Positions 1-64,000 of a stretch of 64,000 bases of DNA are shown here, piece by piece. This stretch comes from Limnothrix sp. BL-A-16. GTDB lineage: Bacteria > Cyanobacteriota > Cyanobacteriia > CACIAM-69d. The DNA lies in contig CP166615.1 of assembly GCA_041937175.2 (NCBI GenBank), forward strand, positions 480,001-544,000, in the 5' to 3' direction. The position numbers and the translations under genes were made by a program. Below the pieces are notes generated by a model, which saw only the letters and a program-made list of their open reading frames with translations, had not been told where the DNA came from and did not search any database. Numbering within the stretch: the stretch's first letter is position 1; each line of letters begins with the position of its first letter.

Positions 1-417
1 TCAGCCCCCAGGCGATTGAACTCGGCCTGGATGCCCTGGCGGCGATCGGCCTGAACCCCATTGAGCAGGATGGCCACCTGAGGTTTCAACCCCAAGCTCC
101 GGACGGCATGGAAACCGAAGCGACCAGCCGATCACGGGCGATCGCACAATTTTGGGCGATCGTCCAAGAAGAGCGCTTTCACCATCAATATTTCGCCACC
201 ATGTCTCCAGCAGCACTCCAGGATCTGGATCCGCGCCTCCAACCTCACTAGATGATAGGAGGCCATGCGATTGTGGATCTCCACAAAACTGGTAATAACT
301 GGAATCTAGAGTCCTTGCAGTAATACCTTTGTTAATCAGTAGTCTTCTTTCACAAATCAATTAAAAGTCCTCATCCTTAACCCCTTTTCTTAAGATGGGC
401 TGATCAACGATCATCTT

Positions 418-501
418 GTAGGTTGGGTTGAGGCACGAAACCCAACAACAGTAAGATTCGTGGTGATCGAGTTGGGCTTCGCAAAGCTCAACCTAACCTA
501 C
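418..501. repeat. GTAG-type REP doublet (REPIN-like inverted repeat)
   Basis: GTAGGTTGGGTTGAG (418-432) pairs with CTCAACCTAACCTAC (487-501), 14/15. Inner CGAAACCCAAC (436-446) pairs with GTTGGGCTTCG (471-481). Each half starts with GTAG and forms its own hairpin. Confidence 0.75.
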
Positions 502-869
502 CGAAGAATCGGGCGCTTGTGTGTTTTGTCGGTCAATCAGCAATCTTGGAGAGAGATTTAGGATTCAGGATTTAGGATCGTGATTGGTGCAAGAGGTCTA
601 GTAATAACCTGGTTGACCAAGCTGTTCTAATGTCAACCAATCAAATTGAATACAGTTGTCTTAAAGTCGTTGCCTTTGAACTTGATTTTTTAAAAATCTC
701 TGGCTTGCGAAAGCTTGAATGATCAACCAGAGAAAATGTAGTTAAAAGGCAACAACTTTTGGGATTTGGATACTGGTGCTAATGACTTGCATTCATCAAG
801 CGTTGGCAAAATTGAAAACGAACACTTGCAAAATTTACAACGAACTTGGGTTGAAGCGGAAAGCGTGGG

Positions 870-2135
870 TTAGCCATCCGCAAAGCCGGAAGCAGCGTGA
901 TGATTGGTGGAACCTAGTGCAATCATGGGTAGCCAAACGGTGAACATGCTGCCTTGCTGTAGTTCACTATCGAGTTCAATTTTGCCGTGATGCAATTGGA
1001 CGCATTGGGAAATGATGGCTAAACCCAATCCAGTGCCGGGGATGTCAGCGACGTTGGATCCTCTAGTAAATTGTTGAAAAATCCGTTCCTGATCGGCGCT
1101 GCAAATGCCGATGCCATGGTCGCGAACCTGCAAGAGTAGGAAGTTACTTTGTTGCGATAGAAAGACCTCGATCGCGCCGCCATCCGGTGAATATTTGACG
1201 GCATTGTCCAAGAGGTTATTGGTAATCAGCCGAAATAGGCGAGCATCGGCCCAAATTTGAGAATGATCTAGGCGATCGTGGATTGTGATGTGGCACAGGG
1301 CGGGTGCAATTTGTTGGCAACGATCGACCACTTCTCGAAGTAAGGCAGAGACATCTAACCAAGCGGGTTCAAACCGCAATCGGCCGGAATCAGCCTCAAT
1401 TAAGACCGTGAGATCGTTAAATTCCGAAAGGGTTTTTTCCGCTAAACAACCGATCCGCTTCAGGTAGGCTCGCTGTTGTTCGGCGGGCCAATGATCCCAA
1501 AACCGATCCATGAGTTGGGCATAGGATTGAATGGCTCCGATCGCGCTGCGGGAGTCGTGGAGGGCGATCGCGGCCAGTTGGTTGCGATCGATCAATTGCT
1601 GCTCCAACGACACCTGACAGCGCCGGGCTTCGCGATCGGCTAAGCATCGGCTGCTTACCGCATCGAGCATGGCCCGCCCTTGCTCGGGAGTCCAAGGCAA
1701 GTCCACCACGCCCCAAATGCCGCCATGGGTGAGGGCTGAAACCAACGGCGCGATCGAGGAGGGCAGGGGACGCATCACCACCACCAAAGAGGGCAGCCCC
1801 GATTGGCGATATAGCCAATCCACTAGTGCCAGCATCGGTTTCACCGTTTCCGGCATTACCAACAGCACCAACAGCTCCACCTTAGCCAGCTCACGCAGGG
1901 GTGGATCCGTTTGGGATCGCAATTGAGCTAAAGAGTCGATCGTCCAGTGATCGAACAACACATGGCCAGACTCCTGAATCAGAGATTCCCAAATCGGGCG
2001 CTCTGAAGTTTCATGGCCTCCAACCAGCGCCACAATCAGAGACTGTGACTCGGAAGGAACCGATTCGTGGTTGGAGCCGGAAGCCGTGGGTGGGCGATTG
2101 GGCACACTGGCCGAATTGGAAAAATTCATGAACAC
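870..2135 (-). CDS. Sensor histidine kinase with degenerate N-terminal receiver-like domain
   Basis: HATPase motifs NNLLDNAVKYS (N), DHGIG (G1), IFQQF (F), GTGLGL (G2); atypical H-box ALHDSRSAI. Confidence 0.85.
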   Translation of the reverse strand: MFMNFSNSASVPNRPPTASGSNHESVPSESQSLIVALVGGHETSERPIWESLIQESGHVLFDHWTIDSLAQLRSQTDPPLRELAKVELLVLLVMPETVKPMLALVDWLYRQSGLPSLVVVMRPLPSSIAPLVSALTHGGIWGVVDLPWTPEQGRAMLDAVSSRCLADREARRCQVSLEQQLIDRNQLAAIALHDSRSAIGAIQSYAQLMDRFWDHWPAEQQRAYLKRIGCLAEKTLSEFNDLTVLIEADSGRLRFEPAWLDVSALLREVVDRCQQIAPALCHITIHDRLDHSQIWADARLFRLITNNLLDNAVKYSPDGGAIEVFLSQQSNFLLLQVRDHGIGICSADQERIFQQFTRGSNVADIPGTGLGLAIISQCVQLHHGKIELDSELQQGSMFTVWLPMIALGSTNHHAASGFADG

Positions 2136-2712
2136 ATGCTTAAACCTCGTCGGCGGCGATCGATGGCTGGCGATGCAACCCCATCCACCTAAACATCGAA
2201 ACTTCGCTTCCGTAAATGCCAGATTTTAATTATCAACTTGCTGGGGGGATTCAGACCAGTTGAAGCGCTGCAAAACAGTCGTGAAAATCCCGATCGCAAC
2301 GCTGGCAGAAACTCCCGCACCATTAAACAAAATGACCAATCCGGCTCTGTTTGCTTTGCACGAAGTTGGTTTGGATAGGTCGCGATTTTTCCGTTTTGAT
2401 CGCCGGCCGGTGATGTCGATCAAAACGGAAAAGTTGATGCTTGTTGCCCCTAAATTCCAATCGTACCGCCCTTAGCTCCCGTGTCACCAGGGGATTGAGC
2501 AACAGAAAGGCTAAAAATGCGCCTGAATACCAAGATCCACCACTGAGGCTGAATTTCAGGCTGAAATTCTGGAGCGGGTTGCTGGAATGGATGAAAATTG
2601 ACTGGGTATGGACTGGATCTGGATTGGATATGAATCTGGCACAACAGGCCCCAGACCCAAGCCGACCCCCATTTCAGGGGCCGGCGCAGCCGCCAGTGAT
2701 TCCAGTTTGTCT

Positions 2713-3372
2713 TTAGAAGGCTGGGGTTTGCCAAAGTTGCGTTATGTCGTATCCCAACTCCCCTAACATGCGGCGCAAGAGCGGCAGGCTGAGGCCAATT
2801 ACATTCATGTGGCAGCCTTCGATTTTCTCCACAAACAGACCGCCGCGCCCTTCGAGGGCAAAACACCCGGCGCATTGCATGGGTTCGCCCGTGGCGATGT
2901 AGGCCGCAATTTCGGCATCGGTGGGGGTTGCGAAATGAACACGGGTGGTGGCGGACTGGATCAACTCCCGATCGCTCGCCAAATCAATCAGCACATGGCC
3001 CGTGTACAGATCACCAATTTTTCCCCGCATTTGTTGCCAGCGCTCCATGGCCTCGGCGGGTGAGTCGGGTTTGCCATAGACTTCCCCATTCACCAACAGC
3101 ACGGAATCGCAACCCAAAACCACGATCGAGCTGCCCAGTTCAGGGGATCCCAACAGGGACTGCCGCAGGGCCGGTTCCTGCCGCAGCCGATTGACAATCA
3201 CCCGTGCCTTGCCCTGGGCCAGCACTTGCACCAGTTGTCCTGGATCAAAAACGGTGACGGAATCTTCATCGAAATCGCTGGGACAAACGATCGGGGGAAT
3301 GCCCGCCATCTGGAGGAGTTTGCGGCGAGCAGGAGAGGCGGAAGCTAACACCAATTGCAAGGGGTTAGGCAT
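2713..3372 (-). CDS. maf: Maf-family nucleoside triphosphate pyrophosphatase
   Basis: [26 protein letters not shown] and GCHMNVIGL motifs. Confidence 0.93.
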
Positions 3373-3520
3373 AGTCTTGGTCAGTTAGTAATCGAAAGGT
3401 TAGGAGATGGGGTTGACGAGGGTGAATCAGGGGTTAATCCACGGATGAGGAAGCGGCGCAAGTTCGGGTGAAAGGGTGGCGGTTGGGCTTGGTCAGGATT
3501 GCCCAGACCCTACCAAGGAA

Positions 3521-3549
3521 ACAGGGCAACAGCCTTGCCATTGCCCTGT
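3521..3549 (-). terminator. Hairpin downstream of psbP, possible intrinsic terminator
   Basis: ACAGGGCAA/TTGCCCTGT 9-bp stem; only a weak T-tract on the minus strand. Confidence 0.4.
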
Positions 3550-3771
3550 CTAAATGATTGACGCGGTAGTGATCGATCGGTCGTTATCCAGTTGACTGCC
3601 ATTGATTTGACTGCCATTGAGATCGATCGCCACTTCGCCACCGATATTGATCACCACTGATGATCACCATGAATGACCTGATCACCATGAAATTACTGTC
3701 AAACTGATTGCCACTGAGTATGGTCGATCGCCCGTTGGTTGTTGTTGTCGCCCCGGCTGAGTCCAAGTTGC

Positions 3772-4338
3772 CTAGTCCACGGAGAACGATCGAACGACCG
3801 TTTCAAACATGTCTTTCACCTTGTCCCAACGCCCTTCGGAGGCGGAAATGTTCAAGGTGTAGAGCTGGCCACGGCTGACGGCAACGCTGGCCAGGTTGTG
3901 GCGTTCCTGGTTAGGCAGCTTCACGGCATATTCCAGCAAGTAGTAGGTTTTGCCGTTGGCTTCTCGGGACTCGGCGTTCACCAGTTCGGCGGTGCGTCCG
4001 GAGCCGGGCGGGGCGATCGCGCTCTTGGAGAGGCGATAACCCACTTCGCTGGGGGTTCCCAAATCGGGCAGGGCTTTGCCGCTGGGAACGGGGTTGATCA
4101 CGACGCTGACGTTTTCGGTTTCTTGGATCAGGTCATGGAAGACCACATCGGGCCCGCCGGCCACTTTGACGGCCACCCACCCGATCGGGTACAGGAATCG
4201 ATAGCCTTTGGTGGCATCAATGTAGGCCTTCAAGCCGCTGGCCGGAGCGGCGCAGGCTTGCAGCGCCACCACAACCGTCAGCAACAACGCGATCGCGAGG
4301 CGTTTCCAAGTGGAGCGGTTCAGGGACGAAAATTGCAT
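3772..4338 (-). CDS. psbP: Photosystem II PsbP-like lipoprotein (CyanoP)
   Basis: Lipobox LQAC after a hydrophobic signal; GYRFLYPIGW, DVVFHDLI, ENVSV, YYLLEYAV. Start moved to ATG 4338. Confidence 0.92.
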   Translation of the reverse strand: MQFSSLNRSTWKRLAIALLLTVVVALQACAAPASGLKAYIDATKGYRFLYPIGWVAVKVAGGPDVVFHDLIQETENVSVVINPVPSGKALPDLGTPSEVGYRLSKSAIAPPGSGRTAELVNAESREANGKTYYLLEYAVKLPNQERHNLASVAVSRGQLYTLNISASEGRWDKVKDMFETVVRSFSVD

Positions 4339-4982
4339 GGGTTTCGAGTTCGATCGGGCGTTGCAAAACGGAGCATGAAGGACTGCTGTGTCCTCAATCA
4401 CGAGGGATGACACGCGGGATGATTAATTGTTGGTGAAATTGTTGATGATCGACAGCATCGTTATGATCGCGACAATCACAACGATCCGCATCACTAATCA
4501 TTTCAAATGCCGTCTAGCGGGGTGGCTAGCGAGCAATCCAACGCGATTTCATCTTAAACCGCCCCGGCCCCGGCCGATCCAGACCCAGCTCGGGAACCGG
4601 CGAATCCGGATCACGCCGCCCATTCTTCCAGATTTCTTTTGATCCCCACTCGGAGACCCGCTCGATCGCCAACATGGCTCGCAAGGGCGTGATCACAGGG
4701 CGGCCCCAAGGCTTTGCCGATCGGGTCTATGTCCCACTAGATAACGCCTTGGTCATTTGGGGCGATCAATCCCCGTCCATTCCCCCTGGCCTCTGTTGCT
4801 GTTTGTGAACCAAGCGGCTAACCTGACAGCTAAGAATTCTGAAAAAATTGTTCCTCAGGAACAGTTCAGTATCATCGTCAGCACTGAGACTAAGCTAATC
4901 CTTCGGTGTCGCTGACTCGTTAGATGACGGTTGGGTCACGCATCTCCCCGTTCTTTTTGAACCTTCCTCAACACTGCCTCCG

Positions 4983-7706
4983 ATGAAGATCCTGAAAGTC
5001 CAGACGCTCCGCGGCCCCAATTATTGGAGCATTCGCCGCCATAAGCTTGTCGTTTTGCGTTTGGATTTGGCGGACTTGGCTGATCGTCCCTCCAACGAGA
5101 TTCCGGGGTTCTACGAAGGACTGGTGGAAGCCCTGCCTAGCTTGATGGAGCATCATTGCTCGCGGGGCAAGCGGGGTGGGTTTCTGGAGCGGGTACGCGA
5201 AGGCACAATGATGGGGCACATCGTGGAGCATGTGGCCCTGGAACTTCAGGAACTGACGCAGATGTCCGTGGGGTTTGGGCGCACGCGGGAAACCTCGGAG
5301 CCGGGTGTGTATCTGGTGGCGATCGAGTATGAAAACGAGCGGGCCGGGCGATATGCGGCCCGGGCAGCCGTGCGTCTGTGCCGCAGCATTGTGGACTCGG
5401 GCAGCTATCCCCTGGCCGAACTGGAGCAAGACTTGCAGGATCTGGAGGAAATTCGGGCAGAGGAAGCCCTTGGCCCCAGTACGGAATCCCTGGTGCGCGA
5501 GGCAGAGCGGCGGGGAATCCCTTGGCGGCAGTTGGCGGCGCGCTCCCTGATTCAGTTGGGGTATGGGGTTCGCCAAAAGCGGGTGCAAGCGACCCTGAGC
5601 GATCGCACGGGGATCTTGGCGGTGGAGCTGGCCTGTGACAAGGACGGCACCAAGCGGGTTTTGGCTGATGCGGGCGTACCGGTTCCTCGGGGGACAACGG
5701 TTCGATACCTCGACGAGCTACAGGACGCGATCGAGGAGGTCGGTGGCTACCCGATCGCGATCAAACCCCTGGACGGCAACCACGGCCGGGGGATCACCCT
5801 GGATATTGAATCCTGGGAAGCGGCGGAAGAGGCCTACGAAATGGCCATGGCCGATTCCAAGTCCCAGACGATTTTGGTGGAACGGTTTTACAAGGGCAAT
5901 GATCACCGGGTGTTGGTGGTCAATGGTCAGGTGGTGGCTGTGGCGGAGCGCGTACCGGCTCGGGTGATTGGGGATGGGCGATCGACCATTCAGGCGTTGA
6001 TTGACGACACCAATCGCGATCCGCGTCGGGGCAGTGGCCACGATAATGTGCTCACCAAAATCACGATCGATCGCCCCTTGGAGCAAATGCTGGAGCGGCA
6101 GAGTCTGACCCTCGATACCGTGCTCGATCGGGGCGAAATTTGCTATTTGCGAGGGACGGCGAACCTGAGTACCGGCGGCATTGCGATCGATCGCACCGAT
6201 GAAATTCACCCGGAAAACGTCTGGTTAGCCCAACGGGTGGTCAAGATCATTGGCTTGGATATTGCCGGGATTGATATTGTTACGCCCGATATTTCCCGCC
6301 CCCTGCGCGAAAACGGAGGTGTGGTGATTGAAGTGAACGCTGCGCCGGGCTTCCGGATGCATGTGCAGCCCAGTGAAGGCATTCCCCGCAACGTGGCGGA
6401 ACCGGTGCTGGATATGCTGTTTCCGCCCGGGTCGCCGGCCCATGTGCCGATCGTGTCGGTGACCGGCACCAACGGCAAAACCACCACCACCCGCCTGATT
6501 GCCCATATCTATCGCCAAACGGGACAGGTGGTGGGCTACACGACCACAGACGGAACCTATATCGGGGAATACATGGTGGAACCCGGGGACAACACCGGCC
6601 CCCAAAGTGCCAACCTGATTCTGCAAGATCCGACCGTGGAAGTGGCCATTCTGGAAACGGCTCGGGGGGGGATTTTGCGATCGGGCTTGGCGTTCGATCG
6701 CTGCGATGTGGGTGTGGTGCTGAATGTGGCCGCTGACCATTTGGGACTGGGGGACATCGACACAATCGAGCAAATGGCCCGTGTAAAGGCCGTGGTGGCG
6801 GAAGCCGCGGCCCCGGATGGCTACGCGGTGTTGAATGCGGATGATCCCCTGGTGGCGGCCATGGCGGAGCATGTGTTGGCCCAGGTCACCTATTTCTCAA
6901 TGAACCCGGAGAACCCGATCGTGCGGGAACATGCCCGACAGGGAGGTTTGGCCGCCGTCTATGAAAACGGCTACCTGTCGATTCTCAAAGGCGATTGGAC
7001 CCTGCGGATCGATCGAGCCGAAAACATTCCCCTCACCCTGGGCGGAAAGGCCGCCTTCCAAATTGCCAACGCCCTGGCCGCCAGTTTGGCCGCCTTCGCC
7101 CAAGGGGTGCGCATTGAAGCGATTCGTCAGGCTCTGATGACCTTCACCTCCAGTGCCAAGCAAACCCCAGGCCGGATGAATCTGTTTGATTTGGGTCGCT
7201 ACCATGCCCTGGTGGACTACGCTCACAATCCCGCTGGCTATGAAGCGGTGGGCGTGTTTGTTCAAAACTGGCCCGGTACCAAGGTGGGTGTGGTCGGCGG
7301 CCCAGGCGATCGCCGTGATGAGGACTTCCAATTGCTGGGCAAGCTTGCGGCCCAAATGTTCGATGAAATTCTGATCAAGGAAGATGACGACAATCGCGGC
7401 CGGGCCCGAGGCAGTGCGGCGCGCCAAATCGAAGCGGGCATCGCCGCCGCCCGTCAGGAAGGAATTGCGCGGGTTCGCCGGTTTGAAACCATCTTGGATG
7501 AAACTACGGCGGTGAATACGGCCCTCGATCGGGCGGTGGATGGCGGGTTAGTGGTGGTTTTCCCGGAAAGCGTCAGCCGCGCCATTGACTTGATTGAGGC
7601 CCGCGGCCCTCGGGAGACCACGAAAACAACGTCCACCCCCAAAACCCCGATCGCCGATCCCGCTAGTAACCGCACCAGCCAGCACAGTGAGGTGAAATCG
7701 GTCTAG
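4983..7706 (+). CDS. cphA: Cyanophycin synthetase
   Basis: MKILKVQTLRGPNYWSIRR N-terminus, ATP-grasp domain (KPLDGNHGRG, EVNAAPGFRMH), Mur-ligase domain (VTGTNGKTTT, ETARGG, DYAHN). Confidence 0.97.
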   Translation: MKILKVQTLRGPNYWSIRRHKLVVLRLDLADLADRPSNEIPGFYEGLVEALPSLMEHHCSRGKRGGFLERVREGTMMGHIVEHVALELQELTQMSVGFGRTRETSEPGVYLVAIEYENERAGRYAARAAVRLCRSIVDSGSYPLAELEQDLQDLEEIRAEEALGPSTESLVREAERRGIPWRQLAARSLIQLGYGVRQKRVQATLSDRTGILAVELACDKDGTKRVLADAGVPVPRGTTVRYLDELQDAIEEVGGYPIAIKPLDGNHGRGITLDIESWEAAEEAYEMAMADSKSQTILVERFYKGNDHRVLVVNGQVVAVAERVPARVIGDGRSTIQALIDDTNRDPRRGSGHDNVLTKITIDRPLEQMLERQSLTLDTVLDRGEICYLRGTANLSTGGIAIDRTDEIHPENVWLAQRVVKIIGLDIAGIDIVTPDISRPLRENGGVVIEVNAAPGFRMHVQPSEGIPRNVAEPVLDMLFPPGSPAHVPIVSVTGTNGKTTTTRLIAHIYRQTGQVVGYTTTDGTYIGEYMVEPGDNTGPQSANLILQDPTVEVAILETARGGILRSGLAFDRCDVGVVLNVAADHLGLGDIDTIEQMARVKAVVAEAAAPDGYAVLNADDPLVAAMAEHVLAQVTYFSMNPENPIVREHARQGGLAAVYENGYLSILKGDWTLRIDRAENIPLTLGGKAAFQIANALAASLAAFAQGVRIEAIRQALMTFTSSAKQTPGRMNLFDLGRYHALVDYAHNPAGYEAVGVFVQNWPGTKVGVVGGPGDRRDEDFQLLGKLAAQMFDEILIKEDDDNRGRARGSAARQIEAGIAAARQEGIARVRRFETILDETTAVNTALDRAVDGGLVVVFPESVSRAIDLIEARGPRETTKTTSTPKTPIADPASNRTSQHSEVKSV

Positions 7707-7752
7707 GCTAATAGCGGTCTAACTAAATCCTACCTTTCCGCGAGCTGAGCCA

Positions 7753-9072
7753 ATGATGTCGCCAAGCTTGTTTGCCCCGGCCCTGCCGCCGATCGAAACC
7801 GTCCGTACTGGGCCGTTAATTCGGCGATTGGATTGTGGTGCACTCGCGATTGTGGAGCAGATGCCCGTTGAGGCGGTCAATCTCAGTTTGTGGGTCAATG
7901 CTGGTTCAGCGATCGAACCGGAATCCATTAATGGCATGGCCCATTTTTTGGAGCATATGGTGTTCAAGGGGAGCGATCGTCTGGCTCTTGGGGAATTTGA
8001 ACAGCGGATTGAAGCTTGCGGAGCGGTCACCAACGCCGCCACCAGCCAAGACTACACCCAGTTTTATCTGACCGCCGCTCCCCAGGATTTTGCGGCCCTG
8101 GCTCCCCTGCAATTCGACGTGGCCTTGCGGCCCCAGTTGCCGGCCGCGGAATTTGACCGGGAGCGCCATGTGGTGCTCGAAGAAATCCGCCGCAGTCAAG
8201 ACAATCCCCGCCGTCGCACCTTCCAAGCGGTGATGAATCTGGCCTTTGAGACCTTGCCCTATAACCGGCCGGTGTTGGGCCCCACGGAAGTGATTGCTCA
8301 CTTGGATGTGCAGCAGATGCGCGACTTCCACAATGGCCACTATCGCCCTCAGTCGGTGACAGCGGTGGCGGTGGGCAATTTGCCGCCGGAGCAGTTATTT
8401 GAAATTTTGGAAACTGGCTTCAACGAGGCCTGGCGCGATCGGGATTGGTCTGATTTGCCCGTGGCCCCGCCATCGTTGATTCCGGAGTTGCCGTTCGATC
8501 GCGTTGAACGCCGGGAAATCATTGACCCATCGTTGCAACAGGCCCGCCTGATCATGCTCTGGCGCGTTCCGGGGCTACAGGACTTGCGGGAAACCTATCC
8601 GCTGGATGTGTTGGCGGCGGTGTTGGGCCATGGCCGCACCTCGCGCCTGGTGCGGGATCTGCGGGAAGAGCGGCGATTGGTGTCCAAGGTTTCGGCCACC
8701 AATTTGACCTACCGTGCCCAAGGAACGTTTTATTTGGCCGCCCATTGTGAGCCGGAGCATTTGCCGGAGCTGGAAGCCCGTTTGCAAGATCATATGGCGC
8801 GTATCGGTTCGGAACCGGTGAGCATGGCGGAGGTCGATCGGGTGCGGGCGCGGGTGGCCAATGGGTTTGTGTTTGGCAATGAAACCCCCGCGAATCGATC
8901 GAACCTCTATGGCTACTACCAAACCTTGGTTGGCAATGTGGATGCGGCCCTGCGATATCCCGATGCCGTCCGTTGCCTGACCCCAGAAGACTTGCAGCGG
9001 GCAGCCCAGCAATATTTGAATCCCCAAGCCTATGGGTTGGTGATCCTGCGTCCCGCTGCTGCCCAAGATTAG
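7753..9072 (+). CDS. M16 (pitrilysin-family) zinc peptidase
   Basis: Inverted zinc motif HFLEH, NAATSQDYT, ERHVVLEE. Confidence 0.92.
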   Translation: MMSPSLFAPALPPIETVRTGPLIRRLDCGALAIVEQMPVEAVNLSLWVNAGSAIEPESINGMAHFLEHMVFKGSDRLALGEFEQRIEACGAVTNAATSQDYTQFYLTAAPQDFAALAPLQFDVALRPQLPAAEFDRERHVVLEEIRRSQDNPRRRTFQAVMNLAFETLPYNRPVLGPTEVIAHLDVQQMRDFHNGHYRPQSVTAVAVGNLPPEQLFEILETGFNEAWRDRDWSDLPVAPPSLIPELPFDRVERREIIDPSLQQARLIMLWRVPGLQDLRETYPLDVLAAVLGHGRTSRLVRDLREERRLVSKVSATNLTYRAQGTFYLAAHCEPEHLPELEARLQDHMARIGSEPVSMAEVDRVRARVANGFVFGNETPANRSNLYGYYQTLVGNVDAALRYPDAVRCLTPEDLQRAAQQYLNPQAYGLVILRPAAAQD

Positions 9073-9172
9073 GGCTGAGAATTGGGCGACTGCTGGGCGA
9101 TGGTTGGGCGATCGCTAGCCCGGATTGGGGCCCTCGATCGCTGTGGATTCCGAAGCCGGCCGGGCGACTGAG

Positions 9173-9955
9173 TTACCCGATCGCCTCCTGACCAAAATTC
9201 AGGGGGATGTCCTGAATCCGCCCCGGGCCCACAGCTTGGATGGCCTCCTTGAGATCCACGTTGCCGGTGTAGAGGGCACGACCGACAATCGCCCCCGTGA
9301 CTCCCACCGACTCCAGGGCCAGCAGCCCCAATAAATCGGTGACGGAACTGATGCCCCCGGAGGCAATTACGGGAATGGAAACCCCTTCCGCCAGTTCGCG
9401 CAGGGCTTCCTTGTTGGGACCCGCCAAAGTGCCGTCCCGGTGAATATCCGTGTAAACAATGGCCGCCGCGCCCCAGTCCTGAACGCGCTGGGCCAATTCC
9501 ACCGCCCGCACTTCGGAGGTTTCTAGCCAACCTCGAGTTGCAACCCAGCCATTGCGGGCATCAATGCCAATCACGATCCGCCCGGGAAATTCAGCGCACC
9601 AGGCGGCCACTTCCTCCGGCTGCTCCACGGCCACGGTTCCCACAATTGCTCTGGTGATCCCCAGCTCAAACAGACGGGCCGCGCGATCGCGGGTGCGGAT
9701 GCCGCCTCCCACTTGGATTTGAATCGGGTGATCGCCCAGTTGTTGGGTAATGGCCGCGATCGCCTGGAGATTCACCGGTTCTCCCGTTTTGGCTCCATCC
9801 AAGTCAACCAGGTGCAACCAACTGGCCCCCGCCGTCATCCACCGCTGGGCAACCATCACCGGATCATCACCAAAGGTTTCCGCGCGATCGTAGTCACCTT
9901 GAAAGAGCCGGACACAACGTCCACCCAACAGATCGATCGCCGGAAAAATATCCAT
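9173..9955 (-). CDS. hisA: ProFAR isomerase (histidine biosynthesis)
   Basis: [52 protein letters not shown]. Confidence 0.97.
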
Positions 9956-10391
9956 GGCTAATCCTCATCCTTCAGAAAATACAAAATCAGAAACCCCAAT
10001 CAATCTACCTGAAGGCTGTAATTCGCAACATAGGGCATTAACCAGGTTTTGGATGGCCCCCTGCACCGAAGTGGGTTAATCAACATGGGTTAATCAACAG
10101 TTTCAGGTGGTCAAGATCGCACCCAATTACGCTTAACTGCGCTCGATCGCCCCAAATGGCAATTCCGAAAAACCAGCGAAAACAAACGATCGACCGTGAA
10201 CGCCCCCGTTGGGTTTCTCGGTCGATCGTCCGTCACCCTTGAGTTTTAGGACAATGTTTAGGAATTTTGTCCTTGCAGGAGCCATGGCCAGAAGTCGCCT
10301 TCTGAACGAACTCGCTCCCTCCACCATCCATCAATGAGCCTGACTCGCCCCAATCGGCTAGCTCCGCAGGCGCATCCTTGAATCATGGATA

Positions 10392-11390
10392 TTAGTCATT
10401 GATAAACATGCTGCTAACTGACGTGTCTTCGTGGATGCGCCAAATGGTTTCGCCCAGCACATTCGCCACCGATAAAACCGTGAGCTGGTCAAAATGGTGG
10501 TGATCCATCATGGGAATCGTGTTGGTGACAATCACCTCTTCAAATAACCCACTGGACAAGCGCTCGATCGCCGGAGGAGACAACACCGCATGGGTGGCAC
10601 AGGCATAAACCTGGCGTGCCCCTTCCCGACGCAGCATCCGGGCCCCTTCCGTGAGCGTGCCGCCTGTGTCGATGATGTCATCTACCAAAACGGCCGTTTT
10701 GCCCTTCACATCACCAATGACGTTCAGCACTTCCGCCACATTGTGCATTTGGCGGCGCTTGTCAATGATCGCCAGGGGCGCATCGTTCAGGCGCTTCGCA
10801 AAGGCCCGGGCCCGCGCCACCCCGCCCACATCGGGCGACACCACGACAATATCCGACAGGTTCTTGCTTTCAAGGTAGTCGATCAGGACTGGCGCACCAA
10901 AAACATGATCGAGCGGAATATCGAAATAGCCTTGGATCTGCGCTGAATGCAAGTCCATGGCCAACACCCGATCGGCTCCGGATTTCACCACCAGGTTCGC
11001 CACCAGCTTGGCCGTAATCGATTCCCGGCCGGCCGTCTTGCGATCGGCCCTGGCGTAGCCGTAGTAGGGAATCACAGCGGTGACTTGGCGCGCCGAAGCC
11101 CGGCGGCAAGCATCCACCATGATCAACAATTCCATTAGATGGTCATTCACAGGGCGACAAACCGGTTGGATCAGATAAACATCACAACCCCGGATTGACT
11201 CCTGAATTTGAACATAAAGCTCACCGTCGGCGAACCGTTTGCGAACCATTGGTCCCAACGGTAACCCCAGGTATGCAGCAACTTCTTCGGCCAAGGCGAC
11301 ATTTGCCGATCCTGAGAAGATGCGAAGTCGGCTCTTTTCCGTCACTTCGCGATGCGAAGTCGGCAGCGGAGAAGTCGCAGAGCAAATCAC
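10392..11390 (-). CDS. prs: Ribose-phosphate pyrophosphokinase
   Basis: FADGELYVQIQESIRG, YGYARADRK, VSPDVGG, LVDDIIDTGGT. Start inferred at GTG 11390; the ORF is open to 11498. Confidence 0.96.
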   Translation of the reverse strand: MICSATSPLPTSHREVTEKSRLRIFSGSANVALAEEVAAYLGLPLGPMVRKRFADGELYVQIQESIRGCDVYLIQPVCRPVNDHLMELLIMVDACRRASARQVTAVIPYYGYARADRKTAGRESITAKLVANLVVKSGADRVLAMDLHSAQIQGYFDIPLDHVFGAPVLIDYLESKNLSDIVVVSPDVGGVARARAFAKRLNDAPLAIIDKRRQMHNVAEVLNVIGDVKGKTAVLVDDIIDTGGTLTEGARMLRREGARQVYACATHAVLSPPAIERLSSGLFEEVIVTNTIPMMDHHHFDQLTVLSVANVLGETIWRIHEDTSVSSMFIND

Positions 11391-12306
11391 GGCAGACCCT
11401 CGAAGCGCGTTCATGGCAATCTTAGCATTTCCTTCCAATTTTCTTTGGATTTGCGTCCCCGCATTCAATGACATGGGTGGTTGTGAGCCGATCGCCAAGG
11501 GTAGTCGCCAAGGCTTGACCAGACGGCTGATCAGGCTCTGTGACGACAGGAATCAGATAACATCCGTGAGCAATTGCTGCTGCAGGAATCTGGTCAGGAA
11601 CAATCAGAGACCTTTGCACGATCGGGCGGCAATTGTGACAGAAAACGGGGGCAGTTTAACGAGTTCAATGGGGCGATCGACCATCCCCTAGCCCGATCGG
11701 CTAGGATGAGTCCCGAGGGTTGCCCAAACGGGCAATTCAACACCCAGCCCAACCCCAGACAGGGACAAGACCCTAACTGGTGGTGCGAGCCACAGCGAGT
11801 TCCGGCCAGTTCCCGAGTCGATCGCCACGGGATAAGCCCAGGCTGCATCTGGCGGCAGATGCAGCTCAACTTGCTACCCCCAAGAAAGCGGCTAGGGACT
11901 CAGCGGAATCGCTAGCCAATGGAGATCCAACCCAATGGATCTTCAACCGACAACCGCCGCCCAGTTTCTTAGGCGGTTGTGCCGGGCGATTGATCGCAGA
12001 CCTGGGATAATCAGGGGAAATGGGGGTTGGGTGACGACGATGCCGCTAATCGCCCCAAGTCTGATCGGTTCATTCAGCCCTATAAATTGGTTTTAGCGCC
12101 GGTTGCGTCTGAACAATCAAAATCACCCGAGTCCTTTAATGGTTCGATCAAACGATTGATCGGTCAAATAGAGCGCTGCAAGTCACGAAATAAATTGGTT
12201 TTTTCTGAATTTTGTCTGAGTTCTGCCTGAGTTTTTGCTCGATCATCGCCTGACTATTGCCTGACTGAATTGCTGTCTCAACTGTTCTTCGATCGCCCCG
12301 AGTCCC

Positions 12307-14244
12307 ATGCAACCGTCCCTGCCCCCCGGAACTGTTCTCCAAAATCGCTATCGCCTTGTGGAAGTGTTGGGACAGGGTGGCTTTGGGCGCACCTACCTGG
12401 CGGAGGATCTGGGTCGATTTGGCGAACGCTGTGCCCTCAAGGAGTTCACACCGCCCGTGGGCGATGCCTACGCCCTCGAAAAATCCAATGAACTGTTCCG
12501 GCGCGAGGCAGCGGTTCTCTACCAAATCAATCATCCTCAAATTCCCAAGTTTCAAGCCACCTTTGAGGCGGAAGGTCGCTTATTTTTGGTGCAGGACTAC
12601 GTACAGGGCAATACCTATCGATCGCTCCTGGATAGCCGCCTGCACCATGGCCAGCTCTTTGCAGAAGGGGAAGTGTTTTACCTCCTGCAACAGTTGCTGC
12701 CCGTGTTGAGTTACCTGCACAATTTGGGGATCATTCACCGGGATATCTCGCCGGAAAACATTATTCTGCGGGAGCACGATCGACTGCCCGTGTTGATTGA
12801 CTTTGGGGCCATCAAAGAAATGGCCACCCGCTTTCAACAACCGGGAGCCACGGCCGTTCAGGCCACCACCGTCGGTAAAAGTGGCTATGCTCCCAGCGAG
12901 CAAATTCAAACGGGCCGCGCTTACCCCAGCAGCGATCTCTATGCCTTGGCAGCCACGGTGTTGGTGTTGCTGACGGGGCGGGAACCCCAGGATTTGCTAG
13001 ACGATCGCACCCTGACCTGGCATTGGGATCAATATGTGCCCCTCACGCCGGCGTTGGGGGATGTGTTGCGGCGGATGCTGGCCTATCAACCCACGGAGCG
13101 CTATCCTTCCGCTTCTTTGGTGCTTCAGGCCTTGCAGGAGGTGACGTTGGAGGCGACGGCTCGCCCCGTGACCCCTCTGCCCTCCACTTCATCCCCAACC
13201 CCGGCCGCTCCGGCTCCAGCCGCTAATCCCACGGGGCCTGTCCCTTCAACCATGGCCACAGTGGTGGTGGGTCGGGCTGCGCCACCCCCGATCGCCCCGC
13301 GATCGCCCGCACCGGCCCCGGCTCCCGGCCCCGATTGGAGCGTGGAACCCCGAGGATCCTTGATGGATAACCCTTGGGCCGTGACGGTGTTGGGCGTGTT
13401 ATTGGTGGTGGGGACGGGAGTGGGTTCCTGGTCGCTGGTGAATCAATTCCTGAGCCGATCGCCCAACAACAGCAACCCCACACCCACCGAGACGGCTTCC
13501 GAAAGTCCGGCGCTGCCTAGCCCATCCCCTACGCCATCCCCCACGCCATCCCCTAGCCCGATCGCCTCGCCTGTGGTCTCCACCCAGCGGTTGAACCTTC
13601 AGCCCGCCGGAGACTTTGAAGATTCCCGCACCCTGGGCGAAAACGAAACCCTGATCTATCGTTTTCAGGCCGGTGCTGAGCAACCCCTCAGCATTTCCGT
13701 GGCAGGCAATAACGTGATTGCGAGTCTCCTGGCTCCCGATGGTGATCCGGCGGATCGATCGAGCCGGGATTTGCGCCAGTGGAGTGGCATCATTGCGGTG
13801 GCCGGTGAATATGCCCTGCAAGTACGCGTGGCCCCCGGCGCTCCTAGGGGCGACTATCGTCTACGTTTACGGCTGGATGCGGCTCCCGCTTCCCCCAGCC
13901 CAGAGCCAAGCCCCACGCCAACGCCCACCCCGACTCCCGCACCGGAGCCAACTCCCAGCCCCAGCCCGGAGCCAACTCGCCAACCCACGTCGCGCAACTT
14001 CCGAGGCGTGACTCAACCCCAGGTTCCCCAAACCTTCGGCTTTGAAGCCCAGGCGGGTCAGCAGATTTCAATCAGCATCCCTTCCGGTTTGCGAGCCACG
14101 GTGTTTGGCCCCAACGGCCCGATTCCAGACATGGAAGGACTGGAAGGATCCGTCAGTTTTGAAGCGCCCGTGGGCGGCAACTACGGTATTGAAGTGTCTT
14201 CGGATTTGGAAATGCCCTTTGAGATCGCCGTGCGGGTTCGGTAG
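12307..14244 (+). CDS. Membrane Ser/Thr protein kinase (Hanks type) with Pro-rich linkers and C-terminal PPC-like domains
   Basis: LGQGGFGRTY, ALKE, HRDISPEN, DFG, SDLYAL; one transmembrane helix; (PS/PT)n linkers. Confidence 0.93.
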   Translation: MQPSLPPGTVLQNRYRLVEVLGQGGFGRTYLAEDLGRFGERCALKEFTPPVGDAYALEKSNELFRREAAVLYQINHPQIPKFQATFEAEGRLFLVQDYVQGNTYRSLLDSRLHHGQLFAEGEVFYLLQQLLPVLSYLHNLGIIHRDISPENIILREHDRLPVLIDFGAIKEMATRFQQPGATAVQATTVGKSGYAPSEQIQTGRAYPSSDLYALAATVLVLLTGREPQDLLDDRTLTWHWDQYVPLTPALGDVLRRMLAYQPTERYPSASLVLQALQEVTLEATARPVTPLPSTSSPTPAAPAPAANPTGPVPSTMATVVVGRAAPPPIAPRSPAPAPAPGPDWSVEPRGSLMDNPWAVTVLGVLLVVGTGVGSWSLVNQFLSRSPNNSNPTPTETASESPALPSPSPTPSPTPSPSPIASPVVSTQRLNLQPAGDFEDSRTLGENETLIYRFQAGAEQPLSISVAGNNVIASLLAPDGDPADRSSRDLRQWSGIIAVAGEYALQVRVAPGAPRGDYRLRLRLDAAPASPSPEPSPTPTPTPTPAPEPTPSPSPEPTRQPTSRNFRGVTQPQVPQTFGFEAQAGQQISISIPSGLRATVFGPNGPIPDMEGLEGSVSFEAPVGGNYGIEVSSDLEMPFEIAVRVR

Positions 14245-14304
14245 AAACCTGGAGGCAAGCAGCAGAATGGCGATCGGCCTGAGACTGCTGAAGCATATTG
14301 AAGC

Positions 14305-15036
14305 GTGCTGAACAACAGGAGAATGGGGATGGGCGAAGGACGACCGCAACAACTGGCGATCGCGGGGAGCGATACGGAAGTGGGCAAAACGGTCTTTGTG
14401 CTGGCACTGGCGGCCTATTGGCAACAGCATTGTCAGAAACAAGGGGCCTTGGGCCTGCTAAAGCCGGTGCAGTCTGGGGAGGGCGATCGGGAAATTTATG
14501 GGGAACTGTTTGCGGACTTGAACCAAAGCCCCGAATCCTTTAATCCCATTCGGCTTCAGGCTCCCTTGGCTCCCCCAATTGCGGCGGAACGTGAAGGCAA
14601 AACGATCGACCTGGCCTTGGCCTGGCAAGCTTTGCAAACCCTCCAGCGCGATCGCTCCTTCATTTTGATCGAAGGGGCCGGGGGCTTGGGGTCGCCGGTC
14701 ACTTGGGAGTTGACCTTTGCGGATGTGGTGGCCGCTTGGCGGTTGCCGTTGGTGTTGGTAGTGCCGGTCAAGTTGGGGGCGATCGCCCAAACGGTGGCGA
14801 ATGTGGCCCTGGCTCGCCAATACCAAATTCCGCTGCGGGGCATTGTGCTGAATGAAGTGACGGCCGTGAGCGTGGCCGATCGAGAAGCTTTGGCCCCCAT
14901 CGGTCTGATTGAAAGCCTGACCCATGTGCCCGTGCTGGGCTATTTACCCCACGTGGACAATTGGCGCGATCGCGCGGCCCTGGCTGCTGCTGCGGCGCAC
15001 CTGAACCTGGAGCCATTAGGCATCAGTCCCTACTGA
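14305..15036 (+). CDS. bioD: Dethiobiotin synthase
   Basis: GSDTEVGKT P-loop, KPVQSG, IEGAGGL, KLGAI. Start uncertain. Confidence 0.93.
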   Translation: MLNNRRMGMGEGRPQQLAIAGSDTEVGKTVFVLALAAYWQQHCQKQGALGLLKPVQSGEGDREIYGELFADLNQSPESFNPIRLQAPLAPPIAAEREGKTIDLALAWQALQTLQRDRSFILIEGAGGLGSPVTWELTFADVVAAWRLPLVLVVPVKLGAIAQTVANVALARQYQIPLRGIVLNEVTAVSVADREALAPIGLIESLTHVPVLGYLPHVDNWRDRAALAAAAAHLNLEPLGISPY

Positions 15037-15049
15037 AGTGGCTGATCAA

Positions 15050-17017
15050 TCAGGCAGAAGTGGCGGCGCTGGCGATGTCTCGGGTGATGGGCAATTTAAT
15101 TTCAAAGGTTGTGCCGTGGTGGGGAATCGATCGACAGTCGATCGAGCCGTAGTGGCGCTCCACAATAATTTGATAGGCGATCGCCATGCCCAATCCGGTG
15201 CCTTTGCCAACGGGCTTGGTGGTATAGAACGGGTCAAATAATTTGGCACGAGTCGCATCATTCATGCCAATGCCATTGTCAGTAATTTCGATTTTGACCC
15301 AAGACAAATTGAGGGTTTGGGTTGTGATGGTAATGGTGGGCAATTCTTGGGCCGGCGGCGCTGCTTGCCACCGTTCCTCGATCGCATCAATGGCATTGAC
15401 CAGCAGGTTAATTAAAACCTGATCAATTTGTCCAATGGTGCAATCAACGGCAGGTAAAGAGCCGCTTTGGCGAATGATATTGAGATCGGGTTTTAGCTCC
15501 TGAATTCGATGACTCAAGATCATCAACACCCGATCGATGGACTCGTGAAGGCTGGCCGGTTCCTTGGCTTCGGTGGTGACGTGGGAATAGATTCGGAGGG
15601 ATTTTACAATTTCCCGAATGCGATTGGTTCCCACGCGCATGGAGGTGAGCAGCTTGGGAAAATCATCGGCAATGTAATCTAAATCAAGGGTCTCGGGATG
15701 GGCGATCGGGACGAAATGAGGAGTTTTGGCATATTGCTGGTTGTGGCGATCGATGGTGTCTTGGTAAGCAATCACGGCTTCTAAAAGTTCCGTGGCATAT
15801 TCTGAAGCGTGATGCAAATTACCATGTACGAAGCTCACGGGATTGTTGATTTCGTGGGCGATTCCGGCCACCAATTGCCCCAAGCTTGATAGTTTTTCGC
15901 TTTGAATCAGGTGTGTTTGGGCTTCTTGCAGTTCTTGAAGGGCCGTTTCTAAATCTTCAGTGCGATCTTGCAGGGCCAGGCGAGATTCCTGAAGCTGTTG
16001 GTTGCTGTAAATCACTTGGTTAAGGAGCGATTCTTGCACCACGACTCGCCGAATATTGTTGAAAAGATAGGCGGCAATGCTGGCGGTGAGGCTTAGTCCC
16101 ACGAGAAAGGCTGCAATGCTATTGGGAAATAGAAAGGGCGAAAAAATTTGATGGGGCAACACGAGCAGGGACATTTCCCGATCGCCCACGTTAATGGATT
16201 GGGTGCAAATGTCCCAAGGGCCTTTCCAAGGACAACGCAAGGCCTGCTGGGCCCCAACAGTCCAAGGGGCTGTACTGGCGATCGGGAGGATGCGATCGAA
16301 GCTACTGGGGTTGGCTAACTGGGATTGCAAATAATCCACCGGGCGATCGAACAGGAAAATATCCAAATCCAACACGCCCGTCTGTCCACGGGTTAGGTGG
16401 AGCGATCGGGTAATTTCCGTTTGGGTCACAAACCAGCCCTGGTCGGTTCCCTGCACCGTCAGCAGCCGAGGATCTGGATTGGACACAATCATCGTTAGGG
16501 GCCGCTGAAAGGACTGGGCCCGCTTCAGCCAACTGTTGAGGGCTGGGGGGATTGTTGTTCGCTGACCGGATTGCCGACCGCTAAGGGACTGGATACCTTG
16601 CCCCAGTTGAAATTGAACATAGGGCCCCGTTTGGGGATCAGCCTGAATCCAGGCCGTATCGGCCGTGTTGGCCACGTCGGACAGGAGGTTTTGGCTGATG
16701 GATTGAAATTCGGCGGCCGAGGCGGGGCGACGGCGATCGAACATCAAGGCCCCGGCGCGGGTGGTGCGGGTAATTTGTTCTAAATCATCACGAAGATTGT
16801 TACCCAATTGTTGGGTTTGCTGTTGCAGTTGGGCGCGGGCTTGGGCCAAGTCCCGATCGGCCGCCCAGTTGGCCGCCCAGGCCGACAGTCCCACTCCCAC
16901 CAACAAAGCAATGGCAACGGGCCCATAACGACGATAGGGAACAGGCGTTAGCGATGGGGCGGGGGGTGGGGGTGGCGCAGATCCCGGCCGATCGGTTCGA
17001 CGAGCAGCGACAGGCAT
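15050..17017 (-). CDS. Membrane sensor histidine kinase with CHASE-like periplasmic domain
   Basis: Two transmembrane helices; QSEKLSSLGQLVAGIAHEINNP H-box; NLLVNAIDA, DNGIG, TTKPVGKGTGLG. Start inferred at ATG 17017; the ORF is open to 17320. Confidence 0.9.
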   Translation of the reverse strand: MPVAARRTDRPGSAPPPPPAPSLTPVPYRRYGPVAIALLVGVGLSAWAANWAADRDLAQARAQLQQQTQQLGNNLRDDLEQITRTTRAGALMFDRRRPASAAEFQSISQNLLSDVANTADTAWIQADPQTGPYVQFQLGQGIQSLSGRQSGQRTTIPPALNSWLKRAQSFQRPLTMIVSNPDPRLLTVQGTDQGWFVTQTEITRSLHLTRGQTGVLDLDIFLFDRPVDYLQSQLANPSSFDRILPIASTAPWTVGAQQALRCPWKGPWDICTQSINVGDREMSLLVLPHQIFSPFLFPNSIAAFLVGLSLTASIAAYLFNNIRRVVVQESLLNQVIYSNQQLQESRLALQDRTEDLETALQELQEAQTHLIQSEKLSSLGQLVAGIAHEINNPVSFVHGNLHHASEYATELLEAVIAYQDTIDRHNQQYAKTPHFVPIAHPETLDLDYIADDFPKLLTSMRVGTNRIREIVKSLRIYSHVTTEAKEPASLHESIDRVLMILSHRIQELKPDLNIIRQSGSLPAVDCTIGQIDQVLINLLVNAIDAIEERWQAAPPAQELPTITITTQTLNLSWVKIEITDNGIGMNDATRAKLFDPFYTTKPVGKGTGLGMAIAYQIIVERHYGSIDCRSIPHHGTTFEIKLPITRDIASAATSA

Positions 17018-17430
17018 GATTAAGCAAGAGGGTGTCAAGGGAGTGGTGTTGAGGTGGGTGTTGAGGTGGGTATTTTGAAACGGGAGATGGGCTGGAGTAA
17101 CGGTCAACCATTCGGTGGCTGGTGTGGGCCCATGGCTCCAGCGATCGATTGGCTCCGAGGTGGAAGGAGCGGGGGTTGGACGGAGGTGGAACAGCCTCCA
17201 GAAACACTCTGGCCAGCGCGTGGCACTTGACGGTAACTTCTTCACGATCAAAAACTTGCTGATTGGATCCATCCCGATAGGGGACGATCGCGGGTGGGGG
17301 GTAGTGGGGCCAACGGTCAAAAATTGGCGATGGGGCCATGGTTTGGGGGCAACGAATCAGGTCACCGCCCCGAGAGCCAGTGAGTGACCCGCTGGCGGCT
17401 GTAGCGATTGACACCCTGACCTTCATCCTA

Positions 17431-17449
17431 ATTGAGAATAAGTTTTAAT
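17431..17449. promoter_or_regulatory. Possible Fur-box-like operator in a divergent promoter region
   Basis: ATTGAGAAT-A-AGTTTTAAT, an imperfect AT-rich palindrome resembling the TGATAAT-N-ATTATCA pattern. Confidence 0.3.
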
Positions 17450-17711
17450 AAATAATTGACTTGATTACAATTTTCAAATTTCAGATGCCGAATTCATAAG
17501 CACAGCGTAATTCTGTGCTGAGTTTTAATCGCGTTTAATGGCAAGAAGCGTGCTCCGCTGCCCGATCGCTTGCCAGGGCTGCCTCCTCTGGCTCAAGATG
17601 GGCCTAGTTTCGACTCTTCAACTGGTTTGATGGTTGGTGTGGATCAGCCTGGTTTTGGTTGATCAGCTTCTTGGATATTGCTCTCGTTATCAGCATTTGC
17701 GCCCTGCCCCT

Positions 17712-18395
17712 ATGGCTGCCGGATTGGTTCACGATCGAATCACGATCAACACGGCCGGGATTTGGTTCTTGGCGGCATTGGGGGTGACGGCGGATCTGGG
17801 GCTGGCCGCTGCGAGTGCGATCGGCTGTGTGGTGGGCGGCTACTGGCTCAGTCCAGATCTCGATATTCGATCGCACCCATTCCAGCGCTGGGGCCCCCTA
17901 CGCATCATTTGGATTCCTTACCAAAAACTGATTCGCCACCGCTCCACCTGGTCCCATGGGCCGCTGATTGGCACGACCTTGCGGGTGTTGTATTTGGCGA
18001 TCGCCCTGGGGATGGGATGGTTGCTGATGTTGGGATTGGCGGTGATCGGGTTTTCCCTGTGGGGCGGGGCTGATCGCTATGCCAACTTTGAGGCGGCCAC
18101 CTTGGCCCAAACCCGGGCGATCGGCCAATGGCTGTGGGTTGATCAATTCCCGTTTTTGGTGGCGGGGTTTGTGGGGCTGGAGGTGGGGGCCCTGTCGCAT
18201 ATCGTGACGGATCATCTCAGCTCTTGGCAAAAGCGACGCGCCCGCCGGGCCAAGCGATCGACCACCCGCAGCCGATCGCCCGGTGCTCGAACCTCATCCC
18301 GCAAACCGGCCCGCAACCGTCGATTGCGCAGTGGTCAAGCCCGCAACCCTCAACCTAAGCAGACTAAACGAGCAAAAAACCGGTCAAACTCATAG
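17712..18395 (+). CDS. Putative metal-binding membrane protein (DUF2227-like)
   Basis: HDRIT, LSPDLD, WGPLRIIWIPY, HRSTWSHGPLIGT, SHIVTD; basic tail. Start at ATG 17712. Confidence 0.82.
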   Translation: MAAGLVHDRITINTAGIWFLAALGVTADLGLAAASAIGCVVGGYWLSPDLDIRSHPFQRWGPLRIIWIPYQKLIRHRSTWSHGPLIGTTLRVLYLAIALGMGWLLMLGLAVIGFSLWGGADRYANFEAATLAQTRAIGQWLWVDQFPFLVAGFVGLEVGALSHIVTDHLSSWQKRRARRAKRSTTRSRSPGARTSSRKPARNRRLRSGQARNPQPKQTKRAKNRSNS

Positions 18396-19637
18396 CCAGC
18401 GGCGACGCAAGAAATCCAACGCGGTGCAGGCGCTGACGTGGCGGATCCATTCCCGATCGCGCTGGAGCCCGAGGCGCATTTCATGGGTGGTGACCCCATC
18501 GGGGCCAGCAATGCCCGCATAGACCAGACCCACCGGCTTGGCCTCGCTGCCACCGCCGGGCCCGGCCACCCCGGTGATGCTGATGGCCCAAGTGCTGCCG
18601 AGCCGATCGCGTGCCCCGATCGCCATTTCCTTAGCCGTTTCATGGCTGACGGCTCCGAAGCGATCTAATGTTTCCGCCGAAACCCCCAACAGGGCTGTTT
18701 TGATCCGGTTGTCGTAGGCAATGATGCCACCGAGAAAATAGGCGGAACTGCCCGCCACCGCCGTCAGCAACTGTCCCAAACCGCCACCTGTGCAGGACTC
18801 CGCCACCGCTAGGGTTTCGCCTCGATCTTGGAGCGATCGACCCACCACGATCGGCAATGTGTCCTCATCCAAGCCATAGCAATCGGGCCCCACCCGATCG
18901 CGAATTTGCGCCACCATCGGCTCAATTTTGGCCAGGGCTTCGGTTGCCGTTGCCCCACAGGCCGACACCCGCAACTTCACCGATCCTCGGTTGGCGTAGG
19001 GGGCCACCGTCGGATCCGAACTGGCTAAATAGTCCGCCACCCGTTCCGCCAGGGCCGATTCGGAAATGCCCCAAAACTTCAGGGTTTGCGAGACGATCGT
19101 TTGGCGCGACCACCCGTGATCTCGCAGGTAAGGCACGGCCACTTCCGCCCACATGGTGCGCATTTCGCTGGGCACACCGGGAAAGGTCATCAACAACAAC
19201 TCCGGAACCGGTTGCCAAATCATGCCCGGAGCCGTGCCCACCCGGTTGGTCAAAATGGCTGCCCCAGCCGGCAACAGGGCCTGCTTGCGATTACTGGGAA
19301 CCATGGTGCGGCCGCGCTGGGCAAATTTCTGTTCAATGTCGGCAATGACGGCCGGATGTTCCACCAGGGGCGCATCAAAAAACTGGGCGATCGTTTCGGT
19401 GGTTAAGTCATCGGGCGTGGGGCCCAGGCCGCCCGTAAACAGCAAAATGCGCGATCGTTGGCAAGCGGTGGCGATCGCCCGTTGCAGTCGTTGGGGATTG
19501 TCGCCAACCACCGTTTGGTAATAGTGGGGAATGCCCAATGCCGCCAGTTGTTGTGCCAAAAACTGAGCATTACCATTGAGAATGTCGCCAAGCAACAGCT
19601 CAGTGCCGACACAAATAATTTCAGCGCTGGGGGTCAT
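18390..19637 (-). CDS. cinA: Competence/damage-inducible protein A (MoCF + PncC domains)
   Basis: AEIICVGTELLLG, TGGLGPTPDDLT, AVAESCTGG, ITGVAGPGGG. Confidence 0.96.
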   Translation of the reverse strand: MTPSAEIICVGTELLLGDILNGNAQFLAQQLAALGIPHYYQTVVGDNPQRLQRAIATACQRSRILLFTGGLGPTPDDLTTETIAQFFDAPLVEHPAVIADIEQKFAQRGRTMVPSNRKQALLPAGAAILTNRVGTAPGMIWQPVPELLLMTFPGVPSEMRTMWAEVAVPYLRDHGWSRQTIVSQTLKFWGISESALAERVADYLASSDPTVAPYANRGSVKLRVSACGATATEALAKIEPMVAQIRDRVGPDCYGLDEDTLPIVVGRSLQDRGETLAVAESCTGGGLGQLLTAVAGSSAYFLGGIIAYDNRIKTALLGVSAETLDRFGAVSHETAKEMAIGARDRLGSTWAISITGVAGPGGGSEAKPVGLVYAGIAGPDGVTTHEMRLGLQRDREWIRHVSACTALDFLRRRWL

Positions 19638-19787
19638 TGTGCCAAGCTCCGCACAGGATCAAACGAGGATCACCGAACCATTCAACCATCAAGGCGACAC
19701 TGATCAAGCCCAACTGATCAGACCTAATTGATTAGGCCCATCAGTCAATCATCATCATCTCGGATTTTGCCCTTAACGGATCGTGGA

Positions 19788-19832
19788 ACAAGGGGTAGGA
19801 CAAGGGGTAGGACAAGGGGTAGGACAAGGGGT
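19788..19832 (+). repeat. Tandem 12-bp repeat (ACAAGGGGTAGG) x3.75
   Basis: Exact copies at 19788, 19800 and 19812, plus a partial copy at 19824. Confidence 0.9.
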
Positions 19833-19833
19833 T

Positions 19834-19980
19834 TAGGGCCTGTCGTCGTTGAGCACGAAACCCTAGATCTGCCGTTAGCGGATCGTGGGGGACAAGATGC
19901 TCAAGCCCCTTGTTGCGACGACTAGGGCATGGAAGATCAACTGTTTCAGCATCACCTCGAAATAATGACGACAGGCCCTA
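19834..19980. mobile_element. MITE-like element, copy A (147 bp) with internal 20-bp core
   Basis: Perfect 14-bp terminal inverted repeats TAGGGCCTGTCGTC/GACGACAGGCCCTA; no ORF; core CAAGATGCTCAAGCCCCTTG at 19893-19912; homologous to 62685-62830. Confidence 0.8.
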
Positions 19981-20382
19981 AACCCCTTGCCTGATCATGG
20001 GCCTGATCACGATTGAAGCAAGACGGTCAAATGCTTTGGCCCTCGGCGTTGCTCTCAAACTTTCGCCTTAATTGATTGCGAACGGATCGCGTGAAGGACT
20101 AATTCTCAGTCTAAGCTTGATTAGCCCTAAATCAATAGGGACAAATCGGTTCCATTGTAGCGTTGAAATTTTCAGGCTCCAAGCCATTTCAAGCCGCTGT
20201 TTTCGCGATTTTTTCGCGGTTTCATCTTAAATGAGAAATTGAGGATCCCTCGATCGATCTTGACCAACTTGGCCAAAAGATGAGGTTACGATCGGCTGAG
20301 TTTGCTTGAGACTTGTGATCACGAATCATTGCGATCATTGCGATTTTCTCGAAATAATTACCCCTGCCCAAGGAGGAGAGCC

Positions 20383-20703
20383 ATGGCGACATCGAAAGAA
20401 TTCACGAGTTTTGATGCCATGATTCGGGAAGCTGAAAAACCCGTTCTTGTGGACTTTTATGCCACTTGGTGTGGCCCTTGCCAACTGTTGTCGCCAGTGT
20501 TGGAGGAGGTGAGTGTGCGGCTGCATGATCACCTGCAAGTGGTGAAGATTGATGCCGATCGCTACCCGGATTTGGCAACTCAACACCAGGTGACAGCCCT
20601 GCCGACGCTGATTTTGTTTAAGGGCGGCCAAGCGATCGATCGAATCGAAGGGTTTATGAAGGCGGAGCATCTCATCGCCCACCTAGAGCGCAAATTGAGT
20701 TAA
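20383..20703 (+). CDS. trxA: Thioredoxin (probably y-type)
   Basis: VLVDFYATWCGPC active site; AGGAGG RBS at 20371-20376 before ATG 20383. Confidence 0.93.
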   Translation: MATSKEFTSFDAMIREAEKPVLVDFYATWCGPCQLLSPVLEEVSVRLHDHLQVVKIDADRYPDLATQHQVTALPTLILFKGGQAIDRIEGFMKAEHLIAHLERKLS

Positions 20704-20758
20704 AGGGGACAATATCCAACGAACCAATAACGGTTTGTTGTGGGATGGGCTGCGATCG

Positions 20759-23569
20759 ATGGATCTTGTGTTGTGCCACATGACGGTGGATTTTGATGCC
20801 CTGGGGGCGGCGGTGGGCTGGGCCTGCCTGCACCCGGGGGCCAAAATTGTGCTGGCGGGCGGGGCGCATCCGGGAGTGCAGGCGTTTTTGGCGCTCCACC
20901 GCGATGAGTATCCCTTGATTGAGCGGCGATCGGTGGATCCAAAACGGATTCGATCGCTCGTGGTGGTGGATACGCAACAGCGCGATCGCCTGGGGAAGTT
21001 GGCGGAATGGCTGGACTTGCCGCAGTTGGACTCGATCGCCCTCTATGACCATCACTTGGGGTCTGTGGGGGACATTCCCGCCACCCGACAACAAATCGAA
21101 GCGGTGGGGGCCACCACCACCCTGATGGTGGAGCAATTGCAACGGGCGGGCGATTTGCAGCGGCCCCTCACACCGGCCGAGGCAACGGTGATGGCCTTGG
21201 GGATCCATGTGGATTCTGGATCCTTGACCTATGAAACCGCCACGGCGCGGGATGCGGCGGCCCTGGCTTGGTTAATGGCCCAAGGAGCCAGCGTCAGTGC
21301 CATTGCCACCTATTTGGATCCGAGTTTGTCGCCCCTGTTGCAGCGGCTGTTGGCGGAGGCGATCGACCAGGTGCATGGCCGCCCGGAACAGACCCAAGTG
21401 GTGGCCGGGGCCCGCTTAATCTGGGTGTTGCTGACGGCGGATCATTACGTACCGGGTCTTTCGACGGTGGCTTCGCGGTTGGTGGACACGATCGGGGCGG
21501 ATAGTTTGTTGCTGGGAATGCTCTATGGCACGCGGGAGGGGCCTCGCGGTTGGCGGCTATCGTTGGTGGGGCGATCGCGGTTGGTGGGCCCGAACTGGGG
21601 AGCGTTGTTGGCTCCTTGGGGAGGCGGCCATGCCCAAGCGGCGGCGGGCACGGTGCATTGGGATTCAGAGCCAGCAGCACCGATCGAACCGGCGGCAATG
21701 TTGCTGAAATCCCTGATGGCGGCCTTTGCGGCGCAGTTACCCCATCCCCCGATCGCGCGGGATTTGATGTCGTCACCCGTGCGGACGATTTTGCCGGAAA
21801 CCTCGATCGACGAAGCCCAGCGAATTTTGTTGCGCTATGGCCATTCCGGCCTGTCCGTGGTCGATCGGGGTGGGCAGTTGGTGGGGATTGTGTCCCGGCG
21901 AGATTTGGATATTGCACTCCACCACGGGTTTCACCATGCCCCCGTCAAGGGCTACATGACCACCCAACTCAAAACCATCACCCCGGAAACAACCCTAGCG
22001 GCCATCGAAGCCCTGATGGTGACCTACGACATTGGCCGGCTCCCGGTGCTCGATCGGGGACAACTGGTGGGGATTGTGACCCGTACCGATGTGTTGCGCC
22101 GGTTCCATCGCGATCGACAGCAACAGCCCACCCCTGCCCTCTCAGACCCGATCGCCGCGATCGGGAATTTTTGCCCCCTGCTGTCGCGGCTCACTCCGCC
22201 CTTGCGACAACTGCTCGATCGGGCGGCGGCTTTGGCCCAGACCAGGGGCTGGCAACTGTACCTGGTGGGGGGTGGGGTGCGCGATTTGCTCCTGAGTGAC
22301 GCGGCCCAGGCGCTGCACCTGTCGGATTTGGACTTGGTGGTGGATGGTTGCCATCAACCTCGGGAGAATCCTCCAGAGGACTCAGAAGCCATCGCGCCAG
22401 ACACCGGAGCCGCTGTGAGTTTGGCCCAAGCCCTGGCCCAGGACTATCCCGGGGTGCGTTTACAAGTCCATGGGCAATTTCAAACGGCTGCCCTGTTGTG
22501 GCATCGAGATCCGCTGTTCGATTCCCTGTGGGTGGACATTGCCACGGCGCGCACGGAGTTTTATCCCTATCCAGCGGCCAATCCGGAAGTGGAAGCCAGT
22601 TCCATTCAACAGGATTTGTATCGGCGCGATTTTACGGTGAATGCGTTGGCGGTGCGGCTGACGGAACCCAATCCCGGTGAGGTGCTGGACTTTTTTGGGG
22701 GCATGGTGGACTTGGGCGATCGACTGGTGCGGGTGCTCCATGCCAACAGTTTTATTGAGGACCCCACGCGGATCTATCGAGCGGTGCGGTTTGCGGTCAA
22801 GTTGGGGTTCACGATCGAAACCCAAACGGAGCGCTACATCCGCTATGCCATGGCCCAACTATCGCCCTTGGGAGGGCAGCGCCGCCAACCCGCCTTGGAA
22901 ACCCGTTTGAAGGCCGAGCTGAAATACATTTTGCAGACGGATTTTTGGTTGCCGGCCCTGGATTTGCTCGATCGCCTGGAGGCCCTGCGTTGCATCCACC
23001 CCACGTTGAAACTGACCCGATCGCTGCGGCAGGCGGTGCGCTGGGTGGCCTGGGTTTGGGCAGCGGGGGTGTTGGCTTGGGGGGACGATCGGGCGGTGGC
23101 CGGTCTCCATCGTTGGGAACTGTTGCTGGAAACCTTGCTGGCCAGCTTGGCCCCGGGCGATCGCGCCGAGGTGGCACGCCGGTTACAGCTCACCGAAGCC
23201 AGCATTCAACGGCTGGAACAACTGGCGATCGCGGAAACCACCTTACCCGCAGAATTGGCCCGATGCGATCGCCCCAGCGACCAAGTGCGGGTCTTGGAAT
23301 CCTGGAGCCGACCGCTGCTGTTGTTGGTTAGCCTCCACAGCGATCGGGTGACAAGGCGGCAAATTTGGCACTATCTCACCCGCTTGAGCCAAGTGACCAG
23401 CCCTTTGAATGGCAAAGATCTACAACAGTTGGGCTATGCGCCGGGTAAGCAATTTCGAGAAATTTTGGGTCAGTTGCGAGGGGCTTGTTTGGATCGGCTG
23501 GTGGGCGATCGCACCGAAGCGATCACTTGGGTGAAAACCCACTATCCGCCACAAAGTCCGGTGGGCTGA
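20759..23569 (+). CDS. DHH + CBS + class II tRNA nucleotidyltransferase (A-adding enzyme type)
   Basis: HMTVDFDA and YDHH (DHH), CBS pair, LVGGGVRDLLL, DLDLV, RRDFTVNA, EDPTRIYRAVRF. Confidence 0.9.
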   Translation: MDLVLCHMTVDFDALGAAVGWACLHPGAKIVLAGGAHPGVQAFLALHRDEYPLIERRSVDPKRIRSLVVVDTQQRDRLGKLAEWLDLPQLDSIALYDHHLGSVGDIPATRQQIEAVGATTTLMVEQLQRAGDLQRPLTPAEATVMALGIHVDSGSLTYETATARDAAALAWLMAQGASVSAIATYLDPSLSPLLQRLLAEAIDQVHGRPEQTQVVAGARLIWVLLTADHYVPGLSTVASRLVDTIGADSLLLGMLYGTREGPRGWRLSLVGRSRLVGPNWGALLAPWGGGHAQAAAGTVHWDSEPAAPIEPAAMLLKSLMAAFAAQLPHPPIARDLMSSPVRTILPETSIDEAQRILLRYGHSGLSVVDRGGQLVGIVSRRDLDIALHHGFHHAPVKGYMTTQLKTITPETTLAAIEALMVTYDIGRLPVLDRGQLVGIVTRTDVLRRFHRDRQQQPTPALSDPIAAIGNFCPLLSRLTPPLRQLLDRAAALAQTRGWQLYLVGGGVRDLLLSDAAQALHLSDLDLVVDGCHQPRENPPEDSEAIAPDTGAAVSLAQALAQDYPGVRLQVHGQFQTAALLWHRDPLFDSLWVDIATARTEFYPYPAANPEVEASSIQQDLYRRDFTVNALAVRLTEPNPGEVLDFFGGMVDLGDRLVRVLHANSFIEDPTRIYRAVRFAVKLGFTIETQTERYIRYAMAQLSPLGGQRRQPALETRLKAELKYILQTDFWLPALDLLDRLEALRCIHPTLKLTRSLRQAVRWVAWVWAAGVLAWGDDRAVAGLHRWELLLETLLASLAPGDRAEVARRLQLTEASIQRLEQLAIAETTLPAELARCDRPSDQVRVLESWSRPLLLLVSLHSDRVTRRQIWHYLTRLSQVTSPLNGKDLQQLGYAPGKQFREILGQLRGACLDRLVGDRTEAITWVKTHYPPQSPVG

Positions 23570-23656
23570 GGCTTCGGGGGCGATCGCAACCCAGGGCCAG
23601 GGTCGCAATTATTGCGAATCTTTACGAAAGAAAAACTCTTGACTTATTCTTAAGAG

Positions 23657-24544
23657 TTGAAGCGGCATCCACCCCTCTCCGATGCCCCGAGGTTTGCTTT
23701 GAACCCTTCTTCTCCCCAACCGCAACGAAGCCGCTGGATTGCTCCCTTGTTTTTGGTTACCGCTGCCTGCGCTTCCATGCTTGGCGCGGGAGCGGTGGCC
23801 GTTGTGCGATCTGGCGAAATGAACCTCTTCGGCATTCGGTTCGAGTCCCCCCCCATCCTGAACTGGTTGGCGGGAGAAGAGCAGTCTTTCCCACCGCGTG
23901 AAGGTTGGCCGGTGTCCAAAACCGCTGAACAGGAGTTGGATCCAGCCGATCCCAGCATTCCCGATCTCGTGCTTCAGCAAATTCGCAGCCATCCCCATCG
24001 GGATAGCTCGTCGGTGATTCGCAGCCAACGCATTGCCCCGATTGAGCGGCCCGTGCGCAACAGCCCTCAGCCAGCGGAGTCCACCACCGATCGCGTGCCC
24101 CTGGCTAGTCCCAGTCCCTTGGGTAATCCTGACGACAACGCGCCACCGACTGACAGCACACCGCTGGTGGATCCCTCCGGTAGCAATTCGGGAACGGCCA
24201 ACCCAGCGATCGAGCGCCCCGAGCGCCCCGATCGATCTAACTCGGGCGATCGCGGTTCAACGGTCGATCGATCTCCGTCCGGTACCAGCGCCCCAGAGCC
24301 GGCCGCCAACTCAGCTCCCTCGGAAACCCGCTCCGCGCCCGATCGCCCCGCTAACCCCGAGCCGCGCCCCGTCACAGAACGCCGCCCGACCACGGAGCGC
24401 CGCCCTGCCCCCGAACCAGCCGCCGTTGAGCGTCGCCCCAGCGGCGGCAGTTCCAGTGCTCCAGCCAGCGGCGGGTCATCCGGTGCTAGCAACGGGGGCA
24501 GTGCTGGCAGTGGTTCCGCCCCGGACAGCAGCAGCACACCCTAA
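23657..24544 (+). CDS. Hypothetical membrane-anchored Pro/Ser-rich protein
   Basis: One hydrophobic helix near the N-terminus followed by a low-complexity tail; fills the gap between genes. Start uncertain. Confidence 0.55.
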   Translation: MKRHPPLSDAPRFALNPSSPQPQRSRWIAPLFLVTAACASMLGAGAVAVVRSGEMNLFGIRFESPPILNWLAGEEQSFPPREGWPVSKTAEQELDPADPSIPDLVLQQIRSHPHRDSSSVIRSQRIAPIERPVRNSPQPAESTTDRVPLASPSPLGNPDDNAPPTDSTPLVDPSGSNSGTANPAIERPERPDRSNSGDRGSTVDRSPSGTSAPEPAANSAPSETRSAPDRPANPEPRPVTERRPTTERRPAPEPAAVERRPSGGSSSAPASGGSSGASNGGSAGSGSAPDSSSTP

Positions 24545-24810
24545 GGGCATACCCTGGCCCCCAGTTCTGCGCCCTTGATCCTGATCCCTGATCTTGATCC
24601 CTGACTAAGCTGCAGGCGCGAATCCCCAGCCAGCCCTAAACTGCTCATGCCAAACCTGCCAGCCCAAAACCACCACGCTATAATTCAGAGCGGTCGCGGT
24701 AACCCGCTCCGGCCCTGCCTAAAAGCGATTATGCGCGCACCCTAGCTCTCAACTAGCGCTTGACCTTCCGATTCCCGATCGCCTTCCAAGTACTTTCACC
24801 CGCGAGTTTC

Positions 24811-25131
24811 ATGAGTAACCCGCTTGTCCATGCCTTCTTTGTTGGTCGCGCGATCGCTGAAGTGGTAAACGAACAAATCGAGCGAACTGCCACCGATTGG
24901 TTGAGCGAGCTTGGGAAATTCGATGCCGAACAGCGGGAAAACCTACGCCAACTGGTCGAAGAAGCCCTGGCCAGGGCCCAACAGGCCGAAGCCGCCGCCA
25001 CCAACGGCCGCGCCACCAGTAGCGCTCCCGGTGGCGACGATGTGCAAGCTGAACTCGATGATCTGCGAGCCGAGATTGCTCGCCTCCGGTCAGAGATTAA
25101 GCAATACCGCAGCGAAGCCAACCCAAGCTAG
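24811..25131 (+). CDS. Conserved cyanobacterial coiled-coil protein (Sll1769-like)
   Basis: [42 protein letters not shown]; lies upstream of the ABC1 kinase and PP2C as in Synechocystis. Confidence 0.85.
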
Positions 25132-25159
25132 AGTCGAGACGCACCGCACGGAGTCGAGG

Positions 25160-26842
25160 GTGAAAACGTACGACAGCAAAGCTTACCGATGGAACCGCGA
25201 GCGGTACTCCCGCCCCCGCCGCTTTATTGATATCTGGACTTTTGTCACCCTTTGGTTACTGTGGCTTTGGATTGACACCAAGCCCTGGAGCTATCGCGGA
25301 GGCATGACGGAGGCCAAACAGAAAGCCCGCCGCCGCCAACAGGCCGTTTGGGTGCGCGATACGCTGCTCCAGTTGGGGCCGACTTTCATCAAAGTGGGTC
25401 AACTATTTTCGACGCGCGCTGATCTGTTCCCGGCGGAATATGTGGAGGAGCTGTCGAAGCTGCAAGACCGCGTACCGGCCTTTGGCTATGACCAGGTGGA
25501 AGCGATCATTCGCCAAGACTTGGGCAAGCCGGTGCAGGAACTGTTCCAAAGCTTTGACCCCATTCCCTTGGCGGCCGCCAGTTTGGGCCAGGTTCATAAG
25601 GCTCAGTTGCGATCGGGCGAAGAAGTGGTGGTGAAGGTGCAGCGCCCGGGCCTGAAAAAGCTGTTTCAAATTGATTTGGCCATTCTGAAGGGCATTGCTC
25701 GCTATTTCCAAAACCATCCCCGCTGGGGCCCCGGTCGGGATTGGTTGGGCATTTACGAAGAATGCTGCCGGATTTTATACGAGGAAATTGATTATCTAAA
25801 CGAAGGACGCAATGCCGATCGCTTCCGGCGGAACTTTCGCCATGCGGATTGGGTGCGTGTACCCAAGGTTTTCTGGCGCTATTGCTCACCTCGGACGATT
25901 GTTTTGGAATATGTCCCCGGCATCAAAATCAGCCACTATGAGGCGATTGAAGCGGCAGGACTTGATCGATCGACCCTGGCCGAGTTGGGAGCCAGGGCCT
26001 ACCTGGAGCAAATCCTAGAAGGGGGCTTTTTCCACGCGGATCCCCACCCGGGCAACTTGGCGGTGAGTCCAGATGGGGCGCTGATTTTCTATGACTTCGG
26101 GATGATGGGGCAGATTAATGCCAATGTGCGCACGGGGTTGATGGAAACCTTCTTTGGCATTGCCCAAAAGAACGGTGAGCGGGTGATGAACTCCCTGATT
26201 TCGCTGGGGGCGCTGCAACCGACCGGAGACACGGGGCCCGTCCGCCGATCGATCCAGTACATGCTGGACAACTTCATGGACAAACCCTTTGAAACCCAGT
26301 CCGTGACCGCCATCAGCGATGATCTGTATGAAATCGCCTACGGCCAGCCTTTTCGGTTCCCGGCGACATTTACCTTCGTGATGCGGGCATTTTCAACCTT
26401 GGAAGGGGTAGGCAAGGGCCTAGATCCTGAGTTTAATTTTATGGAGGTCGCTAAACCCTACGCGATGCAACTGATGAATGGAAATCAACCGGAGGCTGCC
26501 GGAGACTTGCTGGGCGAGTTAGGTCGCCAGGCAGCGCAAATGAGTTCAACGGCTTTGGGTTTGCCGCGTCGCATTGATGACACGATCGAAAAGCTCGATC
26601 GGGGTGATCTGCGCTTGCGAGTGCGGGCCACGGAAACCGATCGCGTACTGCGTCGTCTGAGCAACGCCCAAGTGGCCACCAACTACTCAATCCTGACTGG
26701 TAGCTTTGCCCTCTGTAGTGCCATCTTGGTGGGCACAGGATACGGATGGTTTGCAGTGATTCCCGGTGGCATCGGCCTCCTCCCCGCGATCGCCCTCTTG
26801 CGCTTGCTGCGGCGGATGGATCGCTATGAGAAGATGTTCTAA
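25160..26842 (+). CDS. ABC1/AarF/UbiB-family atypical kinase
   Basis: LGPTFIKVGQ, AAASLGQVH, VVKVQRPG, FFHADPHPGN, YDFGMMG. Start at GTG 25160. Confidence 0.94.
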   Translation: MKTYDSKAYRWNRERYSRPRRFIDIWTFVTLWLLWLWIDTKPWSYRGGMTEAKQKARRRQQAVWVRDTLLQLGPTFIKVGQLFSTRADLFPAEYVEELSKLQDRVPAFGYDQVEAIIRQDLGKPVQELFQSFDPIPLAAASLGQVHKAQLRSGEEVVVKVQRPGLKKLFQIDLAILKGIARYFQNHPRWGPGRDWLGIYEECCRILYEEIDYLNEGRNADRFRRNFRHADWVRVPKVFWRYCSPRTIVLEYVPGIKISHYEAIEAAGLDRSTLAELGARAYLEQILEGGFFHADPHPGNLAVSPDGALIFYDFGMMGQINANVRTGLMETFFGIAQKNGERVMNSLISLGALQPTGDTGPVRRSIQYMLDNFMDKPFETQSVTAISDDLYEIAYGQPFRFPATFTFVMRAFSTLEGVGKGLDPEFNFMEVAKPYAMQLMNGNQPEAAGDLLGELGRQAAQMSSTALGLPRRIDDTIEKLDRGDLRLRVRATETDRVLRRLSNAQVATNYSILTGSFALCSAILVGTGYGWFAVIPGGIGLLPAIALLRLLRRMDRYEKMF

Positions 26843-26994
26843 AGTCCTGGGAATTTAAGGGGTGATACCCCTCATTTTCCGACGCACCCCATGACAAACC
26901 AAGCTCGATAGACCGCGATCGCTGCCACCCGCGCTCAGCGTTCGGTTGGCTGCCAATCCTGATTGCCCCTGTTCTACCCCCGTCCCGTTCGCCC

Positions 26995-27870
26995 ATGAAG
27001 TTTCGAGCCTCGGGATTGACCGATCGCGGAATGCTGCGAAGTGTCAATCAAGATAATTTGTTTGTCGATCCTGAAGGTCGGTTATTCATCGTTGCGGATG
27101 GAATGGGCGGCCACGCGGGCGGACAGGAAGCTAGCCGCATTGCGATCGAAGTGGTTAGCCAAGTGATCCTGCAAGCTTGGGATTCAGAGGCTTCCTCACC
27201 GGCCCTGTTGGAAGTGGCGATCGAGAAAGCCAACGATGCCATTTTGGATGACCAAGTTCGCCATCCGGAACGGGCCGAAATGGGCACGACGATCGTGGCG
27301 ATTATGCATCGCGATGATCAGTGGTGGCAGGTGCATGTGGGTGACTCGCGCCTCTATCGATCGCGGGAGCAACACCTGCTGCAACTGACTAAAGATCACA
27401 CCTGGGTGGCCCGGGCCGTTGAAAGCGGCGACCTGAGCCAAGAACAGGCCCGATCGCACCCCTGGCGACATGTGTTGATGCAATGCCTGGGGCGGCGAGA
27501 GCTGGAGCTAGTGGAAATTTATCCCCTTGAGTTTCGATTGGGGGATCAACTGCTGCTCTGTAGTGACGGTCTCACGGAGGAATTATCCGACTCCGAAATC
27601 TTGCACCATCTTTGCCAAATGCCTTTGGCCCACCAGCTCGATCAGTTGGTGGAGCGTTTGGTGCAGTCCGCCAAAGATCGCGGCGGTCGCGACAACATCA
27701 CCGTTGTGCTTGTGACCAGCGAAAGCACTGAAGAAGACGAAGAAGAGGAGTTTATTCCCCTTGGCCCCGTGGACGATGAACCGTCCGAGGGCATGATTGA
27801 TGAAACCCTGCCTTTCCCAACGGATGATGATTTTCCACCGGAGCTTGCGCCCCTGAGTGAATCGCCCTGA
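26995..27870 (+). CDS. pphA: PP2C-family Ser/Thr phosphatase
   Basis: NQD, VADGMGGHAGGQEAS, MGTT, HVGDSR, LCSDGL, GGRDNIT; acidic tail; synteny with the ABC1 kinase. Confidence 0.88.
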   Translation: MKFRASGLTDRGMLRSVNQDNLFVDPEGRLFIVADGMGGHAGGQEASRIAIEVVSQVILQAWDSEASSPALLEVAIEKANDAILDDQVRHPERAEMGTTIVAIMHRDDQWWQVHVGDSRLYRSREQHLLQLTKDHTWVARAVESGDLSQEQARSHPWRHVLMQCLGRRELELVEIYPLEFRLGDQLLLCSDGLTEELSDSEILHHLCQMPLAHQLDQLVERLVQSAKDRGGRDNITVVLVTSESTEEDEEEEFIPLGPVDDEPSEGMIDETLPFPTDDDFPPELAPLSESP

Positions 27871-27898
27871 GTTGCTGACCTTCGGCTCATGAACCTGA

Positions 27899-27958
27899 GT
27901 GAATTTCTCTCCAGTAAATTGCTCTCAAGTGAATTTCTCTCAAGTAAATTGCCCTCAA
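27899..27958 (+). repeat. Degenerate 15-bp tandem repeat x4
   Basis: GTGAATTTCTCTCCA GTAAATTGCTCTCAA GTGAATTTCTCTCAA GTAAATTGCCCTCAA. Confidence 0.75.
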
Positions 27959-28386
27959 TAGATGACCGTCAGATTGATTAGCCTGGGTGAATGATCCTGA
28001 GTTGATTCTGCGTCGATTGTTATTGATCGTTACTGGTCACTGTTGTGTGAATCACCCTCGGTTTGCAGCCTAGCGATCGGGTGTCTTCAAGTAAGGATTG
28101 GTGGCGATGAGTCGCTGACCTGGGATTGAGACCGTTTAGTTTCCCTTGGCATGTTGAGGGTGATCGGGTCACAATCCTTCGATTAATTGAAGCTTGGCTT
28201 CTGATCCCTAGGTTTGATAATCTCCTAGAAGCTGCCTGCACAGTGCAAACCAAATCTAGGTTGGTATTTCATAGCTCAAATCTCCGATTCGAGATTAATG
28301 CTTGAAACCCTTGATCTTGGTAACTGTGAGTGATTCATGAAAAGCAGAATCTTGTACATAGAGATTGAACTTGGGAGTTTTCAGTA

Positions 28387-28998
28387 ATGTTAAAAATTCC
28401 TGTGCAAATGACGCAAGCCGACAGAACTCAGCCTAAAAATCTTGATGCTCATCCTGATCGAGTCAGCGCGATCGAGTTGAGCAACCATTTAATTCGTCAT
28501 CCTTGGCGGCGATGGGTTGTGATGCCGCTGCTGGTGTTTGGGTTGGGGCTAATCTTTCTAGCTGGTTGGTGTGGATGGGCGGAACCAGCTTGGGCAGAAA
28601 ATTACAACCGCTTCTCGTTAGTGGGTGCAGACTTTTCCAATCAGGATCTGCGAGATGATGATTTCACCAAAGCTAATCTGCGGGAAGCAAATTTTCATAA
28701 CGCTAATCTTGAAGGAGTTCGCTTCTTTGCCGCAAACTTAGAATCAGCAAATTTGAGCGGTGCAAACTTACGAAATTCCACCCTTGATTCAGCCCGGTTA
28801 GTCAATGCAGATTTGACCAACGCGGTGTTAGAAGGAGCCTTCGCCGCCAGCATTAATATTCCCGGTGTCAAAATTACGGGAGCGGACTTTACCGATGTGT
28901 TGTTGCGATCGGACACCCTAGACAAGCTTTGTGCGGTGGCGGATGGGGTGAACCCGGTGACGGGCCGGGCCACGCGCGACACGTTGCTTTGTCCCTAA
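28387..28998 (+). CDS. Pentapeptide-repeat protein (exported/lumenal type)
   Basis: A(N/D)LxxA repeats after a signal ending in AWA; LCAVADGVNPVTG...TLLC C-terminus. Confidence 0.9.
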   Translation: MLKIPVQMTQADRTQPKNLDAHPDRVSAIELSNHLIRHPWRRWVVMPLLVFGLGLIFLAGWCGWAEPAWAENYNRFSLVGADFSNQDLRDDDFTKANLREANFHNANLEGVRFFAANLESANLSGANLRNSTLDSARLVNADLTNAVLEGAFAASINIPGVKITGADFTDVLLRSDTLDKLCAVADGVNPVTGRATRDTLLCP

Positions 28999-29081
28999 GG
29001 TATTTCTCTTGAGTGTTTCCCAAAGGTGCTTTCCAGGAACCTCCAGGGTCATCCATTTTGGTGTCTTTTCGGTGCTGAGTT

Positions 29082-29321
29082 ATGTCTATCGATAATGCCG
29101 ATCGCTTCTTAATTGCTGCTGCCCAGAGCGAACAGATCCGACAATATTTCAAGTCTGTGAAAACGCCCCAAGAATTTGCCGATGTGGCCTGTCGGTTGGG
29201 CTATGAATTTAGTCCTGAGGATTTGAAAATGGCCGTTGCAGAACATAGCCAAAATGTGACCCAGCGAAGACATACGGGCGTGTGGGAATGGTTGCGCACT
29301 GTGCCCTGGATTGAACGCTAG
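29082..29321 (+). CDS. Nif11-like domain small protein
   Basis: MSIDNADRFL...EFADVACRLGYEFSPEDL matches the Nif11 leader pattern. Confidence 0.75.
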   Translation: MSIDNADRFLIAAAQSEQIRQYFKSVKTPQEFADVACRLGYEFSPEDLKMAVAEHSQNVTQRRHTGVWEWLRTVPWIER

Positions 29322-29434
29322 CGATCGACCTAAGTTGCAGCCCAAATTCAGCGAACTGAACATGCCGATTCAGCCAGCAAATCCAGCAAACTAGTTCAGT
29401 AAATCAGCCCAAGCATCCGTAGTTGAGAGAATCG

Positions 29435-30547
29435 ATGGACTTTCTGAATCCGCGCTTGGCGGGGCGACGGGTAGGGGTTTTGTTGCATGAGGGACTGCGA
29501 GGTCCACGGGGCAAAACGGGTCTCGCCTTCTTGCGCTATAGCGCGGCGGAGGTGGTGGCGGTGATCGATCGCGATGCGGCCGGTGCTAGCCTGGTTGCCC
29601 TAACGGGGATTGATCGCCCAGTTCCCGTGGTGGCCAGTGCGCAGGAGGCGATCGCCCTAGGGGTTGATACCTTGCTGATTGGGATTGCGCCTTCGGGGGG
29701 AATTTTGCCGGCGGAGTGGGAAACGGAACTGAAGGAGGCGCTGCGGATGGGGGTTTCCCTGGTGAATGGTCTGCATCGCCCCCTCAGTCAAGCGCCCGAT
29801 TGGGTGGCTTGCCAACAGCCGGGGCAGTGGATTTGGGATGTGCGGGTGGAACCAACGGGCCTGACGATCGGGTCAGGGTTGGCGCGGTTGCTGCCGGGGG
29901 GGCGGGTGTTGGCCGTGGGCACAGATATGGCGATCGGGAAGATGTCCACCACTCTGGAACTCTGCCGAGCGGCCCACCGCCAGGGCCGACGAGCACATTT
30001 TGTGGGTACGGGCCAGGCGGGGCTGATGATTGCCGGACAAGGGGTGGCCCTGGATGCGGTGCGGGTGGATTTTGCGGCGGGGGCAGTGGAGCGGGCCCTG
30101 CTCCAAGTTGCCCAGGATGTGGGCCCAGAGGGATTAGGAGATCAGGATTTGTTGGCGATCGAAGGCCAAGGATCGTTGCTGCATCCAGGATCCACAGCCA
30201 CCTTGCCGTTGCTTCGGGGATCGCAGCCCACCCATTTGATTTTGGTGCATCGGGCTGGTCAAGTTCATTTGCGAGATTTGCCCCATTGCCCGATTCCGCC
30301 ATTGCCGGACGTGGTGGCCCTTTACGAAGCAGTGGCACGAGCGGCCGGAACCTATGCAGCAGCGCCCGTGGCAGCGATCGCCCTGAACACGGCTCACCTG
30401 TCAGACACGGAAGCAAGGGCCGAGTGCGATCGGGTGGCGGCCTTGACCGATCGCCCCTGCACGGATCCGGTGCGTTACGGGGCAGAATTATTGCTGACTT
30501 CGATCGGCGTTGGTTCGTTTGATCAACAAACTCAATTCGCTGGGTAA
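29435..30547 (+). CDS. DUF1611 / DgcN-like P-loop protein
   Basis: GKTG, IGIAPSGG, NGLH, VGTDMAIGKMST, TGQAG, DFAAGAVE, EGQGSL, TDPVR. Confidence 0.88.
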   Translation: MDFLNPRLAGRRVGVLLHEGLRGPRGKTGLAFLRYSAAEVVAVIDRDAAGASLVALTGIDRPVPVVASAQEAIALGVDTLLIGIAPSGGILPAEWETELKEALRMGVSLVNGLHRPLSQAPDWVACQQPGQWIWDVRVEPTGLTIGSGLARLLPGGRVLAVGTDMAIGKMSTTLELCRAAHRQGRRAHFVGTGQAGLMIAGQGVALDAVRVDFAAGAVERALLQVAQDVGPEGLGDQDLLAIEGQGSLLHPGSTATLPLLRGSQPTHLILVHRAGQVHLRDLPHCPIPPLPDVVALYEAVARAAGTYAAAPVAAIALNTAHLSDTEARAECDRVAALTDRPCTDPVRYGAELLLTSIGVGSFDQQTQFAG

Positions 30548-30648
30548 TTGGGTGTCGATTGATTGGGTAATTGGGTGTCGATTGATATCGATTAATCAGT
30601 GCTAATAATTGGTGCTAATCAGCGCCAATTATCAGTACTAATCAGGGT

Positions 30649-31314
30649 CTATGGGGATGAAATTGTGGAGGATGACTGATCTCGATCGAGCGATCGCGAT
30701 CGTTGGGGTTTGCAAGGGTTTCCCCAAGCGATCGATCGAGCGGGAATATTCATCAGTACCGTACTTCTTGCGCCGATGATGCTGTTTGCACCAATGCTCA
30801 CGCCGGGAGCCACAAAACAATCCGTCGCAACCCAAGTGCCATTACCAATCACCACCGGTTCTACTAACAACCCAAAGGCTCGATCGCGAATATCATGACT
30901 GCCGGTACAAAGATAACTGCCTTGGGAAATGACGCAGTGGGAACCTACTTCAATGCGATCAAGACTGTAAAACGTGACATGATCCCCAACCCAAGACCAA
31001 TCACCAATTTGCACTTTCCAAGGATAGGTAAATCGAGCGCTCGATCGAATCACCACTCGCTTACCAATCTTTGCCCCAAAACAGCGCAATAACCAACAGC
31101 GAAACCCATTGGCCGGGTGGGGAGAGAGGGGAAACAAAGTGCCTTGAATGAACCACCACAACAAAATAAACCAGCCGGGCCGCCCCCGATCGAACCAGGA
31201 TTGATCATAGCGACTGAGATCAAACCAAGCTGGCTCATCGGTCACCACAGGGTTCACCCGATCGTGGTGGGTACAGGATTGGGTTACTCGCTCAAAATCA
31301 TGGGGCACAGTCAT
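30649..31314 (-). CDS. wcaF: WcaF-like hexapeptide acetyltransferase (extracellular polysaccharide)
   Basis: DRGRP, LRCFGAKIG, TYPWK, LCTGSHD; hexapeptide repeats. Confidence 0.88.
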   Translation of the reverse strand: MTVPHDFERVTQSCTHHDRVNPVVTDEPAWFDLSRYDQSWFDRGRPGWFILLWWFIQGTLFPLSPHPANGFRCWLLRCFGAKIGKRVVIRSSARFTYPWKVQIGDWSWVGDHVTFYSLDRIEVGSHCVISQGSYLCTGSHDIRDRAFGLLVEPVVIGNGTWVATDCFVAPGVSIGANSIIGARSTVLMNIPARSIAWGNPCKPQRSRSLDRDQSSSTISSP

Positions 31315-31324
31315 AGGCGACGCT

Positions 31325-32290
31325 TTAGGAATGGATTGACGACGAAGCCGATCGGGGACTGGATTTGGGTTGTTGCTGTTGGTTCAACTGCCCGCCCGAC
31401 TTGCGCAATTCGTAGAGCTTGACCCCAATTTGAAACTCATACTGACTCAACAACCGACCATACACATAACCGGGATAACCATCCAAAAATCCCAGCCGAA
31501 TAATATAAAACAGCACAAACCGAATGAAGGGTTTCATGGGCAACCGCACCCATAGCCGCTTCAGGGCCCGCTTCCGTTCCACAGCATTTCCAAACAGATT
31601 GCCCTTCAAAGTTCCGTCTTTGCCGCGCCCTTCTAATAGATTTAAATAAACTTGGGCTTCCCAATTGGAATAGCGATTGTGGCGCGCTAGCCATTGATAG
31701 ATATCCCGGAAGTCAATATGCAACATGTCTTCCTTGAGATAGCCCACTTGGCCATGGCTTGGGTTGATCAGAACATGCTCATGAACCTCGTTGTCTCCCG
31801 TATTGCGAATTTCTTCGGTTCCCAGGTTTTCGTAGCGACCCGATTGATGCTTAAACAAGCGCAGATTCCAATCGGGATATTTACCCCCATAGCGAATCCA
31901 TTTCCCTAGGAAAAAGACACGGCGGTTGAGATAGTAGCCTGCGAAACCGGGACGGGCGATCGCCTCAGCAATTTCATCCCACAGCTCCGGGGTAATTCGC
32001 TCATCACAATCCACAATCAAAACCCATTCATTCCGAAAGGGCAGATTTTCCAGCGACCAATTTTTCTTTTTGGGCCAACGGCCGTTGAACTGAAATTGCA
32101 CGACGGTTGCGCCGTAGCTTTCGCAAATTTCAACGCTGCGATCGTCGCTGTGGGAATCCACCACAAAAATTTCGTCGGCCCGAGCCACGCTTTCAAGACA
32201 GGCGGGCAGGTTGGCCTCTTCATTTTTGGCCGGAATGAGCACGGAAACGGGAACCGTGTTGCTGGTGATTTGTTGCGGATGAATGGTCAT
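31325..32290 (-). CDS. Family 2 glycosyltransferase
   Basis: VSVLIPAKNEE, VVDSHSDD, VDCDE, EVHEH. Start at ATG 32290. Confidence 0.92.
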   Translation of the reverse strand: MTIHPQQITSNTVPVSVLIPAKNEEANLPACLESVARADEIFVVDSHSDDRSVEICESYGATVVQFQFNGRWPKKKNWSLENLPFRNEWVLIVDCDERITPELWDEIAEAIARPGFAGYYLNRRVFFLGKWIRYGGKYPDWNLRLFKHQSGRYENLGTEEIRNTGDNEVHEHVLINPSHGQVGYLKEDMLHIDFRDIYQWLARHNRYSNWEAQVYLNLLEGRGKDGTLKGNLFGNAVERKRALKRLWVRLPMKPFIRFVLFYIIRLGFLDGYPGYVYGRLLSQYEFQIGVKLYELRKSGGQLNQQQQPKSSPRSASSSIHS

Positions 32291-32418
32291 GCTGAAGGGG
32301 GGTGAGACAACAGCGGATGGCAGAAACAGGGGCAATTTAGCGAAAAACGAAGCCGAATCGAGCGAATTCTAGGGGTAATTGGGAACGGGGACATCGACGA
32401 TGATCATGAGGGCCAAGC

Positions 32419-33501
32419 CTATAATGCCCGACGACCCATGAGGGCGCGGAGGATGGCCCACAGGTAGCCCAACTGACCATAGGCATAGACCAGGTTGTCA
32501 AAACGAATGGCAGGATCCCGCCAGTGGCAGAGGGCTTTCCAAAGGCCCCGCAGGAACCGATCGCCCGCCAAGCCAAACTGGCGCAAGCCCGCCCGTCCGG
32601 CCAGTTGCTCGCGATAGCACTCACTGATGCCTTGCCACCAGGCGCGATTTAAAAACCATCGGGGATTCAATCGCTCTGGGGCAACGTTGTGGGCGGCATG
32701 GGCGGCGGGAATGTAGCCCACCTGCCAGTTCAGTTCGATCGCCCGCTCGGTCATCATTAGTTCTTCGTTCGACAGCAATTTTTTCCCCACGCGCCCTAGG
32801 CTGGGGTCAAAACCGCCCACCCGATCGAGAAAAGACCGGCGAATTGCATAATTCAAGCCGCGCGGTGTTTGTCCCGGATTGTGAATGATGACCGGTTGCT
32901 CGCCCAAGTCATAGGCTCCCAAGGGTTCAGTCATGCCATCGGAAAGCCAGCGCGGGCGCGATCGCCCCGGGGGCCACAGCAGGGTAACGCGCCCCCCGGC
33001 AATGGCCAGGCGATCGTTCTGGGCAAATGCCTCGTAGAGCATCCGTAACCATTGGGGGCTGGCTTCTGCGTCGTCGTCCAAATAGGCGAGCAAGTGACTG
33101 CGGGCGGCTTTGGCTCCGGCATTGCGGGCCACAGACAAGCCTGTGATCGACTCATACACATAGCGCAAACGGGGGTGAATCAGGCGCGCTTCCACCACTT
33201 CTCGCGTGCGATCGGTGGAAGCATTGTCCACCACCACAATTTCGTAGGGGAGCGTTGCCCCGCAATCTTGGCTCAGGAGGCTATCGATCGCCCCGCCCAG
33301 ATATTCCGCTCGATTGTGGGTGCAAATGATCGCAGAAATTAGGGGTTCCCGCGCGTTGGTTTCTGGGCCTGGGAACTCCGAAGTTTGGGCGTTTGGAGTG
33401 GGGGAGTCTGGGGTTACTGAGTTTGGAGTTTGGCTGGCTGGAGTTGGGGTTTCTGAAGCTGGCGACTCAGTGGGGAGAGGTTCCGGGGATAAAGCGCCCA
33501 T
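32419..33501 (-). CDS. Family 2 glycosyltransferase with Pro/Thr-rich N-terminal extension
   Basis: ISAIICTHNR, VVDNASTD, GLSVARNAG, YLDDD, GGFD. Start inferred at ATG 33501. Confidence 0.9.
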   Translation of the reverse strand: MGALSPEPLPTESPASETPTPASQTPNSVTPDSPTPNAQTSEFPGPETNAREPLISAIICTHNRAEYLGGAIDSLLSQDCGATLPYEIVVVDNASTDRTREVVEARLIHPRLRYVYESITGLSVARNAGAKAARSHLLAYLDDDAEASPQWLRMLYEAFAQNDRLAIAGGRVTLLWPPGRSRPRWLSDGMTEPLGAYDLGEQPVIIHNPGQTPRGLNYAIRRSFLDRVGGFDPSLGRVGKKLLSNEELMMTERAIELNWQVGYIPAAHAAHNVAPERLNPRWFLNRAWWQGISECYREQLAGRAGLRQFGLAGDRFLRGLWKALCHWRDPAIRFDNLVYAYGQLGYLWAILRALMGRRAL

Positions 33502-33514
33502 AACACAACATTGG

Positions 33515-33660
33515 GGAATCGAAAGATTGGGGAAATCGAGGGCTTGAAGATCGAAAAATTGGGCGAATCCAGGGGGCAAAAATCGAGAGATTGGGCGATT
33601 GAAATTGGGCGATTGAGGGATTGCGAGATTGAAAATTGGGCGATCGAAAATTGCGAGACC
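33515..33660. repeat. Degenerate short tandem repeats (GAAAATT/GGGCGAT units, ~7-bp period)
   Basis: Recurring GAAAATTGGGCGAT / GAGATTGGGCGAT units between two glycosyltransferase genes. Confidence 0.6.
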
Positions 33661-33683
33661 GAGGGTTCGAGGATTCCCTGAAC

Positions 33684-34889
33684 CTAGGGTTTGCGAGGAC
33701 TGCGTTGTGGGCTGCGGTTCAGGAGCTGGTGCAGGCGATCGCGAAAGGCATCCACCCCAAACAGGCCAAGGGCCTCTTGCCGCAGCCATGCCCCATCACA
33801 ACGGCGATCGCCCCTGGTCGTCAAGGCAGCAATGGCGGCGCGGGCCACAGCTTCCGAATCCCGGTGGGGCACACGCCACCCTAATCGACCATCCTGCAAG
33901 GGGTCGGCGGAACCGTCGTCATCGCCGGAAATGACCGGCACGCCCGTGGCCATGGCTTCCAGGTAGGCAATGCCAAATCCCTCTTGGGAGGGCATGACGT
34001 AGAGGTCGGCGGCTCGATAGAAGTCCGGCAGGGCTTCCGTGGCCACAAACCCCGCAAACACAACCCGATCGCCCACTCCCATCTCACAGGCCAGGGCCTC
34101 CAAACGGGGGCGATCTTCGCCGCGACCAATCACCAGATATTTCACGTTGGGCACGGCTCGGGCAATCAGCGGCAGGGCCCGAATGGTCACATCCACTCCT
34201 TTATAGCGATCGCCCGGCCAGAGCCGCGCCACGGTCATCAGCACTTTGCAATCGGCCAAGCCATACTGCGCCAACAGTTCCGGCGGTTTGGGCCCTGGCC
34301 GAAACACCGTGCCATCCACCGGACAGGGCATCAGATCCACCCGATCGGGATTGAGCTGATTGGCCTGACTGGCGCGATCGCGGGAATAGCGACTAACAAT
34401 CCAAAGGGCATCGGCCCGCTGCAAGGCCCGGCGGGCTGGGGGCGAGAGGGGATCCCAAACTTCCTTGCCGTGGGTCAGTACCGTGTAGGGAATGCGTCGC
34501 ACCTGGCAAATCCAGGCGATCGCCTGAACGAGGTTGATATGGCCACAAAACACTTGGCGCGGTGGCGCAATCCACAGGCTCCAGGCCAGGCTGGCCAGCA
34601 TTTGCAACCGCCCGATCGCCCGGGACTTGGCCCCACCAAAACAGTTAAATTCCAAGCGCCCTTCCCCGATCGGGGGTTTAGCCATGGGGCGATCGCGCAG
34701 AATCCAGACCCGGCCGCGACGGTTCGGTTCCGCCACACAGGCGTAGGCTGTCAACAAATTTTGGTTATAGGTTTGGATGCCGCCCTCGTTGTCGAACACC
34801 TCAAGAAAAACGAATGCATCCCACTGACTGCCCCGCGCCGATCGAGACCGTGGCTTAGCCGAAATGGGTTTTGATGGAACGTGCTGCAT
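33684..34889 (-). CDS. Family 4 glycosyltransferase
   Basis: GGIQTYN, VARL...YKG, EGFGIAYLEAMATGVPVI. Confidence 0.92.
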   Translation of the reverse strand: MQHVPSKPISAKPRSRSARGSQWDAFVFLEVFDNEGGIQTYNQNLLTAYACVAEPNRRGRVWILRDRPMAKPPIGEGRLEFNCFGGAKSRAIGRLQMLASLAWSLWIAPPRQVFCGHINLVQAIAWICQVRRIPYTVLTHGKEVWDPLSPPARRALQRADALWIVSRYSRDRASQANQLNPDRVDLMPCPVDGTVFRPGPKPPELLAQYGLADCKVLMTVARLWPGDRYKGVDVTIRALPLIARAVPNVKYLVIGRGEDRPRLEALACEMGVGDRVVFAGFVATEALPDFYRAADLYVMPSQEGFGIAYLEAMATGVPVISGDDDGSADPLQDGRLGWRVPHRDSEAVARAAIAALTTRGDRRCDGAWLRQEALGLFGVDAFRDRLHQLLNRSPQRSPRKP

Positions 34890-35379
34890 GACGAATCAAC
34901 CACCCAGAATCCTACTCACGACTCGATCACTCAATTGCATCGCTAATTCAGAACGAAACAATGCATGGCCCCACAATGCACGCCTCACCTCATGGTGTGG
35001 CTTAAATCATGCATGACTGAGAATGCACGACTGAGAATGCACAGCTAAACGACGGAACTGGATGGGTAGCCCCGGTCACTGAACCTGTTAACGGTAGTCT
35101 GCATTTCCAATGTCTCCGATTCCGCTCGGGACTGCCACTGCTACTGGTGTTGTTTGTGGTTCTGTGGGCCTGTGCTAGGGAAACTGAATCGGGATTGCAC
35201 CTGAATGAATCTGCCGATCTCAACTGTCCCCTATCAATTTACCCAGGGTTTTTCAGTCGGAATCCGGTTAATTTGCATACCTATACGCAGGCCCGTAACC
35301 GAAGGCTGGGCGGTTGCCCGGTTCTGAGGTGATGCTTGAACGGGCCTGCTCAAGATGATTTACAAGACGACTTAAATAA

Positions 35380-37146
35380 TCAGAATCGAAATGTGGTGCG
35401 GATAGTTCCCACCACGATCGCCCCGCGATCGGCCTCATGTTCCGCTTGGGTGACCACAAAAACACCGGGTGTGATGGAAATTCGATCGCCCACCTTAAAC
35501 CGATAGAAGGTTTCCAGGTGCATTCCCTGGCCCGAATCATCTTCCACATCGCCCGTGCCTTTCACCAAGCGCAGGGGCTGACCCACCAAAAAGGCCCAAA
35601 GATCGCCCTCGCGGCCAAAGGGATCTGACCAGGCCAAGGACACCGCATAGGTGTTGGACAGGGCCGTGGCTTCCCGATCGATGTAATTGGTCCAAACCCA
35701 GCCTCCCCAGGCCGCCAGGGTGAGGGCTTCCGATAACCGCCATTGCAATGTGCCGCTGAGACCGTGGATTTGGGCCGGGGAATCGAGCTTGCCGGAAAGA
35801 TCGGCGTTGAGGCTGCCGGTGAAGGTGTTGAGATAGCCCCGATCGTCATAGGCGTTGATGTAGGCGATGCCCGTCAGCAAAGTGGCCGCCGGTTTGGTCA
35901 GCAGTTGCACCCCCCAAGCGCTGCGATCGCTCCCAAAGATGCCCTGATCCGATCGGGCGCTGTTGCCCGTGCCATAGGCAAATTGCAGCCGCCCCCGCTC
36001 CCACAGCAGCCAATCTGCGCCCACACCCCCATCCAGGGCCGCCAGCTTAAACAGGGGGCTGCCTTCGGCGAACCGAGAAATGGCCCCGCGGCCGGTGTCA
36101 AAAAAGGGCGAGTTGGCCGTGAGGACGCTGCTGAGGTCAAAGCCGACGGGCCGCAGGGTCAAAACCACCCGATCGCCCCAGGCCGCAAATCGATAATCCA
36201 ACAGGTCTAACTGAATGTTGTTATCCAAATCCGTTTGGAACGAGAGGCGGGCCATGTCCGTGCCCAAAGATTGGCGACTGGCATAGCCGTTGTTGCCTAG
36301 GTTGCCCGTGGCCAGTTGCAACCGCAGCCGATCCTTCCCCGTGAAGGAGGTGACGAATTGCAAGCGGGTCAAGTGGGCAAAGGTGGCGGGATTTTCGTTA
36401 TCACCGGGCGGATTGTCACCCGCGGCCGCCGACAAACCGAAAATCGTTTCGCCCCCCATCAATAGGGTGGGGCTAAAGCGCTGACTTTCCAAGCGGGCGG
36501 TGGTGGCTTCCAGGCGGTTGACTCGTCCCGTGAGCTGTTCCAGTTCCGATCGAAATTCCGTTTGTAGGCGGCTCAGGGCGGCCAGGTCGTCCCGTTGAAC
36601 TGCGGCATCGGTGGCGCGATCGAGCTGCGTTTGGATCGCCTCCAGGCAAGCGGCTAAACCGGCGGCAAACTCAAACCGGCCCAGGGGCCGATCGCCCCGA
36701 AACAGTCCGTCGGGATAGCCCGCCAAACAGCCATAGCGCTCCACCAGGGATTGCAGAGCCTGGAATGCCCAATCGGTGGGCTGCACATCGCTGAGGGCAG
36801 AAACGGAGGTGACCTGGGCTTGGGCGGGGATCGCGGTTTCGGGGTCGATCGGGTCAGTCCCCGCAGGTTCGACCATTTCCAAGGTTTGGGCCACAACTCC
36901 GCTGGTTCCCGCCAGCAGCCCCACCAGCGCTCCCAATAGGGATCCCAAGACCGATCGCACCATGGCCCTTGATCGGAACCCACCGGCCCACCGGCTCCCG
37001 TCCACCCGCCGAGATCGCCCTGAAGCAATGATGGCCCCGATCGGGGGTTGATGCATGGGTTGATGCATTTTGGGCTGCGGAATGGCCGTTGCCGCTTTGG
37101 TTTCTGAATCGGTTTCTGAATCGGTTTCTAATGCTGCTGCCGTCAT
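35380..37146 (-). CDS. Cyanobacterial outer-membrane porin (SLH + OprB-like barrel)
   Basis: DVQPTDWAFQALQSLVERYGC...RFEFAAGL SLH motif, coiled coil, C-terminal RTTFRF. Start uncertain. Confidence 0.92.
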   Translation of the reverse strand: MTAAALETDSETDSETKAATAIPQPKMHQPMHQPPIGAIIASGRSRRVDGSRWAGGFRSRAMVRSVLGSLLGALVGLLAGTSGVVAQTLEMVEPAGTDPIDPETAIPAQAQVTSVSALSDVQPTDWAFQALQSLVERYGCLAGYPDGLFRGDRPLGRFEFAAGLAACLEAIQTQLDRATDAAVQRDDLAALSRLQTEFRSELEQLTGRVNRLEATTARLESQRFSPTLLMGGETIFGLSAAAGDNPPGDNENPATFAHLTRLQFVTSFTGKDRLRLQLATGNLGNNGYASRQSLGTDMARLSFQTDLDNNIQLDLLDYRFAAWGDRVVLTLRPVGFDLSSVLTANSPFFDTGRGAISRFAEGSPLFKLAALDGGVGADWLLWERGRLQFAYGTGNSARSDQGIFGSDRSAWGVQLLTKPAATLLTGIAYINAYDDRGYLNTFTGSLNADLSGKLDSPAQIHGLSGTLQWRLSEALTLAAWGGWVWTNYIDREATALSNTYAVSLAWSDPFGREGDLWAFLVGQPLRLVKGTGDVEDDSGQGMHLETFYRFKVGDRISITPGVFVVTQAEHEADRGAIVVGTIRTTFRF

Positions 37147-37294
37147 CCTGCCCAGACTCCCTTTGCACACCACAGGCAGATCGCCCTTGCTTCAATCCCT
37201 AACCAACCGCAGGGGCTTGCACTTGGGTTATGGATTTCGGATCGAAACTATCACATGCCCATTCCCTCAGGACGATTTCGCGCGGAAGTTGCGC

Positions 37295-38392
37295 CTAGAA
37301 AGGCCGATCGCAAGGATCACCCAACAACACGCTGCCACACCCCCCCGAAGGTTGATCGCGCAGGAGCGATCGCACGTCAAAGGTAAACGCCGCGTAGATA
37401 TCCTCCACCGTGTCTGCCTTGGGCTTTTGGGCCAAACCGCGTGCAATTAACTGCTCATCCACAGGCGGATCCTCATAGGCCAATAGGATGCGGGCCGCCT
37501 CCGCCGCACTCAAAAAATGCACCGTTTGCATTCCACAGCTTGCATCGGTGTTTCCTTCCAAGGCCTGACCGAGCGATCGCCCCAAATCATTCCCCGAAGC
37601 ATCAACCCCCAGCAAACCTTGGTTGCAACCATTGGAGTCACCCCGACCGCGGCCGTGAATGCCCACCAACTCCCCATCCCCATTCAGCACCGGGCCGCCG
37701 CTCATCCCCCGCCGAGTCAGATTGTCGTAGAGCACGCTGTAGCCCCCATCGCTTAAGGGATTGGGGGAAATGGCCACCAAAGCCCCTGAACTGGAAATCC
37801 GTTCACGGCGGGCGCTGTCGTCCTCGGGATTGGGCCAGCCAGACACCACCACCCGATCGCCCCGCCCCATCCGCCGGGAATTGCCCATCACTGCCACGGG
37901 ATAATCCAGATTGCTGGTGAAACGCACCAGGGCCAAATCCATTCCCGTGATCGCGGAACCCATTTCATCCTGTTCATTGCCCAGGGGAATGATATTGCTC
38001 GGATCGCTTTCGTCATCAATGAAATGCACCTCACCATCGCTGGTGCGTACCCCATAGACCGTGCCCCGCGTCCGCACCACATGCAGCGCCGTTAGGGCGT
38101 AGTAGGTTTGCCCCTCCCGAGCCACCAGCACCCCAGACCCCGGATTCCATTCCTGGCGCTGTTCAATGTCGCCCTTTTGCAGCCCCTGGGCAATTACCAC
38201 CGTGACTTGCGAGGCGATCGCATCCACCTGATCCAGCGTCAGCGCCTGCACTGCCCAAGCGGGGATCGTCGCCACAATCATCGCCGCCCCTACCCACAGC
38301 CACCAGTGCACACAGCGATGGTGAAACCATCGCCGCCCTTGGGTCAGCGTGACAAACAGTGATGTGATAAAGCAGCCCATAATTCGGCTCAA
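37295..38392 (-). CDS. Secreted trypsin-like serine protease
   Basis: GSGV, catalytic triad TALHVV / DLALV / GMSGGP, LVGIHG; signal peptide. Confidence 0.88.
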   Translation of the reverse strand: MSRIMGCFITSLFVTLTQGRRWFHHRCVHWWLWVGAAMIVATIPAWAVQALTLDQVDAIASQVTVVIAQGLQKGDIEQRQEWNPGSGVLVAREGQTYYALTALHVVRTRGTVYGVRTSDGEVHFIDDESDPSNIIPLGNEQDEMGSAITGMDLALVRFTSNLDYPVAVMGNSRRMGRGDRVVVSGWPNPEDDSARRERISSSGALVAISPNPLSDGGYSVLYDNLTRRGMSGGPVLNGDGELVGIHGRGRGDSNGCNQGLLGVDASGNDLGRSLGQALEGNTDASCGMQTVHFLSAAEAARILLAYEDPPVDEQLIARGLAQKPKADTVEDIYAAFTFDVRSLLRDQPSGGCGSVLLGDPCDRPF

Positions 38393-38478
38393 TCATCTAG
38401 AGCCTCTTTCCCCCCTAGGCTACAGGAGTCAGGAGTCTGGCAAAAAGTTTCGGGTTGCTGAATTTATTCCTGAATTGC

Positions 38479-39993
38479 TTAGTCCGTGGACTTTTCCTGA
38501 ACCCCGCGCATAATCCGCGACAGTTCCGTTTTTTCGTCCACGCTGACCCGCGAAGGGGAGCCGCTGATAATTTTTTCGTAGTTGCGGAACGAGTCGCGAA
38601 TTTCCGGGCCATTGCGACTAATGGTGTATTCGCGAATGCCCTTATCGTGTTCCGAGCCTCGCATTTTGAACACGTTAATGGCTCGGCACATTTCCCCACG
38701 AATTTCCACATACTGCAACATCAAAATGGTGTCGGTGATGGTGGAAATATGGGAATCGGTGATGGCATGGGATCCCATGAACTGGTCGGTGGTGTTTGTG
38801 AAGAAACCGGTAATTTCTTCTTGCTTGGCAAACCCCGTCACCCCAATCACGAATTGGCGGAAAGCGTTGTTGCTGACCCCTCGTGCCAGGGCCGAAAGGG
38901 AGTCGATCGCGATGCGGGAGGGTTTAAACTCAGCAATCTCAGACTTGATGATCTGCAAGTGATCTTCCAAGCCCGCTGACTCCGGATAGGCGCAGAGAAT
39001 TTTGAGCAATCCACGGCTTTCCAAATCCTCAAAGTCAATGCCCCAGGAATAGGCATTTCGAGAGAGTTGGGCCCGCGATTCTTCGTAGGCAAAGAGGATG
39101 GCGCGTTCGCCATTTTGGCAAGCGTCTTCAATGAATTTACTGACCAACAGGGTTTTGCCCGTACCGGTTGCGCCCGTGGCCAAAATAATCGAATCCTTGA
39201 AGAAGCCGCCGCCACACATGGAGTCGAGGGTGAGCACCCCGGACGATACCCGAGCATTGGACGATCGCTGAGTGAGGCGCATGGCTCCCAGCGGGAAAAT
39301 GCTGATTCCTTGGTTGGTGATGGTGAAGGGATATTCTCCCTTCATGTGGGTTGTGCCCCGCAGCTTCAGGATTTCGATCGTCCGGCGACGGCGTTCACCC
39401 TCCAGCACGTTACGGACGATCGCCACGTTATCCGACACAAATTCCTCAACCCCAAACCGAGCCACGGGGCCATATTCCCGTTCCCGCTCCGTGGTCATGA
39501 TGGTGGTCACGCCCACTTGCTTCAGGCGGGCCACCAATCGGAAGATCTCCCGACGCACCACCGAAGCCGCGTCATATTGCTGAAAAACAGCGGTGATTGA
39601 GTCGATCGAAACTCGCTTGGCCTTGTATTTCCGAATGGCGTATTGAATGCGTTCAATCAGGGCCGATAGGTCAAAATTGCCAACAATGTCTTGCCCTTCC
39701 GGATCCGGGGAAGCATCCAAAATGAACAGCTTTCCTGAATCTACCAACTGTTGCAAATTCCAACCGAAGCTGCCCGCGTTCTTAATAATATCGGCCGGCG
39801 ATTCCTCAAAGGTAACAAAGATGCCTGGCTCGTCAAAATAAACAATTCCGTTATAGAGAAACTGGATCGCAATTAGCGTTTTCCCAGTACCAGATGTTCC
39901 GCTTACGAGTGTTGCTCGGCCGACAGGTAGCCCGCCATGGCTAATGTCGTCAAAGCCCTCAATCATCGTCCGAATTTTTTGAACACCGGTCAT
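38479..39993 (-). CDS. kaiC: Circadian clock protein KaiC
   Basis: Two RecA-like domains (GTSGTGKT, GATGTGKT) and the SHISTITD phosphosite motif. Confidence 0.98.
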   Translation of the reverse strand: MTGVQKIRTMIEGFDDISHGGLPVGRATLVSGTSGTGKTLIAIQFLYNGIVYFDEPGIFVTFEESPADIIKNAGSFGWNLQQLVDSGKLFILDASPDPEGQDIVGNFDLSALIERIQYAIRKYKAKRVSIDSITAVFQQYDAASVVRREIFRLVARLKQVGVTTIMTTEREREYGPVARFGVEEFVSDNVAIVRNVLEGERRRRTIEILKLRGTTHMKGEYPFTITNQGISIFPLGAMRLTQRSSNARVSSGVLTLDSMCGGGFFKDSIILATGATGTGKTLLVSKFIEDACQNGERAILFAYEESRAQLSRNAYSWGIDFEDLESRGLLKILCAYPESAGLEDHLQIIKSEIAEFKPSRIAIDSLSALARGVSNNAFRQFVIGVTGFAKQEEITGFFTNTTDQFMGSHAITDSHISTITDTILMLQYVEIRGEMCRAINVFKMRGSEHDKGIREYTISRNGPEIRDSFRNYEKIISGSPSRVSVDEKTELSRIMRGVQEKSTD

Positions 39994-40419
39994 AGTGATA
40001 TCTGTTTATATCTGTTTCCTAAGGAATCAACGCTATCGGAGTAGCCCGTCATCCAACCATCGAATGTCAGGGAAATGCCAGGGACTGGAAATGGTGTCTG
40101 GGAGTTGGGGCCTTTAACCCGATCGGGCATGGCCCCTGGGGGTTAACTGTGGCCAAGGGGCAGATCCAGATTGCCAAATGGAGAGGCTCAATTGCCGAGC
40201 ACCATACCGAGCACAAGGCTAAACACAACAGGGATCGAACCTGATTGGGGCTGGATGGGGCAGTCGATCGGGGTACGGGGCCCGCGATCGCGGCACACCG
40301 ACGCAACCAATGCACCGGAACGAACCCACCCGCCGGGCATTTGGGGGCTGGTTTTGCCGTTCCCGATCGCCTCGGAGCCTAAACAGCATCTCACGATCCA
40401 TCGCAAAACCCTACTGATT

Positions 40420-40734
40420 CTAGTATTCAGCCTCATCATCCGCCAATTCTTCGTAGAGCAGATCGAGGCCAATCAACACCCGCTCGCGATCGGACAAATC
40501 GCCAATAATTTTCCGCACTGGTGGAGGCAGAATTTTTGCGAGGGTTGGGGTGGCTAAAATCTTATCCTCCTCAGCAAGTTGGGGATTTTTTAGCACATCA
40601 ATGACCTTCAGCGCATAAACCCCTTGAAACTCATCTTCCAAAATATTCTTCAGAGTTTTCAGGGCGCGGACGGAATGGGGAGTATTCCCTGCTACGTATA
40701 ACTTGAGAACGTAGGTTTTTTTGAGGGGACTCAT
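40420..40734 (-). CDS. kaiB: Circadian clock protein KaiB
   Basis: [33 protein letters not shown]. Confidence 0.98.
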
Positions 40735-41605
40735 AAGCAATACAACGAGTTGAGTTTAGGAAGTTCTGTCCACGGGAATTTGGGTAAATACAAGACCCGT
40801 TGAGAATGCAAGGTCACCGGAGTCCCTAAAACCGGAATCAGATCCATGCCAATCACAGGACTCTCCCCAAGGGCTGGGGAAAACTTACTCCCAATCTGTT
40901 ATCGAGCAGACCAAGCTCCAGTCATCATCCTCAAAATTCAATCCATCAATGGCAGCTTGATGGCAGCTTGGTTGAAATATGCCGAAATCTTCTGTTGACA
41001 GCTTGTACTGACTTGTCAAATTGACTCTTGAACCGGATAGGGTCACCTGCACTCAGAACGAGAGAAGGAACTTGGAAATGGCTTGATGCCGACTGCGACG
41101 ACAACGATTGACAGGGAGAAACAAGAAAAATCAAAGCGTTAATCCTAGAGCTTCTGGCGCGGCCTGCGGCTAACCTGTAAATGAACAATACGCCAAAGAG
41201 CATGGAATTTGATTTTATTTAATATAATAACCCGATTGTCAGATGGTAATCAGAAAAGATTCTTAAGTTTCCTGGTTTAAATCAATTCATCTATGAAACT
41301 TTCATTCTTAACGAGAATCAATGATGATTTGACTGAAAAATGACGTAAAAGTAATTTCTGAATGTGATCTAATACCAATTTCTTGAATTGACGATACTCA
41401 CGATTCTTGCCTGGTAGGAATTTCAGCGCAAGATTTGTAGCGTTGATAATCAAGATTGGTATAAAAGAAACTATTTAAAGATGAATTGCAAGAATGATTG
41501 CAATGGGCCAGTCGCACTTTCGCACTTGGAACGAAATTATTCCATGCGCAGATCCGATCTATTAATTTACAAGCACTGTGTTGTTAGACAATGAATTAGG
41601 GCACA

Positions 41606-42457
41606 TCACTCGCGAGGGATGGAGCGTCGATACATCTCGCACAGGTGGGCAATGATATCAATGAGTGTGAGTCGATAGTCTAGGAGAATTTCTTCGCTGC
41701 GTCCTTCCAGCTTGAGTTGAGTGGCAAGAGCATCCATCAACTCCATGTGAATTTCTACGATTTGAGAAACAGACATATCCGCAAAGAAAGCCTGCTCCAC
41801 AAAGCGATCGACTCGCATGTTGACGGTGCCATCTCCTGAAAAGTAGGCCAGGACAATTTCGCGATATTCGCTTCTCAATTCCTGTAGGAGGGCGTGCCTG
41901 TCTTCGGCGGGCAGGTTTCTGAGAAACAGTTTGGGTTCGCGCTTGTAATACACACCTAAATATCCTAAGCGCTCTTTGAGTTTGTCTGTCAGTCGTTTCT
42001 GTTGCTCAAGCAGGTTCACTGCATTGGTGGGAACGGCAGAGGCAGGGGCAACATTTGCCTGACCAAGGTTCGAGCCGATTGGTGTTAGGTATAGAAAATT
42101 GTTGATGGCGCGATCGATCGATCGGCGAAAAATTTCGAGGTCTTGCTCGGAGGCGATCACTTCAGCCGCATGATAAATCCAGGGTTTTTTGGGTAAATTC
42201 TGCGATCGGGAACACCAAATAACCGCTGGAAGAACGATGTTGGCGGCAGCAAGCTGCTCAATGGTTTGCTCAAGCAGTGGATCCTCTTGAATAATGAGAC
42301 AATCAATTTCCTGTTGGTTTTGCTGAATGGCAGTCAGGAATGATTCTAAAGTTTCATGGTATTGGGTTTGATAGCGAGCAGTATCAAGGATTTTGCATAG
42401 GACTTCGGTGCTCTCTGATGAGTTTGTGAGCGCAGTAATTTCTAAGTAATATCGCAC
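41606..42457 (-). CDS. kaiA: Circadian clock protein KaiA (full length, with pseudo-receiver)
   Basis: KLKERLGYLGVYYKR, EIHMELMD, LLDYRLTLIDIIAHLCEMYRRSIPRE. Confidence 0.97.
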   Translation of the reverse strand: MRYYLEITALTNSSESTEVLCKILDTARYQTQYHETLESFLTAIQQNQQEIDCLIIQEDPLLEQTIEQLAAANIVLPAVIWCSRSQNLPKKPWIYHAAEVIASEQDLEIFRRSIDRAINNFLYLTPIGSNLGQANVAPASAVPTNAVNLLEQQKRLTDKLKERLGYLGVYYKREPKLFLRNLPAEDRHALLQELRSEYREIVLAYFSGDGTVNMRVDRFVEQAFFADMSVSQIVEIHMELMDALATQLKLEGRSEEILLDYRLTLIDIIAHLCEMYRRSIPRE

Positions 42458-43114
42458 GATTTTCGCAGAATGGGGTTAAACAAAAAGGGGTTTGGCTATG
42501 TTGAGCTTGAAGTGGCTCTATCGTAGTGGGTTTTGCCAATTAATGGCGATCTCGAGGGCCAGTGGGGGTGTGGTTAGGAATGATTTTTAATAATTTTTTG
42601 TTGTTATCAATATAAGAAATCAAAATAGACCATCAAATGATCGGGATCAGGGCAGATCATGGGGGCATTATCCAAACCATTGCCAGCCATGCTCCAACAG
42701 GGAGCCAGTGGTTGACTCTGGAAGATTGCTCGGGGTAGCCCTGGGTTTCTTGCCAGGGTGATACGTAGGGTAATACAGGGATAATTTAACTCAATCGCCT
42801 GGTAATGGTTGGTGACCCCGTTGGCGAAGGGCGGTGATGATTTGGGGGTTCACTGGGGCGATCGCCTTGCAGAACCGGTGTTGCAACCTCTAGGGAGCGG
42901 GCGATCGGGCAGGGGCGACCCACAGCGAAGGACAGCCAACACCAGAGATCCCAGATCCCCTCAAAAAGTTGAAACCATATAGATTTTTGAAACCATAGAA
43001 GAACTAGGGCGATCGGCCATTTGGCCGCCGAAAGCACCGGAAAGTCCTATGGAGGCAGAGTCGGGAAGAACCCAGCGTTGCGAACCCTGGATAACAGAAA
43101 ATTGGGAAATACAA

Positions 43115-43188
43115 TCGGGATGACTGGATTCGAACCAGCGGCCCCCTCGACCCGAACGAGGTGCGCTACCAAGCTGCGCTACATCCCG
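43115..43188 (-). tRNA. tRNA-Pro(CGG), CCA not encoded
   Basis: Minus strand reads CGGGATGTAGCGCAGCTTGGTAGCGCACCTCG-TTCGGGT-CGAGG...GGTTCGAATCC...CATCCCGA; anticodon CGG. Confidence 0.96.
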
Positions 43189-43406
43189 AGACAGATTCCG
43201 CGATCGAGCCAGTGATTTGACCGGCGCGAAATTTGACCTTCAGAATTATAGGGGATGGTAAGCCATTTGCACGCAACTGGACGAGGAATTTTTTTATTTT
43301 TTTCGCGCCATTTTCTTATGCGCCATTGTCTTGCGCGCCGGGTTTGACCAGCCCCCTCTTGCCAGACCTGTTTTTATCACTCGTCTCGCTCAGCCCAGCC
43401 CTCGGC

Positions 43407-45437
43407 CTACAAAACCGATTCAGCCAGCGCCCCATCCACCGCCGTTTCCCGAAACTGGATCGAATCCTGGCGTGGATCCGCGTGGCTCACTTCCAACCAG
43501 AGGCGATCGCCCGGTGATAGATCGCGATGGAACCGCGTTGCCAGCTCCACCCCCAAATCCTCCAGCAGCACCGCCGCCAGACCGTCATCTTCGCGCAACC
43601 ATCGCAACATCAAGGTTTGCCAGGGGCCGCGGTTGCGCCGTAAATATTCCAAGATCCAATAGCGCGTGGTTTGACGTTCCACCAAAGTGGCCTCGTAGGC
43701 CGTGGAACTCACCCCTTGCACCAACTCCTGCATTTCATTAATCGAAAAGGGCAGGGTTTCGCCCCGCAGGTGCGCCTTAATTTGAAAGTGACCCAATAAA
43801 TCGGTGTAGCGGCGAATGGGTGAGGTGATTTGGGTGTAGGTATCCAGGGCGAGGCTGGAGTGGCGGGCGGGCGTGGTGCTCATTTCGCTGCGGGGCATAC
43901 AGCGGCGGATGGCACAGGCCCGCACGGGGCCCGCTGGCAACAGCATCAATTCTTCTGCGGGGGGAAGTTCCGGTTGGGGTTGGCTGCGGAAGGGCATCGG
44001 CAGGCTATTTTCTTGGCCGTAGCGGGCAGCCACTTCCCCGGCCAGAATCATCATTTCCGCCACCAGTCCCCGTGCGGCAGAATCGCCCAGGACTCGGATT
44101 TCAATTTCGTCATCCTTGACGGCGATCGAGGTTTCGGGCATTTCAATGCGGATTGCCCCTTGGCTGGCCCGCCAGCTTTCGCGGCGCTTGGCCCACTTGG
44201 CCAGGGCTGTGAGTTGTGGCTCGTCGGTGATGCCCAAATCGAGCATTTCGTCCACGTCGTCGTAGGTGAGGCGATAGGTGGGTTTGACGTGACTGGCGCG
44301 AATTTGGTAGTCCGCGACGGAGCCATCTTCGTTGAGCACGATGCCGAAGCTGAGGGCACAGCACTGCCGACCTTGTACGAGGCTCATGGGGCCGGTGGCC
44401 AGTTCGTGCGGAAACATGGGCACGGGGCCCGTGGGTAAATAGACGGTGGTGGCGCGGCGGCGGGCTTCGAGGTCTAGCTCGTTTCCGGGTTCTAGCCAGC
44501 GGGTGGGATCGGCAATATGTACCCAAATGCGCTCGGTGCCATCGCTGAGGAATTCTAGGCTGAGACCGTCGTCAATTTCGCGGGTGCTTTCGTCGTCGAT
44601 CGTGTAGGTTTTGAGGTGAACGAGGTCGAGCCGATCGCGATCCAGATCGGGGGGTGGGGATTCGAGGTACGCACGGGCCACATCAAGCACCTTGGCAGAA
44701 AAACGGGTGGGCAGTTGCGATCGCCGCAAGTGCAAATTTTCGTGGGGACTCCACAGGCCCAAGGCCACAAGCAGATCAAATGCACCGCGTTCGGTGGTCG
44801 GGCGATCGAGCTTTGCGAGTAAGTCTAACGCAGCCGATCGATTGGTCATTTCATCGCCTTGAACGGCATACCGTTCCAGTAATTCAAGGCGCTGACGAAA
44901 TGGCGAATCGTCGGGAATTTCGGGGCGATCGCCCGGGTTGCTGATGGCCGATTGAACCCACTCGCAAAAGGCCTGCTGTTCCTGTTCTCGCTGCCGGGTC
45001 AGCTCCTGTTGACGGCGCATTTCTGAGACTTGGCTAGCGGGTCGAGGTTCGTAGCGATCGCCCTTCTGCTTAAAAAATAGCTTATCCTCGCTCAGCATCC
45101 GGTGAGCAGCGTAACAAGTGACCGGCGAAGCTTCCGAAAAAAGAATTAGGCTCAATTCCTTGGCATCCACGGCGCGGTTGTCTTCCTCGCACAGCAGTTC
45201 CCAAGCCACTTCCAAACTGTCGGGGTCAAAGTAAGGCGCTGTGGCGGCTCGAAAGGCAGCAATGTCGGCGGGCTGAAACCCACCCCCAACGGTGTAGGTC
45301 ACATCCTGGGGACGAATCTTATAGCTCTTGCCCTGCTCGCCGATCGCGATGAAGAGTTTTTTGCCTTCCGGGCGATCGATTGTGGCCAACACCCGCTCGT
45401 CATCGAGTCGCAATTCAACCAGCGTTCCTTTGTCCAT
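43407..45437 (-). CDS. rnb: RNase II/R family exoribonuclease
   Basis: TIDDESTREIDDGLS, VHIAD, TVYLP, EMMILA, YTQITSPIRRYTDL. Confidence 0.94.
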   Translation of the reverse strand: MDKGTLVELRLDDERVLATIDRPEGKKLFIAIGEQGKSYKIRPQDVTYTVGGGFQPADIAAFRAATAPYFDPDSLEVAWELLCEEDNRAVDAKELSLILFSEASPVTCYAAHRMLSEDKLFFKQKGDRYEPRPASQVSEMRRQQELTRQREQEQQAFCEWVQSAISNPGDRPEIPDDSPFRQRLELLERYAVQGDEMTNRSAALDLLAKLDRPTTERGAFDLLVALGLWSPHENLHLRRSQLPTRFSAKVLDVARAYLESPPPDLDRDRLDLVHLKTYTIDDESTREIDDGLSLEFLSDGTERIWVHIADPTRWLEPGNELDLEARRRATTVYLPTGPVPMFPHELATGPMSLVQGRQCCALSFGIVLNEDGSVADYQIRASHVKPTYRLTYDDVDEMLDLGITDEPQLTALAKWAKRRESWRASQGAIRIEMPETSIAVKDDEIEIRVLGDSAARGLVAEMMILAGEVAARYGQENSLPMPFRSQPQPELPPAEELMLLPAGPVRACAIRRCMPRSEMSTTPARHSSLALDTYTQITSPIRRYTDLLGHFQIKAHLRGETLPFSINEMQELVQGVSSTAYEATLVERQTTRYWILEYLRRNRGPWQTLMLRWLREDDGLAAVLLEDLGVELATRFHRDLSPGDRLWLEVSHADPRQDSIQFRETAVDGALAESVL

Positions 45438-45691
45438 AGACTCGACACCAAGCCTGCACAGTTCGGCTCTTAGTGTAGGGGATTGGCTGGGCCCGCGAAC
45501 CGATCGCCCGGGAGAGGTTGTCGGCCGGAATTCGGAGGGTTAATCAACCGGTGGGTTAGGTTGAATGGACACATACAATTGCTTTCAATTGCCTTCAATC
45601 GCTTGTGGCTCCAACGTTGAGTTTCAATGTTGAGTTTTGCCATTGCTGTCAACCTCGCTGTAATCACCTCGCGGTCAGTCGCTGAAAATCT

Positions 45692-46525
45692 ATGGCTCCC
45701 TCAACGGTTAATCTGCCCTACTTCGATGCTTTGTTGGGCTTGCTGGATCGATCGCCCGCCGTGCAAACGGCCTTCCGCCGCCATGTCCATTGGGGTTACT
45801 GGGCCGATCCCGATCGGGCCCAAATCAGTCCCGCCGCCTTTGATGAAGCGGCCGAGCAGCTCACCCGTGAGGTGTATGGCACAACGCGGATTCAAAATGG
45901 GGCCAAGGTGCTGGATGTGGGCTGCGGGTTTGGCGGCACGATCGCCAGCCTGAATCAACAATTTTCAAACCTACAACTGACGGGGGTGAACATTGACCCG
46001 CGCCAGCTCGATCGGGCGAAACAGTGGGTGATTCCGCAAAATAACAACACCATTGAATGGGTGGAGGCTAACGCGATCGAGCTGCCTTTTCCGGATGCGT
46101 CTTTTGATGTGGTGTTGGCGGTGGAATGTATTTTTCACTTTCCTGATCGACAGCGATTTTTCCAAGAGGTGCGCCGGGTTCTGAAACCGAGTGGTCAACT
46201 GGCCATTTCAGACTTTTTGCCCAGTGATTTGTTAGCACTGTTGCCCAATCTCAAATCTCCCCTTGATAGCGCTGGCTTTTATGGCGGATTTGATGTGACC
46301 TATACTCTCAATTCCTATCGAAATTTGGCCCAAGAAACAGGATTTCGCCTCACCCAGGCTCGGGATATCACGGCGGAAACTTTGCCAACCTATAGTTGTT
46401 TTCGATCGATGGCGGTTGATAATCAATGGTTCGATCCGTCAGCGATGGTGCAAACTTTGGCGATTGAGCTGGCTAGCCGTCTGCGGGCGCTCAACTATTG
46501 GATTTTGCAGTTCGATCGTTGGTAA
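45692..46525 (+). CDS. Class I SAM-dependent small-molecule methyltransferase
   Basis: HVHWGYW, VLDVGCGFGG, LPFPDASFD, VECIFHF, RVLKPSG. Confidence 0.9.
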   Translation: MAPSTVNLPYFDALLGLLDRSPAVQTAFRRHVHWGYWADPDRAQISPAAFDEAAEQLTREVYGTTRIQNGAKVLDVGCGFGGTIASLNQQFSNLQLTGVNIDPRQLDRAKQWVIPQNNNTIEWVEANAIELPFPDASFDVVLAVECIFHFPDRQRFFQEVRRVLKPSGQLAISDFLPSDLLALLPNLKSPLDSAGFYGGFDVTYTLNSYRNLAQETGFRLTQARDITAETLPTYSCFRSMAVDNQWFDPSAMVQTLAIELASRLRALNYWILQFDRW

Positions 46526-46683
46526 ATCTTGGGTGCGCAGCTCTGAAGCCTTGAAGCTTGCAAGTGTTTAAGCCTGCCAGTAGATTTTTCAGTTCATGAA
46601 TGTTTCAGCTCGTCAATCCATTAGTTCATCTAGTTCATTAATCCATTAGTTCATCAGTCCTTGAGACAGGAGATCTTGAAAAC

Positions 46684-47577
46684 GTGTCTTCAAATATGAA
46701 TCGATCGCCCATTACCGGTAAAACGCGATTGCTCGGCGTGATTGGGGATCCCATTGGCCATTCCCTCTCGCCAGTGATGCATAACCAGGCGATCGCCAGT
46801 TTGGGGGCCGATGCGGTTTATGTGGCTTTTCCGGTCAAGCCCGCAGACTTGACTAGGGCGATGGATGGCTTTGCGGCGGTGGAGGTGTTGGGTCTGAGCG
46901 TCACCATTCCCCATAAGCAGGCGGTGATGCCCCTGTTGGCCGAAATTTCCGACGTGGCCCGATCGGTTGGGGCCGTGAACACCCTGTGGCGAACTGATCG
47001 GGGCTGGGCCGGCACCAACACCGACGTGGACGGCTTCGTGGCCCCGCTCAAGGTGTTACGCGCCCATTGGCAGGGGGCCACGGCCCTGGTGTTGGGCACG
47101 GGGGGCGCGGCCCGAGCCGTAATTGCCGGAGCCAAACTTCTGGGGTGCGATCGGGTGGTGGTGGCCGGGCGCGACCCCCAAAAACTGGCGGCCCTGCAAC
47201 AGCACTTTGGGCCCCCAAACCCCCTGGCGATCGCCCTAGAAACGCTGTTGTGGTCAGACCTCGATCGGGTGCTTCCGGCCGCCGATTTGCTGGTGAACTC
47301 CACTCCTGTGGGAATGCATCCCTTGGCGGCCGACTCGCCCCTTTCGATCGGCCAATTGGCCCTGCTACCCCCCAGCAGCATTGCCTACGATTTGATTTAT
47401 ACGCCGCGTCCCACTTGCTTGCTGCAAATGGCGGGCGATCGGGGCTTGCAAACGATCGATGGGCTGGAAATGTTGGTGCAACAAGGGGCGGTGGCCCTGT
47501 CCCGCTGGTTGGGTCAGCCGGCCCCGGTGGCCGTGATGCGATCGGCCGTGGAGGCGTTTTTGACCCCCGGATCCTGA
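46684..47577 (+). CDS. aroE: Shikimate dehydrogenase
   Basis: IGHSLSPVMHN, VTIPHK, GAVNT, NTDVDG, GTGGAARA, DGLEMLVQQG. Confidence 0.96.
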   Translation: MSSNMNRSPITGKTRLLGVIGDPIGHSLSPVMHNQAIASLGADAVYVAFPVKPADLTRAMDGFAAVEVLGLSVTIPHKQAVMPLLAEISDVARSVGAVNTLWRTDRGWAGTNTDVDGFVAPLKVLRAHWQGATALVLGTGGAARAVIAGAKLLGCDRVVVAGRDPQKLAALQQHFGPPNPLAIALETLLWSDLDRVLPAADLLVNSTPVGMHPLAADSPLSIGQLALLPPSSIAYDLIYTPRPTCLLQMAGDRGLQTIDGLEMLVQQGAVALSRWLGQPAPVAVMRSAVEAFLTPGS

Positions 47578-47804
47578 CCGATGCTGTGATGGCTGGATGG
47601 TCTGGATCAATTCCAGATGAATTCCAAATGAATTTTTAGATGTGTTTTAGATCGGTTCCGGATGGATTCTGGATAGCGCCTGCCAGTGATTTTCTGGATG
47701 ATGGTTCATCCGAGTTCATCCCGAATTGATCTGAACGATTGACTAGCTGTTGATGATGTTGACTAGCCCTTTTTGAGACCTCCCCCGAGAGTCTGAAATC
47801 TCGA

Positions 47805-49712
47805 ATGAATCGATCGACGATCGTGCCCGCATTGGCCGCTGCTGCCTTTACCCTGCTGTCCTCCGTTGCGGCTTGGGTGGTGGATGATATCGCCCGTGAT
47901 CGATTCGTTGGAGAAGCCCGATCCAGCCTCTTGGCCCGCCTGAGCGCCAAGCGGGCCCGGCTGGAATCGGCCCTGAACGCTCGCATTCAAACGGCCCAAG
48001 GGATTATTCCCTACGAGCTGAATGCGGGGCCCCTGTCCCAAGGCCAGTTCAGCGCCTTTGTGCGATCGCTCATGCAGCAGCAACAGGGGGTGATTGCGGT
48101 GTTGTTGGTGCGATCGGCCCAGCCCGGTCAACCGCCGCCTCTGAACGATCCCCAAGCACTGCAAATCTTGGCCTATCCACCAAACACGGAAACCCAAGCC
48201 GTTTTGGATGACTACCGCCAACAACAACAGCGGTTTAAACGTCTGATTCCCAGTGGTCTTATTTCCCGACTGCCCCAGCCCTACACCAACCGGGCACGCT
48301 ACTTGGGCTACATCCCCGTTTGCGACGGGCGCTGCTCCAGTCGATCGCCCCTGCTGGGCATGGTGGTTGTGATCTTTGATGAGCTGGCCCTGCTGGCGGA
48401 TGCGGACTTGCTCAACAACGACAACAGCACGGAATACGCCATCTATGAGCATGGGGCCAATGGGGTGGGACGGTTGCTGTTTGGGTCGGCCACGGTGTTC
48501 GATCGCGATCCGGTGATTCTGGAAATTCCGTTGCTTACGGGGCGCTGGCAACTGGCCGCCGTGCCCACCCAAGGTTGGACAGTGGTGTCCACTTCCATGC
48601 TCTGGTTGCGGGTGGGCGAAGTGGTGGCGATCGTCCTGGGCACGGTGTTGACCTTCCTGCTGGTGCGCCAACCGATGCGGCTGCGGGTGGCGATCGCCCA
48701 AACCCGCGAAACCAACCGCCTGCTGCGAGAAGAAATTCTCGATCGACAACTGGCCGAAGCCAAATTGCAAAGCCTGGCGGAACAACTGGAGCAACGGGTG
48801 TTGGAGCGCACCGCCGAACTGTCCAAAGCCCTAGAACAGGTGCAAAAAGCGCAGGTGCAGGTTGTTCAGTCCGAAAAAATGTCCAGCCTGGGGCAGTTGG
48901 TGGCCGGCGTGGCCCACGAAATCAATAACCCGATCAACTTCATCTACGGCAATTTGGGCCATGCAAAGGAGTATATCCACGGCCTGTTGGGTTTTTTAGA
49001 GCTATTGCACCAGGAGCAGCCGGAACTGTCCCCCACCTTAGCGGCCTATGCCGAGGCGATCGACCTGGAATTTCTGGAGGACGACTTGCCACAACTCCTG
49101 AAATCCATGGAAATTGGTTCCGAGCGCATTTGCGGCATCGTGCAATCGTTGCGGATTTTTTCCCGATTGGATGAATCGGATCTGAAGCGGGTGGACATCC
49201 ACGAGGGCATTGACAGCACCCTGACAATCTTGAACCATCGCTTGAAAGGCAGCGAAACCCAACCGGCCATCATCATCCACCGCGACTACGATCCGGCCAT
49301 GCCTTCGGTGGAATGCTATGCGGGTCAGCTCAACCAGGTGTTTATGAACCTGTTGGTGAACGCGATCGATGCCTTGGAAGAGTTTGGCACGTTGGATCCA
49401 CAGATTACGATCGTCACGACCCTGCTGGATCCCAATCAGCTTCAAATCCGAATTACCGACAACGGCCCAGGCATTGCCACGGCGGCCCAATCCAAGATTT
49501 TTGATGCTTTTTTCACAACGAAGCCGGTGGGCAAAGGAACGGGGATGGGGCTGTCCATCTCCTATCAGGTGGTGGCCGATCGGCACAAGGGATCGCTGGA
49601 ATGCGTGACAGAGCCGGGCCAGGGAGCCACGTTTGTAATCACCATCCCGATCGAGCAACGGCCCGTCCCTGCGGCCTCTGCGGCAATTGACCCGGTCTCC
49701 TTAACAACCTAG
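47805..49712 (+). CDS. Membrane sensor histidine kinase (CHASE-like input)
   Basis: Two transmembrane helices; AHEINNP H-box, NLLVNAIDA, DNGPG, TTKPVGKGTGMGL. Confidence 0.92.
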   Translation: MNRSTIVPALAAAAFTLLSSVAAWVVDDIARDRFVGEARSSLLARLSAKRARLESALNARIQTAQGIIPYELNAGPLSQGQFSAFVRSLMQQQQGVIAVLLVRSAQPGQPPPLNDPQALQILAYPPNTETQAVLDDYRQQQQRFKRLIPSGLISRLPQPYTNRARYLGYIPVCDGRCSSRSPLLGMVVVIFDELALLADADLLNNDNSTEYAIYEHGANGVGRLLFGSATVFDRDPVILEIPLLTGRWQLAAVPTQGWTVVSTSMLWLRVGEVVAIVLGTVLTFLLVRQPMRLRVAIAQTRETNRLLREEILDRQLAEAKLQSLAEQLEQRVLERTAELSKALEQVQKAQVQVVQSEKMSSLGQLVAGVAHEINNPINFIYGNLGHAKEYIHGLLGFLELLHQEQPELSPTLAAYAEAIDLEFLEDDLPQLLKSMEIGSERICGIVQSLRIFSRLDESDLKRVDIHEGIDSTLTILNHRLKGSETQPAIIIHRDYDPAMPSVECYAGQLNQVFMNLLVNAIDALEEFGTLDPQITIVTTLLDPNQLQIRITDNGPGIATAAQSKIFDAFFTTKPVGKGTGMGLSISYQVVADRHKGSLECVTEPGQGATFVITIPIEQRPVPAASAAIDPVSLTT

Positions 49713-50188
49713 GGCCGATCGCAAAACTCATCAAAACGCAAGAAAAGACTCCCCAGTCCAGAACCCTGAAAGCTAGGATCGAATCGTCAGGAATCTTTTC
49801 TTGGGCCGAAGCAAGTCTGATGGGCTGATTGCTGATGATGATCAGCACCGGGCTTGCGCAATCAGGGTTGGTGCATCGCCTGGGTTAAATCACGGTTCAT
49901 GGATGAGTTGGCGATCGGCGATTGGTGATTAAGATGGGCGACTCATGATTAGCCACCCGCGATCGGCGATTCATCACCCGGGATCAGTCAATTTGGTGAC
50001 TGAGGCAACGTTCTTGGCCAATGGGCGAACGCGGGCCGGGTTTCCACAGCAGCGCCCCTTGCCCCAGCATGTTGATCAGTCCTGTTGGTTCCATTGATTC
50101 AGTTGATTCGGTCTTGGCCGTCCTTAACCCAGTCTTTCAAAACCGTTTATTTGTCGGGGATGTTTCGGAGAGTTAGGGTTAATCAACA

Positions 50189-52441
50189 ATGTCAGAATCC
50201 AGTACCCCTTCAGCAACCACCCTCAGAATCCTTGAGGCGGGCCAATCCATTCTGCCGATCGAAGTGCAACCCCCTGCGGACTTAGACAGCACCACGGCCG
50301 ATGCTGCCGCCACGGACTCCGCCATGGATTCCGCCATTGATCAGAATTCCCCCATTGAGCGCCTGTTATCGACTGCCAGCGAAACGATGGTGGATGTTGT
50401 GACCCATAGCCAAGTGTTGCTTGCGGTGGTGCAGCCGGACAGCTTTGAAGTGGACATGGCCAATGCGGCGTTTTGTCAGGCGGTGAAGCTGGCCGGTCGC
50501 CAGGAGTCGGTGCGTGGTTTGGTGGCCGTTGGCCGATCGCTCGCGGATTTGTTGCCGGGATTAGAAACCGAAGTCTTGCGCGATTGGCTGCGACGACAGG
50601 TGGCCTACCGCCTGTTGCTCGATCGCCACCCCAAGGACAGCCGAATTCGGCGGCTGTTGAATGCGCCGAAGTTGGTGCAAGTGGCCGATCGCTGGTTGGA
50701 ATTGTGGATGCGGCCGGGGGCCTTGGTGTTTGAGTCGATCGCCCCCGATGTGCAAACCCTGATGGAAGCCTCCACTTCCTTACCCTCCTTTGAAAGCGCG
50801 TTCCAGTTGGAATGGTGCCAATTTAAGGGGCAACTGTTGTTGGAAGGGTGGGATGTGACCGCGCGGGAGCAACTACGCCGGTTGGGTCGCCTGTTGCTGA
50901 ATGGCCATTCCATCCTGCAGCCGGAGAAGTTCCGGGAGGTGGGGCAATCCATGCGATCGCTCTTTTCCGGCGATGCCACCTTTGTGTTGCGCACCGATGG
51001 CGATCGGCTGCAATTAACCCTGGGGAATGAGGCGCGGCTACGCACCGTCCGGGGCTACGACCTGGGAGATTTGCGCGAGTCGCCCTGTTTAGCGGCCATG
51101 CAGTTGGAGCGGGTGACGATCGTTCGGGATTTGGCCACCCAGGCCGTCACCCCCCTAGAGCAGGATTTGCGCGATCGCGGGGCCCGATCGCTGTTGTTGA
51201 TTCCCCTGTTGCTGCGAGATAAGGCGGGCGATCGGCCACCCCTATTGATGGGGTTAGTGGGGGTGGCCAGTCGCCTGCCTGATAACTTTGACCTGCTGGA
51301 CATCAATCGAGCGGAACTGCTGCAACCTTCTTTAGCTGTGGCCCTGCGCCAGGCCGGCCAGTCCCACTTCAGCAACATTCACCCGGCCGTGGAATGGAAA
51401 TTTTTGCAGGAGGCAGAGCGGCGGAGTTGGGGCCTGCCACCCCAGCCGATCGCCTTTGAGAATGTTTATCCGCTCTATGGCATCTCCGACATTCGCGGTT
51501 CATCCCTCGCGCGCGATCGGGCCATTCAAACGGATTTGCTGTCCCAGTTTCGCCAAGCCCTGGCCATTCTGGACTGTGCTTGCGCGGCCAAAGATCTGCC
51601 CCTGTTGCGGCAACTGCGCTTGGACTTGCAGGAATATATCCACAACCTTGAAGGCGGCGTGACCGTGGAAGCGGAAGTGCGCGGGGCCCAATACCTGCGG
51701 GAAAACATTGAAGACGACTTGGACTATCTGGCAGGGCTAGATCCGGCCACCGCCGCCGCCGTCACCGCCTATCGCCAAGCTTGCGACAATCCCCATGGAG
51801 CCGTCTACGAAGCCCGCGCTGAATATGACCATTTGGTGAGTGAAATTAATCGTCGGATGCGGGAAACCTGGGATCGCTGCCAAAGCAAAATGCAGTCGAT
51901 CGCCCCCCACTACTGCGACATTGAATCCACCGACGGCATTGATCACATGATCTATGCCGGTGGCTCCATCTATCCCGACTTCACCAGCTTTCACCTCCGC
52001 AGCCTGCGGTACGAGCAACTGCGAGCCGTCTGTGCCTGTGCGCGGATGGGCTTTGAAATTGAGCGCACCCTCAGCGACCAATTACGCCTGACCCATCTCG
52101 TGTTAGTTCAGGGTTCTACGGTGGATATTCTGCATGATGAAAACACCGAAAAGCTCTTTGATGTGCGAGGAACCCGCGACACGCGCTATGAAATTGTCAA
52201 AAAGCGGATCGACAAGGCCCGCGACGCGATCACAGGGGAACGAATTACCCAGCCCGGCTGCCTCACGGTGGTTTATGCCACGGAGGATGAGGGCCACGAA
52301 TATCAAGAATATTTGCGCTACTTGGAACGCGAGGGCATGATTGGTTCCAAGCGCGAGAGCGGCGAGGTGGAATCGCTCCAGGGAGCCAATGGGTTGCGGT
52401 TTATCCGGGTGGCTGTGTTGCCGCCAGAACCCGATCGCTAA
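50189..52441 (+). CDS. GAF-domain protein with a putative divergent class III nucleotidyl-cyclase-like C-terminal domain
   Basis: PAS-like N-terminus; GAF (GARSLLLIPLL...GLVGVAS...F); C-terminal motifs SDIRGSS, STDG, FDVRG, QPG. The CDS call is solid; the cyclase call is inference. Confidence 0.8.
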   Translation: MSESSTPSATTLRILEAGQSILPIEVQPPADLDSTTADAAATDSAMDSAIDQNSPIERLLSTASETMVDVVTHSQVLLAVVQPDSFEVDMANAAFCQAVKLAGRQESVRGLVAVGRSLADLLPGLETEVLRDWLRRQVAYRLLLDRHPKDSRIRRLLNAPKLVQVADRWLELWMRPGALVFESIAPDVQTLMEASTSLPSFESAFQLEWCQFKGQLLLEGWDVTAREQLRRLGRLLLNGHSILQPEKFREVGQSMRSLFSGDATFVLRTDGDRLQLTLGNEARLRTVRGYDLGDLRESPCLAAMQLERVTIVRDLATQAVTPLEQDLRDRGARSLLLIPLLLRDKAGDRPPLLMGLVGVASRLPDNFDLLDINRAELLQPSLAVALRQAGQSHFSNIHPAVEWKFLQEAERRSWGLPPQPIAFENVYPLYGISDIRGSSLARDRAIQTDLLSQFRQALAILDCACAAKDLPLLRQLRLDLQEYIHNLEGGVTVEAEVRGAQYLRENIEDDLDYLAGLDPATAAAVTAYRQACDNPHGAVYEARAEYDHLVSEINRRMRETWDRCQSKMQSIAPHYCDIESTDGIDHMIYAGGSIYPDFTSFHLRSLRYEQLRAVCACARMGFEIERTLSDQLRLTHLVLVQGSTVDILHDENTEKLFDVRGTRDTRYEIVKKRIDKARDAITGERITQPGCLTVVYATEDEGHEYQEYLRYLEREGMIGSKRESGEVESLQGANGLRFIRVAVLPPEPDR

Positions 52442-52719
52442 CTTCAGGTCGATCGCCCTGGTGATAACACGGCGATTAATGACGTGGTGATTGATTCAGA
52501 ACGGTTGAGGATTGGCCCGGTGGATTATTAGTCGGGATTGCTGCTTGAGATCGCTCGTTGGGATCACTGGGCGATCGAACCGTTCGTAACCGGTGTAATT
52601 GTCCGGAATCGCGGGCTGCTTTGAGGATGGCCAGGGATAGGAAGTGGGCCCCGCAACCCAACTGTTGGGAAGCAGCCCCCCGATCGCTGTTGATTACTGT
52701 GGGGACGAAATAGGCGACT

Positions 52720-54240
52720 ATGCAAAGTTGGACAGAGGGCTATGTGGCCGAAGTGGACTACACCCATGGGTTTTATCGGGAACTGGCCCCCACACACCTG
52801 AATTATGTGTTGTTGTGCAAGGGGCTTCAGGCTCCCCCGCTCGATCGCGCCTTCACCTACTGCGAATTGGGCTGTGGGCAGGGCAATACAACCAATTTGC
52901 TAGCGGCCGCCAATCCACAAGGGGATTTTTATGCCACGGATTTTAATCCCAGCCACATTGTTCATGCCCAAACCTTAGCCCGCGAAATTGGCCTCAAAAA
53001 CATCCATTTTTTTGATGACTCTTTCCAGGATTTTGCCGATCGGGCAGAGTTGCCGGACTTTGATTTCATCACGCTCCATGGCGTTTTCTCTTGGATTTCG
53101 CCCGAAAATCGGCAGCAAATCATTAACTTTATTCGCAAAAAGCTAAAAGTCGGTGGCGTTGTTTATCTCAGCTACAACGCAATGCCCGGTTGGTCTGCCT
53201 TTTTGGGAATGCGAGAGCTAATTCAAGCGCAGGTGCTCTCCCAATCGGGCCAAATTACCAAACGATTTGATCAGGCTTTGAACTTTGCCAAAACCATTGC
53301 TGAACAGGAGGCCATTTATTTCAAATCTCAGCCAGCGGCGCTCGATCGGCTCCAGCAAATTTCCACCATGTCTCGTAACTACTTGGTGCATGAATATTGC
53401 AATCGCCACTTCACCCCGCTGTTCCATCGAGAAGTGGTGGAACTGCTGGATGAAGCCAAGGCCAGCTTTTTGGTTTCGGCCCACTTGGGCGACCAAATGG
53501 AACACTTTCGATTGCAGCCCAACCAGTTGCAAACCCTGCAAACCATTGAGGATCCCGTGCTGCGGGAAACCTTGCGGGATGTGTATACCAACCAATCATT
53601 TCGACGGGATATTTTTGGGCGCGGAACCGTGCCCCTTGCCTCTTTGGCCCAGCGCGATCGCTTGGATCAGCAAACCTTCGCCCTTACGCTGCGATCGCCC
53701 CAAATCCCCAAGGAATATCCCTGCCCGGTGGCAACGGTGCATCTGGATGCGGAACCCTTCAAAACCATCATTGCTGGCTTGAGCGATCGCCCCCACACCA
53801 TGGCCGAGCTAGCTCAACAATTACCCAAACTGGCCTGGCGCGACCTGCATCTTTCCTTGGCGATCGCAGTGGATGGGGGGTGGGCGATGCCCGTGGTTCC
53901 CCAAGCTGCCGTCAAAGCGACCCGCGAAACCTGTCATCGGTTCAACCGGGCCATTGCTCGGCGTGCTCTCACGGAAAACAAAATTCAACTTTTGGCTGCA
54001 CCGCTGGTTGGCAGTGGCATTGCGGTTGATCAAACCATTCTGTTGTTTTTAGAGTCCATTTGGCGCAAAACACCGGGCCCCGAATTAGCCTTTGAAACCT
54101 ACAAACGGATGGGGCTAAAGCTTCAGAAAAACGGCGAAACCGTTGAGAGCGATGCAGAAAATTTGCAGCTTCTGAAAACTTCTTGGGAGCAATTTCAATC
54201 CCAAACTGGCCCCTGGCTAAAATCCCTCCAAATTTTGTAG
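52720..54240 (+). CDS. Class I SAM methyltransferase with methyltransferase regulatory domain
   Basis: WTEGYVAEVDYTHGFYREL, ELGCGQG, ITLHGVFSWIS, SYNAMPGW, YLVHEY, NQSFRRDIF. Confidence 0.88.
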   Translation: MQSWTEGYVAEVDYTHGFYRELAPTHLNYVLLCKGLQAPPLDRAFTYCELGCGQGNTTNLLAAANPQGDFYATDFNPSHIVHAQTLAREIGLKNIHFFDDSFQDFADRAELPDFDFITLHGVFSWISPENRQQIINFIRKKLKVGGVVYLSYNAMPGWSAFLGMRELIQAQVLSQSGQITKRFDQALNFAKTIAEQEAIYFKSQPAALDRLQQISTMSRNYLVHEYCNRHFTPLFHREVVELLDEAKASFLVSAHLGDQMEHFRLQPNQLQTLQTIEDPVLRETLRDVYTNQSFRRDIFGRGTVPLASLAQRDRLDQQTFALTLRSPQIPKEYPCPVATVHLDAEPFKTIIAGLSDRPHTMAELAQQLPKLAWRDLHLSLAIAVDGGWAMPVVPQAAVKATRETCHRFNRAIARRALTENKIQLLAAPLVGSGIAVDQTILLFLESIWRKTPGPELAFETYKRMGLKLQKNGETVESDAENLQLLKTSWEQFQSQTGPWLKSLQIL

Positions 54241-54268
54241 ATCTCTTGTTCCTCCAATCAAACATCCT

Positions 54269-54412
54269 CTAGTAGTGCGACAGGCTTAATTCGTGGGGTC
54301 AAAGTTGCGGAGTCAGTGACAACAACAAGGGGCTTAAGCCCCTTGCTGCCTAACGATTCGGTAACAGTAACAGTCGAATTGATCGACTAGAACAAGCTTG
54401 TCGCGCTACTAG
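54269..54412. mobile_element. MITE-like element C (144 bp) with central perfect palindrome
   Basis: Terminal IRs CTAGTAGTGCGACAGGCTT / AAGCTTGTCGCGCTACTAG (17/19), CTAG at both ends; CAAGGGGCTTAAGCCCCTTG at 54326-54345. Confidence 0.75.
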
Positions 54413-55284
54413 GATTGGGTCGGGGCTGCGGGTGCATCGGCGGCCCCGTTGGGGTCGGTGGCCGGAGGATTAGTCGCGGGCGGGGTGATCGCGGGTGGGT
54501 TGATGGGTTTGGCGATCGGGCAGGCGGCTGGATCCGGCTCCTGGGGAATGATCGTCACCGGTTTGGCCCCTTTGGGCAAGCCCGCTTGGGTTGGGGCCAA
54601 CATTTGGCTCACCACCATCACAGCGCGTTTGTTGGCTTCATTGAGCAAGCCCCGTTGGCAGGCGGATTCCGTGACCCGATCGAGCGCTGCCTCTTGGGCC
54701 CGGGCCATCAGTTCGGGGCCCGAGTCGGGGCCAAGACCCAAAAAGCCCCGATCGTAGTCATAAACGCGCGATCGACCCACATCGATTTTGCGATCGAGAA
54801 TTTCCGGGGCCGGCAACCGAATTTCCAGCTTGCCATCGGCTCCTTGGCGCACGTCTTCCGGTTTCAGTTTGTTGAAGTCAATGCCGGCGCTGATTTCCCC
54901 GTAGGCGATATAGAGCAGCTTGGTGGAACCGACGACGAATTGCCCCAACACCCGATCGCGCTGGGCCGGGACGATCGCCTCCATCGAAAACACGGTGGTG
55001 GTCAGTTCGCTGGCCCCGCGAATTTGGTCAATCGTCAGTGATCGCACATCGGCCTTGGCCGGCGGCTGCGGCGTGTTGAAGGGAGCCGCCACAAACTCGC
55101 TAATCCCCTTGCCCCAGTTGCCAATCCCCGCCGCCGAAGTGGCCACGATCGCCACCAGTCCCCCGGTCGCCATCAGGGCAAAGTTGTTGCTGAGTTGCCG
55201 CCATAACCCCGGTTGCCGCGACGGGGCGATCGGCTGGGGAGCTTGGGTGGGCTGAGGGCTGGGGGGGCGTTGATCGACCTTCAT
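54409..55284 (-). CDS. DUF4230-like membrane-anchored protein
   Basis: Transmembrane helix; SELTT, KLLYIAYGEISAGIDF, LPAPEI, A...GLLNEANKRA. Start at ATG 55284. Confidence 0.82.
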   Translation of the reverse strand: MKVDQRPPSPQPTQAPQPIAPSRQPGLWRQLSNNFALMATGGLVAIVATSAAGIGNWGKGISEFVAAPFNTPQPPAKADVRSLTIDQIRGASELTTTVFSMEAIVPAQRDRVLGQFVVGSTKLLYIAYGEISAGIDFNKLKPEDVRQGADGKLEIRLPAPEILDRKIDVGRSRVYDYDRGFLGLGPDSGPELMARAQEAALDRVTESACQRGLLNEANKRAVMVVSQMLAPTQAGLPKGAKPVTIIPQEPDPAACPIAKPINPPAITPPATNPPATDPNGAADAPAAPTQS

Positions 55285-55354
55285 AAACAAAGCCTGGGGA
55301 AGAGAATCGGACGAAGACGTTTGGGGAGCCAGGGGCCACAGCAATCGCTGGGGG

Positions 55355-55374
55355 CAAGGGGCTTAAGCCCCTTG
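55355..55374. repeat. Perfect 20-bp palindrome CAAGGGGCTTAAGCCCCTTG, followed by (CTGGTGCGGTGGA)x~3
   Basis: Identical to 54326-54345; tandem 13-mers at about 55376-55412. Confidence 0.85.
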
Positions 55375-55430
55375 TCTGGTGCGGTGGACTGGTGCGGTGG
55401 ACTGGTGCGGTGAAAGCTTGAAATGTCGGA

Positions 55431-57560
<2,130 letters not shown>

Positions 57561-57729
57561 CTATTCCGGCCGGGAATGCAAGAACCTTCCGGATCGCGCA
57601 CGGGGCGATCGCTAGTAATGGTCAGGTAGATGCACCCTGACGATGTTCCCCCGGCCCCGGCTGGGGGATTTTTGTTGCAAATTTTTCAGCTACGATCCGA
57701 GGTAGTCCCCCGCCTCAAGGACGCGGATC

Positions 57730-57981
57730 ATGACTTGGCTCGAATTGTGCGATCGAACCTTTCAGCTTTCAGTCAAAAATCGGTGGCGATTGTTATGGGC
57801 GATCGTGCGATCGCTGCTCTGGCCTGCCAGTCTTCCCCAATCCACATCATCTACGACCGAAATCGATCAGAATCCCCCAAAACCTCCGACTGATTTAAGC
57901 CAATATCGCGGCGTTTTATCCCTCTCGGAAGATCCCCTAATTTATCAACAGCGGATTCGGGATGAGTGGACAGAATCGTGA
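57730..57981 (+). CDS. Putative type II antitoxin (orphan)
   Basis: 83 aa; C-terminal DLSQYRGVL...DPLIYQQRIRDEW resembles antitoxins of PIN toxins; its stop overlaps the next start as GTGA. Confidence 0.55.
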   Translation: MTWLELCDRTFQLSVKNRWRLLWAIVRSLLWPASLPQSTSSTTEIDQNPPKPPTDLSQYRGVLSLSEDPLIYQQRIRDEWTES

Positions 57982-58076
57982 ATCCCTATCTTCTGAATGC
58001 CAATATTCTAGCCTGGTTATTATGCGAGGAGAGTCATGATTATTCAATTTCAATTCTCGCCAGAAAAAGCTGTTGA
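57978..58076 (+). pseudogene. Truncated PIN/VapC toxin stub
   Basis: MNPYLLNANILAWLL resembles the PIN N-terminal YLLDTNIL motif with Asp replaced by Asn; the frame ends after 32 codons. Confidence 0.45.
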
Positions 58077-58593
58077 GGCAGCAGCGATTCTTCTAAAGCT
58101 ACATGGCGGCCCTATGAAGTATTTAGGGTTGCTGAAAATGCTTTATATTGCCGATCGGGTTGCCTTGGAACGGATGGAGCAGCCCATTACTGGTGATTGC
58201 TATATTTCTATGGATTATGGGCCTGTTCTGAGTTGTGTTTACGATTTAATTAAGGGCAAGACAGTTGGTAATGCTCTGCCACTTTGGTCGATATCAATTG
58301 CGTCCTGTTCCAAGAAGCAAGTTTATTTACGAAATGATCCGGGTAAACAACATCTTTGCGAAGCTGAAGAAGAAATTTTAGAAGAGGTTTATCAAAAATT
58401 TGGACATATCGATCCCTTTGAAGTTGCTGACTGGACGCATTGCTTACCAGAATGGAAAAATCCCCACGGCTCTATGATTCCAATTGCAGTGAATGATGTT
58501 CTTCATTACCTTGGAAAAACAGACTTAGAGATCCAAGCGATTGCGGAAGAGGCTGCTCGGGAAGCATACCTTAATGGGGCTTGGCATGGCTGA
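58036..58593 (+). CDS. Panacea/SocA (DUF4065) antitoxin-like protein
   Basis: LLKMLYIADR, PITGD.Y..MDYGPV, ADWTH..PEW motifs; GAGGAG RBS. Confidence 0.85.
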   Translation: MIIQFQFSPEKAVEAAAILLKLHGGPMKYLGLLKMLYIADRVALERMEQPITGDCYISMDYGPVLSCVYDLIKGKTVGNALPLWSISIASCSKKQVYLRNDPGKQHLCEAEEEILEEVYQKFGHIDPFEVADWTHCLPEWKNPHGSMIPIAVNDVLHYLGKTDLEIQAIAEEAAREAYLNGAWHG

Positions 58594-58981
58594 TCTGGTT
58601 GTTGAAATCGGACAGGCTTTCCTAATTGATACACCTCCTAACGGAGAGCATCTTTACATTGCAATTGCTTTGATCGGTGATGGTCGATATTTATTTGTGA
58701 ATGTGACAACTCGTAGAGCTAGTTCCGAAACAACCTGTATTCTTGACCCTAGAACCCCAGGTTTACCCAGTTTTATTAACCGAGAATCGGTTGTTGCTTA
58801 TCAATATGCTCGTGCATGGAGTCCAGAAGAATTATCTAGGGTGATCAAGCCTGGTAGCCGAGTCCCTAAGTGTATTTTCTCAGATGAGATTGTGTCTAGA
58901 ATTCAGAATAGCGGTCTGATTTCAAAACGACTTTCCAATCAATTCAAAACTGCTTTAAAAATATTCTTAAATCAGAAATAA
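58586..58981 (+). CDS. Hypothetical protein, putative PemK/MazF-fold toxin
   Basis: 131 aa; overlaps the Panacea gene by 8 bp; pattern HLYIAI...VNVTT...ESVVAYQYAR...FSDEIVSRI. Confidence 0.6.
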   Translation: MADLVVEIGQAFLIDTPPNGEHLYIAIALIGDGRYLFVNVTTRRASSETTCILDPRTPGLPSFINRESVVAYQYARAWSPEELSRVIKPGSRVPKCIFSDEIVSRIQNSGLISKRLSNQFKTALKIFLNQK

Positions 58982-58998
58982 ATCACTTGCCCTAATAA

Positions 58999-59457
58999 AT
59001 GAATTACCCCATGGCTCTCAAAACGACCATCGCCTACGAAACGGACTATTACGGTTGGGTGCAAGAACAGGTCGAACTGTTGGAGTCAGGCCAGCTCGAT
59101 CGCCTCGATGTCGCCAATCTAATTGAGGAAATTAAAAGTTTGGGAGCTTCGGAACGGCGGGCACTGGTGAGTTATTTGACGCGGCTCTATCAACATTTGC
59201 TGAAGTGGACATATCAACCCAGCAAGCGATCGCCCTCTTGGGTTGCCACCATCAACATCAGCCGCCGCAAAATCCAAACCCTGCTGAAGGAAAATCCTAG
59301 CCTCAAATCTCGGCTCCCGGAGGCAATTCAAGCAGCCTATGCGGATGCTCGCGATGAGGCCTACGGCGAAACTGGTTTGGCGCTGGAGACCTTCCCGATC
59401 GCCCCACCGTTGACCTGGGAAGAGGCGATGGAACAACCCATCTATCTTGATCCCTAG
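58999..59457 (+). CDS. DUF29 family protein
   Basis: YETDYYGW, LDVANLIEEI..LG, HLLKW.YQP, SW..TI, NPSLK, ETGL...FP. Confidence 0.92.
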   Translation: MNYPMALKTTIAYETDYYGWVQEQVELLESGQLDRLDVANLIEEIKSLGASERRALVSYLTRLYQHLLKWTYQPSKRSPSWVATINISRRKIQTLLKENPSLKSRLPEAIQAAYADARDEAYGETGLALETFPIAPPLTWEEAMEQPIYLDP

Positions 59458-59484
59458 CCAATAAAGAGGCTAAAGTTTTTGGAC

Positions 59485-60254
59485 ATGGAAGAGCCTGTTT
59501 CCCCCCAAATTCCTAGTTGGCTTGCTTGGGCGATCATGAATGGCCAAAAGCGCCAGCCCACATTCCTAGGCCATATTGTTTTGGTTCTGGTGCTTTTGAG
59601 CTTGGTTGGGATTGCTTATTATGTTTTGCTACTCGTGAGTAGCCAATGGGAGCAAAGATGGATTACTGCACCCCAAAAACTTACAAAGGAACAAGTTACT
59701 TTACAAACAGCATGGCTAAAGTCTAAGCCCTCTGTGAAATCAAGATTGGTTTTCCAACTTCAGGATGTTGAAGTCTTGATTGATCGCAATGCTTCAATTA
59801 TGGGTTTTTTCTATAAGCAGTATTATATTTCACTGGCGATGATGTGTACGCTGGGGGCGATCGCTGTTATTTGTTTATTTTTTATTAGTAAAGAAGGTTG
59901 GGGCGAAGTCAATAATGCTGTAATCAATATTTTTGTGGTTTCTTCAGGGGTGGTTCTTTTTTACGGTAATTTGTCTTTGACCTTTAAGCAAGAAGAAAAT
60001 ATCAAAAATAGCCATGCTATCTATTTGTCCTGTTTGAGCCTCAGAAATGAGCTACTAAGTTATCTGGCGACTCGGCAAAACACTCGCGGGGTTGAGGAAA
60101 AACCAGAATCATTCATTCATTCATTCATTATATTGATAAAAAGCTGATGTCAATTAGCTTGATTCAATTGGGCTTTAATCCTGGTCAACTGTCAGATGTT
60201 CCTAAGCCAATTAATACGTTATCAACTCCGGCAATTACGCCTAAAAGTCCCTAG
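59485..60254 (+). pseudogene. Three-TM SLATT/DUF4231-like membrane protein frameshifted at a (TCAT)5 tract
   Basis: The current frame stops at 60147. With 3 or 6 TCAT units it would continue ...ESFIHYIDKKLMSISLIQLGFNP...TPKSP to TAG at 60252-60254. Confidence 0.6.
60109..60128 (+). repeat. Simple sequence repeat (TCAT)5 inside a CDS
   Basis: Five exact TCAT units read directly from the sequence. Confidence 0.92.
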
Positions 60255-60441
60255 TCGTTGATTTTGAAATTCTGAAAGATTTGATTTGAGAATGTGATGA
60301 ATTCGCGACGATTATTGATCTTTTGAATAATAATCCTGATCTGTTTTGATCTGTGATGGGCGGTTCGTGGTTTTCGGATTAATTGCCCGATCGCGAGTTA
60401 ACCCATTAGTCAAAAATTGATCCGCGATCGGGTGAGGGAAA

Positions 60442-61152
60442 CTAGTCAATCTTTTGTAAATAAATGCAGTGCCGATCGCCCTCAGTAATGGGAGTTTTAA
60501 AGGCATCTATACCCAAAATTTTTGCCCCCCAATGGTTCAGGGGATCTTGCAGGCTGGCTTCTTCTTCTGTGCTCCAGCGACCTCGGTACAAAACCGCAAC
60601 GCCTCGCGGGGCCAACATCGGCAGGGCATAGCTGGCGCAAAGATCCGCTGCGCCCACGGCCCGCAAGGTCACCAGGTGAAAATTCGGTTTGGGGCCCGGT
60701 CGCCGCACAAACTGTTCTGCTCGATCGCAAGCGGTTTGCACATTGCCCAACCCCAATTCCGTGACCGCCTCCGCCACAAATTGAATCTTTTTGCGCGTGC
60801 TATCCATCAGCAACCATTGCCATTCTGGAAAAGCGATCGCCCCCGGTAGCCCTGGAAAGCCGCCGCCGGTTCCCAAATCGGCTACGGTGAGGGTCTGCGA
60901 GGCCCGCTGGGCCAGTACTGGTTGCAAAATCGGTGAAAATAGACCTCGCAGCGAATCCCAAAGATGCTTTTCCCAAAAGTCCAATGGTTCCGTAATGCGG
61001 GTTAAGTTCATCCGCTGGTTACCCGCCAAGATCACCTCGTAGAGTTGCTGAAATTGAGATTGGGTGGCTGTGTCGGGCTGCCATTGCAGGGTTGACTGCC
61101 AAAGGTCGATCGGGTTTGGCAAGGTGGGCGCTGTGGGAAGAGTCATGGCCAT
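60442..61152 (-). CDS. rsmG: 16S rRNA m7G527 methyltransferase
   Basis: NLTRIT, KHLWDSL, DLGTGGGFPG, DSTRKK, RAE, LRAV. Start uncertain. Confidence 0.95.
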   Translation of the reverse strand: MAMTLPTAPTLPNPIDLWQSTLQWQPDTATQSQFQQLYEVILAGNQRMNLTRITEPLDFWEKHLWDSLRGLFSPILQPVLAQRASQTLTVADLGTGGGFPGLPGAIAFPEWQWLLMDSTRKKIQFVAEAVTELGLGNVQTACDRAEQFVRRPGPKPNFHLVTLRAVGAADLCASYALPMLAPRGVAVLYRGRWSTEEEASLQDPLNHWGAKILGIDAFKTPITEGDRHCIYLQKID

Positions 61153-61224
61153 GGGGAGCAAGCTGCTAGGCAATTTAAGCGCAATCTGGCCCCGTTAACG
61201 TAATTCCTTGAGTCCAATCGCAGC

Positions 61225-62604
61225 ATGATTCCAACGGTAGTGGTGGCGGGAACCCACAGCGGAGTGGGCAAAACTTCAGTGGCGATCGCCCTGATGCGAG
61301 CCTGGACGCGGCGCGGATGGGTGGTGCAGCCGTTCAAAGTGGGGCCCGATTTCATTGACCCGGGTCATCACCGCCGGGCCACGGGTCGCCCGTCCCATAA
61401 TTTGGATGGTTGGATGCTCTCTAAAGCAACAAACCGAGCGCTGTTCGATCGCGCCGTGGCCGGAGCCGATGTGGCGGTGATTGAAGGAGCCATGGGATTG
61501 TTCGATGGTTATGGCGACCAAGAGGCGGGCAGCACAGCTGAGCTGGCCAAGTGGCTGAACGCGCCTGTGGTGTTGGTGTTGGATAGTCGGGGCCTGTCTC
61601 GCAGCGGGGCGGCCCTAATTTGCGGCTATGAAACCTTTGATCCGGATTTGCAATTTTTGGGCGCAATTTGCAACCGGGTGGGCAGCGGAACACATTTGGA
61701 TCGGATTGTGGGGGCTGCTCGCGATCGCGTGCGGATGCCCATTTTGGGCGGTGTGCCCCGGGATGAGGCCGCATTGATCGATAGCCGCCACTTGGGACTC
61801 AAAATGGCCGATGAGGATCAGTTGGGGGAGGGATACATCGATCGACTGGCAGACTTGCTGGAAACCCATCTGGACTTGGATCAGCTCTGGCAACGGTTGC
61901 AACGGGAGCAACCCACCCACGATCCTGCACCACCCACGCCGATCGCCCCAATTTCTGTCAGTCGTCGATCGCCTCGCAAAATCGGAATCGCACGCGATCG
62001 GGCCTTTTGTTTTTATTACGAAGCCAATTTAGATTTTCTGCGCGATCGGGGAGCGGAATTGGTGGAATTTTCGCCCTTGGTCGATCGGCCGCCCGCTGAT
62101 TGTGATGCGCTCTACCTTGGGGGTGGCTACCCGGAGCTATACCTGGATCAGCTTGCCAACAACACCGATTGTTTAACGGCCATTCGCCAAATGGCCGCGG
62201 CCGGCAAACCAATCTATGGGGAATGTGGCGGTTTCATCTACCTGTGCGATCGCCTGACCCTGGCCGATGGCACGGGGCGATCGCTCTTGGGTTTATTACC
62301 GCTGCAAATCCAAATGACCCGCCGCCCCAAGCTGGGTTACGTGGAAACGACGATCGCTCCTGGCGGCCCTTTGCCCTCAGGAGAAACCATTCGTGGTCAT
62401 CGGTTTCACTACTCGGAAGTGGCAAACCCCGAAGCAGCCGGGACGATCGCCCAATGCTATGACCTCTTGACCTCTCGGGGCGATCGGCTCACGGAAGGAT
62501 ATTGTGTCGGTTCCGTCTTGGGTAGCTATATACATTTGCATTTCGTCAGCAATCCCCAAGTGATGACCGCCTGGCTCGATCGCGTCCCTGCTGCTATGAG
62601 TTGA
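61225..62604 (+). CDS. cobB: Cobyrinate a,c-diamide synthase
   Basis: GTHSGVGKT, FKVGPDFIDP, IEGAMGLFDG, AFCFYY, GGGYPE, YGECGG, YIHLHF. Confidence 0.96.
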   Translation: MIPTVVVAGTHSGVGKTSVAIALMRAWTRRGWVVQPFKVGPDFIDPGHHRRATGRPSHNLDGWMLSKATNRALFDRAVAGADVAVIEGAMGLFDGYGDQEAGSTAELAKWLNAPVVLVLDSRGLSRSGAALICGYETFDPDLQFLGAICNRVGSGTHLDRIVGAARDRVRMPILGGVPRDEAALIDSRHLGLKMADEDQLGEGYIDRLADLLETHLDLDQLWQRLQREQPTHDPAPPTPIAPISVSRRSPRKIGIARDRAFCFYYEANLDFLRDRGAELVEFSPLVDRPPADCDALYLGGGYPELYLDQLANNTDCLTAIRQMAAAGKPIYGECGGFIYLCDRLTLADGTGRSLLGLLPLQIQMTRRPKLGYVETTIAPGGPLPSGETIRGHRFHYSEVANPEAAGTIAQCYDLLTSRGDRLTEGYCVGSVLGSYIHLHFVSNPQVMTAWLDRVPAAMS

Positions 62605-62626
62605 AAGGCAAGTTTGCAGACCCAAA

Positions 62627-62659
62627 AGCCCGATCGAACCCTTGAGAGTCGATCGGGCT
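62627..62659 (-). terminator. Intrinsic terminator hairpin between convergent genes
   Basis: AGCCCGATCGA/TCGATCGGGCT 11-bp stem, followed by a T-run on the minus strand. Confidence 0.6.
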
Positions 62660-62684
62660 AATCGTCATTGAACTGATAGTGGGC

Positions 62685-62830
62685 TAGGGGTTGTCGTCAT
62701 TTCCTAGGGTCAAGCGAAAACAGTTGATTTTCCTTACCTCAATCATCGTAACAAGATGCTCAAGCCCCTTGCACCCCACGATTTCGTCATGACGGAATCA
62801 AGGTTTCAGGCAATTTGACGACATGCCCTA
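62685..62830. mobile_element. MITE-like element, copy B (146 bp), homolog of 19834-19980
   Basis: Terminal IRs TAGGGGTTGTCGTCA / TGACGACATGCCCTA; core CAAGATGCTCAAGCCCCTTG at 62752-62771; flanks align with the reverse complement of copy A. Confidence 0.78.
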
Positions 62831-62873
62831 GACCCTAAAAGCTAACCCCAATCTGAGCACCCATTGACGATGA

Positions 62874-63362
62874 CTAATCACTGATAGAAACCAAAAATGT
62901 TGCTTCCCCGTTGGCGCGGCGGCCAGCAATGACCAATCCTGAAATTGCTTCTCCATCGCCCATCTTATGAATTGTCAGCTCGATGATCTTTGGGTCATCA
63001 AAAGCGGCAACCAAGGCCCGCTGACCTGCTTCTGCCTCATCAATGTTGTCCAAAATCAGAGAAGCAGAGAGTCGAGCCTCAGAATCATTTAACGATCGCA
63101 GTTCTGAAATAATCGCCCGGGGTGCATCCATTGATCGTCCATAGACCATTTTCCATGAATCTCGATAGGCTTTTCTCCTCGATTTCTGGCCTATAAAACG
63201 CTTGTACTTCTTCAGTGCTGCTTGACTGAGATCATCTTCAGGCTTCAAAACCTCATAGAAAACAGCGCTGCCAGGAATCGACTCAATAGGGCCACCATAA
63301 ATTGTCTCCAAGTCGGTCACATACTGAGGTGATTTCTTGAGTGATGTTTTGCGCTCAGTCAT
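62874..63362 (-). CDS. Hypothetical protein
   Basis: 162-aa ORF from ATG 63362 with globular composition; no confident family. Confidence 0.65.
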   Translation of the reverse strand: MTERKTSLKKSPQYVTDLETIYGGPIESIPGSAVFYEVLKPEDDLSQAALKKYKRFIGQKSRRKAYRDSWKMVYGRSMDAPRAIISELRSLNDSEARLSASLILDNIDEAEAGQRALVAAFDDPKIIELTIHKMGDGEAISGLVIAGRRANGEATFLVSISD

Positions 63363-64000
63363 GAACTTTTGCTCCGCAACCAATAAAGAGGGAAATTGCA
63401 ACACTAAGTGAACCAACCTCATGAATCAATTTGCATTCCCCCCGGTTCTTGCCTTCTTGAAATTCAGATTCAATACTGATTGCTTTGCGAAGACCAAGAA
63501 CCATGCTGATTCATGATTTCTTGATAGTGTATTTTGTTGCTTCGACGAAATTATCAAGAAAAATCGATTTTTGCAATCCCTGCCATTATTTCAAGACTGA
63601 ATTGATTTGTTAGAAGTATGACTGCTGTGATCAATTGATACCAAATTGGATCGTTTGCTTGTATAAACAATAACTCTGAAAAATAATTCAAAATAAATTG
63701 GGGAAAAATTTAAGCTGAAATTCGGCTTTGAATCCATATCGATAAAAATCAAGCAATTGATCGATGATTGGATGAACTTGAACACCTGAACATATGTCTT
63801 TAAATAAAATTTTGATGGCTGAAATGGCAAATCTCGATCGAAGTCAACGTCCGTTGAGGTCAAGGCTTGCTATTGATAGGGCTGTCATTAAGACGACTCG
63901 CTTTCGCCGCAAGGACTCACTGATCCCAAGCTGCGATCGATCCTGAAGGGACGTTGACTAGATCGCTGAACTGAACAGGAGCTGATGGTCTGAGGATTAG

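What the first reader, a model, noticed from the sequence alone, without database searches (positions are those of the whole stretch)
50189..52441. GAF protein whose C-terminal half looks like an unrecognised, rewired class III nucleotidyl cyclase
Seen versus the known class III consensus, in collinear order from ~51374: NIHPAV (NILPxxV); FENVYPLYGISDIRGSS (FxxVTVLFADIVGFT, first metal Asp retained); an extra ~100-aa helical insertion; LVSEINRRMRETWD (LVxLLNxxFxxFD); HYCDIESTDGIDHMIYAG (HGxEKIKTIGDAYMxxxG, with the acidic residues shifted); LRLTHLV (LRIGIH); FDVRG (YDVWG); KKRIDKA (ASRxES); QPGCLTVV (PGxIxVS); GEVESLQG (GxIxVKG). The substrate-specifying and N/R positions are non-canonical. 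Inference: a PAS-like/GAF-regulated cyclase or nucleotidyltransferase that may make an unusual messenger, or a pseudo-cyclase. This is the best candidate for an undescribed signalling system in the window.
Basis: inference. Interest (0 to 1): 0.82.

Follow-up and report, generated by a model that had tools for sequence, protein, structure and literature searches.

The report
Hidden cyclase-fold domain in GAF protein
A cyanobacterial protein labelled only "GAF domain-containing" is confidently predicted to end in an adenylyl/guanylyl-cyclase-type catalytic fold that sequence searches miss, so it probably belongs to an undescribed family of sensor-controlled nucleotide-signalling enzymes.

The parts
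50189..52441 (+). Whole gene, 750 aa plus stop; single copy in the genome
   Evidence: only one full-length match of the family profile in the 4.56-Mb genome, the other five matches cover GAF positions only
50189..50368 (+). N-terminal tail, aa 1-60, predicted disordered and poorly conserved
   Evidence: pLDDT under 50 for residues 1-60
50408..50848 (+). PAS-like alpha/beta sensor domain, about aa 74-220 (boundaries approximate; not searched on its own)
   Evidence: strand/helix pattern; VIA rows that span model residues 74-394 are PAS-GAF bidomains of phytochromes (6tby, 5akp, 4q0j)
50852..51373 (+). GAF domain, about aa 222-395
51293..51427 (+). Continuous signalling helix from GAF to the catalytic fold, about aa 369-413. 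It includes the near-invariant motif HPxVEWxF (aa 398-405, nt 51380-51403). It occupies the place of the linker / cyclase transducer element of real class III cyclases.
   Evidence: helix 369-394 in the N-terminal model and helix 10-24 (aa 399-413) in the C-terminal model. VIA rows for 6fht, sGC, GC-A and AC9 start at model residues 1-8. H398 247, W403 250, F405 253 of 253. CTE concept: PMC5995499, passages read.
51446..52423 (+). Class III cyclase-homology-type palm domain, about aa 420-745, including the inserted helical module
51485..51505 (+). End of strand beta1 and N-cap of helix alpha1: S-D434-I-R-G-S-S. Candidate first metal Asp plus phosphate-binding turn; counterpart of canonical (F)ADIVGFT.
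   Evidence: D434 252/253, R436 229 (+15 K), S438 252, S439 245 (+6 T), R442 251; hhalign pairs sDIR.SS with aDIvgFT at low confidence
51527..51811 (+). Extra helical module between alpha1 and alpha2, about aa 447-541 (boundaries approximate). It carries near-invariant E496, Y528 and R543 and has a fixed length in the family.
   Evidence: helices 49-78, 82-99, 104-117, 119-126, 130-142 of the model. The two Asp motifs are 148 residues apart in 180 of 190 sequences against 44 in a genuine cyclase domain of this genome. E496 251, Y528 250, R543 246 of 253.
51905..51961 (+). beta2-beta3 hairpin P-H-Y-C-D-I-E-S-T-D582-G583-I-D585-H-M-I-Y-A-G. Candidate second metal site; counterpart of canonical KIKTIGDAYM. 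The canonical Asp column falls on I584, flanked by D582 and D585.
   Evidence: strands 186-190 and 194-201; hhalign register T581=T, G583=G; D582 252/253, G583 253/253, D585 D174+E67, Y589 and G591 253/253
52157..52219 (+). beta6 and helix alpha4: F-D658-V-R-G661-T-R-D-T-R666-Y-E-I-V-K671-K-R673-I-D-K-A. Counterpart of canonical YDLWGDTVNxASRMES (substrate Asp and transition-state Asn/Arg region).
   Evidence: strand 269-271 and helix 274-287; D658 190/253 (+22 E), G661 250, R666 250, K671 253, K672 247, R673 252, D675 246, K676 251
52376..52408 (+). Last beta hairpin L-Q-G-A-N-G-L-R-F-I-R740; counterpart of the canonical IKGKG hairpin
   Evidence: strands 329-338 and 348-354; G732 242, G735 250, L736 251, R740 250 of 253

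Best explanation
The gene encodes a soluble sensor enzyme. A PAS-like domain and a GAF domain bind an unknown ligand. A continuous helix carries the signal to a C-terminal domain with the fold of class III (adenylyl/guanylyl-type) nucleotidyl cyclases.

I think the C-terminal domain is catalytically active. On this reading it binds a nucleoside triphosphate through two metal ions held by D434 and by D582 and/or D585. The turn S438-S439 and a cluster of invariant Arg/Lys residues (R436, R442, R666, K671, K672, R673, R685, R740) would hold the phosphates. The product would be a nucleotide-derived messenger. The base-recognising positions are not the canonical Lys/Asp or Glu/Cys pair, so the product cannot be named.

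A length-invariant helical module of about 104 residues, with its own invariant E496, Y528 and R543, is part of the catalytic unit and not a decoration.

Shown here: the ORF, the predicted fold, the domain order, the conservation pattern and the spread of the family. Inferred: metal binding, substrate, catalysis, dimerisation, and regulation by the sensor domains.

For: Topology. The order of strands and helices in the model matches the canonical domain one to one, with one insertion (the canonical topology is recalled).

Catalytic-face conservation. D434 and D582 are each D in 252 of 253 sequences. D585 is acidic in 241 of 253. Nearly all other positions conserved at 90% or more cluster in the elements that form the active site of class III cyclases: the beta1 end with the alpha1 N-cap, the beta2-beta3 hairpin, beta6 with alpha4, and the last hairpin.

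Selective constraint. The C-terminal half is 55-70% identical across cyanobacterial families and 34-39% identical to other phyla. The N-terminal 400 residues are only 13-37% identical beyond the closest relative.

Sensor-helix-cyclase layout. The N-terminal helix of the model superposes on the linker/CTE region of 6fht, sGC, GC-A and AC9.

Architecture. It is uniform across 27 scanned homologues, with no other output domain.

Neighbour hints in other phyla. An HD plus PycTM/2TM-effector gene lies next to the homologue in 10 of 11 Flavobacteriales loci. A cNMP_binding histidine kinase lies directly downstream in one Cytophagaceae locus.
Against: No sequence method sees a cyclase. PF00211 finds 19 domains in this genome but not this one. 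hhalign probabilities are 0.4-3%. The family profile hits no cyclase chain in the PDB at E<=10. PADLOC PycC models do not hit.

The second Asp is not in the canonical column. The canonical substrate Lys column (aa 580) is S here and A/S/C/T in the cyanobacterial clade. No conserved Asn/Arg pair sits at canonical spacing in alpha4.

Residue equivalences rest on low-confidence profile alignments and secondary-structure register, not on a superposition that I could inspect.

Everything structural is a prediction. No neighbour gene is conserved across phyla, and this genome has no PycTM gene.
Confidence: 0.55

Rival explanations
1. Pseudo-cyclase. The cyclase-type fold is kept as a signal-output or binding module that contacts a protein partner or merely binds a nucleotide, and makes no product. 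The A. baumannii division protein AdvA is an example of this kind.
Against: Unlike AdvA as described, this family keeps acidic residues at or beside both metal positions in 252 of 253 sequences. It also keeps a dense set of invariant Arg/Lys/Ser residues on the catalytic face. The degree of conservation (60% identity across cyanobacterial families, fixed 148-residue spacing) is typical of an active site.
Confidence: 0.25
2. An active enzyme on the palm fold with another chemistry: an oligonucleotide or dinucleotide synthase in the manner of GGDEF or Cas10, or a nucleotidyl transferase to a non-nucleotide acceptor.
Against: Class III cyclases outrank Cas10 by about 4 Z units, and no GGDEF chain appears among the 50 rows shown. 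The beta4-beta5 arm and the C-terminal hairpin of cyclases are matched (185 aligned of 199 for Cya2).
Confidence: 0.12
3. The cyclase of a Pycsar-like anti-phage defence pair.
Against: PADLOC finds no PycC or any other defence model in the protein. No PycTM gene exists in this complete genome. The neighbours here are housekeeping genes: aroE, a histidine kinase, methyltransferases and ligA. The gene tree follows phyla, with Cyanobacteriota in one clade at 100 and Bacteroidota in one clade at 97. In 8 of the 10 Flavobacteriales loci the two genes converge and are not an operon.
Confidence: 0.03
4. Chance resemblance: the C-terminal half has no relation to cyclases.
For: All sequence comparisons are non-significant.
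Against: Two independent structure searches rank class III cyclases first, with over 90% of the cyclase domain aligned.
Confidence: 0.02

Closest known systems
Sensor-linked class III adenylyl/guanylyl cyclases: cyanobacterial GAF-regulated CyaB1/CyaB2 (tandem GAF structure 1ykd), Cya2 (2w01), CyaC (1wc1) and the phytochrome-cyclase fusion 6fht
   Different: No PF00211 match. A fixed helical module of about 104 residues lies between alpha1 and alpha2. The second Asp is displaced by one to two positions. There is no canonical Lys/Asp or Glu/Cys specificity pair and no canonical Asn...Arg in alpha4. There are many additional invariant charged residues.
Pycsar pyrimidine cyclases PycC (8jsz, 8jsf, 7r65)
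   Different: No PADLOC PycC hit. No effector partner in this genome. Chromosomal, phylum-congruent, single-copy gene with sensor domains.
AdvA of Acinetobacter baumannii (PDB 7SUA), a cyclase-like division protein
   Different: AdvA is reported to lack the catalytic and dimerisation sites and the arm. Here the acidic and basic residues of the catalytic face are nearly invariant, and the arm region is matched.
The Bacteroidota branch of the same family
   Same: Same architecture and same hidden cyclase fold. Identity is 34-39% over the C-terminal domain.
   Different: The cyanobacterial branch is a separate clade on a long branch (1.26). It has no HD-PycTM neighbour or gene. It differs systematically at pocket positions: aa 578-580 I/V-E-small against K/R-aromatic-K/R; aa 660 R against D/E; aa 663-664 R-D against Y-N.

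Membership tests
Class III nucleotidyl cyclase (cyclase homology domain, Pfam PF00211) | Significant match to the family's sequence profile | tested here: not met
   No PF00211 hit at E<=10. Whole-genome PF00211 search gives 19 places, none at this gene. hhalign against 5 and 19 genuine domains of this genome gives probability 0.4-3%.
Class III nucleotidyl cyclase (cyclase homology domain, Pfam PF00211) | Cyclase-homology palm fold with arm hairpin and C-terminal hairpin | tested here: met
Class III nucleotidyl cyclase (cyclase homology domain, Pfam PF00211) | Two metal-binding Asp residues (end of beta1; beta2-beta3 hairpin) | tested here: inconclusive
   D434 pairs with the first canonical Asp in a low-confidence hhalign alignment and is D in 252/253. 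The second canonical column is I584, flanked by D582 (252/253) and D585 (acidic in 241/253). No residue-level superposition was available.
Class III nucleotidyl cyclase (cyclase homology domain, Pfam PF00211) | Substrate-specifying pair (Lys/Asp for ATP, Glu/Cys for GTP) | tested here: not met
   The column aligned with the canonical Lys (aa 580) is S here and A/S/C/T in the cyanobacterial clade, and K/R in 87 of 133 other members. The Asp column (aa 658) is D in 190/253. The alignment register has low confidence.
Class III nucleotidyl cyclase (cyclase homology domain, Pfam PF00211) | Transition-state Asn and Arg in helix alpha4 | tested here: inconclusive
   alpha4 carries invariant R666, K671, K672 and R673, but no Asn at canonical spacing. 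aa 664 is D in all 119 cyanobacterial-type sequences and N in 122 of 133 others.
Class III nucleotidyl cyclase (cyclase homology domain, Pfam PF00211) | Head-to-tail dimer with active sites at the interface | not testable with these tools
Class III nucleotidyl cyclase (cyclase homology domain, Pfam PF00211) | Formation of a 3',5'-cyclic nucleotide from an NTP | not testable with these tools
   Needs an enzyme assay.
GAF domain | GAF fold / profile match | tested here: met
Pycsar (PycC cyclase plus PycTM/PycTIR effector) | PycC profile match and an adjacent effector gene | tested here: not met
   No PADLOC hit for the protein. No PF18967 match in the 100%-complete genome. The neighbours are housekeeping genes.
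GGDEF diguanylate cyclase | GGDEF profile or closest structural match | tested here: inconclusive
   No Pfam hit. No GGDEF chain among the 50 rows shown in either VIA search, which does not exclude a lower-ranked match.

The most novel reading that the evidence does not exclude
This is a new enzyme class derived from class III cyclases. Its fixed helical module of about 104 residues and its rewired base pocket let it make a nucleotide messenger other than cAMP or cGMP. The cyanobacterial and Bacteroidota clades would have different substrate or product specificity, set by the charge-swapped positions 578-580, 660 and 663-664.
Probability: 0.25. Interest if true: 0.85.

Novelty: new variant of a known kind. 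Interest (0 to 1): 0.63.

Why it matters
Class III cyclases are the main makers of cAMP and cGMP, and censuses of bacterial signalling count them by the PF00211 profile. This family escapes that profile. It comprises 921 clusters at 50% identity and is found in at least 579 species-representative genomes across several phyla. Public sources name it only "GAF domain-containing" or "hypothetical". If it is active, second-messenger inventories of filamentous cyanobacteria and Bacteroidota are incomplete, and a new product or new regulation may be found. The clade-specific changes at the presumed base pocket give a direct, testable handle on specificity.

Tried and rejected
Sequence routes that led nowhere:
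- Pfam, NCBIfam and PDB-sequence searches with the single protein.
- The family profile against PDB sequences, which hit only GAF chains.
- hhalign of the family against genuine cyclase domains, as the whole domain and as the two halves without the insertion. Probabilities were 1.0%, 3.1% and 0.4%.
- PADLOC.

- Raw-read run X24 laid no reads, so it is no test.

Searches for other gene forms:
- Fused forms of 1314-3750 aa: none found, which is weak evidence.
- Stand-alone forms: homologues of 402-494 aa carry GAF remnants and look like truncated calls. A group of 398-410 aa starts in the linker helix (P0298, P0317). I could not tell whether these are complete genes.

Gene neighbourhood and regulatory region:
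- No neighbour cluster was shared across phyla. The divergent ffh in 17 of 48 cyanobacterial loci looks like plain synteny and is absent from this window.
- Rfam on the 5' region gave only a chance snoRNA match at E 0.25.
- The promoter/terminator scan gave nothing above the shuffles.

Protein Atlas: the only named look-alike clusters carry PF27174 ('YeeD', 23-33% of members). My Pfam copy lacks that accession, so I could not read what it describes.

Literature: five full-text searches found no paper on this family. Subscription journals are not covered.
Full report
THE GENE AND THE MOTIFS

The window holds an open frame at 50189-52441 on the + strand. It encodes 750 residues. The first one, NIHPAV, starts at nt 51374 as stated.

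A whole-genome search with PF00211 finds 19 cyclase domains in this 4.56-Mb genome, none of them at this gene. An alignment of five of them reproduces the recalled consensus strings. The exception is NILPxxV, which lies upstream of the stretch I cut out and stays a recalled motif.

WHAT SEQUENCE METHODS SEE

Pfam gives only a GAF match below threshold at aa 248-385 (E 0.0076, 17.2 bits against a cut-off of 22.4). NCBIfam, PDB sequences and PADLOC give nothing.

Profile-profile comparison of the family with genuine cyclase domains of the same genome is not significant. Probability is 0.4% with five domains. With nineteen domains it is 1.0% for the whole C-terminal half, 3.1% for its first 80 residues and 0.4% for its last 211. 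A profile of the family hits only GAF chains in the PDB at E<=10. As sequence alone, therefore, the resemblance is not more than chance.

sDIR.SS pairs with aDIvgFT. T581-D-G583 pairs with T-I-G of KTIGD, which puts the canonical second Asp on I584, between D582 and D585.

THE PREDICTED STRUCTURE

I aligned residues 390-750 with 79 full-length homologues spanning 32-84% identity (A1) and folded them. The model has mean pLDDT 95.1 and pTM 0.90, with 324 of 361 residues at 90 or more.

- Foldseek against the PDB returns class III cyclases in every listed row. The best is the guanylyl cyclase Cya2, 2w01_B, at E 1.6e-4 and probability 1.00.

CONSERVATION

I aligned the query's C-terminal part with 252 homologues of at least 600 aa. 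The 20 shorter proteins then held, and the two copies of the query itself, were left out.

- Candidate metal ligands: D434 is D in 252 of 253. D582 is D in 252 of 253. D585 is D or E in 241 of 253.
- Invariant or nearly so: S438 (252), S439 (245, plus 6 T), R442 (251), D449 (253), Q569 (253), G583, Y589 and G591 (253 each), K671 (253), K672 (247), R673 (252), D675 (246), K676 (251), R685 (252), R740 (250).
- In the inserted helices: E496 (251), Y528 (250), R543 (246).

These positions sit in the elements that build the active site of class III cyclases. That mapping is my inference from the secondary-structure register, not from a superposition.

The spacing between the two Asp motifs is 148 residues in 180 of the 190 sequences in which all four of my motif patterns were found. 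In a genuine domain of this genome it is 44 (D13 to D57). The extra module of about 104 residues is thus a fixed part of the family, not a variable loop.

Both were tested and neither was met.

THE REST OF THE PROTEIN

A model of residues 1-400 has pLDDT 83.8. It shows four parts:
- a disordered tail (1-60);
- an alpha/beta domain at about 74-220;
- a GAF domain at about 222-395;
- a terminal helix at 369-394, which continues into the helix at aa 399-413 of the C-terminal model.

In the VIA tables, the alignments to the phytochrome-cyclase fusion 6fht, soluble and receptor guanylyl cyclases and AC9 start at model residues 1-8. They therefore include the helix that, in those enzymes, is the linker and cyclase transducer element. 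The paper on 6fht describes that element as a conserved feature N-terminal to the core that regulates activity in dimeric class III cyclases (PMC5995499, passages read). Here the helix carries a nearly invariant motif HPxVEWxF (H398 247, W403 250, F405 253 of 253).

THE FAMILY

Size and naming:
- The C-terminal half finds 1000 proteins at E<=0.001 among the 7999 scored candidates in the 90% clusters. The best 120 are 60-100% identical and are named only "GAF domain-containing protein" or "hypothetical protein".
- It finds 921 representatives at 50% identity, 515 of them at E<=1e-30.
- In species-representative genomes, 579 of 601 pattern-matched stretches encode a relative. The titles of the 80 loci kept name Cyanobacteriota, Bacteroidota, Ignavibacteriota, Gemmatimonadota, Rhodothermota, Poribacteria, Rokubacteria, Spirochaetales and Entotheonella.

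Architecture:
- Twenty-seven homologues scanned with Pfam show GAF or nothing, and no other output domain.
- No longer fused form was found, which is weak evidence.
- Short forms of 402-494 aa carry GAF remnants and look like truncated gene calls.
- A group of 398-410 aa begins in the linker helix. I cannot tell whether they are complete genes.
- Five of the 120 listed short homologues, all 36-43% identical to the query, carry a precomputed Pfam accession PF27174.1. The protein atlas shows the same accession as 'YeeD' on 23-33% of the members of the nearest clusters. My Pfam copy does not hold it. The domain thus seems to have a recent Pfam entry whose description I could not read, and none of the 120 listed cyanobacterial proteins carries it.

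Distribution and descent:
- The gene is single-copy in this genome.
- It was found in 21 of 301 cyanobacterial genomes sampled, in 12 of 134 genera. One coded family has it in 11 of 14 genomes. Two large ones have 0 of 35 and 0 of 18.
- I built a FastTree of the last 380 residues of 74 loci plus the query. Six loci whose ORF was under 650 aa were left out. Cyanobacteriota (41 rows) fall on one side of a branch with support 100 and length 1.26. Bacteroidota (19 rows) fall on one side with support 97. Descent therefore follows phyla, with much loss inside cyanobacteria.

CONTEXT

In the window the neighbours are a methyltransferase, shikimate dehydrogenase, a histidine kinase (47805-49712), a second methyltransferase with a regulatory domain, a DUF4230 protein and NAD-dependent DNA ligase.

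I clustered the ORFs of the 80 loci. No neighbour is shared across phyla.
- Seventeen of 48 cyanobacterial loci have a divergent ffh (SRP54) upstream. This window does not.
- Ten of 32 non-cyanobacterial loci, which are 10 of the 11 from Flavobacteriales by record title, have a gene of about 400 aa directly after the homologue. It lies on the same strand in two loci and converges in eight.
- The two members I scanned have an HD domain and a C-terminal PycTM module (PF18967 E 7e-36; PADLOC PycTM and CBASS 2TM-effector models at E 1e-12 to 1e-17). The other eight were assigned by BLAST clustering only.
- One Cytophagaceae locus has a cNMP_binding-HATPase_c kinase directly downstream.
- This genome has no PF18967 match.

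Earlier notes of this scan describe the Bacteroidota branch with the same hidden fold and the same HD-PycTM neighbour. My results agree with them and were obtained before I read them. They are AI notes, not independent evidence.

EXPRESSION

In a freshwater metatranscriptome library, one contig of 2462 nt covers 50000-52462 with 112 differences. That is the gene with about 190 nt upstream and 21 nt downstream, from a relative. Another library holds eight short contigs, five of which are at least 99% identical to the window. A soil library holds a contig of 1166 nt. The tool warns that RNA libraries can contain DNA, so this is consistent with a monocistronic transcript but does not show one. 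No Rfam element lies in the 476-nt upstream spacer.

CLADE CONTRAST

I split the 252 homologues by overall identity to the query: 119 at 50% or more, and 133 below. The two groups differ at positions beside the presumed base pocket.

| Position | Cyanobacterial-type group (119) | Other group (133) |
|---|---|---|
| aa 578 | I/V/L | K or R in 106 |
| aa 579 | E in 112 | Y/H/Q/F |
| aa 580 (column aligned with the canonical substrate Lys) | A/S/C/T | K or R in 87 |
| aa 660 | R in 108 | D or E in 122 |
| aa 663 | R | Y |
| aa 664 | D in 119 | N in 122 |

This is a single split on the tree, so it counts as one event. The pattern could be either a compensated salt bridge or a change of specificity.

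READING

The fold-level claim is about as firm as a prediction can make it. For function, the concentration of invariant acidic, basic and Ser residues on the canonical catalytic face argues for an active two-metal nucleotidyl-transfer enzyme regulated through the helix (0.55). So do the fixed-length module with its own invariant residues, and the far stronger conservation of the output half than of the sensor half (13-37% identity in the N-terminal 400 residues beyond the closest relative).

The main rival is a pseudo-cyclase (0.25), for which AdvA is a recent precedent. Another chemistry on the same fold (0.12), a defence cyclase (0.03) and chance (0.02) follow. The product cannot be named: the specificity positions are non-canonical and differ between clades.

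NOVELTY

My five full-text searches found no paper on this family. Subscription journals are not covered, and the Pfam entry PF27174 may say more than I could see. I rate it a new variant of a known kind: a class III-type domain with a fixed inserted module and a rewired pocket, hidden from the family's own profile.

Noticed in passing
L062:7159-8358 (+), L064:7742-8953 (-), and eight further Flavobacteriales loci (L066, L073, L077, L078, L081, L082, L086, L087): A gene of about 400 aa with an HD(IG) domain and a C-terminal PycTM/2TM-effector module lies directly after the homologue in 10 of 11 Flavobacteriales loci, while the other neighbours vary. It converges in 8 loci and is co-directional in 2. 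A metallophosphoesterase of about 1225-1260 aa follows in four of these loci.
   Followed up: partly
L069:7216-8616 (+): In an uncultured Cytophagaceae genome, the gene directly downstream of the homologue, on the same strand, encodes a cNMP_binding plus HATPase_c histidine kinase. This is a single case.
   Followed up: no
window 51920-51943 and 52166-52180 (aa 578-585, 660-664): There are systematic, partly charge-swapped differences between the cyanobacterial clade and all other members at positions beside the presumed base pocket: I/V-E-small against K/R-aromatic-K/R, R660 against D/E, and R663-D664 against Y-N.
   Followed up: partly
whole genome G000 (places listed): The 4.56-Mb genome carries 19 canonical class III cyclase domains (PF00211, all above the cut-off) in open frames of 345-1350 aa. 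That is a very large cyclic-nucleotide signalling repertoire, in addition to the hidden one.
   Followed up: no
window 47805-49712 (+): The histidine kinase directly upstream has HisKA and HATPase_c only in its C-terminal 275 residues. Its N-terminal ~350 residues have no Pfam match. The adjacency is not conserved in the related loci.
   Followed up: no
window 52720-54240 (+): A 506-aa methyltransferase carries a 'predicted methyltransferase regulatory domain' (PF10119). It lies 279 nt downstream on the same strand.
   Followed up: no
window 49890-49990: The 476-nt spacer upstream of the gene holds two similar copies of a GCGATCGGCGATT...-type element (HIP1-like GCGATCG cores). In the X4 library the long contig covering the gene begins at 50000, just after them.
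   Followed up: no
P0298, P0317 (proteins): Homologues of 398-403 aa begin with Met inside the linker helix, just before the HPxVEWRF motif, on contigs of 180 kb and 22 kb. They may be stand-alone helix-plus-cyclase-fold proteins or split genes. Some carry Pfam PF27174.1.
   Followed up: partly
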